Origin: Felis catus
Lineage: Eukaryota
Assembly (NCBI RefSeq): GCF_018350175.1
Contig: NC_058368.1
Span: forward strand, 93,126,001-93,190,000
Direction of reading: 5' to 3'
Length of the DNA stretch: 64,000 bases
The notes under the pieces were generated by a model. The model saw only the letters and a program-made list of their open reading frames with translations. It ran no database searches and was not told the DNA's origin. This document shows, in pieces, positions 1 to 64,000 of this stretch (position 1 is the first letter of the stretch; every line of letters starts with the position of its first letter). The position numbers were made by a program, and so were the translations under genes.

Positions 1-149
1 CAGTGTCATGTTGCTAACATAACTCAAAGGAGAATCCAATTGGGCTGTCATCCAAATAACAAAACACATTGTCATTTGGTAACTTTACCCATAAAAGAAT
101 CCATGGCTGGTTCAAGGAGAGTTCCAATTTTCAGTGGTTTTACGCACTT

Positions 150-348
150 AAAAAAATTTTTTTTAATGTTTATTTATTTTTGAGATGGGGGGGAGGGGCA
201 GAGAGAAAGGGAGACACAGAATCTGAAGCAGGCTCCAGGTTCTGAGTTGTCAACACAGAGCCTGATGTGGGACTCGAACCCACAAGCAGCAAGATCATGA
301 CCTGAGCTGAGGTCGGACGCTCAACCGACTGAGCCACCCAGGCACCCC
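150..348 (-). mobile_element. CAN SINE (SINEC_Fc-like)
   Basis: tRNA-derived head, CT tract and A tail. About 15-bp TSD tg(g/t)ttttac(g/t)cactt. Confidence 0.95.
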
Positions 349-1272
349 TGTTTTTACTCACTTTTGATTTTGGTTGCATACATAAAAGTAATCATGGTTC
401 AGTTGGTAAATACTTCCTAATAGCTCTGTCATTTCAATGTGCCTATTTATGTGTAAGGACAGTATTTACAAAATGTACGCATGGATTCCAGTTGCCTTGC
501 TATTTTCTAAGTCTTACCACCAGACACTATTGTGAGACTTTATTGCATTTGGAAGGTCCACATATAGTCTAGGTGATCTCAGCCACTCGATTGCAGATAT
601 CATGCTTTTGGCCTGGAGGTACCCCTTTAGAATGTCTTCTACTCTGCACAGCTTTCTCTCAACTCCGGAATTCGCTCTCCAAACTCATGAACATTGGTGA
701 ATGTTACAGAAAAGCACAAGGAGAGCCATAAATTCAGAGCTATTAGTCCACATATAATCCAAAATCGTAACAGATGTTTTGTGGATTTTGGATGCATTTC
801 ATACTGTACGGTTCGTATTGAGAGTCAAAAGAACTTTATTTTACCAAAAGAACTCTTCCCAAAAAGTCCCCTGTGTAATCCAAACAATTTTATCATGAAG
901 ATCATACCTTATAAATTTCATAAGAATTAACTGAATGCCACACTGAGGTAGAAAATTCCATTTAAAACCATATAGCCCATACATCTGCATATAAATCTTT
1001 TCAGCAACAACACCAAAAGCTGGGACAGGATCACAAATTAGAAGAACCAAGTTAGCACATTGAGGCAGATTTCCCCGCATTTCCTAAGCAGGTACTTAGT
1101 TTTATCTTAAGAAGGTAAGATGCCATTTCTTTAGATTTACTTTGGGACATCAATATTCCATATCCTACTTACTGAACAGACTATGATGTTAAAATCTGTG
1201 AGATTTGTACAGGTCTCCCAGGTTCAGTTGGGAGCCATTCCAGGTTGGTTTTATAATTTAATTAGTTTAGCT

Positions 1273-1464
1273 CAAGATCACTCAGCCTCAGCACCACTGA
1301 CCTTTGGGATTGGATAGTTCTCTGTTGTGCAGATGTCCTTGTACATTGTTGACTGGTTAGCGGCATCCTTGGTAGATGCCAGTAGCATTTTCTCTGATTT
1401 GTGACAACCAAAAAAATGTCTCTAGACATGGCTGGGACAAAATTGCCCACAGTGAGAACTGCTG
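1273..1464 (-). mobile_element. MER20-like hAT DNA transposon relic
   Basis: Blocks gtgacaaccaaaaaaatgtctctagacat, tagatgccagtagca and terminal tgagaactgctg match the reverse complement of MER20 as I recall it. Confidence 0.8.
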
Positions 1465-2368
1465 CTTTGGTTTGTTATTCCCCAAGGATTTGGAGCCTGG
1501 GACAGTCCTCATAGTGGATATTCTTCATATATACTGAAGTTATCATAATCTTCCTGGGAATAAAATGTAATTATTTAACAAAATATATAGCATACCTATT
1601 AGAGTTGCAGTTCGCCTAATATTGTTGGAGTTCTGTGTTAACTGCTGAGGCTATAGAACTGAAATACCAAACTCTAGGACTCAGGAAATTGTAAGTTTTT
1701 CTGGTACTCTTCCTTCAGCAAATCAGATATAAGAACTGTTTTTTTGTTTCCTGTACTTGGGGCAGAAAAATTGGCTTGTGTTCTTGCTTATGACCCCACC
1801 CCACCCCCAAGCCCATTCTTGGCCCCTTTTGGAGGACTGTGGATCTAGATGACTTCCATTTGTTTTTATGAATGGGACTCATTTCCCCAAGTGGATCATG
1901 TTTTCTGATCTTACAGCTCTTCTGTTACAAGTTCTTGTATACTTTAGCTTGACTCATTATCTATAGGGAATCTGTTTATAGAAAGCTTTTTCATAAGAAG
2001 TATTATTGTAAATTCAAAATTCATATTCTCCATGATGCTTTATTAATTCTCTTATTACGCCTCCTTAAAAGTTTAGCTACTTTGCAGTATTACTTCAGAC
2101 CAAGGCACTCCAAGAAGTCTTGCTGACACCTTGATTTTTATAGGCAAAATGTCATTAAGTGCAGGTACAAATGTTAAAACGTCATTAGAACCAAACATCA
2201 ATTTCTCATTTATGATACCCATTTCATTATTATAGTCAATACAATATATGAAAATAATAGCCCTTTTATAGTCCTCTTCAACTTAATGAGTACCATTTAC
2301 TTGGAACTTGATTCCATTTGGTTATTTATGGAATTTCTAAATGACCCTACTTTTAATTTTAAGTTTTT

Positions 2369-2576
2369 TTTTTTCAACGTTTATTTATTTTTGGGACAGA
2401 GAGAGACAGAGCATGAACGGGGGAGGGGCAGACAGAGAGGGAGACACAGAATCGAAACAGGCTCCAGGCTCTGAGCCATCAGCCCAGAGCCCGATGCGGG
2501 GCTCGAACTCACGGACCGCGAGATCGTGTCCTGGCTGAAGTCGGACGCTTAACCGACTGCGCCACCCAGGTGCCCC
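2369..2576 (-). mobile_element. Young felid CAN SINE
   Basis: CpG-rich body. Perfect TSD taattttaagttttt at 2354 and 2577. Confidence 0.97.
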
Positions 2577-2609
2577 TAATTTTAAGTTTTTAAATAAAAA
2601 TTCTAAAAT

Positions 2610-5600
2610 ACCAGAATAGTAGGGTCCTGAGCTCACCTCTTCCTATGGATATACCATGGCTACAACTACAGATAATACAACTGACTCTGAAAACGACCTG
2701 AACACTAACAGAACAGATCTTCCACAACTGAAGGCTTAAAAGAAAAAGGTACATGGAGAAGCAGCGAAGATGGACCTGAGAACCAAATTGCCTGCATGGC
2801 GACCCATAGGATGGATGGAGGTCGCAGGTACAGGGATCCTACCTAAGGCACAAAAGCAGCAAACATCACATAATGGGGCATCCCCTGTTACTGGGGACCT
2901 TCAACAGAAAGGTGAGTCCCTATACGTTCAGAATTCAAAAGTTGACAGGGCTTACCTCTGAAAGACATGGGGGCCTACAGGCCTCTGAGACTCTGCTCTT
3001 AAAGGGCCAGTGCACTGTATCTCTCAGTCCCTCTCAATCCAAGACCCAGCACAGACAACAGACTGGAAAGCACCTAGATTATACATGAAGGAAATTTATT
3101 GAATAATTTTAGGGTATGTGCTGGAGAGGCAAGAATGGGTAGGAACTTGTCCAGGAATGGAAGTGCTGGTGGATACAATTTTTTTTTTCTCTCTCCTGCA
3201 GCCTGGGTTGGCCAGACTTTGTAGGAGCCAATTTTGGTACTCTCCATCGTCCTTGCTAGCACTGTTCACCCCACCGCACCTGGCGAGCATTCCCCTGAAC
3301 CAACTACTGCCCTAGGGAGGGGGACCAGCCTCACCTGCCAGTAGGCCCAGAGCAGTCCAGCCCAGGCACAACAGGAGGGCACATGCAACCCACACAGCAG
3401 ATACCCCTGAAGTACCTGGTTCTGCTGACCAGGGTGGACTGCACAAGTGGGCCCCACAGGATACCTGACTTCTAAGACCAGGAGACTTAGCTGATCTACC
3501 TAATACATTGTAACAAACATGGAGAGTGAGACAAAATGAAGGCGCAGAGGAATATGTTCCAAAAGAAAGAGGTCCAGGAAGCACAGAGAACCCCACACAA
3601 GATGAATCCAAAGACATCCATACTGCAACACAAAATAATTAAAATGGCAAAAGTTAAACAGAGAATCTTAAAAGTAATGAGAGAAAAGCAACTGGTTATG
3701 TACAGGGGAAACTCCATAAAGCTATCAGCTGAGTTTTTAGCAGACTCTGCAGGTGAGAAGAGAGTGGCATGTGATCTATTAAAATTGCTGAAGGGAAAAA
3801 ACCTACAATCAAGAATATTGTACACAGCTAGTTTATTATTCAGAATTGAAGGAGACATAAAGAGTTTCCCAGACAAACAAAAGCTAAAGGAGTTCATTAC
3901 CACTCAATCATTCTTAAAAGAAATGTTAAAGGGACTTCTTTAAGTGGGAAAGAAGGGTCTTAACAAAATTATGAAACAAAAAAAATTTCACTGGCAAAAG
4001 CATATATGAAGTAAAGGTAGTGCATCAGTCACTTACAAATCTAGTATGAAGGGGAAAAGGCAAAAGTAGTAAAATCAGTTACATTATACAAAAATTAGTT
4101 AAGGGATACACAAAAGATGTAAAATATGATGTCATACACATAGAACATGAGTGGCAAATAGAAAGGTAGTGCTTTTAGAATGTCTGCGAACTTCAGCAAC
4201 CCTCAACTTAATATAGACTGTTATACACATTGGATATTACATATGCACTTTGTTGTAACCACAGGCCAAACACCAGTAAGTAATAAGTTTACACAAAAGA
4301 AACAGAATCCTAACACAAAACTACAGAAAGTTATCAAACCAGGAGAGATCAAGAGAAGAAAGAAACAGAAAAACTACAGAAACAACCAGAAAACAACAAA
4401 ATGGCAATAAGTTCATACCTGTCAACAATTACTTCAAATGAAAGTGGACTAAATGATCCAGTCAAAAGATACAAGGTGACTAAATAGATAGGAAAATAGG
4501 ACCCATCTCTGTGCTGCCTACAAGAGATTCACTTCAGACACAGGGACACATACAAACTGAGAGTGAAGGAATAGAAAAAGATATTGTACGCCAATGGAAG
4601 GTGAAAAAAATCTGGAGTAGCAATACTTATCTCAGGCAAAATAGACTTTAAACCAAGATTGTAACCAGAGACCAAGAAAGGTGCTACATAATGATAAAGG
4701 GATCAGGCCAACAGTCAGGATATGACAATTGTAAATATCTATATACCCAACCTAAATACATAAGCAAATATTAACAGACAAAAAAAGAAAAATTGACTGT
4801 AATACAATAATAGTAGGAGACTTTAACACTTCACTTACATCAATGGATAGATCATTCCAAACAGAATCAACCAGGAAACAGTGGCTTTGAATACACATTA
4901 GACCAGATGGACTTAACAGGTATATACACAACATTCCATCCCAAAACAGCAAGAATACATGTTCTTCTCAAGTGTGTATGGAACATTCTCCAGGAAAGAT
5001 CACATATTAGGCCACAAAACAAGGCTCAATAAATTTAAGAAGATTGAAATCATATCAAGCACCTTTTCCAGCCACAACACTATGAAACTAGAAATCAGTT
5101 ACAAGAAAAAAGCTGGAAAAATACGTGGAGGCTATACAACATGCTGCTAAATAACCAGTGGATCTATGAAGAAATAAAAGGGGAAATTAAAAAAAGTACC
5201 TTTAGACAAATGACAATGGAAATACAACAGTCCAAAGCATTAGGGATGCAGCAAAAGCATTTCTTAGAGGGCAATTCATAACAATACAGGCCTACTTCAA
5301 GAAACAAGAAAAATAATAAATACATAATTGAAACTTACATTTAAATAAACTAGAAAAAAAGAATAAATTATGCCCAAAGTTAGTAGAGGGAAAGAAATAA
5401 TAAAAATCAGAGCCAAAATAGAGACTAAAAAAGAATAGAAAGGATCAATGAAACTAAGAGCTGATTCACTGAAAAGGTAAAGAAAATTGATAAGATTTTA
5501 GCCAGAGTCTTCATGAAAAAAAAAAGAGCAAGGACTCAAGTATATAAAATCAGAAATGAAAGAGGAGAAATAATTAGCACCACAGAAATGAAAAGGATTA

Positions 5601-7356
5601 TGAGAGACTACTACAAAAAAATTATACACCAACAAATTGTACAATCTAGAAGAAATGGATAAATTCTTAGAAACATACCGTCTTCCAAGACTGAATCAGA
5701 AAGTCGAAAATCTGAACACACCAATTCCTAGTAATAAAACTCATCCCATACCAAACCCATGCCAACTACTACTACTAATAAACTGCCAACAAATGTCCAA
5801 GACCAAATGGCTTCACAGGTGAATTCTACCAAACATTTAAAGAAGAGCTAACACTTCTCCTTCTCACACTATCCCAAAAAGTTAGAAGATGAAAGAATGC
5901 TTCCACATTCATTCTACGAGGCCATCACTACCCTGATTCCAAAACTAAAGAAACTACAAAAAATAGAAAACTACAGACCAATATTCCTGATGAACATAGA
6001 TATAAAAATCCTCAGCAAAATATGAGCAAACCACATTCAACAATACATTAAAAGGATCATCCACCAACAAAATAAAAAGGCAATCTACTTACTGAATGGG
6101 AGAATACATTTGCAAATGATAGATATATCAATACGGGGTTAATATTCAAGATATTTAAAGAACTCCTACAACTCAACATCAAAAAGAACAAATAACTCAA
6201 TTAAAAAATGGATAGAGAGGGGTGTCTGGGTGGCTCAGTCAGTTAAGCTTCCGACTCTTAATTTTGGCTTAGGTCATGATCTCACAGTTTGTGAGTTCAA
6301 GTCCCACATCGGCCTCTGCACTGATAGTGCAGAGTCTGCTTGGGAATCTCTCCCCCACCCCGCCCCTCCCCCTCCCTTACTCATGCGCATGCACTCTCTC
6401 TGCTCTCTCTCTCTCTCAAAATAAATAAGCATTTTTAAAAAAAATGGATAGAGAACCTGAACAGAAATTTTCCAAAGAAGACATACAGATAACCAACAAG
6501 CACTTGAAAAGATGCTCAACATTCCGCATCATTAGGGAAATCCAAATCAAAACAGTATCAGAAAGACAATATATGACAAGTGTTGGCAAAGATGTGGAGA
6601 AAAGGGAACCCTTGTGCACTGTTGGTGGGAATGTAAACTGGTGCAGCCACTATGAAAAACAATATAGTCATTCCTAAAAAAAAAAAAAATTAAAAATAGA
6701 AATACTATATAACCCAGCTCTGGGTATTGAAGAGTAAAACACTAATTAGAAAGGGTATATAAACCCCTATATTTATTGCATTATTTAAAATAGTTAAGAT
6801 ATGGAAGCAATGTAAGTTTCAATCAATGGATGAATGGATAAAGAAGATGCAATACAGATACACACAATGGAATATTACTCAACCATAAAAAGAGTGAAAT
6901 GTTGCCGTTTGCAACGATATGGATGAAGCCAGAGAGTATAATGCTAAGTGAAATAAGTCAGACAAATACATATTCCATATGATTTCACTCATATGTGGAA
7001 GTTAAGAAACAAATGAATAAACAAAGTAAAAAAAAAAAGACACAGACTAAAAAAACCAAGCTTTTAAATACCCAGAACCAACTGATGGTTGCCAGAGAGG
7101 TGTGGGGTATGGGATGGGCAAAACAGTTGAAGGGGATTAAGACACACCAACTTCCAGTTATAAAATAAGCAAGTCACAGGGAGAAACAGTACAGCATCAG
7201 GAGTAGATTCCGTATTCTTGGAACAACTTTGTACAGTGATGTAAAGATGTAACTGTACTTAGACTGAGCATGTTGTAACATGTAGAACTGTCAAGTCACT
7301 ATGTTGTACACATGCAACTAGCGTCATGTTGTATGTCAACTACAATTTCAAAAGAG
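2610..7356 (+). mobile_element. Degenerate near-full-length LINE-1 (carnivore/L1MA-type) with internal deletions
   Basis: 5'UTR-like start, ORF1 remnant 3536-3943, ORF2 endonuclease remnants from about 4400, ORF2 C-terminus and 3'UTR to about 7350. Candidate TSD ttctaaaat at 2601 and 7357. Confidence 0.93.
6219..6438 (+). mobile_element. CAN SINE nested in the L1
   Basis: Perfect 16-bp TSD aaaaaatggatagaga at 6203 and 6439. Confidence 0.96.
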
Positions 7357-9536
7357 TTCTAAAATCTGAATAATCATTCATGAATGATTCTGGGACATAA
7401 GAGAGAAGAGAGTAAACAAGCACCTAAACACCATACATAGTTACCAAGACGAAGCTTAAAAATACAAGGTCAAGGGTGCTCCTTACTGCTGGAGAAAACT
7501 ACCACTATCCCCTGAAGCAGTGCGGCAGAATAAATCCTTTTTTTCTCATGGTCAACAGAGGTAATGATGATAGACATTCTGAAATCTGAATATGACTGTA
7601 AAAAAAAAAAAAAAAGCAGTGTGAGTGTTAAACGATTGATTATGCTTCTGAGAAGAAATGTAACTTTCCAAGCCTCCCATTGTGTTTCGTAACTGAACAG
7701 TTTCCATGAAAAATTATTCACTGTGCACAAGTTTTCAGAGGAACAATTTCACATAGAAATCGTTTCTCTGTTGGACAACATCAGCCACATGAAATACCAT
7801 GTGTGAAAGTACAGCACATTATGCCTTGCACAGTCTATTAAGGGAGATTGTTCTATGCAATTCCAAAAGTTTAACATGCCACTCTACAATTCAAAAGTGG
7901 CCACGTACCCAGAATAATCTAATGATTTCAAAATGAAATCATTAGCCTAAGGACAATAACCTGTCACTGGGCTTTTACTAAGATGGGACCAGCAACTTAA
8001 TAGATTTGCAATTTATCACCCTTCCAGAGATACTATAGCAAAGATACTGTGCTGTATCTTTTGGAAATATTACTCCTCAGTCGCATCTGAACCAAGAAGA
8101 AATCCTGGAGTTTGGCCCTCTGCACACTTTCATTTTGGAAGGAAACTTGAAAACAAGCAATTCTGAGAGCCCAGACGTAATTTTTAAAGTAGCTAGATGT
8201 ACCACAAAGGATAATTATACATATTAATGTCCACTGTGGGTGTTTCCAATCCTGTTAAGAATTCTCAATAAGATCCATAATAAGAACACCATTATGCAGT
8301 TATATAATTTTTTGTCCTACGTATCTCTTAACAAGCGAACAGAAATTCTGGAGGATTGAGTCTCTGGAGCTTTTACATGGTGCTTGGAGACACAGCCCCG
8401 TGGGTGAGAAAGCAAAGTGACTGGATCGCTTGACCTTGCCCTGTTCCAAAGCTATTGCACTCACCCAGCCCCAGGTATCTGCTCTCAAGAGGGCCTGGGC
8501 GGCATGTGGTCCTAGTGTCCAGGTTTAGAGGTGTTGTCTGTGTTTGTCCCCGGCAGCCTGGAGGCATTGCCCACAGCCTGTGAAGCAACATTTTACCCAT
8601 TTTACCACAGTTACAAGAACAAGAGGTGGAAAACTCTTGCTTCTTAAGTCAGAGGTTATGTCCCTTCTCTTAAATCTGATAAGAATGGAAGCATTGCACC
8701 AAAATAAGTCTCTGAAGGGAGAGGCAAGGAGAAACTGGACCAAACACACAAACAAAAAAAATCAATTAAACAACAATCAGAAGAGTCAAAAGCAAAGGAA
8801 AACTAGAAACAAAGTACTCTTTAAAACAGTGCTCTAATGTGTATCTGTATAGGTTTGAGCAAGGCAAAGTTTCAGTGAAAAGTCAGTCAGCTTTTAAGTG
8901 CTTTTGTGGTTTATCAAGTATTATTACACTTAAAAATATATTTTACCTTACGACCTCTGGCTTTAATATTTCATCACTACCTGTAAACGTCAGCAATAGA
9001 ACATTTCATGACTTTTTTTAACTGCAAAGGTGGTTTTAAGGCATCTGGGTAAGTACTATTATCTTTAATAGTATTATTGCTTTTAGGGCTTTTGTTTTCT
9101 CAACATAACTGATTATTATTATGCCTTTCAAAATGTTTCTGATGAAAGATTTTAATTGCAATGGAGCATGAGTCAGGCAGAGCAAATGTTCATGTTTTCC
9201 TTTTTTCCCTGGCTGTGGAGGAAGGGATGATGGGAGGGGAGAAGTTTCCTGCTAAGAAAGAACCTTCCCCTCACTCTCCTTGTTTCTTGACATTAGGAAA
9301 GTATTGCACAGAGTTGTTGGCTCATTAATTGGCACAAGAATCACTACAGCTACTAATTTTTGAGGGCTAGATCTGTGATCCCGCATAACAACCATCATGG
9401 GCTCTAGCATGATGTAGAGCCTATGGTAGACACTTCATAAATTTGAATTAGTAAATGGAAATTAGGGAAGACGTAGTTAGATCTTACGTCTCTTCTGTAA
9501 CCTGTATACCCTTCTTATCAAGAGGGTCCTTTGGTT

Positions 9537-9747
9537 GGGGCACCTGGGTAGCTCAGTCGTTTGGGCGTCTGACTTTGGCTCAGGTCATAATCTCACGATC
9601 TGTGAGTTCAAGCCCTGCATCAGGCTCTGTGCTGACAGCTCAGAGCCTGGAGCCTGTTTCAGATTCTGTGTCTCCCCCTCTCTCTCTGCCCCTCCCCTGC
9701 TCATGATGTCTCTCAAAAATAAATAAACATTAATTTTTTTTAAAAAA
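9537..9747 (+). mobile_element. CAN SINE
   Basis: Full body. TSD aaga(g/a)ggtcct(t/g)tggt. Confidence 0.95.
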
Positions 9748-9807
9748 AAGAAGGTCCTGTGGTCAATAAATATGTATCTGTGGCTCATGATTAGAATTTA
9801 TGATGCA

Positions 9808-10026
9808 GGGCACCTGGGTGGCTCAGTCGGTTGAGTGATTGCCTTCAACTCAGGTTATGATCTCATGGTACATGGGTTCAAACCCTGCATCAGGCTCTGT
9901 GCTGACAGCTCAGAGCCTGGGGCCTGCTTCAGATTCTGTGTCTCCCTCTCTCTCTGCCCTCCCCTGCTCATGCACTGTCTCTCTCTCTCTCAAAAATAAA
10001 TAATAAAAACACTAAAAAAAAAAAAA
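9808..10026 (+). mobile_element. CAN SINE
   Basis: Full body and A tail, degenerate TSD gaatt..tatgat. Confidence 0.95.
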
Positions 10027-11158
10027 GGAATTCTTATGATACAATGTATACACTATGGTACCAAATACTTAGCGCAACCTATGTCCGAAGCCCTGAGCTA
10101 GGGAGACACAAAGGTTAGTGACAATACCCCTGTCCCTTGAGAGTCTATAAATGCACTCGAAGGGCAGGACAGAGCTCTAGGTTTACACTGTTAGACGTCA
10201 CGGCAGCATTCTTAAGTACATAAGCAGAGGAAACTTTCCCTCCAAGTCAACTTTTCTTCTCCAGTTTCCCCTATAAGTTTTCTGTCATGGTCATGTAACA
10301 GTTCCCCATTGTTTGAGCTTGTGAAACACTGAGGTGCTTTCCACCCTGTCCCTTCCAACCCAAAGACAGACCAGAAAAACATATTCCAGACACATGTGAC
10401 CAGTAAGCAGAGAGCACATATTTCTACTTTTGGACACATGTCTTGTGACTGCTACTTTGAAAAAGCAGCACATGGGATGCTTCCAGAGTTTTCTTCCTGG
10501 GTTTCACCACCTATTAGAGAGTCAGAAAGGGAAATGTTTCAACATAAATGCCTGTGTTTCACAGTTTTTAAAAGCAGCTGTAGGGATTTCATTTTCAGAC
10601 GAGGAATCATGTTCATTTTTAGCCTGTCAACTACAATGAGCATTTTGTGCATGTGAAGCCTGCAACAAAGAACTTGGGGGTTTCACTCACCCCCATGAAT
10701 TTAGAAATTGAGGTTCCCTACTCCCCTTCAGCCATTCCCCTGCCATCCCAAAGAGGAAAAACAATCATATAAAATACACCGATGACAAGCAATGAATCGC
10801 CTTGTTCAAGATTTAAGGACTTGGGTCATTTGGCGTTTGCTGTGTGCGGATGGGAATCCAAAGTGAAATCAATTGTTTTGTTCTCTTGCAAACGTTACTA
10901 TGTTCAACTGCTGTGTTATGGTCCCACCTGTTTTTACCAAGTTTTCTAGCTTCCTCCTCTGTGTCTTGAGCTGATAAAATCAGGGAGGGGGCGGCCACCC
11001 AGCCCCCTTGCCTTTTTCCAGGTGGTAAAGCTGTTCAGAGAGCTGAGACCTCGCTTAACTGGCCCTTCTGCTTCCTAGTGTGGAAGGACCCTATTCCAAC
11101 CCCAGTCAGTGTTGGCCAGTAACTTCCCACCCCTCTCCCTTTAAAAGCAAGGTCCTCA

Positions 11159-11284
11159 GGGTGCCTGGGGGGCTCAAGTCAGTTGAGTGCTCCAATCTTG
11201 ATTTCAGCTCAGGTCATGATCTCACGGTTTGTGAGTATGAGCCCCATGTTGGGCTCTGTACTGACAGTATAGAACCTGCTTGGG

Positions 11285-11335
<51 letters not shown>

Positions 11336-11376
11336 AAACAAACAAACAAACTTTCATTTAAAAAATGAATAAAAAA
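11159..11376 (+). mobile_element. CAN SINE with expanded (CT)n
   Basis: TSD taaaagcaa(g/t)gtcctca. Confidence 0.95.
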
Positions 11377-12973
11377 TAAAAGCAATGTCCTCAACCCTTA
11401 GCCACTTACATAGCATCCTTACCTCTGAAAAGAACATGAGGACCAAATGGAAAAGCATTCCCTACCCCTGTAAAGAAGAGAAATGTGTTTCCATGAGAAT
11501 GAAGAGCAAAGAATTTAACTGGAACACCTTTGAACTTCACTGCGGATAGTGGTGCTGTTTCTCAGATGCTCTGCTGGTGCTCAGCACCTGACGTTTCATT
11601 TTTCCACTGGCCTCAGAATGCATGCTCTCTGTGCAGGCTCTAATGAATATCCAGAGAAAGTGCATTATAGACCAAAGTCAGTGCTAAAAGCAGTTTTAGG
11701 AGAGCGTCGTTTTCTTCAAATGGGTTCTAGCAATTTCCCTCAAAAAGAAACCTTTTCAGCAGCGTGAAAAAGATTCACCGTCAGCTACCAAACCTGATGC
11801 TTTCGGTGCTCAGAGTAAAAAAATACAGATACCTCCTTGGGATCATAGTTGTCATGTAATTTTAAGACTCTTCCTTATTGAAAGTCTAAGGCCTGAAACA
11901 GACTTGAGTGATAATTCTCTGTACTCTTCTCATGTAGGGAAGAGAAAACTAAAGTCCTGCAAGGGTTAGCTCATCCCCTTGACTTCACTTGGTTAGTCCA
12001 AAGTCAAGAACTTAGAACCCTTTCTCAAGTCCAGTTCGTGGCTCTCTCTTCCCTACCACAGTGCCTTTCTTAAAAAGTGGTCTTCCTCCACCCAACCCCC
12101 CAGCAGCCTGCTCTTTGTGAAACAGCCTTTATCCATCACTCAAAAGAATTCAATGGGTCAATTTCTTAGAATAAGTCATTAACAACAAGCTTAAGGGGAA
12201 GCTCTGGGTCATCAGAACCTTTAGCGTGAGCAAGGAAGGACGAACTTGTCCATGGCTGGGCCTTTATCAATGTCCAGAAATTGATGAAGAGCTAATCACA
12301 AAAGTAAGTGCTTGAATATTACTAGGAAGTATTCATACCTTCCATCAACCACAGTAGGTCACAGCCGTGTCATTAAAACACTTGTATCATTTAGGTTTGT
12401 CCCGTCCGTTTGAAACGCAGTGTACTCAAATTAACCCACAAAATCATGACAACATAGACTGTCAGCTCATTAAAGCATGCTAACAGTTTGCTGAGTCACT
12501 CGGAAAGGGCAGAAGAATAGGTCTGCTTGGACACTGAGCAGTGGAAACATGCCCTTCCTGTAGTTCACAGCCCAAAATGCCAAGCAAGCTTGCAAAAGAC
12601 AAGATTCACCTTGGCCTTCTGGCATTTTGCCTCTCTCCAGGGAAATGGAGAACATGGGGAAAACAAATGGAATACAAGGTGCAGAATTCAGCACCTCTTC
12701 CAACCTCCCCCTGACCCCCCCTGCAATGTTGCCAGACAGGTTACAACCACCTCTTGCTTTTTAAAAGAACTGGTTGGATGAAAATGTTCCTGATGGGTAG
12801 AAGCCCAGAAAGAGATCAGTACCTCCCTAATATTTCAACCTAAATGTTGTGCCCAGACAGATAGAGGCACCTTTTAAAATGCACAGATTCAAGAAAAATA
12901 CTCTTTTGAGAAATAGTTACTAAACAGAGCTAGAACTTACCGTGATCTTTGGGATTAAGAATAGGACCCCTGG

Positions 12974-13200
12974 GGGGCACCTGGGGGCTCAGTCGGTTAA
13001 GCATCCAACTTCAGCTCCGGTCATGATCTCACAGTCTGTGAGTTCAAGCCCCGCATCAGGCTCTGTGCTGACAGCTCAGAGCCTGGAGCTTGCTTCAGAT
13101 TCTGTGTCTCCCTCTTTCTCTGCCCCTCCCCTGCTCATGCTCTGTCTGTCTCTGTCTCAAAAATAAATAAAAACTTAAAAAATATATATTAAAAAAAAAA
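12974..13200 (+). mobile_element. CAN SINE just upstream of the 128-nt KCNN2 exon
   Basis: Perfect 17-bp TSD aagaataggacccctgg at 12957 and 13201. Confidence 0.97.
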
Positions 13201-13280
13201 AAGAATAGGACCCCTGGCCATGTTGGCAAAGGATTCTGCTCTGGGAATTTATCAACTGCTTTGTTTGTTTGTTTTCTTAA

Positions 13281-13412
<132 letters not shown>

Positions 13413-16400
13413 TAAGTACCATTTTTCATTCATTGTCATCCTGCTTTTTGTAACTCTGGGTCTTAATTTCCCATACTTGGTTATTCTTCTTTTGTGAGAG
13501 GGGGAAAAAAGAAAACACTGTCATGTGTGTTCCCAGAAGACATTATTTGGCAATTTAATAATTCCATAAATGAAATGCTGAGAAAATTGTCAGTTCTTTT
13601 TTGGACTCAAAAATCATCCCTTATTGGGAGCAGAGTCATTTAATATATTAATTAAAATGTCTTCTCAGTTTCTCTCTTTAGAAACCTTATTTTCAGTTGC
13701 AATTGTATATCTTAATATAACTTATTTATTCATATGGCTTGCCCTCGGATGTTTCGTTTGTATTGACTGCAAAATCTTGAAAAACATTTAATATTTTATG
13801 ATTGCTCTGGGTTTTTTTTTAAACAGGCTGCCAACATCTTTCTATGAAGGCAGTACCTACACTTGATTTAATACTTGCATTTTTAAACTAGTCTTTACTC
13901 AGGACATAGGGGATTTTCTATTTGCTGTATGTTCATTATAGATTTTATAGTGCCTTTTACAATGATTCTGACCTTACGGAGGCCACCATTATTCCATATG
14001 CTTAAGTTCTTTCATGTTATCTTGTTTCTATGCTATGTATAACTATCATAGACTTTGAAAAGACAAATGTCTATGTAGTAAGTATCAATAATGACTTGAA
14101 AGCCACCAGCTCTTTCTCCCCCAGGCTGGCAGCATCCTTACCGTAAGTACATTCATGTGGGCATCAGTCTCGAGGCTGTGCAGCCTTGCTCTTAACTCAG
14201 TGGCATTTCTGTATGGGGAAGAGCAGCTCAGTCACATGCGTGGGTCAGAAACGTGGCTTTTCTCATGCAGCCTACCAGGGCAATCACAGAATGGTGGGTA
14301 AACGCTAGGTGTCTGGATTACACAGTAAGGTGGGTCTTCTCAGAGCTGCCTAGCACAGCAGACCGGAAAAGCTCTGAAGCTGGAGTTTTTATTTTGTATA
14401 TTTAGGTAGTTCATAGGTACTGTATCACACTTCACATTCTATGGGAAATCACTAAGCATTCAAATGGTACCCTTTGACCTCTCCCTCTGACTATGTTTTT
14501 TGAATAACTATCGCTGGAAATGTGGACTGCGTCTAGAAATTGCTGCCTGCCTTAATGAGAATCAAATCCAGGCACCCTGAGATCTACAAGAGAGGGAGAT
14601 TCTGCATGGATGGTAGAGTGGCCAGCCCTCCTGGCCACTCAGAGCTATTCAGTCATGATCTTGCCACTACCAGCACCAAAGCGACATCATTTCACCTTTA
14701 GTTCTGTGACCTCACACCGGGCTCACAACTGTGCTTTCTGTCCCTTGTAAGGAAAGGCTAGAATCTTAAGGTAACACTCTTTCAAAGTGTGGGAAATTAT
14801 AAAAGCGAAACACAGAGGAACACGTAGGAGATCTGGCTCACACAGGGAGCTGCTTTGCTGAAGCTCATGGCCACCTTTATAACCAAATACCCACCCTGTG
14901 GAGCCTCCACATCTTTATTCCTTCAAGTTTAGATCTCAGAGAGCGAGTCCCCTAAGGGATGCTGGGCCTTCACTTCTGAGGCCAGGCCTCTCCCTCCAGG
15001 GCCACCAGACATAGCCCTCCTGGCACAGAGGGCATTCCGACACACCCACAACCATATAGGAACCTAACATTCATAGAAGAAGTATACACGGTATAATGTG
15101 TATATACTGGGAAAGCATTCTTTGTACTTTTAATGGTTTGCCACTAACCTATACTGCTCAAGTATATTAAAAAGAAAACTTACCTTTGTTGGTGTGGGCA
15201 GGTGCGGTCAGTCTATGGGTCAAGCAGCCACATACCCCATGTCCTCCGGGATCGTATTTATAACCCTTTCTATCAGAATGATGTACCTATTAAATAGATA
15301 ATGAAATGAAATTGGCCTTTGATGCCATTGGTGAGTTTTTATATCTAACAAAAACACTGGGAAAAATGCTTTGGTAGTTTCTGTAGTAATTTTGTAGCCA
15401 CATGTGAATGGTGGGTATTTATACATTTATATTTTTATTGTGAAATGCATTCATACTGAAACCTCAGGGGACAGACAGCTTAGGGATGGTCGCTGTAAGT
15501 TTTTTTTCAACTTTGTTCTAGGTTTGAAAATTTTTATAGTATGCTAGGAAAAAATATTTGGGGAAGCAAAGTTGACACATTGCCCCTAAGCAATTGTTAG
15601 ATTGCTGGAAGGTGGCCTGACCCGATTTTAAGAGTTTCAAGGCACAGCTTATGTGGGTCTTCCCAATGCTGCTTCAGGATAGAGTAACAGAGGAAACCCC
15701 TCATGAATTCTTCTGCTTCTTTGGCATTTCTCAGTCTGTTTCTTCGGTAGCAACATGAACTTCTAAAGTAGATGAGCTTCGAGCAGCTCAAATGTTCTGA
15801 ATTGTTTTTATGATATAGTCTTGGGGTTAGATTTCCATTGAGGTGGGAGGGGTACTTTGTAAAGAAAAATACAATTGGAATTTTATATGGGCTGGGTTTG
15901 GCTAGATGATTCTAATCGTGCATAATCTCTCATTTTAAGTTAGTGATACAGGAAAGCACACAGGGCTCGATTCTTAAGGGCAAGGCTCCCACTGCCTCCC
16001 ATTCAGACACAGTGAGACCATCAGCCTGGGTGAAATGGCATCGGGTGAAATCAGACCTTGCTGCTTGAGGGAGAAATTACAAACTCATTTGATAGAGCTC
16101 TCTCCCTGGCCTCTCCCATCCTCCCGTTTGACCTGAGAGCTTTTCCAGAGCTCTGTCTGGACTCCCCTCTTTTCCAAACTTCACAGCCTCTCTCCCTGAC
16201 ACGTGGCCTCCCTCGTCTCTGGTGGATGCCTGCTTCTCCAGGCTTGTGTCCTCTGTTTCACTAACGGATCTGTCTTTTTAGATCATCACTCAATGCCTTG
16301 AAGCATTCTGTTCCTAAATACCTTTGAATACTTTTTCTGGTATCAACTTTAACCTTAAAGCTCATCACTCTTCTATCTCAACCATAGACTCAGCAGTCGA

Positions 16401-16934
16401 CATGAACTTGTCTCAGAGCCGAGAAATTCAATACACAATTTCTCTGAGTTTCGGATGACCCACCTGTCAGAAAACCAGGCTTCTAAGAAGCCCCAACTCG
16501 GAAGAGATGGACGCCATCCAAAAAACACCACCAACATTATAATCATCCTACTATGTAGAACACTGTCCTTTTAACCCCATGACATTCATATTAGGTCAAA
16601 ACGGTTCCTACAGTTTACTTGGACATCGTGTATCAAAGAGGCCGTGATGACTTCCTAGAGGGTCTTCCTTCTGAACCTTGTTCTGGAGGAAGCGCTGTAT
16701 TTCAGGGGCGGGACGGAGGGGGGAGTCTCAGCAATGAAGGATGATACCATAAGCGAACCGTGTTTTTCTTTGATCACCATGCCAAGATCCTACAGAGCCT
16801 TAACAGGATCTCTCAGCTAATGAATCGAGCCCCCTGTGCACAACTGAACACCACACTGTGTTACTCTGTTCTGGAATATTTTACAGTTTTCTTTTCTTTT
16901 GTTTTGTCTTTTTATTTCAACAAAATGAAAATAG

Positions 16935-16943
16935 AGCTCGGAA
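16935..16943 (+). CDS. KCNN2: KCNN2 alternative 9-nt microexon (ARK insert, SK2-b/SK2-ARK type)
   Basis: Long pyrimidine tract then aaaatag|AGCTCGGAA|gtaagt. Spliced in, it reads CA-A GCT CGG AA-A TTA = Q-A-R-K-L, matching the known ARK splice insert of SK2. Confidence 0.9.
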
Positions 16944-16993
16944 GTAAGTTGTGTGAGCCGCTCCTCTCGACATTTGCAGAATTTTCTACCGGC

Positions 16994-17186
16994 TGCATGC
17001 ATCCAAGCGGGTCCTTTCTTTGTGAATTTCAGTAGTCTGATTGCTGCTATGGAAATGTGATCCAAAATCATGATACTTTCCTGTGATAAGTGAAGTTCAC
17101 AAGGAAGAAGTCAACATACGTTCCTTATTCTTCTTTTTTTTGTGGGGGGCGGGGGGGGGGGGTAGAAAGTAAAATACACATGCATG
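16994..17186 (+). promoter_or_regulatory. Candidate RBFOX (TGCATG) splicing elements downstream of the microexon
   Basis: TGCATG at 16994-16999 and 17181-17186, with another at 17724-17729. Confidence 0.55.
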
Positions 17187-19695
17187 TTACCTTTTATTCT
17201 GGCAGCTGCAGCTTTAAGTAGGCTTTTTCTACCAGTTCTAGGATACAGTCTCAAGAACAGCAAGGCAAGATGATTTAAGTTCAAGGAGCTTAAAGGGATT
17301 CTGATTCAATAGGGGGCTACCCTATGTCAGCTTTCCAGATTAGTGGAAAAAAAAACAACTGGGCAAAATTCTACTGTCAGAAACATAATATATGGTAATT
17401 CAAGAGCAGAGTACCCACCTCAGCTAAGGGACACACACTGGCCCTTTCACTGGGCTTGCCAACCTCAGGGTCTTGCCTGCACTCCCAAGTGGTTGGAGGC
17501 TTCTGATCTGGTTCCCCAGACTTGAGTCATTCATGTGTGAAGGGTCCCATTCCTTGAACTTGAAAATAAAGCTTGGTGTAAATCATTATCACAAAATGGC
17601 TAACCCAACAAAAACAAAAATGAAACAAAAACAAAAAGCCACTCCTGCTCCCAGCAAAGAGAAGGAGAGGTTGCATCCACCAACATTTGAAACACTGGTG
17701 TTGAATTCTAGCCACGGAACTGCTGCATGCAGGAAGCGCTCAGCTGAAATCCTGCTCTCTTTTCAAAAAGGAGAGAAGAGCAGGTGTTGGGAGATAAAAA
17801 CAGGAGAGGACCAGCCTGAGACATTTTTCTTGTAATAATCAAGAATTGGAAGAGGATAAAAGGGAGTAACTGTCTCTCCATCTGGTTTAGTATTTAATGT
17901 CTTCTGGTTTGAGTATCACATAGCCACCTCGAACACCTCTGTCGGTACAAATACAGCACTTTAGAAATACCATCCTATCCTAACCCACTTCATTTCATAC
18001 ATTAAGAAACTGAAGGTCAAATAGGGCCAGGGAGAAGGGAGTCCACATCTGACACTGTTGTTCTCTCTAGTACATTTCTGTAAAATGACCTCACACATGT
18101 TTAAAGGGTTGTTTTTTGTTTTTTGCAGGGGGGAGAGGGGTGGAAGGGGACTTGTTTTTAAAAGGTGTACATCAAGAATTGTAACCCTTGTGAGTACTTA
18201 GAGAAGCCTATCTCAACAACATGTTAGATTTGAATACCTGTTTGTAAATTCCTTTTACACTTACACCCAGTCCATCTCTAGAATAGTGTAGAAAAGAGCC
18301 AATTAACTTACTTCCAAGCATTCTAATAGGGAAACACAGACTCGCAACGGCAAGTGATAACCTTAAGCTGTTTTACATTGTTAAATATCATGTTATAGGC
18401 AGGTGTCAGTTAAACCCATACTGGCAGAAGGAAGTCTGTCTTCACTGTCAAGCAGACTTGGTGACATATTGCATAGCGTAGTTTCAAAACAAAATCACTG
18501 CGCACTACTGAACATTTGTTGTAAAAATCTCCCTGGCAGTAAAATCTTGCCCTGTGAATTTTTGATCCTTTTTTTTGTAACTACCTTTCATTGAAATTGG
18601 GAAATTATAAAGATTACTCTCTCCAACATCGACACTATACTCTGTAAATGACATGTCATTTACAGGTAATAAGGTTAGCATGGATTTTGTTTTTTGTTTT
18701 TTTGTTTTTAAACTAAGTACCCAAGAGAAATGTGCTTCTCATTTGGAGCATGGCTCGGATTGTTGGCTTAAAGAACAAACAACCCCTTTTCTCCTGTTGG
18801 AAAATCTTAATTTCTTGGTAGGGAGTAAGCACCCAATAAATACGTTTTCAAAAATATTATAGTAAATAAAGTAAGGACTAGTAAAAGTCATCCTTAAGAA
18901 AGATTTTTTTTTTTAACAGCAGTGTTTTGACTGTCAATCAGATATATGCACTGATATTTAAAAGCATCTAAAAGTAAGTTTACAACCAGAAACCCCATCT
19001 GTCAGACATTTTAATTGTCCGCTGACTTTTATCTACAAGAAAAAAATTAAGGGAAATTCTCCCAAGGAAATGGCCTGGCTTCCCTTCAAATTCGATGGCA
19101 GTTTAAGATAAAAGTCGAGCAAAACACAATGAAGAATAAGAGACTTATGTGTTTTGGGTTCTCTTGCTGCTGGTTGAATAAAAGTCTTATTTTTGCTACT
19201 AAGAATCTCACTTATCACTGTGTTTTCATCAGGTTCAAATACCTAACCCAATCCATCTCAAACTGAACAGGGCTATCCTGTGTATCTAGTCATGTAGGCA
19301 TAGGAAGGTGCTCACTGCTCCAACATTGATGAAAGTCTAGTCGCTTTGCCTATTTCTTCCTATGTCTATTTGAAATGATACTGGGATTTTAAGGAATGTT
19401 TTGGCTTTTCTCATATGGTTAAGTCCTTATGAGCCTCTCTCCCGATTCAACTTTTAACTCCCTGGTAAATAGTTGTCCTAAGGACACCTCATCTCTTACT
19501 CTCCTCTCTCTCTCTCTCCTTTCCTTTTTGCGGTGTTGGGGAAGCATGCTTCTCATTGTTCCAGATACATAACCAGTTTGAACTTGACCCCCAAATGTTC
19601 AAGGCATTATCCATGCAGTTATTTGCTCTTGTCGATTTTATGCATGCTCTTTGGAAGGCGTTATGACAGCAGTAGACAGGAAGGAACCCTTCTGA

Positions 19696-19965
<270 letters not shown>

Positions 19966-20412
19966 TAAATTATTCAAACCCCATTCTAAAAGCCTTCCTA
20001 CTTACAGTGACTTGAAAGTACCGTGGAAAATGTACATGGAATATGAGACAATACCATTGGGTTTCATATTTGTCCTTCAGTCTCCTCCCTCTGAGAGGAG
20101 AACTGCATCCTGGGTTTGACCATGACCTTCAGGGCTCCATAGGACTCATTGATAAAATTATTGTTTTTTATTTACTTTTAAGCCAACTCAGAAGACTGTG
20201 AAATAGTTTTCTAAGAACATGGACATCATCTTTTAAAAAAAAGGAATCAGTTTTCATAATTTATGATTCTTTTTTCATTATTTAAAAAATCATACTACTT
20301 TTTAAAAGGACATTAATAGTTCCCAGATTCCTCTTTCACACTTATAAGATTTATCTGGTTGATTTTTGGTTGTCCCTTTCAAGTAAATTCCACTTTAAAA
20401 GTATGAATATTT

Positions 20413-20609
20413 AGGGCTGTCTGGGTGGCTCAGTCAGTTAAGCATCCGACCCTTGATTTCAGCTCAGGTCATGATCCCAAGGTTCATGGGATCAAGTCCT
20501 GCGTTGGGCTCCACACTAAGCACGGAGCCTGCTTAAGATGTTCTCTCACGTGTGTTCTCTTTCTCCCTCTGCCCCTCCCCCGCTCACACTCTTTCTCAAA
20601 ATAAACATT
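20413..20609 (+). mobile_element. CAN SINE (host of a nested SINE)
   Basis: Body seen. TSD tatga(a/g)tattt near 20402 and 20860. Confidence 0.93.
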
Positions 20610-20621
20610 TAAACAAATATT

Positions 20622-20836
20622 TTTAATTTGTTTTAATGTTTTATTTATTTTTCAGAAAGGGAGAGACAGCAAGTGAGCAGGGGAGGGGCAGAGAGAGGGA
20701 GACACAGAATCTGAAGCAGGCTCCAGGCTCTCAGCTGTCAGCACAGAGCCCGATGCGGGGCTCGAACCCACAAACCATGAGATCATGCCCTGAGATGAAG
20801 TCAGACACTTAACTGACTGAGCCACTCAGGCTCCCC
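20622..20836 (-). mobile_element. CAN SINE inserted in the tail of the preceding SINE
   Basis: TSD taaaca(a/g)atat at 20610 and 20837. Confidence 0.94.
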
Positions 20837-20960
20837 TAAACAGATATATTTTTTTTAAATATGAGTATTTGTCATCAGTGACCTTCCATTTTCCTGAGCT
20901 AGGTCCAAAAGAGGTAATAGCATATATGGAAGTTTTTAGCCTTTTAACACAAATGCTTTT

Positions 20961-21180
20961 TAAAACTTTTTTTTTAACATTTATTTCTGAGAAACAGAGA
21001 GAGACAGAGCATGAGCAGGGGAGGGGCAGAGAGAGACAGAGGGAGACACAGAATCTGAAGCAGGCTCCAGGCTCTGAGCTGTCAGCACAGAGCCCGATGC
21101 GGGGCTCGAACTCACAAACCGTGAGATCATGACCTGAGCTGAAGTCGGACGCTTAACTGATCAAGCCACCCAGGGGCCCC
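20961..21180 (-). mobile_element. CAN SINE
   Basis: TSD ttaaca(a)caaatgctttt. Confidence 0.96.
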
Positions 21181-21391
21181 TTAACAACAAATGCTTTTAA
21201 AGGGGCCTCTCTCAATACATTTTGTTGTTTGTTCGATAAATCAGCTATGTTCTTTATAAAGCTTCCAATATCATCTATGAAAATCACACCTCTTTGTCCT
21301 AGTCTCATAAAATAACACAAGTAAATCATATTCATTTTCATGTATATCAATAACATACTATATAAACATGTAAATGTTGAATATGTGATGC

Positions 21392-21607
21392 TTTTTAAAA
21401 AAATGTTTCTTTACTTTTGAGAGTGAGAGACACACACACAGAGCATGAGAAGGAGAGGGGCAGAGAGAGGAAACACAGAACTCAAAGCAGGCTCTAGGCT
21501 CTGAGCTGTCAGCACAGAGCCCGACACGGGGCTCAAACTCATGAACTGTGAGATCATGGCTTGAGCCAAAGTCGGATGTTTAACCGAATAAGCCACCCAG
21601 GTGCACC
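21392..21607 (-). mobile_element. CAN SINE
   Basis: TSD tgaatat(g/t)tgatg. Confidence 0.95.
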
Positions 21608-22185
21608 TGAATATTTGATGTCTTATGAATAGAAGATAGTGACATCCTCAACAACTTACCTATAGGACAGCATACATATATCATACATTTAAGGTGGGTA
21701 GCACATGTGAGACTGAAAGATGTTCTCGATTAATATTTACAAACGTGGCTCTCCCGTAGACACACCTTGAACAAAGATGGGGCAGACTCTTACATCACTG
21801 TAAAGCCAAATGATAAAACAGACCACTTGGAAATAATATGATATAACATTTTACTAGATATATAATTGATATGATAAATATATACTGCATAATGTCATCT
21901 CAGGAATATATCTATGAGGCAAGACACTATTCCTTTCAAAGTATTTCTTTAGTGCTGTGCTTACTAATATGGCTCTAGAGCTGCCATGCCATAGGGGTTC
22001 AGTATTTTCTGAATGAATGGATGTTGTTCACATAGCCTCCAGACTAGTAAAAAATAAAGCTAATGCACTCTGTCTCCATGGCCAAACTCAAATGAGGTGC
22101 CTGTATCATGAACAGTAACTCCCTTATTCAGTTGGTTCATTTATCACCATTAAGAGGTTGTGAAGCAGCTAAGAGCACATTTTGT

Positions 22186-22412
22186 TATTTTTTTTTTTTA
22201 ATTTATTTTGAGAGCGAGAGAGAGAAAGCAAGCACAAACGGGGGGTGGGGGGAGGGGGGAGAGAATGTGAGAGAGAGAGGGAAGATCCTAAGCAGGCCCC
22301 TCGCTGGCAGCACGGAGCCCAACCTTGGGCTCCATTCCATGAACTGTGAGATCATGACCAGACCCAAAATCAAGAGTGGGACGCTTAACCGGATGAGCCA
22401 CCCAGGCGGCCC
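22186..22412 (-). mobile_element. CAN SINE
   Basis: Reverse-complement body ending about 120 nt before the terminal-exon acceptor. Confidence 0.92.
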
Positions 22413-22495
22413 TCTAGAGGGAAACAAGACAGCTTCAACAAAGGGTTGAAGAGAGCAGACAGCTCGCTTCCTGGGCAAGTGTCGTGAAACCTTGA

Positions 22496-22822
<327 letters not shown>

Positions 22823-23140
22823 AAGAGAATCAGTTAACCACAAACTAAGACTTTTTGCCATCATATGGTCAATATTTTAGCTTTTATTGTAAAGCCCCTA
22901 TGGTTCTAATCAGCGTTATCCGGGTTCTGATGTCAGAATCCTGGGAACCTGACACTAAGTTTTAGGCCAAAATGAGTGAAAACTCTTTTTTCTTTTCCTT
23001 TCAGATGCACAAGGAATGCACCTATTATCGCTCTATAGATTGTTCCTCCTGTAATTTCACTAACTTTTTATTCATGCACTTCAAACTTTACTACTACATT
23101 ATATGATATATAATAAAAAAAAAAGTTAATTTCTGCACAT
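22823..23140 (+). other. KCNN2: KCNN2 3' UTR (end approximate)
   Basis: Repeat-free AT-rich sequence from the TAG to just past the first AATAAA. The cleavage site is inferred. Confidence 0.75.
23112..23117 (+). terminator. Polyadenylation signal AATAAA
   Basis: Canonical hexamer about 290 nt after the stop, with a GT-rich stretch (ctgtttggtc) downstream. Confidence 0.75.
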
Positions 23141-23380
23141 ACCTGTTTGGTCACTTGACATTTCTAAAGGTTCACTTCCCACATTATTTGCAAGCTAAAA
23201 TGACTGGTTATTGTCTGATACGTGTTGATACCTTTGATCACCCAATGTCTGGCCGGTCAGAAGACGATTTGCCATCACTCTGTAACCTATTCGCTAACAT
23301 TTTCCCCATTATGAAACATTATAGTCACATTTCATTTGATACAGCCAGCTTATTATTCTTTTTGAGTTTACAGTGTCTCA

Positions 23381-23573
23381 TTTTTTTTAAGTTTATGTAT
23401 TTTGAGAGAGACAGGATGCAAGTGGGGGAGGGGTAGAGAGAGGGGGAGACTCTCAAACAGGTTCCACGCTGTCAGCACAGAGCCCAATGCCAGGCTGACA
23501 CTCATGAACCATGAGATCATGACCTGAGCCGAAATCAAGAGTCGGATGCTTAATTGAGCCACCCAGGCACCCC
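23381..23573 (-). mobile_element. CAN SINE
   Basis: Body seen. TSD tacagt..cattt. Confidence 0.93.
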
Positions 23574-23712
23574 TACAGTTCCATTTGTCCCTTACTAATT
23601 CTATTTGTTTCCAAATTATGTGGACGGTGGAGCGGTTATATCAAAGCATATATAGATAGATTATTGATTGATCTGGGGTGCAAAAATGCTTTCAAGAATT
23701 ATTTTTATTCCC

Positions 23713-23921
23713 GGGATGCCTGGCTGGCTTAGTGGGTTAAGTGTCCGACTTCAGCTCAGGTCATGATCTCACGGTTCGTGGGTCTGAGCCCCACATCGGG
23801 CTCTGTGCTAAAAGCTCAAAGCCTGGAGCCTGCTCTAGATTCTGTCTTCTTCTCTCTCTGCCCCTCCCCCACTCATGCTCAAAAATAAATGTTTCTGTCT
23901 CAAAAATAAATGTTAAAAAAA
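23713..23921 (+). mobile_element. CAN SINE with duplicated tail segment
   Basis: Perfect 19-bp TSD aagaattatttttattccc. ctcaaaaataaatgtt occurs twice. Confidence 0.96.
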
Positions 23922-26217
23922 AAGAATTATTTTTATTCCCAATTTACCAGGAAATTCATTTAAAGAAAGGAGCAGAGTATACCACTGTGAACTCATACCA
24001 AAGAATTTTTGCTGTCAACTAGTTATTTCATCTTTTCCCTTGTGTTTGTTTATGATGGGAGGCCCTTGATATGCTCAGTTTGGATTATACACCTGCATAT
24101 CCATATATGCATCCGTTTGCATAGTTCCTAACAGTATAATGTATATTAACGAGCCTAACTCTTAACATGTCACTTATCACCTTACAAATGGCCCTTTCTG
24201 GGTCTGTATCTCACATATTTGGTACAAAGTAAATAGCACCTAGTAAATTTCATGAATTTCATCACATCTGTTTCACGGGTGGTTTAAAGTCAGATGCAGT
24301 GAAAGGGGACGGGATAGTTAGCTGTGGCCAGCACATCTCTTCCCAGATTTACTATAAGAATTGACTGGGTTGAAGAGAACCATTGTAGAGGTGATAGCAG
24401 TGTGGAATCCCCTCATCTGGCGGTGTTCTTCAGAGCCTACAGGGAGAGCTGATAGCAGTGATAGGGGTAACACGTCACAAAAATAAGGCACAAATTGGAA
24501 AGTTCTTCAACTAATCTGCTTGGATTCATCCAAACCTAAAATTTACTCCTTCATTTTCAGAGAAATCTGCTCTTGCCCTCTCCCCCCTTTATTTTACACC
24601 ATACACCATGCCTGGTGTACCATAACCATACCAGACTGCGAGATGCTAGCATGCCAAGTATTTTTCTTCTATAACACAAAACACTAGAGTAATTGATTTC
24701 ATCACTTTTCACAGTTCAATAATTCAATCACTTTCACATTTATTCTCCATAACTGATGCAAAAATCAAACATTTCCATTCAAGATCAAGGACATAAAGGT
24801 AGGATTCCTTTAGATTGCATGAGAATTGCTTACAGTTTACTACCCATCTGAAGTGGCTGAAAAGGAAACTCATTTGCACATCTTATATATGTCCATGTAG
24901 GATGAGAACAAGACCTCATCAAGGATGAGGAAAGTCTTTTAATAGTAAGTGAGAAAGAAAAACTTCTAGAGCAGATTAAAGGAACATACTTCTGAGTTCA
25001 GTGAACTCCCAAATCCCACTTCACAGGGATGTCGATTCCAAGGACAAAATTAAAATTTTCTTTTAGGTATTCGGGGTTGTATACAAGAGTAGATCATATA
25101 TTTGTGGTAGACACTGGATGTAATAGAGAGAAATTTTGAAAAGATGATTGATTTGTTCTGGCAACTGATGCAGTTAATTCTTGTCTATTCTACCTCTATT
25201 GTGACTAAAAGGCAGAATAGCAGATAACTGTTCATTATCTTATTGACCAATTGGCACCACCATCCCAGAATATGTGACAAAAGTAGGGAAAGAATAACAT
25301 ATAGTTCCTCTTGTTGAAGAAGAGAGAAATTAGATTTTAGATTTCATTACCTTGTGTTTGTTCTCCTCTTCCTGATTAACTGCAGCTCCTATACATTGGC
25401 ATTCTTCAGTTCCCCAATTTGATCAAGTTTTTCCCATACAACAAAGTACAACAAAACCTTGGATTGTGAGTAACTTGTTCTGTGAGTATTCTGCAAGGCA
25501 AGCAAACATTTCTAATACATTTTAACTTGATAAATGAGCGATGTCTTGCAATATGAGTAGTACGTGACACCGAATGTCACATGATCACAACTGAGCCAAT
25601 GGTTCTTGAAATGTGCTTTGGCATACAAGTGCTTTGGATTATAAGCATGTTTCTGGAAGGAATTATGCTTGCAAACCAAGGTTTTACTGTGTATGAAGAC
25701 CGGTAATGATTCAACAAAAGCATATGATCTTCTGTTTGTGTATTTAAAAAAATACCAAATAACCACAATTTGGAAGAGGCAGAGAAAACCCACCCATTAC
25801 CTAGGTATTGTGGTCGATTGCTGAATGAACCCTACTTCATGCAACATCACCAAGGTCTCTTCCCACATGGCTTCAACGTGAGGCAGAATCCTCTCAGGGC
25901 TCCTCAGAGGGCTTCTCTTTTATGGGGATCTATACCTTGCTCTAATTTGCACATTGTTTTTCAAAATTTCTACCAATAATTGAGTATGTTGTTACACCTA
26001 CCAGCCTACCACCTGGTCTTCCTGTTTCTCTACAGCCAGTGCAAGAACACATGGCTACCACAAATCATTTTGAATTACCACAGCACCACCTTCCTCAGTA
26101 ATTTTCTTAATTTCTCCTACTTATACACAGTGTCACAGTCTGGCCATTACAGAGAAGATCCCATGCTCATCAAGAAATGCAGATGAACCAAGTTTATAGC
26201 AGGTAATAGATCTAGGA

Positions 26218-26436
26218 ATTTTTTTATTTTTCTAAACATTTGTTCATTTTTGAGAGAGAGTGAGCACAAACAGGGAGGGGGAGAGAGAGACACACACATA
26301 CACACAGAATCCGAAGCAGGCTCCAGGCTCTCAGCTGTCAGCACAGAGCCCGACGCAGGGCTCAAACCCACGAACCGTGAGATCATGGCCTGAGCCAAAG
26401 TCAGACGCTCCCCTGACAAAGCCACCCAGTTTCCTC
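26218..26436 (-). mobile_element. CAN SINE
   Basis: Body seen. TSD atctagga. Confidence 0.93.
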
Positions 26437-27439
26437 ATCTAGGACATTTTATAAGCTTTCTCCCTCATGGTTCCTCCCTTGGTAATTGTTTTTCCAAGAA
26501 CACCTTCACACCAAAGCATCTGCAATAATCAAATAATTATGTTCCAAAAGGAGGGTATTATATTCGAAAAGAGTATGGTTATTGGGGGGAAAACCTGTTG
26601 GCTAGGTTTAATACAAATCTCAAGGGGTGGATTAAAATTCTATAGACTTACTATTTTTCAACTTTGCCTGGTCTTGAGAGAGAGGTGGAATAACGAAGTG
26701 GAAAGAGCATGAGGTTCACAGAATGGGGTTTAGAACTGAGTCCTGACATTTGCTAGCTCTATGCACTTGAATAGCCTCAATCCTGCTGAGCCTCTTTCTT
26801 CTCAGCCACAAAACTAATGTACAAAGAGATATCAGAAGGGCTTTAGGAAGCCTAGCATCTATTTTTCCAAATGATGGTAGACATTTTCTATTACCATTTC
26901 CAGTAAAAGGCAACAAATGCTCATCAACCCCAGTACCTGCCTGTCTTACAACTTTGAACACCTGGCAGTGTAGTTTATAAATTCTCCCATTTGTCTCATT
27001 AATCCTTAAAGGAAGTTACTGGACTCTGGATTTGTTTATTCATTTCCTGATCCTATGGCTATTTTTTGTGTCATGAGATGTAGACTATCAACAGGCACAT
27101 ATTCTTTGTTAGTCTGACCTACTCTTTCCTCTTCTTGCCATATCCACTGTTGGTAAATAAGACCCAGAAATGCGGAGGGTCCTTGGGCCCTGTGCTGAGG
27201 ACTTGGGATACTTGATTAGGGCTCTACTGGTATGTCCACCCAAGAGTTGGACCAAAGGCTCAATTCCTTTTCCAAACCCAACCCTATGGCTGGTGAGCAT
27301 GCTCATACTTCTTCCCATCTGTAACGCACACGGATACAGTTTGTGTTCTAACTGAACTGTCCAGCCAATCCACTAAGAAAATACTATCAAACCTACTGTT
27401 GGACAAATGAATCCTGGTAGATGTTGCAAGGCTGGGAAT

Positions 27440-27441
<2 letters not shown>

Positions 27442-27485
<44 letters not shown>
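27442..27485. repeat. (CA)n microsatellite, about 22 units
   Basis: Direct reading. Confidence 0.98.
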
Positions 27486-27487
<2 letters not shown>

Positions 27488-28218
27488 GGCCAGGAGGACA
27501 CCAGCAACTTCTCCATCTCACTGGCACTATTGCTAGAGCCCCTGATGGGCATGCTCTTTTTCAATTTCTTAGGCCAGGGAAGGACCCACCCCCAAAAAAC
27601 AGCCCACAAATGCTGCTTTCTAGTACTTGTATGAAATATGTCTCAAGTCAGTGAATGCAGAAATGGAAAATACAGATTTTAACTTTGCAGATACCTCCCA
27701 TTTCAAAGGTTTAGAAATATTTTTAAAAATTTCCCCTGGACATGGCCTTTACTCTAGTTATGGGTTTTCTTCTGCCCCAGCATTCATAGTCCCCACGTGG
27801 CAGGGTTGGGGAAGGGTTTACAAAAGTAATTAGAAATTCCTGAGGCAACTTATCCTGGCAGTGTTAGGGGTTCTGGATTAGAGCTGGCTCAACTTTAGGT
27901 CCTGCTCTAAGTTGAGTGTGAGGGAGACAGGGGTCAGCAGATTGTGGCCAAGCAGAAAGCTGAAAAGGGATCCTTTCTCTCCAGGCTTCCTACTTTGCTA
28001 ATAACTTGACTCCTTGACTCCAGGTTAGGAAAGTAGTTCTTATCTCTCTCCATAGCCCAACCACTTAATCATCATCTTCCCTGAGGTCTCCTATGTACCC
28101 GACCTTCCCAAAAATCTGTAGACAAGATATTTCTTGTAGTCAATCCTGTTCCTTAACATATTTTGTGACAGAGAAAACCTAGCACCCTCAGCTAAAGTAA
28201 AAGAATGGAAATATTTGA

Positions 28219-28509
28219 GGGGTGCCTGACTGGCTCAGTTGGTAGCGCATGTGACTCTTGATCTCAGGGTTGAGCTTGAGCCCCACATTGGGTGTAGAGA
28301 TTTAAAAGAGAAAAAAATATTTAAAATAGTGGAAATAGCGGTGCCTGGGTAGCTCATTTGGTTAAGTGACCAACTCTTGGTTTTGGCTCTGGTCATGATC
28401 TCATAGTTCATGAATTTGAGACCTGCATCAGGCTCCATGCTAACAGTGCAGAGCCTGCTTGGGATTCTCTCTCTCCCTCTCTCTCTCTCTGCCCCTCCCC
28501 TGCTTGTGT

Positions 28510-28549
<40 letters not shown>

Positions 28550-28596
28550 CCTCCCTCTCTAAATAAAGTTAAAAATATATATAATAAAAATAAAAA
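28219..28596 (+). mobile_element. Two tandem CAN SINEs (short type 28219-~28322, long type 28338-~28596)
   Basis: Two heads and three copies of the target motif (a/g)tggaaata. Confidence 0.93.
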
Positions 28597-29598
28597 ATGG
28601 AAATACTTGAATTCGTTTACATTAAATTAGTTGAGCTCAAAGGGAAAATGCACACGCACTGTGGGATATTTTGTGGGTATGAATGACAGGGAATCAAACA
28701 GGTGACAGAAGAAACTCTGTGTTGCCACCTGTTACCTCCGCTGAAGCTGGACCAGTTAATGAAGGCCAGCACCTCAGATGCTGCAGAGATTGTGGCCATC
28801 AGCCCTACTCAGATGGTGCATGAAGGATGATTTGAGACACTAAAATAAAGATATCTCTATCTTCACTGTACAGGAAGAATCAAAATTGCTTTAGTAAGAA
28901 GACATTTGGTATAATGTACAACAAAAATCTAACACCTTCTGGTCATAACATTCTAAATCTACATTATTCTAAAAGACCAGAATTTTCACTGTGCCCACCT
29001 ACCATCCCTTCAGGGGGGCTAGAATAGAGACATGCCTCTCTCTCTCCAGTTTTTACACATGTAATGTGATTATGCATAATTCTGCATCACAGATGAACCT
29101 ATTGTCTATCTCGTTTCTTCCCACTTTTGTTTTACTGCTTATAAAAGGAATCGTTAGGTTGGACATTCTTATTTTTATAGGCTTTGGGAATATAAATCCA
29201 AAATAACCATTCTGTTGGGTAAAATCACAGTGCCTCAGAAAGGAAACTAACAGTGAATAGATCAAAGGCGTTAAGTAAGCCAATATTTTTATTTTTGAGT
29301 TTGTAAGGGGAAAGAACATAATATGACTTCAAAAGGGCACTTTTCACTTATTTCTTTAAAAACTTAATTTTGTACCATTTGTATGCTTTTTAAAACATGT
29401 TCAGGGAATTTGAGGATTATACTTCACTTCAAAGAGAGCAATGGTGACAAAGGAGTTGTTGCTCTTAAAACAGGACACAGTAGGGGGAATAAAGGTGTAC
29501 AAACATTTTCTAGTGATGATGAAACAGCTCCAGTATGGAATCTCTTGTATCTTCATGGGATCCCTGCTCCTTATGTCATCTAGAATTAGTCACATTAA

Positions 29599-29789
29599 GG
29601 GACACCTGGGCGGCTCAGTCGGTTGAGTGTCCAACTCTTGATTTCCACTCAGGTCACAATCTCAAGGTCATGAGATCTAGCCCCACGTCAGGCTCAATGC
29701 TCAGTGTTGAGCCTGCTTAAGATTCTCTCTCTCCTTCTCTCTCTGCACCTGCCCCACTAACACACTCTTTCTGAAATAAAATAAAAAAA
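29599..29789 (+). mobile_element. CAN SINE
   Basis: TSD tagtcacattaag. Confidence 0.95.
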
Positions 29790-30041
29790 GGAAATAGTCA
29801 CATTAAGAGGACATTTCTTCTATGTCCTTAATAAAGAAGACCTGAAAAATTAGTAAAACAAAACAAAACAAATAATGCTTTTTTAAAAGCAGTCCTTTCA
29901 TTAAAAAAAAAAAATAGAAGACTGCATTTTAAAGGAATAACCCTTTATAAAGGTATTTGATGAAAACTCACTTCTAAAAAGGAAGGGATAAAAGTAATAA
30001 CATTTGTTTTCATTCTTGACTTTGATAATTAAGAAGCTAGA

Positions 30042-30249
30042 ATTTTTTAAAAATGTTTATTGATTTTTGAGAGAGAGAGAGAGAGAGTGAGCAGGGAAGG
30101 GGCAGAGAAAGGAGACACAGAATCCAAAGCAGGCTCCAGGCTCCAAGCTGTCAGCACAGAGCCCAACACGGGGCTCAAACTCATGAGCTGTGAGATCATG
30201 ACCTGAGCTGAAGTCGGACACTCAACCGACTGAGCCACCCAGGTGCCCC
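30042..30249 (-). mobile_element. CAN SINE
   Basis: TSD taa(g/a)aa(g/c)ctagaa. Confidence 0.95.
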
Positions 30250-30755
30250 TAAAAACCTAGAAATTAAAATGATTTCAGAGCAACAAACAAAAACAACCCC
30301 TGCAAGAAAGCATAAAAAGTGAGAAAGCATGAAGCAAGGAATCCAAAGTAAGGTGAAAGCTAGCAGACTGGCTATAAGTAACCATGGATGAATTTCTACT
30401 CTTAATGAACGGAGAATTTAAAGATTGGGTTAAAAAGAAAACACGTCTATGTGCTTTTTACAAAAAGCATGTGAAATACAATGATAGAAGAAGGTAAAAC
30501 CCAAATTACAGGGAAGGTTTAGGCCAGTGTGAACAAACAAATAAACAGGGCGGTGGCAATATTCATGTCAGACTAATGGAACTCAAGGGAAAGCAATATG
30601 AACTCACAAAAGGATGGCCCATGTTAGATCGATAAAAGTTCATTTCACAGTGAAAAGAAAGTGGACACAAATTGTGGGCACTAAATATCAAAGCATATAA
30701 AGCAAAACTATCAGAAATAACATTATGGGAAGTTTTAAGATGTCTTTGCAGCCTC

Positions 30756-30972
30756 GGGGTGCCTTGGTGGCTCAGTTGGTTAAGTGCCCAACTTCGGCTC
30801 AAGTCATGATCTCATGGTTCATGGGTTTGAGCCCTGCATTGGGCTCTGTGCTGACAGCTCGGAGTCTGGGTCCTGCTTTGGATTCTATGTCTCCCTCTCT
30901 CTCTGCCCCTCCCCTGCTCATGCTCTGTCTCTCTTTCTCTCTCTCAAAAATAAATAAACATTAAAAAAAAAA
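30756..30972 (+). mobile_element. CAN SINE
   Basis: TSD aag(a/g)tgtct(t/c)tgcagcct. Confidence 0.96.
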
Positions 30973-31030
30973 AAGGTGTCTCTGCAGCCTGGAGAGTTCA
31001 AATAAACCAAACATTAATAATCATGGTTTT

Positions 31031-31632
31031 GACAAACTGGTGCAGTCACTTTCGAAGACAGTATGGAGATTCCTCAAAAAGTTAGAAATAGAACTACCCT
31101 GTGATCCAGCAATTGTACTACTAGGTATTTACTCAAAGGATACAAGAACATTAGTTCAAAGGGATACATGCACCCCTGTGATTATAGCAGCACTATCAAC
31201 AATAGCCAAATTACGGAGACAGCCCAAATGTCCACTGACTGATGAGTGGATAAAGAAGATGTGGTGTGTGGCATGCACACACATGCACACACACACACGC
31301 ACACACACACACACACACAATGGAATATTAGCCATGACAAAGAATGAAATCTTGCAATTTGCAACAAAGTGGATGCAGCTAGAGAGTATTGTGATAAGCA
31401 AAATAAGTCAGAAAAAGACAGATATCATATGATTTCGCTCCTATACGGAATTTGAGAAACAAAACAAATGAACATGGTGGGGAAAGAGAAGAAAACCAAG
31501 AAGCCGACTCTTAACTCTAGAGAACAAACTGATGGTCACTAGAGGGGAGGTGGGCAGAGGGATGGATGAAATAGGTGATGGAGATTAAGGAGTGCACCTG
31601 TCATGATGAGCACTGGGTGTTGTATGGAACAG
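31031..31632 (+). mobile_element. LINE-1 3' fragment (ORF2 C-terminus plus 3'UTR) lacking a poly(A) tail, with internal (CA)n
   Basis: Translates [26 protein letters not shown]. Flanked by direct repeat tcatggtttt. Confidence 0.92.
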
Positions 31633-32058
31633 TCATGGTTTTAAAAGAAAAATAAATATCAGAATAGACTCAAGACCTAGTAGAAACATGAAAGACGTAC
31701 TTTTTAATAAGTGACCTGTGAGAACTGGATAGGTGTTTTCAAAAGGATAATATTAGATCCATACTTTACATCATACAAAAGATTTCACTCCAAATGGATC
31801 ACAGAACTAAATGTAAAACTGAAACTTTACAAGTATTGGAACATAAGATGGATGGATTTCTCTAATGTATAATGAAAGGCTTATTGGAATCCAGAGGTAA
31901 TAAAAGACACATAAATTTGCTTTTGTAAAAATAAAAGAAGTTTTCCATAGCAATAAAGATTGTAAGCAAAGTTAAAAGTAGGTGATAAACTACAAGAAAC
32001 TATTTGCAATATTCATTGCAGAGAAAGGACTAAAATAATTAATATAGAGAAAGAATCC

Positions 32059-32172
32059 TTTTTTTTAAGTTTTTATTTATTTAAGTAATCTCTATACCTT
32101 ACCTGGGACTTGAACTCATGACCCTGAGATCAAGAGCTGCATGCTCTTCCGAGTAAGCCAGACAGGCACCCC
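32059..32172 (-). mobile_element. Short-type CAN SINE
   Basis: TSD taga(g/a)aaagaat(c/t)ctt. Confidence 0.9.
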
Positions 32173-32499
32173 TAGAAAAAGAATTCTTAAAATTGAGAGG
32201 GAAAGATCTAAAACCCTAATAGAAAAAAATTTTAATGGGTAAAAGACAGCTGATTTTCAAAAAAAAAAAAAAAAAAAACAAAAGACAAAAACCACCCAGA
32301 TATAAAATGATTCTTAAACAGATGAAAAGGTATTTTATTAATAATAAGAGAGGTGCAAATTGAAACCACACTGATAGGCCATTTCTCTCTCACCCATTCA
32401 ACTGGCAAAAATGGAATGTATGACAGCCCAGTTCACTGGTGGGAATGTGGAAGGACACAACCCTCTCAAAGGGAAATTGGCCATATCTAAGAAAACTAC

Positions 32500-32693
32500 A
32501 TTTATTTTTTTAATGTTTTATTTGTGAGAGAGAGTGTGAGTGGGGGAGGGACAGAAAGAGAGGGAGAGAGAAAATCCCAGGCAGGCTCCACACCGCCAGT
32601 GCAGAGCCCCACAGGGGGCTTGAACCCACGAACCAAGAGATCATGACCTGAGCCAAAGTCAGATGCTCAACCAACTGAGCCACCCTGGTGCCC
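32500..32693 (-). mobile_element. CAN SINE
   Basis: Reverse-complement body. Confidence 0.94.
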
Positions 32694-33294
32694 GGATTTA
32701 TTTCTGACCCAGAAATCTCTCTTGTAGGTTTTGACTCTGAAGATACAACTTCAAACACTACAGGAGTATCTACAAATGAGGTTGTGAATTACAGCATTAC
32801 CGATAATTACAAAACATTGCATACAACATAGATGCTCACATTTTAAAATGTTTTTCTTCAAAATGGAATAACAAGTGGCTGCATAAAAGAATAAGGAAGA
32901 TCCCCATGAACAGACAGGGAATGACCTCAAGGATTTATTGACAGATGTCAAGTAAGCAAAGTGTAAAGATGTACCTGTAGTGTATTTGTGTAAAAAAGAG
33001 AAATAAGAAAAGCACGTTTATTTTTACAACAGGAAATACCAGAATAAGTCAGAAACTAAAAAAAAATATATACTACAGGGGATAGGTGGAGATAGGGTGG
33101 GAAGGAATAGGGAGGGATGATACTTGTCTAGGTATATTATTAATAATTATTAGTTTTTGAACCACATCAATAGTTTACATGCTCAAAAAATTCTGAGTGG
33201 AAAAAAAATTGTATCCATGAGAATATGGGAAAAACCCTAAAACAGAACAAAATTAAATGAACCCCATGGTAACCTCAAATGAAAAATATAATCA

Positions 33295-33514
33295 GGGGCT
33301 CCTGGGTGGCTCAGTTGGCAAAGTGTCTGACATCAGCTCAGGTCGTGATCTCACGGTTTGTGAGTTCGAGTCCCATGTCAGGCTCTGTGCTGACGCTGGG
33401 AGCCTGCTTCAGATTCTGTCTGTCTGTCTCTCGCTCTGGCTCTCTGCCTCTCTCCTGCTCACATTCTCTCTGTCTCTCAAAAATAAGTTAAAATATTCAA
33501 AAAATTTTAAAAAA
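33295..33514 (+). mobile_element. CAN SINE
   Basis: TSD gaaaaatataatca. Confidence 0.95.
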
Positions 33515-34614
33515 GAAAAATATAATCATATTCAAAGTGTGTGTGTTGCAGGGGAGGAAACAACCTTAGTAATTTTTTATGACTTTTTATTTTGCATAAT
33601 AATAGACTTGCAGAAAAGTTGCAAAAAAAAGTACAAGGGTTTCCTTATATCCCTACCCATTTCCTCAATGGTAACATCTTACAAAACCCTGATATAATTA
33701 TAAAAACAAGAAATTAACATTGGTACGATATTAATCAGTCCACAGACCTTACTTGAATGAAATTATCTCGATCTAAAGACATTTATTATGCTTGTTTTTC
33801 CATAGCAGTGTGGGTAAGCAGTTGTAAAACTACTTTCTGTATACTAGAAGGTTGAGAAACTAAATATACACTGAGGACCGCGGAAGCAGATTTCTCAGTG
33901 TTGGAGAAGGGAGTTGCAAATGCAGAGTGGGGTCAGACTGGGAGGAAACTTGTGGTATTAGGAATTGGAAGCATCAGTATGAACTGACGGATCTAGAAAC
34001 AGATACAGATACGTATTTAAATAAACATGTTTGTGTATTCATTTCCGAATTGTGTTTTGTGAAAGAGACCTAGCAGCAAAAGAATCCCACACCTCGTGCT
34101 TGACCTTGAATTCTTAATACCAGTCTCCACTAAATATTGAATACCGTTCTCCTGGTAGAAACGGCAGATTACAGAAGTAGGACAGAAAAGTTCAAGATAA
34201 GCCAGAAACATCTCATGCCGGAAAGGAAGAAACATTCAAATGCGGATATGAAGGACATAAGGGACACACAGGGCAGCCTGAAGGGGCACAAGTCATAAAA
34301 TCACAAATCTGGGAGAGTCCGTGCATCCAAAGAATACTGATATTAAGAGTTTATGAGTAAAAATATAAAATAAATATGTTATATAAAATATGTGAAATAA
34401 ATGAATAAAAATATGAAATAAAAAACTGAAGTAAATGAAATCTTTAGGTACTTGCTTAATAAATAAAAGGAAAAAACTGTTCCTTATGGTGAGGGAAAGT
34501 ATGTGAAGATCAGAATGGTTATTTCCATGGTATCAAAATACCTTACAAAACATTGTTTTACTACTTACAAAAGGTTAATAGTAATTTTGCTGTTTAAAAA
34601 AAGAAGAAGAAGAA

Positions 34615-34807
34615 GGGCACCTGGATGGCTCAGTTGGCTATGGGTCTGACTCCGGCTCAAGTCATGTCCTCACAGTTTGTGAGTCTGAGCCCTGCAGTGA
34701 GCTCACTGCTGTCAGCACAGAGCCTGGTTCAGATTCTCTGTCTCCCTCTCTCTCTCTGCTTCTCTCTCTCTCTCTCTCTCTCTCTCAAAATAAATAAATA
34801 AACATTT
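34615..34807 (+). mobile_element. CAN SINE
   Basis: Body and tail directly abut the young L1. Confidence 0.94.
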
Positions 34808-34821
34808 AAAAAACAAAACAA

Positions 34822-36244
34822 TGGCACAAAAACAGACACATAGACCAATGGAATAGAATAGAAACCCCAGAACTAGACCCACAAACGTATGGCCAACTCA
34901 TCTTTGACAAAGCAGGAAAGAACATCCAATGGAAAAAAGACAGCCTCTTTAACAAATGGTGCTGGGAGAACTGGACAGCAACATGCAGAAGGTTGAAACT
35001 AGACCACTTTCTCACACCATTCACAAAAATAAACTCAAAATGGATAAAGGACCTGAATGTGAGACAGGAAACCATCAAAACCTTAGAGGAGAAAGCAGGA
35101 AAAGACCTCTCTGACCTCAGCCGTAGCAATCTCTTACTCGACACATCCCCAAAGGCAAGGGAATTAAAAGCAAAAGTGAATTACTGGGACCTTATGAAGA
35201 TAAAAAGCTTCTGCACAGCAAAGGAAACAACCAACAAAACTAAAAGGCAACCAATGGAATGGGAAAAGATATTCGCAAATGACATATCAGACAAAGGGCT
35301 AGTATCCAAAATCTATAAAGAGCTCACCAAACTCCACACCCGAAAAACAAATAACCCAGTGAAGAAATGGGCAGAAAACATGAATAGACACTTCTCTAAA
35401 GAAGACATCCGGATGGCCAACAGGCACATGAAAAGATGTTCAGCGTCGCTCCTTATCAGGGAAATACAAATCAAAACCACACTCAGGTATCACCTCACGC
35501 CAGTCAGAAGCCAAAATGAACCAATCAGGAGACTATAGATGCTGGAGAGGATGTGGAGAAACGGGAACCCTCTTGCACTGTTGGTGGGAATGCAAATTGG
35601 TGCAGCCGCTCTGGAAAGCAGTGTGGAGGTTCCTCAGAAAATTAAAAATAGACCTACCCTATGACCCAGCAATAGCACTGCTAGGAATTTATCCAAGGGA
35701 TACAGGAGTACTGATGCATAGGGCCACTTGTACCCCAATGTTCATAGCAGCACTCTCAACAATAGCCAAATTATGAAAAGAGCCTAAATGTCCATCAACT
35801 GATGAATGGATAAAGAAATTGTGGTTTATATACACAATGGAATATTACGTGGCAATGAGAAAAAATGAAATAGGGCCTTTTGTAGCAACGTGGATGGAAC
35901 TGGAGAGTGTGATGCTAAGTGAAATAAGCCATACAGAGAAAGACAGATACCATATGGTTTCACTCTTATGTGGATCCTGAGAAACTTAACAGGAACCCAT
36001 GGGGGAGGGGAAGGAAAAAAAAAAAAAAAGAGGTTAGAGTGGGAGAGAGCCAAAGCATAAGAGACTGTTAAAAACTGAGAACAAACTGAGAGTTGATGGG
36101 GGGTGGGAGGGAGGAGAGGGTGGGTGATGGGTATTGAGGAGGGCACCTTTTGGGATAAGCACTGGGTATTGTATGGAAAGCAATTTGTCAATAAATTTCA
36201 TATATAAAAAAAATAAAATAAAATAAAAGCCAAAAAAAAAAACA
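34822..36244 (+). mobile_element. Young 5'-truncated felid LINE-1 (L1_Fc-like)
   Basis: ORF2 C-terminus open from [13 protein letters not shown] to about 35508, then a frameshift and a TGA at 35774. 3'UTR and A tail present. Perfect 14-bp TSD aaaaaacaaaacaa at 34808 and 36245. Confidence 0.97.
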
Positions 36245-36467
36245 AAAAAACAAAACAAGGAAAGGCAAGCAACTACTTCCTCAACCAAGGAAACAAAGTA
36301 ACACTATCAATAAATGTGCAGACTAATGTCATATGCCTGCTGATATGATGTAAGAAAGGAAGACCAATCATTTATGTGTTCATCCCACCAAAAATACATA
36401 ATGTGAATCTAATAGTGAGGAGCTATCAGACAATCTCAAAGACATAAACCAAAAGTAAATGTAAACT

Positions 36468-36702
36468 ATTTATTTTTTTCATTTTTAAAAAAATTTTTAA
36501 TGTTTCATTTATTTTTTAGACAGAGAGAGACAAAGCATGAGTGGGGATGGGGCAGAGAGAGAGGGAGAGACAGAATATGAAGCAGGCTCCAGGCTCTGAG
36601 CTGTCAGCACGGAGCCGAGCGCGGGGCTCAAACTCACAAACTGTGAGATCATGACCTGAGCCAAAGTTGGATGCTTAACCAACTGGGCCACCCGGGTGCC
36701 CC
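36468..36702 (-). mobile_element. CAN SINE
   Basis: TSD gtaaact. Confidence 0.95.
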
Positions 36703-37026
36703 GTAAACTGACTTTTTAAAAAAACTAACCAGTCTTCATAAATGTTTTTATGAATCTTCATAAATGATTTTAGAAAGGACAAAGAAATCCAATTGTGGGA
36801 AACTTAATAGATACAACTAAATGCAAGTCAACTTTCTAGACCAGGAGGATAAAACAAATTATAAAGGACATATAGAGACAACTGGCCAAATTTGAATATC
36901 GGTCATAGATTAAGTACTAGTTTTGTATCGATCTTAAATTTTCTTATTTGCTAACTATATTGTGGTTATAAAAGATAAAACTTTATTCTTAACAAATGCA
37001 GATTCAAAAATATATCATAAGGGCAA

Positions 37027-37149
37027 GGGGGCGCCTGGGTGGTTCAGTCAGTTGAGCATCCAACTCTTGATTTTGGCTCAGGTCATGATCTCACGGTCAT
37101 GAGATGGAGTCATGCATCAGGCTCTGTGCTGCCCATGTAGCCTGCTTGG

Positions 37150-37204
<55 letters not shown>

Positions 37205-37285
37205 CCCCCCCCCCACTGCCGCTCCCCCACTCATGCTCACTCTTACTCTCTCTCAAAAAATAATAAAACAATTAAAAATTTTTTA
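37027..37285 (+). mobile_element. CAN SINE with (CT)n
   Basis: TSD aaaaat(a/g)tatcataa. Confidence 0.94.
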
Positions 37286-37561
37286 AAAAATGTATCATAA
37301 AGGAGTATAATGTCCTCAACTCATTCTCAAAGGGTTCAGGGTTCAGAAAAATGTGACTTGTACAGGAGGCAGAAGGGGGGATTGGAGAGAGAACTACCGA
37401 CAAAGCAATTTGGAAAAATGTTAACGACTAGTGAATTTAGTTAAATAGTATACATAGGATCTTTGTATTATTCCTAAAACCTTTTTGTAAGTTTGAAATT
37501 ATATCAAAATAAAACATCCCATGAAAGTAAAGAACCATCAATAGGGGGTGGGTAGAAGTTT

Positions 37562-37737
37562 GGGGCACCTGGGTGGCTTAGTCAGTTGAGCAACCGACTA
37601 GATTTCAGCTCAGGTTGTGATCTCACCATCACGAGTTTGAGCCCTGTGTCGGTCTCCACACTGAGCACGGAGCTTGCTTGGGATTCTCTCTCTCCCTCTC
37701 TGTCTGCCCCTCCCCTGCTCATGGACACAGGCACGCG

Positions 37738-37768
<31 letters not shown>

Positions 37769-37780
37769 CATTTTAAAAAA
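37562..37780 (+). mobile_element. CAN SINE
   Basis: Full body and tail. Confidence 0.94.
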
Positions 37781-38804
37781 AGAAGAGTTTTTTTTTTTTT
37801 ACAGAAAGTAAAAAAAACAGAAAGGAGAGAGGTCTATATATAGTCATGGAAAGCTCTCCAGGGTACATAGTATTGTAGGTTTTTAAAGCTTGGATAATAA
37901 ATAAATTATTGTCTCACGTAACACACACAAGTGTACATGTTTCCACATTCATATAAATATGTGCACATACATAGAGAAAAATATGATGGAATGTACTAAA
38001 AGTACAAAGTTGGTTACCTCTGGGCAGAAGTAAAAATGTGGTTGGAGCGATCAAGGAAGACTCCCATGTCAACTGTATTGGTTAATTTTTTTTTCTTTAA
38101 GGAAAATGTCTTCTTGTATTAATGGAGACAAACTAAAAGGGAAAGTGTTTAAAACATTCCAGAAAGTGAGTAAGCAATGAAACAGGAGAAAATGGGAGAA
38201 GATGGACTCAACAGTACTAGGAAACATCACCCTTGAATAGGGAAATCATTTGTTCTGACATACAGAAAGGGAGGTTGTGAAACTTGAGGCAGGTAGCCAC
38301 ACATTTGGAGGCTGGGTTAGGGAAGCTAGTTCAAATCCAAAGGCCTCTGTTTTTGTGTGAAGTAGGATGTGAGATCAACTATAAATAAGTTAAAGAGGGG
38401 GCTTTCAGAGTAAATTTAGTCTAGAAGACTACACCCATGGAAGACAGAAAAGTTGTCTTCAGATACTTGGAGGGAGAGAGAATGGAACCATTCTACATGG
38501 GCAAAGACCATCAAGACATTGAAAGGCTGATTTTTGGCTTAAAACCATGGCTGTCCAACAATGGAACAGGCTCTCTTAATAGAAAGTGAGTCCCCTGCTG
38601 TTTGAGTTGTTTAAGCAGAGGTTGGAGGATGCTGACAACTACATTCTATTTGTATCAAGACATCTCAAGTCCCTGCTTCTTGTTTATCCCACAACCACAC
38701 CCCACAATGTTCTATCATAAGTGATGGAACTCTGCAGTAGGATCTTCCTGTTAGCAAATTGTTGCTCTGGAACTTATCTCTCAAAAAATTATAAACTGTA
38801 TTTT

Positions 38805-39006
38805 AAGTTTAATTATTTAGTTTGAGAGAGAGGAGCACAAGGAGGGGAAGAGCAGACGGAGAGGGACAGAGAGAAAGAATCCCAAGCAGGCTCTGCACTG
38901 TCAATGTGGAGCCCGACGTGGGGGTCAAACTCACAAACCTTGAGATCGTGACCGGAGCAGAAATCAAGAATTGGTCGCTTAACTGATTGAGCCACCCAGG
39001 CACCCC
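38805..39006 (-). mobile_element. CAN SINE
   Basis: TSD tataaact..ttttaa. Confidence 0.95.
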
Positions 39007-39710
39007 TATAAACTATTTTTAAAGATACTGTAATATATAAAAACAACCTAGCTTAAGAAAATAAAATATGACAAGTACATTTGAAATCCACTGTACTTCA
39101 ATTATATTCCATTTCCTTCTCAGTGCACCTCCCTCTCTTTCCCACCAGGGGTATCCATTATCCTGAGCTTAAGATTTGTCTTCCTGTTGCTTTTCTTATA
39201 TTTTCATAGGGTGTATTCTCTGTTTTTATGTATTTATTTAATATAATTTAAAACTACTAAAACATTATTTAGTATATTTTACTATATGTACTTTGTTGAT
39301 TCCCTTTTTTTAGTCAACATTAGAAAATTTATAAGTGTGTGTGGGGGGTGAGTGCATGTGATGGACATTTAAGTCAATTTCAGTACTATCATCATGATAC
39401 ATGATGCTGATATGAAAATCCTTGTACATATCTTCTTGCATATCTCCTATGTGTGTATGACGGTTGCTGGAACAGAGCTCACCAACCAGCGTGACACAGG
39501 TCCTCTGTTGGCCATGACTGCTTTAGTTAGTGAGCAGAGATGATGGCCTGTGTTTGGCTTGAAGTTGGCCAGGTAGGGTCTGGGGTAAGGGAAGTACACA
39601 GTTACCCATGGGCACAAAGAGTACTGTGCATTTACTCTAGTGTGCCATGAACTATTATCATTGCCTATATCCCCCAAGTCACATATGAATGTTATACAGA
39701 GCAGTGTGCT

Positions 39711-39735
39711 TTTTTAATGTTTATTTATTTATTTT

Positions 39736-39782
<47 letters not shown>

Positions 39783-39947
39783 AAGCATGAGTGGGGAAGG
39801 GGCAGAGAGAGAAGGAGAGAGAGAATCAGAAGCAGGCTCCACATTCAGTATGGAGCCTGATACAGGGCTCAATCCCATGACTCTAGGATCATCACCTGAG
39901 CCAGCCAAGAGTCAGATGCTCAAATGACTGAGCCACCCAGGTGCCTC
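39711..39947 (-). mobile_element. CAN SINE with (GA)n
   Basis: TSD ..tgtgctt. Confidence 0.94.
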
Positions 39948-39952
39948 CAGAC

Positions 39953-40172
39953 CTGTGCTTCTAAAACTATCTACAAGGAAGGATTTGTAAGTTTTCCAAT
40001 TGGCTATAGACAGATACTTTCATAAAACACAAAATGGATGACATTGCAATGTCAAATTACTATCAAAGCTTCTAAATGCTTACTCTAAAGTTTTTGTTTT
40101 TATTTCTGCATGGACTGGTCAGGACAACTTGCAGAGTCATATCTATCTGAGGACCCTGCTTTGAGTAGCACT
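39953..40172. mobile_element. hAT-Charlie-type MER relic
   Basis: Imperfect terminal inverted repeats gtgcttctaaaa ... tttgagtagcac. Confidence 0.55.
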
Positions 40173-41723
40173 CTTCTTGATGATACATCTCAGAGTTGAA
40201 CTGCCATGCAATGGAATGTGCATGTGTTCAAATTTACCAATTTGGTCAAATTGTTCTCCAAAGTAATGAAACCAATTTATACCCTACCAATGGAAGAAAA
40301 CTGTTCATGTTGTATCACACAGTTTTAGTGTTGACACAATTTTTAAATTTGGCAATCTTATATGTGTGAAGCTCGGTTTCCTTGTGGTTTGGAGTTGGAA
40401 GATCTTCTCACCTTTATTGGACATTTGAGGTTCTTCTGTTCAGGTGCTCATTCATTCCTTTGCTCTTTATTTTCCCCCCTCTGGAGAGTATTTTATTTAC
40501 TGATCTGTTAAGTCTTCTTAGGTTTTGAAATATTCTTTGTATTACTTTGGTTATAGTTTTGAACATATGTGCTTATTGCAAACTTTAATTTGCTAATGTT
40601 TTGCTTTGTGTTCTTCCATGATATCAGTCTATAATTGTATTTTCTTATACTGTACAGGCACGGGAGAAGTGACTGTTGGGGGCTGGAGTAATGCCTTTTG
40701 TTTTATTTTAGTCTTCTCTCTTTTTAGATTTATAAAATTGGACTTAGGTGCTACTTGAGGGTTTGCATGAACTTGTCTAGAAAATCATTTGGCCTCTGGT
40801 TTTCCATGAGAAGATATTTTATCACTCATTGATTCATGTTTTTAAAAGTTAGTTCTGAGTCTATTGAAGAATTTTTTTTTCTGAGTCAGTTAAAATACTT
40901 TCTTTTCAAAGAACAATTCCATTATGTTTTCAGTTTCATTTGAATGAAGTTACTCGTGTATTCTCTCACTTAAAAATCTACATATCCATTGCTATAACAT
41001 CTATTTAAGTTCCTAGAATTACTTGTTTGTCCCTTTACTTTTTTTTACTATAAGAATATTTCCCTAAAGGCTTATCTGTTTTATTACCCTCTTCAAGGAC
41101 CCAAATTTTGGCCTTGCTTCAATTTCTTCTATTTAAATTTTACTAAATACTACTCTTAACAGTTTCACTTTTATTCCTTAAACTTTGTCTGGCTTCATTG
41201 TTTTTGTAACATCTATTTCTTTCTCTATCCATATTTCCTTCCCTCTTCATTTTTATTTTCGTAGTGGTTTTTTCTTCATACTTCATAAGGCACACACTTA
41301 GCTCACCCTAAAATTTCTTCCTTTAGGAATCTGTTAGTATCTTTCAGTTTTAAAAAAATAAACCTTTTTGAAGTATCAACATACAGAAAGGTACACAAAT
41401 CATAAGATTACAACCCAGCACATTTTGCCAGGAGCCCAGATGCCCCCACTGCAACCTCTTTAGAAACTATTCACTTTCCTCTTCCAAGGTAACCATTATT
41501 CCAACCATTATTCTTTAGCTTATTTTGAACTTGATGTAAATAAAATCATATAGTATGCATGCCTTTGTATATTGCTTGTCTCATACAACATTCGATCTGT
41601 GATGTCCATCTGCGTGGTACTAGCTGCTGGAGTTTGTTCATTCCTATTGCTAAATTTCCACTCTATGCTCCTATCACAATTTACTTCTCTTTTCTACTGT
41701 TAACATTCATTTGGTTTGTGTTA

Positions 41724-41916
41724 GTTTTTTTTTTTTAATATTTATTTACGTTGAGAGAGAGAGAGAGAGAAAGAGAGGGAGAGGGAGCATTCCAAGCAGG
41801 CTTTTTGCTGTCAGCACAGAGCCCAACACAGGGCTTGATCCCACATACCCAGAGACCATGACCTGAGCCAAGATCAAGAGTCTGATGCCTAACCAACTGA
41901 GCCACCCAGATGTCCC
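41724..41916 (-). mobile_element. CAN SINE
   Basis: Reverse-complement body. Confidence 0.94.
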
Positions 41917-42396
41917 GGTGGTTATGTTTCATTTCGATTACTAAGAATAATGCTACTGTAAACATTCCTATACATGTATTTTAGGAAACATATCCTTGCA
42001 TTTCTGTCAAATATAAATGTAGGAGTGGAATTACTGAAGCACAGATCATGCAAATATGCTCAACTTTAGGAGTTGAAAGAGTTATTGCTAAATAATTTTC
42101 CAAACTGGTTGTATTTATTTGCATCCCCAGAAATAATATAGGAGAGTTCCAATCCTACACTCTCAGAAATAATAGATATCGTTGGTCTTTTTAATATTGG
42201 CTGTGCAGCAATCACTCAGTATAGTTAAAATTTACATTATTACAATCATTAGTGATGGCTAACACCTTTTTATATAGATATCACTCATTTTCCTACTGAT
42301 TTGTAGGAATTCACGCCACATAAAATCAGGTGTTTTTTGGCCTATATTGTCATAATTAGAAAGCACCTTTTCGTCAGTTTTTTAAAAAGACAATTT

Positions 42397-42600
42397 AGGA
42401 GCGCCTGGGTTCCTCAGTCGGTTAAGCATCTGACTTTGGCTCAGATCATTATCTTGCAGTTTGTGAGTTCAAGCCCCATGTTGGACTCTGTGCTGACAGC
42501 TCAAAACCTGAAACCTGCTTTGGATTCTATGTCTCCTTCTCTCTCTGCCCCTTCCCCACTTGCTCTCTCTCTCGAAAATAAACATTAAAAAATTTTTTTT
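42397..42600 (+). mobile_element. CAN SINE
   Basis: TSD aagacaattta. Confidence 0.95.
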
Positions 42601-42775
42601 AAGACAATTTAACTTTTTTCTCTTGCTAACTTTTGGATCTAAGTCTGTGATATAGTTTCATTAGGATTTGTCTAGATGTTAATTTCTATTATTTATTTTG
42701 CTTGAGACTTGATATACTTCCTCAAGTTACGAAGTCATATATTTGAGCAATTCTGAAAAAGATCTTATTTTTAAA

Positions 42776-42985
42776 TTTTTTAAATGTTTATTTATTTTTG
42801 AGAGAGACAGAGACAGAATGTGAGTGGGTTAGAGGCAGAAAGAGAGGAAGACACAGAATTCGAAGCAGACTCCAGGCTCCGAGCTGTCAGCACAGAACCC
42901 CACGTGGGGCTCGAACTCACGAGCCATGAGATCATGACCTGAGCCGAGGTTGGACACTCAACTGACTGAGCCACCCAGGCACCCC
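42776..42985 (-). mobile_element. CAN SINE
   Basis: TSD agatcttattttt. Confidence 0.96.
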
Positions 42986-43184
42986 AGATCTTATTTTTAA
43001 ATGTTGTTTTCACTTCTCTCTCTATTCTTCTTTACTAGAATTCCAACTAGGTTAATATTAGATATCCTCATTCCAGAATCCCTGTACCCTAACCTCACTT
43101 TGTTATTCTAGAGGGCATTCTGGATATTATCTCCAGATCTACTGTCTGGTTCAGTGATTGTCTCAGTGTTTGGTCTGTGCTTTA

Positions 43185-45430
43185 TTTCTTTTTGTTTTTG
43201 TTTTTGTTTTTTTTATTACTAAATTTATTCTCAAATTGGTTTCCATACAACACCCAGTGCTCATCCCAACAGATGACCTCCTCAATGCCCATCACCCACT
43301 TTCCCCTTCCTCCCACCCACCCCCCATCAACCATTAGTTAATTCTCAGTTTTTAAGAATCTCTTATGGTTTGTCTCCCTCCCTCTCTAATTTTCCCCCCT
43401 TCCCCTCCCCTATGGTCCTCCACCAAGTTTCTCAGGATCCACATAAGAGTGAAAACATATGGTACCTGTCTTTCTCTGTATAACTTATTTCACTTAGCAT
43501 AACACTCTCCAGTTACATCCATTTTGCTACAAAAGGCCATATTTCATTCTTTCTCATTGCCATGTAGTATTCCATTGTGTATATAAACCACAATGTCTTT
43601 ATCCATTCATCAGTTGATGGACATTTAGTCTCTTTCCATAATTTAGCTATTGTTGAAAGTGCTGCTATAAACATTGGAGTACAAGTGCCCTTATGTATCA
43701 GCATTCCTGTATCCGTTGGGTAAATTCCTAACAGTGCTATTGCTGGGTCATAGGGTAGATCTATTTTTAATTTTTTGAGGAACCTCCACACTGTTTTCCA
43801 AGGCAGCTGCACCAATTTGCATTCCCACCAACAGTGCAAGAGGGTTCCCATTTCTCTACATCCTTCCCAGCATCTAGAGCCTCCTGGTATGTTCACTTTA
43901 GCCACTCTGACTGGCATGAGGTGATATCTCAGTGTGATTTTGATTTGTATTTCCCTGATGAGAAGTGACATGGAGCGTCTTTTCACGTGCCTGTTGGCCA
44001 TCTGGATGTCTTATTTAGAGAAGTGTCTATTCGTGTCTTCTGCCATTTCTTCATTGGATTGTTTGTTTTTCGGTTGTGGAGTTTGGTGAGCTCTTTATAG
44101 ATTTTGGATACAAGCCCTTTGTCCGATATGTCATTTGCAAATATCTTTTCCTATTCTGTCAATTGCCTTTTAGTTTTGTTGATTGTTTCCTTTGCAGTGC
44201 AGAGCTTTTTATCTTCATGAGGTCCCAATAGTTCATTTTTGCTTTTAATTCCCTTACCTTTGGAGATGTGTCAAGTAAGAAATTGCTGCGGCTGAGGTCA
44301 GAGAGGTTTTTTTCCTGCTTTCTCCTCTAGGGTTTTGATGGTTTCCTGTCTCACATTCAGGTTCTTGATCCATTTTGAGTTTATTTTTGTGAATGGTGTA
44401 AGAAAGTGGTTTAGTTTCATTCTGCATGTTGCTGTTTAGTTCTACTAGCACCATTTGTTAAAGAGACTTTTTTTCCATTGGATATTCTTTCCTGCTTTGT
44501 CAAAGATTAGTTGGCCATACTTTTGTGGGTCCAATTCTGGAATCTCTATTCAATTCCATTGGTCTATGTGTCTGTTTTTGTGCCAATACCATGCTGTCTT
44601 GATGATTATAGCTTTGTAGTAGAGGTTAAAGTCTGGGATTGTGATGCCTCCCACATTGGTCTTCCTCTTCAATATTACTTTGGCTATTCAGGGTCTTTTG
44701 TGGTTCCATACAAATTTTAGGGTTGCTTGTTCTAGCTTCGAGAAGAATGCTGGTGCAATTTTGATTGGGATTGCATTGAATGTGTAGATTGCTTTGGGTA
44801 GTATTGACATTTAACAATATTTGCTCTTCCAATCCATGAGCATGGAATGTTTTTCCATTTCTTTGTATCTTCTTCAATTTCCTTTATAAGCTTTCTATAG
44901 TTTTCAGCATACGATCTTTTACATCTTTGGTTAGGTTTATTCCTAGGTATTTTATGATTCTTGGTACAATTGTGAAAAGATAAGAACCATATTATCCTGT
45001 CAATTGATGCAGAAAAAGCATTTGACAATATTCAGCATCGTTTCTTATTAAAAACCGTCAGAAAGTGGGGATAGAAGGATCACACTTAAACATCATAAAA
45101 GCCATTTATGAAAATCCCACAGCTATTATCATCCTCAATGGGGGAAAACTGAGATCTTTCCCCCTGAGATCAGGAACATGATAGGGATGTCTACTCTCAC
45201 CATTGTTGTTTAACATAGTATTGGAAGTGCTAGCATCAGTGATCAGACAACAAAATGAAATAAAAGACATCAATATTGGCAAAGATGAAGTCAAGCTTTC
45301 ACTTTTTGCAGATGACAAGTTATTATACATGGATAACCCAATAGACTCCACCAAAAGTCTGCTAGAACTGATACATGAATTCAGCAAAGTCACAGGATAC
45401 AAAATTAATGTACAGAAATCAGTTGCCCTC
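43185..45430 (-). mobile_element. 5'-truncated, 5'-inverted felid LINE-1 (minus arm 43185-~44975, inverted RT arm ~44976-45426 on +)
   Basis: Minus arm carries the ORF2 C-terminus, 3'UTR and tail. Plus arm carries RT motifs ([16 protein letters not shown]). TSD tggt(c/a)tgtgcttta at 43171 and 45431. Confidence 0.96.
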
Positions 45431-45779
45431 TGGTATGTGCTTTAGATAGCATTCATTTCCTTTCTTCTTTAACACTGGCCTTCTTTCACTCACTGAATTC
45501 TTTTCTGCCTCAGAGTCTGTATATAGGCCATTGCTTTTGGCCTTAAAGCTCTGTATCCCAGACAGAGCACAGTTTTTTGGATACAGTTAATTCTTCATCA
45601 TCAGGCTTCCATATCAGGGAGAGCTCCTCGAAAGTGACTAATAATGAAACTGCATCATCAAACTTGTATTATGCGATTAAACTCATGCTTAGAAGGAGAT
45701 ACATAGCTTTGAGTTGGAGTTATTACAAAGATGGTCAGAGTATCATGAATGAATGAAGTAGAAACCATATTAAAATATA

Positions 45780-47330
45780 GAGGATTCTAACAGCCAGAAT
45801 GTGGTTCCTTGAACAGATTTGGAAGATCAATAAGCCTTTGGCAAGTGTGATTAAGACCAACACAAAGCCAAACAAAACAACTAGTCAATGTAACCAATGA
45901 TAAAGGAGACTTGGTGAAGGATATCACAGATATTAAAATTGCCTAAGAGGACATTATGAACAATTTATTAGCAATAAGTTTGAAAATGTAGAAAAGAAAA
46001 ACTAGACTATTTCCTAGAAAAATGTAGCATACCAAGACTGACAAAAATAGAAATAGAAAATATAAAGAGTCCTATATTATAAAGTAATTAAATTTGTAAT
46101 TAGACCCTCACAACAGAAAATTCCAGGATTCAATAAACATCAGTGAATTCTACCAAACACTTAAACAAGCAATAATAAAAATAGAAAATTTAAAAGACTT
46201 TTTAGTTCATTTTTTGAGGGCAGAAAAAACTTCACACCAAAACCTGAAAAGCATATGACAAGAAAAAATATTACCAGTCCATCTGCCTCATGGATACCAC
46301 TTCAAAAATTATAAAACAATATACGGACACACTAAATACATTAATTGTATATCTATGTATCCATATGTTTCTCCATCTATCTGAATTTTATTTAATAATT
46401 TCAAGGTGGACTAATATTCAAGATTTAGAGTGACTTGGGGGCACCTGGGTGGCTCAGTTGGTTAAGTGGCTGACTTCAGCTCTGGTCATAATCTCACAGT
46501 TCATGAGTTTGAGTCCTGAGTCAGGCTATCTGCTGTCAGCATGAAACGTGCTTCAAATCCTCTATCCCCCTCTGTCTCTGCCCCTTGTCCACTGGCTCAT
46601 TCTCTCTGTCTCTCCCCCCCCCCCTCTCTCTCTCTCTGTGTGTCTCTCTCTCTCAAAATAAAAAACTTAAAAAAAAGATTTAGAGTGATGTGAAATTCAG
46701 TGCATTAACAGAAGAAAGGGAAAGTAAAGATCTTTTCAAATATCCCTAAAAATAATTTCACAAAATTAAACATCCATTCCTTAAAATAACTGGCAAATTA
46801 CGAAGAGAAAGTCTTTCTTCAATCTAATAGAAGGTATCTACACAAGACCTACAATAGACATCTTATTTAGTGGTAAAATGTTGAAAGATCACCCTCTGAG
46901 ATCATGTGGAAGACAAGATAACTACTATCATCACTTCACACTTATCTAGAAGTTCTAGACAATGCAATGAAGCAAAATAAAATAACTATGGGACTACAAA
47001 GGAAGAAATAATACTATCCACACAGTATTACTACAATAACATAGTAATGTGGACAATATGATTATGTACATAGACATTGCAAAACAGCTCATAGCTTAAT
47101 TATAAAATTGATAACAGAGGTCAGCCAAGTTGATGGGTAAAGGCCAATATAGAAAAGCCAATTATCAACAAATAATTGTAAATTAATAATCTTTAAAAGA
47201 GACAATTTGAAATAGGATAAATTACACCAAATACCTAGGAGTAAATTTAATGGAAGACACAAACGATCCCTACAGAGGAAAATATTCATCAAGATATTTA
47301 AAAGATCTATAGAGATATTATAATTATTTA
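45780..47330 (+). mobile_element. Ancient L1 ORF2 fragment
   Basis: Degenerate motifs cagtgaattctaccaaacacttaa, caaaattaaacatccattc and aaatacctaggagtaaatttaa. Confidence 0.8.
46437..46675 (+). mobile_element. CAN SINE
   Basis: TSD aagatttagagtga. Confidence 0.95.
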
Positions 47331-50231
47331 AAATGAATTCATCACATTTCTCCACAAACTGTTTCCTCTTCATGGCAAATATCTTTTTAAGTATGTTACA
47401 TAAAATATATCATTTAATCCAAGAGCTAAGCCTCAGATATAGACATTATTCTCTCTGTTTTGCAGTTTACAAAACACACAAAAGCTAAGTGATGCCAAGG
47501 TCTCTCACTGGTAGGTGGCCCAGGCAGGATCAAATCCAGGTGATTCTAAATCCCATTCACTCAACAACTATGCTACATTTTCATGACTCTTAAACCTTCA
47601 CAATAAATTTTTCCCTCATTCTTGCTTCTTCTCTCATGTCCAATCAACCAACTAAACAAGTAACTGGTCTTTACCTTTGTTGGATGCTTTTCCAGTGAAA
47701 TGATTCCTGTTAGTCTCTCCTTCCTTCTCCCATCCAACCTTCCCAGCCCAGATCCTCACATTTTCCCTGGTCTCCTACAAAGATCTCCTCACTATTCTGT
47801 ACACCCTAGTCTCTTCCCATCCCAAGACACTCTGCTCAGTATGAGCCTGCTGAGGATGAGTGTTCTGAAGAATGTACTTTGAAAATTTGTCCATGAAATC
47901 AACCAAAAATTCTTTACACAGCCCCAAATATTCCTTGAACACAAGTCATGTGTTCAAGTATTAAACCTATCATTCTCGAGTATTACAGGATTTTTTGATT
48001 GGATGAATACCAGTGCAGAGCCATTATCTTTCAGGAATCCTTCTCTGGATTCCTAGTCCTCTCAGAACTCAAATACATGCAGTCTCTCTGGCTGCTGTTT
48101 GCATTGGTGCCACCATGGCATTGCTTTCCTCCCCAAACATGGCCATCATGGTATCATGGATCTCCTTCTTAAATTCTTGCTGGTTGTTCTGTAATGGTTC
48201 CCTGCCATGACTACTCACAGAGGTGATTTCCTGTGAAGTGAAGAGGAAATAAAAACCTCTCTTTTCCAATATTCTCTTTTAGAAGAGTTATATAGTAGAA
48301 TTTCTTGGTTCTCATGATGTAAAATTTGACAATCTCCTTTGTTCTTTTTAGGTTTCCTCTCTGACCTCCAGAACATTATGCAGAGTCTAACTCACCATGC
48401 TTACCTTCCTGGGGTTTCTTTTCTAAAAGCTCTGCAGTTCCTTTCTAAAATCTAGTTTCTTGATGGTCTCTCCCATCTCTTTGCTCTGCATATCTATATA
48501 GGTCAACTTTAAGCAGAAACAAGATTCAAGTTCCTTTCTCAAGAAGCTTCTATATCTCTAAGAAAATCCGTGGATTATAGGGTGTGGATATTGGCTAACC
48601 ACACATACCCTAGATGTATCTAAACCATTGCAGTCCAGATATGACTGTGCATATCGGTTATTCAAGACCTTCCATTATTTCACCCCATATCTTACCCTTT
48701 CACTTTCTTGACCTTGCTTTCATTTAATGTGTTTCTTGGAATTCTCTTCTCTTCCCCTAATCCTGCTATTCTAATCTTAACTCTCCCTCTGGGACTCAAT
48801 TCAAAGGCTGCTTCCTCTGTAGCATCCCCCACTAATCCCAGCTGAAAATTGAGGCTCCTTCTTCTGGGCTCCCAGCTTCTGCAACACTGTCCTTGTGTGC
48901 TTAACACAACCTGCCTCCTGCTGTAGCTGAGACATGGAAGATCTCTCACCCTTGAACAGAGAATGATATCGCGTTTATCTGGGGATCCCTCAAAGAATCA
49001 AAGCACTATGCATTGTCCATACTATGTGGCGATGAATGTTTGTTAGCTGAGCAGAAATGCATTGGCTTTGCAAGCCAGTATCCTAGCAAGAATCCCTGGT
49101 CCCAATTAGGAGAAAAATACTCATTGTCTCATGTCAGCCTGTTTTGAGTTCTCAGTGTTCTATGGATGGCATCTTGAGCAGTCAGTTTATCTTCACACAG
49201 AGAGCTTGATCTGGGGCTCCTGCTGCTTGGAGCCTACCAGAAGGCTGAACACGGCTGAACCCCGCCGAGGCCACGCTCCAGAGATATTTGCTTTCAAACA
49301 CTTAACATTTGCTTTCTGTTACCCTTTTATTAGGAAGATTAAAATTGAAAAGGAATCAAGTGAGGCCGGGCTTTCTTCTTTTCTTTCTGCGAGAACAGCT
49401 TGTTTCCATGACATTTATATGGGGAGCTTTTTCTAAATGACAAGCAGATTGTTAGAAGATGTTATTTTCTGTCTCTTTGCTTTGGATCTTCACTTAGTGG
49501 GTGTAATGTAAGAGAGACAGCCTCACCGGGAGGGTGACTGTCAGGTATATGGATTCAGGAGGGGATCGGGTGGGGGTTTGTTGAATCCTTTCTGTTGGGG
49601 TTGCTATAGCAGCAACCTAACAGATCCTGGCTAGAAGTTGTAAGATGTATTAGTGTTGTTATCTTTTTTTTTTTTTTTATGTATATGGAGTAAGATTCCT
49701 GCAGATTTAAGTGTCTGTTCTCTGTAGCTTTTTCTCTTCGTGAAGAAAATGGAATGCTCATAGAAAAAGCCATCCATGCGGGCAGCAGGAAGACCTGAGC
49801 ATTCAGACCCAGGAGAAATGGCCAAGCTTAGGCTGGGCAGGACCCGTCTTCTGCAGAATAGAGGTCAGTCGCAGAGGCATCCAGTCCCATACCTCCTCCT
49901 CACCCCAACCCCTGAGTGACCAAGAGGCCATGACAATGAAAGCAGGGAACTGTCCAACAAGGCTGTCCAACACTGATACCAGCTACACTCCAGGGGGGCT
50001 AATATCACCTCCCACCTGCACCACACTGTGCTGGCTACAAACCGCTTTCACTCACGTTATCCCTTTGAAAGAGCCCCTGGGAGACTGGCTTCATTCTGCA
50101 TCAGAAGTCTATCCTTTTCCTAAGCCCCCTCTTCCAATGTCACTGTCACTGCCCTGGTTCAGGCCTCATCACTGCTCACATGGATTTGTGCAAAGTGTCT
50201 GAGCTCTCAACATCCAGTCCACTCTCCTCTT

Positions 50232-50444
50232 TATTTTTTTAATTTTTAACGTTTATTTATTTTTGAGAGATAAAGACAGAGTGTGAGTGGGGCAGGGGCA
50301 GAGAGAGAGACACACACACAGAATCCAAAGCAGACTCCAGGCTCTGAGCTGTCAACACAGCTCATGGGGCTCGAACCTACCAACTGTGAGATCATGACCT
50401 GAGCCGGAGTCAGATGCTTAACCAACTGAGCCATCCAGGTGCCC
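50232..50444 (-). mobile_element. CAN SINE
   Basis: Reverse-complement body. Confidence 0.95.
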
Positions 50445-50471
50445 CTCCTTCCTCTTTTTAAAAAAAATATT

Positions 50472-50688
50472 GGGGCGCCTGGGTGGCACAGTCGGTTGAG
50501 CGTCCGACTTCAGCCAGGTCACGATCTCGCGGTCCGTGAGTTCGAGCCCCGCGTCAGGCTCTGGGCTGATGGCTCAGAGCCTGGAGCCTGTTTCCGATTC
50601 TGTGTCTCCCTCTCTCTCTGCCCCTCCCCCGTTCATGCTCTGTCTCTCTCTGTCCCAAAAAAATAAATAAACGTTGAAAAAAAAATTT
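50472..50688 (+). mobile_element. Very young felid CAN SINE
   Basis: Many intact CpGs. Same diagnostic sequence (cagccaggtcacgatctcgcggtccg) as the copy at 2369-2576. Confidence 0.97.
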
Positions 50689-50697
50689 AAAAAAAAA

Positions 50698-50875
50698 TTT
50701 ATTTTGAGACACAGAAAAGTGGGGGAGGGGCAAAGAAAGAGGAGAGAATCCCAAGCAGGTTCCATGCTGTCAGCACAGAGCCCGACATGGGGCTTGACCC
50801 CATGAACTGTGAGATCATGGCCTGAGCTGAAACCAAGAGTCAGACACTTGACCAACAGAGCCATCCAGATGCCCC
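50698..50875 (-). mobile_element. CAN SINE
   Basis: Reverse-complement body whose tail is interrupted by the preceding SINE. Confidence 0.93.
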
Positions 50876-51139
50876 TCTCCTTATTCTCTTAAGGATGATA
50901 CCTTATAAAACAAACTTTATTATGTCACTCTACCTAATTGAAGAACTCAGTTGCCTCCCTGCTATATACAAGATAAAATCCTGACTCCTTAGGCCAACAC
51001 AGAAGGCCCTTCACATCTACTTCCAGATGTATGTTCTCCTTTGCACTTTCCCCCAACTGTGCTAACTGCCCCTATGCCCCACCCCCAGTCATCCTACAAT
51101 GTGTTCCTCGAACACATTATGCATAGAATCACCACTCTC

Positions 51140-51325
51140 TGCCTACAGATTTCTGTTTGTTTGGTCCAATGAGTTTTTAAAAAATTGTTTTGAGCTTGAA
51201 CAGCTTTGAACAGGCACACACTCTCCAGTTTGCCACAGGCTCCTTTAGTATCCCGCCTACCCCGCTCCTCTTTGCTTATTTATATCACTTGCCTGGCCCC
51301 CAAAGGCATCTGAATGTATGCCTCG
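51140..51325. mobile_element. hAT MER relic (MER102-like)
   Basis: Blocks cactctccagtttgccacag and cctggcccccaaaggcat resemble the recalled consensus. Confidence 0.5.
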
Positions 51326-52014
51326 TGAATAGGAACAGTGTTTCCTCTTGGTAATTAAATCCCCACCTTTCACAATGGGACAAATATCAGTACCAATTCA
51401 AAACATGTCATGGCTTCCCCAGGAATGGGGGCTGCCGCATTTGCTGGTCTCTCTCTTCCACCCTTAACTCCTTTACAATGGCACCAATGAAATCATTATG
51501 ATTATAGTTTATACCCTTCGATTCAACAATATCATCCCCTCCATGGAAGAAGTCAATCTTAAAAATTTCTGTATATGTACTGACTAGTGGAATTTGTTAG
51601 ATAAATGATCACCATTTTTCAGGTGACAAAACCAGGTCTCGAGTTGGTTATGCATATTCAATGGCACAGACCTTTATATCTGGCAAGAGCTCAGGTTGGG
51701 GGCTGGATGTCTAACTATATAAGACCAGGTCTCCCATAGATCCCCACATTTTCAGAGGCTGAGAAACAAAAGGATTTAGGAGTACCTAGGAAAAGAAAGA
51801 TAGGACATGGCTTTTTGGACACCAGAGAAGTCATTTTAGGCTTTGGCCATTTTCATGATCTATGCCTGACCAGCATTACTTACCCAAGCACACTACATGC
51901 AGAACTTTCTAGGAGGTGCCAAAGTTACAAATAAATGTGAAACCATCAGTAGTTAATGATTTTAAGGGAACAAGGGGATGCAAATACAGCCTTTATCAGG
52001 CCAGGAGATAGCCT

Positions 52015-52471
52015 GACCATATCAGAGATGGTAAATCAGTGATAGAACCCCCAGTGCTATCTCAAAAGCAAAGATTTACCAAACGTACATTCTTGAGCCT
52101 TTTTGGCAGAATTCAACCCACTTTGAGCACCCAAACTCCAGACTAACTGAAGCCAGAGAATTGACGGTGCTGATCCCCGCTGGCCCTTGTGACTCTGATC
52201 AACTAAGACCTGGACTCTGTCATTAGAAGATGACTTTTGCCCCAATTTCATGCTGAATCTCTCAGTGCACAAGTCTCTTTGTCAATATGCATGCAGACTT
52301 TGCTGAAAACTTCCCAAGTTTTGTTATCTGAGGAGACACTACTTTGGGAAATATCCCCAATGTCCTCTGTTACTTGTTGCAAGTAAAAACCTTTCTTTTC
52401 CTGTAATTTGGCTTGGTTGTATCTTTTGGCTGGACACCCAACAAGAGGTGAACTCAGTTTCTGGTAATAAC
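52015..52471 (+). mobile_element. Probable solo ERV LTR
   Basis: LTR-like 3' half (gagacactactttgggaaatatccccaatgtcctc, agtaaa, ...ggtaataac). The 5' end and TSD are not resolved. Confidence 0.5.
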
Positions 52472-53030
52472 CCCTTTGTTCTAGGCAACTTAGTCACAGA
52501 GTACAGCTGGATTCTTCCATCAGGGAGGTATCAAAGTTAAAATATCCATAAACTTCCCAAACTTTTTCTCTTTCTCAGTTTCTAAGAAGGAGCTTGAATG
52601 TGTGGGTCCACTGTTGTGGCTCCAAGGGCAATGAAAAGAAGCAGAAATGAGGAAACAAGCCCTGAGAAGGGGGTAGATGGTTCTAAGAGTAGACGTGGAG
52701 GCATGCAGAGAAGTAAAGATTCAGGAGTAAGACAAGAAAAGATGGGAAGGGAAGAAAACACAATTGGGTCATGTCGGACTTGGTGAGCAACATGGTTCAA
52801 GAGAGGTTTTAGGAAATTTTGTTCTCTGTGGAGTAAATGCTTTGCCTCACTCCTCCATTGAAGAAGACCTTCTGGTAGAGGGCTCTGTGGCTCCATTAAG
52901 CCTGGGGAGCCATTTTTGTGTCTTTTCGGAATATGTCACATGCTATGTTCCATAGAACAACAGCATGAAGGCTCAGGGCCATTTGGTGGCATGTTTCATG
53001 TTCAATCACACTGAAGATTCAGCTGTAGGA

Positions 53031-53183
53031 GGGGCACCTGGGTGGCTCAGTTGGTTAAGCATCTGACTCTTGATTTTGGCTCAGGTCATGATATCACCTG
53101 AGTTCATGATTTCATGAGTTCATGAGTTCATGAAGTTCGAACCCACATCGGTTTCTGCACTGACAGCACAGAGTCTACTTAAG

Positions 53184-53237
<54 letters not shown>

Positions 53238-53259
53238 TAAATAAATAAACTTAAAAAAA
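53031..53259 (+). mobile_element. CAN SINE with internal 8-mer tandem expansion
   Basis: TSD tca(g/a)ctgtagga and (tgagttca)n inside the body. Confidence 0.95.
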
Positions 53260-53605
53260 TCAACTGTAGGAATTCTAACAATACTGACTCCATGATTGGC
53301 ACTCCAACTTGTCCATGTCTGCCCAGTGACCTCCCTCAGGGCTACATGTTCCAGGCCTGTGGAGGTTAATGTTTGCTGTGACCAGAATGTGGGAAGGCTC
53401 CTTCTGATCTCCCATGTGGTGCAATACTGACACTGCTTTAGATAACTACCCTTTGACCTCACTCACAATGACCTCTGTACATCCCCTTGCATTATAAAAT
53501 CCACAGAGTAAGGTCTGCACTTGGCCGAGAATAACTTCACAGTGCCTGGCTCATGGCCTGGCCAATTGCTCCTGTAAATTACCCTGAATACAACTGTGTA
53601 AAACC

Positions 53606-53755
53606 ATAAAACAGACTCTTAACTCTAAAGAACAACCATGGCTACCAGAGGGGAATTGGGTGGGGGATGGTGAAATAGGTGATGGGCATCACCTATTGTG
53701 ATGAGCACTGGGTACTGTATGTAAGTGATCAATTTCTAAATTCTACTTCTACTTT
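53606..53755 (+). mobile_element. L1 3'UTR fragment
   Basis: Similar to 31505-31630 (gactcttaactcta, tgaaataggtgatgg, gatgagcactgggt). Confidence 0.8.
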
Positions 53756-54156
53756 GAAACCTCAAAGTGCCTTCCCAGTGTGGAGGATAGCTTCCTATCC
53801 CCCTGCCACCTTCTAACAATCATTGTATAAGGTATTAAAGCAGAAACCCAGAGAAACTACCTGATTTGTTGAGTTTCTTCCAAAATCAGAAGAGAGATTA
53901 CAAAAAAAAAAAAAAAAATCAGGTGCTGAAGTAAGCCCACCTGAAGAAAAAAGGGAAGAGCTAGGATTCTCTGGGATGTTAAGAAATAAATTTTAATCAG
54001 ATGAATTAAAGAAAGTATATATTTTTTAAAAAATATCTTTGGGTGAAAACTGAAACTTTCAGCCATGAAGAAGAAAGCAGGTTGCTCTTCTGTACAATGG
54101 CATTGATAATTCGTGTTTTCTCATCCCCCTGCATCCCTGCCCCTAGATCTAAAGAA

Positions 54157-54375
54157 GGGGTGCCTGGGAGGCTCAGTCAGTTAAGTGTCCAAATTTGGCT
54201 CAGGTCATGATTTCCTGGTTCGTGGGTTCAAGCCCTGCATTGGGTTCTGTGTGGACAGCTCGAAGCCTGGATCCTGCTTCCGATTCTGTGTCTCCCTCTC
54301 TCTCTGCCCCTTCCCCACTCACATTCTGTCTCTCTCTGTCTCTCTCTCTCTTTCTCAGAAATAAATAAATATTGA

Positions 54376-54419
<44 letters not shown>
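54157..54419 (+). mobile_element. CAN SINE with (AAAT)n tail
   Basis: Full body. About 10 AAAT units at 54378-54418. Confidence 0.96.
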
Positions 54420-54974
54420 GGGGCAGGTGAAGCAATGCTGAAAACTTTGTGTGGACAATTCAGCTCTTCACTAACGCACACGGCAGTTCACTATCATTAT
54501 ACTAGTTGTCTCCAGTCCATCCATTTTGGGATCAAGTTAAGACCATGGGAGACACATTCTGATAACAGTGTGTCTTGAAACCCTTCCAACAGCACTATAT
54601 TTTCATTTCACCTTACTGCAGCTGCATAAAGAGAAATCACTTTTTCACTGTAACTAAAATAATGTTTCGAAAGTGACTCCAAGAGGTAAGGAGAAATACT
54701 CTGCCCAGGACAAGTGCCCTGTAAGAGGCAAGAGAGGAACAAATACCCAAATCAGACATGAAACCACTGAAGGCATATTACTGTCTATACTACAGTATAT
54801 ACTACACTAAGGATGTTGGGCTGAATTACCCAGCAGTGTACTACTGACTGTCTGGTGTGTTCATCACCCTCCATTTCTGCCATCAACTGACTGTATGACT
54901 GTCCAAAGCACTCAACTTTCTGGTTCTCTAGTCTTTCAAGTATAGTATACTCATGCATGGAGTACTCAATATGG

Positions 54975-56285
54975 TGTTAAGTCATTAACTCTCCCTGAAT
55001 TCATCTACAGACTCAATGCTAATCCATTAAAAGCCCAGCCAGGTATTTCTGATGAGTTGATTAAAAAATGTATAAGGGCAATACAATGCAAACTGCCAAA
55101 ATAATATTGACAAAGAAGAACAGGTTTATGTGAAGTCAGTGTTCTAATAGCATTGTGATATAACATATAAAACAAGGGAACAAATCAGGATCCATAAATA
55201 AATTTATAAATATTCAGAGACAATATCTGTAATACATAGATGTAAACACACACACACACGTACATGTGCTATATATGTATGTGCTCAAAGATAATTAAAT
55301 GAAGAAAGGATAAATTCTCAACAAATGAAGGTGAACAACTGGATATCCACATTCAAAAAGTAACACTGAGGGGCACCTGGGTGGCTCAGTCAGTTCAGCG
55401 TCCGACTTCAGCTTGGGTCATGATCTCACGGTTCATGAATTCGAGCCCCGCATCGGGCTCTGTGCTGACAGCTCAGAGCCTGGAACCTGCTTCGGATTCT
55501 ATGTCTCCTTCTCTCTGCCCCTCCCCCACTCGTGCTCTGTCTCTTCCTCTCTCTCAGAAATAAACATTAAAAACAAAAATTTAAAAAAAGTAATACTGGC
55601 CTTTCCACTTCAGACCACGTATGACAATTAACTAGAAATTGATCAGGTCCTCAAACACAAGAAATAAAACTGTGAAATGGCTCAAATACAATAGAGTAGA
55701 AAGTGTCTTGGACCTTAGGATAGGTGAGGATTTCACAGACAGGACATGAAGAGCAGGAACCATAAAATAAAACAGTGATGAACTCAACTTTGTATGTACA
55801 ATTACCTTGGAAAACGTCTGGACATTTTCCTCTCAAGTTAAACATACATGTTATGAAATAATCCAGAAGTTCCACTGCTAATTATATACCTTCAAAAATG
55901 AAAACTATATGTCCACAAAAAACTTTTATATAAATGTTCATAGAAGCCAAAAACTGGGAGGGAAAATCAACCAACAGACAGATTTATAAACAAGTTGTGG
56001 TATACTCATAAATTAAATACTACTTGGCAAAAGGAAGAAATGAACTATATGCACAGAATCATGAACGAATCTTAAATATATTAGGCTGAGCAGCAAGAGC
56101 AGGCACAAAAGAGTCCATATTATGGTTCCATTCATGAGAGGCAAAGTTAATCCATAGTGATAAAATTAGATCAGTGGTTGCCTAAGGCAGGGAAGGACAA
56201 GAAACGATTCCAAAGGGGTATGACAGAACCTTCTTGGGCGGGTGGACATGTCCTATATCTTGATTTGGACAGTGCTTACATGAGT
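54975..56285 (+). mobile_element. Ancient L1 3' region fragments
   Basis: Motifs ctacagactcaatgctaatcc, acaactggatatccaca, aaatgttcatagaag and cagtggttgcct. Confidence 0.7.
55370..55585 (+). mobile_element. CAN SINE
   Basis: TSD aaaaagtaa(c/t)actg. Confidence 0.96.
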
Positions 56286-56419
56286 CATGTGTCAAGTCTT
56301 AGACTGGCCATTTCTGTGTCTTCTTTGGAGAGAAGTCTGTTTAGGTCCTTTTCCACTTCTGAATTGGGTTGTGTTTTCTTGTTAACTTTTAGGAGTTCTC
56401 TATACATTCCACATATATG

Positions 56420-56423
<4 letters not shown>

Positions 56424-56470
<47 letters not shown>
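56424..56470. repeat. (TA)n microsatellite, about 23 units
   Basis: Direct reading. Confidence 0.97.
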
Positions 56471-56473
<3 letters not shown>

Positions 56474-56514
56474 TTAGGAGTTGTCTATAACTTCCATATA
56501 ATATATATATGTAT

Positions 56515-56700
56515 ATATTAGAAAGTGAGCAGGGGAAAGGAGCAGAGGGAGGGAGGGAGGGAGGGAGAGAGAGAGAGAATCTCAAGCAGGCTCCACACTC
56601 AGTGCAGAGCCTGATGTGGGGCTCAATTGCACGACCGTGGGATCATGACCTGAGTGGAAATCAAGAGTCAGACACTCAACCAATTGAGCAACCCAGACAC
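56515..56700 (-). mobile_element. CAN SINE
   Basis: Reverse-complement body. Confidence 0.9.
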
Positions 56701-58194
56701 TTCATATTCCAGATATGATTTCCTATCAAATATAGGATTTGTAAATATTTTCCCCCACTCTGTGGGTTGTCTTTTCACACTGCTGATAGTGTCTTCTGAT
56801 GCACAAAATGTTTAAATTTTCACTAAGTCCATTTGTCCATTTTTTGTTACCTGTGCTCTTTCATGTCATATCCAAGAAATCACTGCCAAATCCAATATTG
56901 TAAAGGATCTGTCCTGTTTTCTACCAAGAGTTTTATTGCTCTGTCTTACATTTATATTACTTAACACGGGTGCATTTTACTGTATACAAATTACACTTTA
57001 CTCAATTTTTTTAAAGTGTAATTGCATTGCAGCTCAATCTAATGATGAAGCTGAGGAAATCGCTTTATTGCCACTGGATTTTTGGTCTTAAAATAGGTGG
57101 AATATGGGTTTGTTTGTTTTTTTTAATCCTTGACTTCACAGCTAGCACTACTCAATGGGTGCTTGTTTCAGGAGCCAGACTCATGCTGAACTCAGAATAA
57201 AGGTAAATCAGAACAGCTGTTCTTTACTTCCATGATGTTAAATGATAGCAAGAAAACTAGGGCACTGTTTTTTTAGTTTTCCAAAATGGGATGGGGTTTG
57301 GAAGTCCAAAGAAGATTTTTGTCCTCATAAGTTTACACAAGTTCTCTACCAGGTGTACCATGAATCCAGCACCATTCTTGGAAAAAATTTTCTCTGAAAG
57401 CATTCACTGGTATTCTCCTTTTTTACTCCATACTTTTTACCCTTAAGGGTATAGGAAAATGTCACTTTTATTCAGGGGAAATTCTCTGCAATTTCACGGA
57501 CTCTGATTATTAAATGCACATTTGTTATGTATTCCTTCACTGTATTTTTCAGCAACAGAGAAAAGCATGAAAAGTATTTGGGTTTTAGTGTTATTTTTAT
57601 TATCTTCATAAAACTAGCAATTTGGGATACTTTGGCACCCAAACAAGCTGAAGCTACTGGCATTGTGGATTTAAGAAATGTTGTGTTGGATGTAGTTAAA
57701 AACTGCCCAAGCATGTTCACTGTGCTGAATGACCATTCTGATGTTGCAATTCGCCATTGAAGCCGTTAGCTTCTTGACTGCCATAGCCTATCCATAGCAA
57801 AATAAAAATTCTTCAATTATCCCTAAGGAAAAAATCAACTAACTTGCTAACTTCTCTGTAAGGCAGTAAGGTGGAGTCCATGGGTCAATGATTTAAGAAA
57901 ATATGGGCAAGAGTTTCAACCCATTATTAGGAACCTCCAGTATGCCCTACAGTGTACCAGATAGGAGATCCAGAAATGGAGAAGACATGGGTCTGTTATG
58001 TAGGAATTCAGAACTGTGGCTCTGCAGAGTTTGGGTGAAATGTATCTGGATAATGTCAGATATATCCACATGACTCAAGGTAGAAATCTCAGAATTACAT
58101 TAATTCTATGATTGCTCCAGTTTTCTATACAGTCTCTCACAGTGATCTTGGTCTGATAAAGAAATGAACTGGGAAACAAATCATCTAACCAGTA

Positions 58195-58405
58195 TTTTTT
58201 TTACATTTATTTATTTTTGAGAGACAGAGAGACAGAGCACAATTGGGGGAGGGGCAGAGAGAGAGAAGGAGACACAGAATCCAAAGCAGGCTCCAGGCTC
58301 CGGCTGTCAGCGCAGAGCCCGACACGGGGCTAGAACTCACAAACCATGATATCATGACCTGAGCCAAAGTCGGATGCTCAAACAACTGAGCCACCCAGGC
58401 ACCCC
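58195..58405 (-). mobile_element. CAN SINE
   Basis: TSD tctaaccagta. Confidence 0.96.
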
Positions 58406-58864
58406 TCTAACCAGTAATTTGTATCACTTATTTGCTACACGACAATTTATCTCCCCAGAAGAATGTACGGTTCTTCTTACATTTACCTTTGAATCCTGAG
58501 TCTCTCCCAAAGTATCTGGCACAGAGTCGAATGAGTGGATGCTACATGTTAACTCCAATCATCTAAGAAGTTTTAAGTTGTGATTCTTCATCTTGTCTGA
58601 CTCATGAACTCCTTTGGGAATTGGGAAGACAACCTTCCCTTGACCAGAGACAAATGCACACATTACAATATAATGTAGATTATTTGGGGCGTACCCTAAA
58701 GCCCTTAGCTGGTCCATGTATTTCTTTTGTACAAAAATGTAAAACATTAGTAAGTAGTCTCCTATCTGTGAACTATATATCTGCTATTTAGCCTTGTGAT
58801 TTATATATTTATAGTTGCATGTAACCTGTTAGATCTTTTAAAATCTGTTTTGGAATGAAAAGTA

Positions 58865-59040
58865 CTCTAGAGGGCTTGGATCCAAACGATTCTGGTTGTA
58901 TTTCCAGCTCTTTCATTAACCAGCTGTGCGACTTTGGATAAGTTCCACTGACAATCTGGGCTTCGGTTCCAGATCTGTAAACTAAGGCGGGTGAACAAAG
59001 ATGAGTTTTAATGTTCCTTATAGCTCTGAAATTCTCAGTT
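58865..59040 (+). mobile_element. MIR SINE relic
   Basis: Core-like ccagctctttcattaaccagctgtgcgactttggataagtt...atctgtaaa. Confidence 0.7.
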
Positions 59041-60378
59041 CCAAAGCAATGGAGTCTTCCTGATGAAGGAAGGGAGATGTGCAATGTAAATAGGATTTAC
59101 AATCTGCCATGAGCGGGAGGCACAAAGCATCACAAAGGCTCAATGATTTTCTTTTAATTACTTAAGTCAGTGCTGTGAAGGCAGCTGCAGGTGTCCAAGG
59201 ATCCAATCTATAGGTTAGACACATCTGTTTTTAGGACCTTTGAGATTTCCACTGTGTAAGGAAGCACATAACCTCTCTCCCCTGTGGCTATTTGACTTTT
59301 AACATGATATAAATATTGAGAACAGCCCATCGACCAAAATTACTTCTGGTGCCCAAGTCTAAAATAAGGGATGCCTCTAGAAAATAAGTTTTGGGTAAGA
59401 ATAGCTACAAGAACTGATGGTGGTATTCAAAATATAGTTCTTCCTGTGAGACTAAGGTCTTTTCTTGGCATCAGATTCAATATTCTGTGATATCAGTGCA
59501 TGCAAGACAGTAATCTGTAAGATTCATCCTTCTAAAATGCCACTTAAATCATTTCTCTCCCCCACTCCTAAATCCTGAGCGTCTCACCACTCACCAGCAG
59601 GATAAAGTCCAAGCTTCTAACTATGCACCTGAAACCCACCCATCATGTAGCTCCAGTGGACAGTGGCTCTCCTTTTCTCTTCAAACAGCATTCTATTCTA
59701 GACCAGTTAGTCGAGTTCTGCCCATATTACCAAATTTGACTCCTTTCATGTCATGCTCAGGCCATTATTCTTTCTCACAATCAAACTCTCACTAAACACC
59801 AAGTTCTGTTTCCAGTAATGGGGGACAATGAAATTTGACCAACCTTGTTCATGAAACTATAGCTAGAAAAAAATTATAAGATGACATCCATTTATAGATA
59901 TCAAGGATTAAAAAAAGCAAAGAATTATAGGTTAATGTCTGGGAGACAAAGGAAAAGTAGATAATTGAGCAGAGCATTGTGAGCTGATTTTGTCCAAGCT
60001 GTCTGCTAATTCTTCAAGAGTCTGTTGAGACACGAAGAGCTGAGCGGAACTTTTGATAATCGCAGGGAAGGAATGACATGAATTTGACTTCAGGGTATAT
60101 AAAGGAGGAAAGGGAGAGTGACACCTTAGCAAGAGAGGGGAACTAGAAATTGACCCTGTTTCAGAACCTAAGTCCCAGATTGATATCATTTCTAATTCTA
60201 ATTGGATTAAGATGATCCAGATGTGGTTGAGTTTATAACTTTCTGTGAGAATGAAAAATAAATCTTGAGCAAAGGATGATAAAACAGAAAATAAGTTTTA
60301 GGTTGTACATTATCTCTAAACCATTTCCTATACCAAATTTCACATAAATTGAACACAATTTTAAAAACCACCAGCTGC

Positions 60379-60578
60379 TGGAGCACCTGAGTAGCTCAGT
60401 TTGTTGAGTGTCTGAATCTTGAGTTCGGCTTAGGTCATGATCTCACAGTTTGTGGGATTGAGCCCTGCATTGGACTCTGTGTTGACATCACAGAGCCTGC
60501 TTGGGATTCTTTCTCTCCCATGACTTCCCTCTCCCTCCTCTTGTATACACTGTCTCTCTAAAGTAAAAAAAAAAAATT
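60379..60578 (+). mobile_element. CAN SINE
   Basis: TSD aaa(c/t)caccagct. Confidence 0.93.
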
Positions 60579-60971
60579 AAATCACCAGCTATAGAGGAGA
60601 AAAAACATATTATAAAGTGAAGAAAAACAACAGGTGATAGAAATGAACCCACAAAGGGGTTATCAGACAGATTATAAATTAACTATATATGTTTGAAAAA
60701 CTGAAGGCAAGATTAAGATTTGTTCTTAAAGAAGAAAAGAATCAATTGAAAATCCTGAAAAAAGGAAAACCAAATAACTGATATTAACAAATAAAAAGAT
60801 AGAATTAAAAGCAGATTAGATATCATGACAGGGAGAATTAGTGAATTGGAATAAATGTCAGGAAAATATCCATAATGGAGGATCAATTTTTTTAAGAGAA
60901 AAAACATGGAAAAAAGTATATGACAGTATATTCAAAAAAGGAATGTAAGAGTACTGCAGTGAAAAAAAATC

Positions 60972-61202
60972 GGGGGTGCCTGGGTGGCTCAGTCGGTTGA
61001 GCAGCCGACTTCGGCTCAGGTCATGATTTCACAGTCCATGAGTTCGAGCCCCATGTCAGGCTCTGGGCTGACAGCTCAGAGCCTGGAGCCTGTTTCAGAT
61101 TCTGTGTCTCCCTCTCTCTGACCCTCCCCGTTCATGCTCTGTCTCTCCCTGTCTCAAAACAAAAAAACAAAGCAAAAAAAATGCAAAAACGTTAAATTGT
61201 TT
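60972..61202 (+). mobile_element. CAN SINE
   Basis: TSD aaaaaaatc. Confidence 0.96.
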
Positions 61203-62092
61203 AAAAAAATCTAACATACATATAATTAGAACCCCAAATAAGGAGATAAAAGAAAATGGAAGAGAAGCAATATTTTAAAATATAATAACTAAAAAACCTA
61301 TTCAGTCACAAATCTAAGAAGCCTCTGAATGTCAAGCATGATGAAGGCGAATTTAAAAGAAAACAACACTAAAATGCATCACATAAAGCTATACAATTTT
61401 TGAAAAGATTATTTTTAAAAGCTGGGGTTATAAAAGATAAATTATCTTCAAAGAAGTAAAAAGATAACTGATAGCTCACTTCGAAGGAAGCAAAGAAACT
61501 ATAACTGCCAATATAATATTTCAAAATAAGCAAATGTTTTCCTTCAAAGATAAATGTAAAAGAAAACATTTTTCTAGAAAGAATAAAAGAAATACTACTG
61601 AAGAAAAGTTCAATGCTAGGGAGAAACTCAAAGATAAAAAGAATGAAGAGTAATGTAAAAGAATAATGCATGGGAACTTGAATTACCATTAACAGGAGAA
61701 ACTATTAATAATGATTCATTGTGGGATTTAAACATATATTTAATGAATACATACCCAAAACAATAGCATAACACAGAAAGGGAATAAAGAGAGTTAAAGA
61801 ATTTTAAAATCCTTACATTCTCAGGAAAGAGCAAAAGTACAAATTTGTAATAAGGACTAAGGACTGAGAAGTGAAGGACACACACTGTAATCACTGGGTT
61901 AACTCTTAAAAGAAAAATAAAACCATGGATAAATAACCAATTCATAGAGGATAAAAGGAGATAATAATAATTAATCCAGAAGAAGTCTAGAGAAAAGAAA
62001 GTGAACCTTATCAAATATGAAGGATGAGAAGGAAGATTTAAAATCACACATAAAAATAATCATTAAATTTAAGTGTGCTAAATATCCAAAAA

Positions 62093-62204
62093 ATTTTTTA
62101 ATATTTTAATTTTAAGCAATCTTTATTCCCAAAGTGGGTGCTCAAACTCACAACCCCAAGATCAAGAGTCACACGCTCTACTGACTGAGTCAGCCAGGTG
62201 CCCC
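62093..62204 (-). mobile_element. Short-type CAN SINE
   Basis: Reverse-complement head gatcaagagtcacacgctcta...ggtgcccc. Confidence 0.88.
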
Positions 62205-62701
62205 TAAACAACCAAATTTTAAAAAGATCATCAACATATTTCAAAATATTAAACCCAACTATATGCTGCTTTTAGATACAACTGAAAAGTGAAAGAATAT
62301 CAGATATTTAAACTAAAAATATTTTTAAAATCTGCCATAAAGAATACTTAACAAAGCTAGTGTACCTATACTAACCAAAGAGAGTTTGCTGTAAGGGAAA
62401 AAGCATTAGTTGAGATAAAGAGGAACATTTTATAATGATAAAATCATCAAGTCACCAGGAAGAGTTAATAATTAAAAATACATGTGCCTTTAATAAGAGA
62501 GCATCTAAACCTATAACATATAAAATAAAAATAGCAAGAAAAGAAAAATCTGTGATTGTAGTTAGAGACTTTAACACACTTAGTAGTCACTGAGATCAAG
62601 CAGATTGAAAAAAATAATTCAAAAATCCTATGAAAGATTTGACCAACACAATGAGTAAGCCAGACAGAAGTGAATGCCTAGTACTGAAAGTAGAAATTAT
62701 T

Positions 62702-62897
62702 GGGGCACCTGGGTGGCTCAGATGGTTAAGCATCTGGCTCTTGATTTTGGCTCAGGTCATGATCTCACAGTTTGTGAGTTTGAGCCCTACAGAGTCTGCT
62801 TGGGATTCTCTCTCTCCCTCTCTCTCTGCCCCTCCTATGCTCTCTCTCTCTCTCTCTCAAAAAATAAATAAACTAAAAAATTTTTAGAAAAAAAAAG
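62702..62897 (+). mobile_element. CAN SINE
   Basis: TSD aagtag(aa/gc)attatt. Confidence 0.94.
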
Positions 62898-63115
62898 AAG
62901 TAGGCATTATTTGCAAAGACTGGAGAACACTTATCTTACGTTGCCTGCAAAAAGTCTCCAGAACTGTCAAATGATTGGAATCATACAGGGTATCCTCTCT
63001 GATCACAGTGGAATTAAGCTAGAAATAACTTTTAAAATGTTAACTGAAAGATCTCCATTCATTGGAGGGTAACCAAAACATGGATAAATAAACCATGAAA
63101 CAAAAAAGAAATCAT

Positions 63116-63316
63116 GAGGCACCTGGGTGTCTCAGTCCTATGAGCGTCTGACTCTTGATTTTCCTTCAGGTCATGATCCCAGGATCATGGTATCAAGCCC
63201 ATCACTGAGTTCTGTGCTGAGTGTGGAGCCTGCTTAAGATTCTCTCTCTCCCTCTGCTCCTCTCTCCCACTTGAACTCTCTTTCTCTGTCTCTAAAATAA
63301 AATAAAATTTAAAAAT
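63116..63316 (+). mobile_element. CAN SINE
   Basis: Full body and tail. Confidence 0.92.
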
Positions 63317-63625
63317 TGCAATGGAAATGAAGCCTATTTAAAATAAATTAATATAAAAAAGAACAACATTTATAGAATACAGGCAAAGGGATCTTAGAAG
63401 AAAAAGAATTGATATAGCTTCTCATGTATATAACCTTACATTTTTTTCGTATATGTATAGCTCTCATTAGAAAAGAAGCATGCTTTAAAAAATCTGCATT
63501 ATAGTCCTCTATGTTCAGAAGTTAGAAAAGTCATGCATGCATATCAAACTTAAGAAGAGAAATCAGGTCACAAAAAAGAGCAGAAAGAAATAAAATAGGA
63601 ACTAAAATTATAATTAAGAAAATCA

Positions 63626-63778
63626 GGGGCGCCTGGGTGGCTCCGTCGGTTGAGCATCCAACTCTTGATTGTGGCTCAGGTCAAGATCCCAGGGTTGTGG
63701 AATCAAGCCTTCCATTGGTCTCCACGCTGAGCATGGAGCATGCTTGAGAACATCTCTCTCTCTCTCTGTCTCTCTCTG

Positions 63779-63809
<31 letters not shown>

Positions 63810-63875
63810 ACCTCCTGCCTCTCTCCCCTGCTTGTGTGCTCTCTCTCTCAAAAAAATTAAGTAAAAAAATATAAT
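63626..63875 (+). mobile_element. CAN SINE with long CT tract
   Basis: Full body. Degenerate TSD aaga(a/t)aatca. Confidence 0.94.
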
Positions 63876-64000
63876 GAAGATAATCAAAGTTAAAAAATAG
63901 TGTCTTAAAAACGTGAATCAAAGTGATTAACGCTTAGTGAAAGTGAATTAATAAATAGGAGAGAAAGAAAAAAGCAATACAGAGGATGAGAAGAGGTTAT

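Follow-up and report, generated by a model that had tools for sequence, protein, structure and literature searches.

The locus described here raises the question of whether nine nucleotides standing far from either end of a long intron of the cat gene KCNN2 (SK2) are a genuine exon, and, if so, which exon this is and how it is likely to be used. The stretch of DNA that was analysed (64,000 nt, hereafter the window) contains the 9-mer AGCTCGGAA only once on the plus strand, at 16935-16943, as determined by a window-wide search. It is immediately flanked by an acceptor AG at 16933-16934 and by a donor GTAAGT at 16944-16949. The preliminary description of the window had proposed that this 9-mer is a microexon of phase 2/2, which converts the junction IHQ|LRS into IHQ-ARK-LRS, and both the sequence and its translation bear this out: Ala-Arg-Lys is placed between IHQ and LRS, the skipped form reads QAIHQLRS, the included form reads QAIHQARKLRS, and the frame is free of stops both ways. 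The intron in which the microexon resides is 6304 nt long, with an upstream part of 3523 nt and a downstream part of 2772 nt. The gene features to which the text refers are as follows:

13284..13411, plus strand: KCNN2 constitutive exon on the 5' side of the microexon, with a length of 128 nt and a final phase of 2 (9 of 9 distinct SK2 sequences matched in the PDB search)
16935..16943, plus strand: 9-nt cassette microexon, phase 2/2, adding Ala-Arg-Lys (same bases as in the mouse primer; position matches MmuEX0025108)
16944..16949, plus strand: consensus donor GTAAGT (from the sequence)
19716..19785, plus strand: KCNN2 constitutive exon 3' of the microexon, 70 nt, starting with LRSVK (PDB matches and frame)
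22535..22822, plus strand: coding part of the last KCNN2 exon, with a TAG stop (91/95 residues identical to 9vu9_A)

The host gene is SK2 and not one of its paralogs. Both flanking exons, of which the one at 13284-13411 encodes the first part of the calmodulin-binding domain, match SK2 chains in PDB, the matches to the intermediate-conductance channel being far weaker, and the last exon shares 91 of its 95 residues with the full-length SK2 chain 9vu9_A (about 4-5 differences). The named homologs among the 120 protein matches listed in the homolog search (see below) are either SK2/KCNN2 or hypothetical proteins. The attribution of the DNA to a felid fits as well, inasmuch as the best match of the last exon among the proteins fetched is an entry from Panthera onca (95/95), followed by that of a bear (93/95). 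A single A[A/T]TAAA signal is found at 23112, 290 nt past the KCNN2 stop.

In an intron of this length, a string composed of AG, nine nucleotides and GTAAGT could be in frame by accident. To assess this, the 6304-nt intron was shuffled 1000 times with its dinucleotides preserved. The bare pattern is indeed common, since 476 of the 1000 shuffles contained AG + 9 nt + GTRAG, and a second real string of this kind, which encodes a stop, is present at 18965. Much rarer is what distinguishes the string at 16935: a 9-nt AG..GT cassette coding for exactly the known ARK peptide was obtained in 1 of the 1000 shuffles (in none with GTRAG) and is unique in the window on either strand, while a tract of at least 16 T in 20 upstream of a 9-nt GTRAG cassette, present at 16935, did not appear in any of the 1000 shuffles. 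In addition, the microexon occupies the position orthologous to that of the mouse exon. The probability of an accidental string is therefore regarded as negligible, such an origin having already been refuted by the agreement with the mouse exon in both sequence and position, detailed below.

Other cassettes of the same intron were also considered. Among eight frame-length AG..GTRAG candidates, four introduce a stop, and of the four open ones only that at 16935 combines ARK with a strong T tract. Apart from the string at 16935, frame-length strings with the full GTAAGT donor lie at four sites of the intron, 14063-14077, 14125-14142, 15468-15494 and 18965-18973; three of them contain a stop, and the remaining one (18 nt) is open and has a T-poor tract. 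All four are probably decoys. An alternative acceptor at 16935-16936, within the 9-mer itself, would leave a 7-nt exon and shift the frame, whereas the upstream AG at 16885-16886, when paired with the same donor, gives an open, in-frame exon of 57 nt (16887-16943) which also ends in ARK, yet is absent from all proteins fetched.

The 9-mer is best explained as the conserved KCNN2 cassette microexon, 9 nt in length, from which the SK2-ARK (SK2-b) isoform arises, a reading to which we assign a probability of about 95% on the basis of its splice sites and frame, the identity of the gene, the orthologous position and the identical peptide across tetrapods. The mouse counterpart, MmuEX0025108 (VastDB identifier), is listed in table S2 of PMC8797185 as a 9-nt exon of the group Neural, flanked by introns of 3408 and 2589 nt, which are within 3-7% of the 3523 and 2772 nt measured here. 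Furthermore, the qPCR primer used for mouse SK2-ARK ends in the same nine bases, extended by the initial base of the exon that follows (PMC4048344), so that the primer, the coordinates and the intron lengths all place the same bases at the same intron position in both species. A 9-nt Kcnn2 cassette exon, lying in a conserved stretch and with both isoforms abundant, was likewise detected by RNA-seq of mouse retina (OLego, Fig. 6F of PMC3664805), although no Kcnn2 row is contained in the three supplementary files of that work which were examined. With respect to length, intron and similar intron lengths, no difference was found between the exon of the cat and that described in these two mouse sources. 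The SK2-ARK isoform of Scholl et al. 2014 (PMC4048344), reported for chicken, mouse and trout, agrees with the present one in gene, junction, the three residues and, as to mouse, the bases of the primer, the species being the sole difference.

The exon is, then, the felid counterpart of an exon on record from mouse, human and chicken, and its identification as the SK2-ARK/SK2-b exon in the preliminary description was right, as evidenced by the mouse primer bases and exon position. The accompanying statement that the isoform is known "in other vertebrates" holds true, but is too narrow if understood as distant vertebrates only, since mouse qPCR, mouse retina RNA-seq, a human brain exon list and a VastDB event all attest to it in mammals. 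No kcnn1 or kcnn2 row was present in the examined supplementary files of the zebrafish microexon paper PMC12626420.

A structural counterpart is found in PDB 3SJQ. In chain C of this entry the two exon-encoded matches are separated by 4 residues (50 to 55) versus 1 residue in 8 of the 9 SK2 sequences, hence this SK2-b calmodulin-binding peptide resembles the included form in having three extra residues between the same exon-encoded stretches. The structure is that of Zhang et al. 2012, and its three-residue insert is taken to be ARK in view of the citation of that work in PMC4048344.

The paralogous gene KCNN1 (SK1) also possesses a 9-nt microexon, MmuEX0025103, which inserts three residues at the same place (PMC4048344, PMC8797185). 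It differs in encoding AQK instead of ARK, in having much shorter introns and in being filed as a general alternative exon, not a neural one (PMC8797185); moreover, AQK reportedly does not lower Ca2+ sensitivity relative to the insert-free SK2 (PMC4048344). A literature search on the KCNN1 AQK exon returned nothing. The existence of this paralogous exon suggests that the microexon may be older than the SK1/SK2 split.

How widely the insert is represented in protein models was determined by a homolog search, which gave 250 matches among 1651 candidates; 120 matches were listed and 66 further cluster members were added. QARK is present in 10 of the 120 matches listed, as opposed to 103 with the skipped form and 7 unresolved, while the 66 cluster members comprise 4 with QARK, 48 skipped and 14 in which the junction falls outside the sequence. 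As the survey covers cluster representatives and only some of the cluster members, these fractions are a poor guide to how often the exon is actually included. No insert other than ARK occurs in the 165 resolvable vertebrate SK2 proteins of both sets, 14 of which have ARK and 151 of which do not. The carriers include mammals, birds, a gecko, a tortoise, frogs and a caecilian, among them a vole, mouse (XP_030106191.1), the badger Meles meles (XP_045856395.1), ducks, a swift, a tinamou and two Xenopus species, and both isoforms are present for Aythya, X. tropicalis, X. laevis and mouse. Judging by this survey, where most SK2 models lack the insert and some have it, the exon is often missing from gene models, yet it is not unknown to annotation. 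The remark that it is easily missed holds in part: in 2013 the 9-nt exon was missing from mouse RefSeq and ESTs (PMC3664805), its human counterpart appears in a brain list of exons that Ensembl 70 lacks (Supplemental File 1 of PMC4317164), and the sole felid protein among those fetched (P0183, 162 aa) represents the skipped form. Present RefSeq models of mouse and badger, on the other hand, do carry ARK.

That single felid protein is also what could be put forward in favour of an intact ortholog which has become silent, or nearly so, in the cat lineage and persists only owing to slow divergence. Such a state of affairs is very improbable, because both splice sites are preserved, as are all nine bases, in agreement with mouse, a RefSeq model with ARK exists for another carnivoran, Meles meles, and in mouse both isoforms are abundantly expressed (PMC3664805). 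A used SK2-ARK exon remains by far the better account, though the assertion that it is functional in this felid should be read as an expectation from conservation, and neuronal inclusion in this species would be presumed to be alike to that elsewhere. Published data from other species point to partial, neural-enriched inclusion, with an age-dependent increase in the forebrain of mouse and the cochlea of chick. In the chick cochlea SK2-ARK accounted for 23% of clones at E12-14 and 37% at E20, and in mouse hippocampus and cortex it increased about four-fold from P8 to adult (PMC4048344).

The consequences of the insert for the channel, which the preliminary description linked to calmodulin and Ca2+ sensitivity, are likewise in print (PMC4048344 and papers citing the peptide structure). 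When chicken channels were expressed in oocytes, ARK shifted the apparent KD for Ca2+ from 0.48 to 0.61 µM and raised the Hill coefficient, which was 4.9 without the insert, to 10.1 (PMC4048344). According to the same source, binding of Ca2+-free calmodulin amounted to 142% with ARK, that of Ca2+-bound calmodulin being unchanged, while the surface level was 29%, binding of alpha-actinin-1 81% and co-precipitation of the alpha9/10 nicotinic receptor 173%. The published effects of ARK, which sits in the calmodulin-binding domain, thus amount to a lower and steeper Ca2+ response, fewer channels at the surface and altered binding of partners. As regards calmodulin conformation, citing papers describe an S-shaped calmodulin with all four EF hands occupied on the insert-bearing peptide, crystallized at pH of about 4.7, and one of them states that its own KCa3.1 data do not support the S-shaped conformation. 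Therefore the conformational claim holds for the peptide at this crystal pH and may not carry over to the whole channel.

The surroundings of the microexon offer some hints as to its regulation. The relevant elements are listed below:

16887..16918, plus strand: T-rich polypyrimidine tract, set back by about 16 nt relative to the acceptor AG (pyrimidine fraction)
16919..16934, plus strand: A-rich, TGC-free spacer of 16 nt, including the acceptor AG 16933-16934 (from the sequence)
16994..16999, plus strand: TGCATG at +51, candidate RBFOX site (motif; role suggested by PMC4317164)
17181..17186, plus strand: TGCATG at +238, candidate RBFOX site (motif; putative role)

The pyrimidine fraction upstream of the microexon reaches 0.85 at -50..-16 and only 0.35 at -20..-3, compared with 0.71 at -20..-3 of two constitutive acceptors. 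Alternative microexons typically have their pyrimidine tract set back in this way, and TGCATG is enriched in their downstream flanks (PMC4317164). The proximal downstream intron does contain TGCATG, as would be expected for an RBFOX-enhanced microexon; two copies within 300 nt have a Poisson probability of 0.005 at the rate of the window and of 0.024 at the rate of the intron, both calculated post hoc. Three more copies are located in the intron at 14603, 17724 and 19641, which makes five in 6.3 kb against 23 window-wide.

In SRRM3/4-dependent neural microexons, UGC, the motif of SRRM4, is expected between the pyrimidine tract and the acceptor AG. Here, the nearest TGC is at -98 and none occurs between the tract and the AG. 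Taken together, the two downstream TGCATG and the lack of UGC near the acceptor are suggestive of an RBFOX-type and not an SRRM4-type control, in which RBFOX proteins bound downstream would switch the microexon on in neurons. Given the tiny size of the exon and the distance of its pyrimidine tract from the AG, skipping is proposed to be the default. This combination of default skipping and RBFOX-type activation in neurons is considered fairly probable, though it is put forward less firmly than neuronal inclusion itself. The mouse ortholog MmuEX0025108 was placed in the control group Neural, which is defined as neural but not eMIC-regulated (PMC8797185). Alternatively, inclusion could be driven by SRRM3/4, as in most neural microexons, the TGCATG copies being incidental; about 90% of neural microexons are promoted by SRRM3/4 when these are ectopically expressed, and the set-back tract, as a feature of alternative microexons in general, would suit such control equally. 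With no TGC closer than -98 this alternative appears unlikely, and other splicing factors constitute a further option. A literature search on Kcnn2 and Rbfox splicing found nothing on the control of this exon, and an RBFOX-switched, SRRM4-independent control may represent a link that is perhaps undescribed.

The microexon also borders on a phosphorylation site. S465 is a PKA site of rat SK2, and in heart cells its phosphorylation relieves the rectification of the current (PMC7496687). This serine is contained in LRSVK, the start of the 70-nt exon, and the insert ends two residues before it (L-R-S). Upon inclusion of ARK, positions -3 and -4 relative to S465 are occupied by Lys and Arg, instead of the Gln and His of the skipped form. 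As the insert places basic residues at these positions, it might alter the choice of kinase acting on S465 or the efficiency of its phosphorylation, in which case splicing would also set the adrenergic response. This is a speculation and we consider it rather doubtful; if true, however, splicing would tune the adrenergic control of the channel beside its Ca2+ sensitivity. The relation may be undescribed, the main text of PMC7496687 having no occurrence of either "ARK" or "splice".

As a discovery the locus carries little weight, since published work already covers the exon and its peptide, as well as how it is expressed in mouse brain and what it does to the channel. Its value is that of a correct annotation point which is hard to spot, the isoform being absent from most SK2 protein models (151 of the 165 resolvable).

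With regard to repeats, no copy of any of the 20 largest repeat families is seen in the region of the microexon intron (13213-20394). Dozens of SINE copies of about 200 nt, with a CT-rich stretch and an A tail, are scattered on both strands throughout the window and are presumably related to carnivore Can-SINEs. Finally, open frames are present at 30965-31432, 34810-35538 and 43513-44010, which resemble C-terminal pieces of LINE-1 ORF2.
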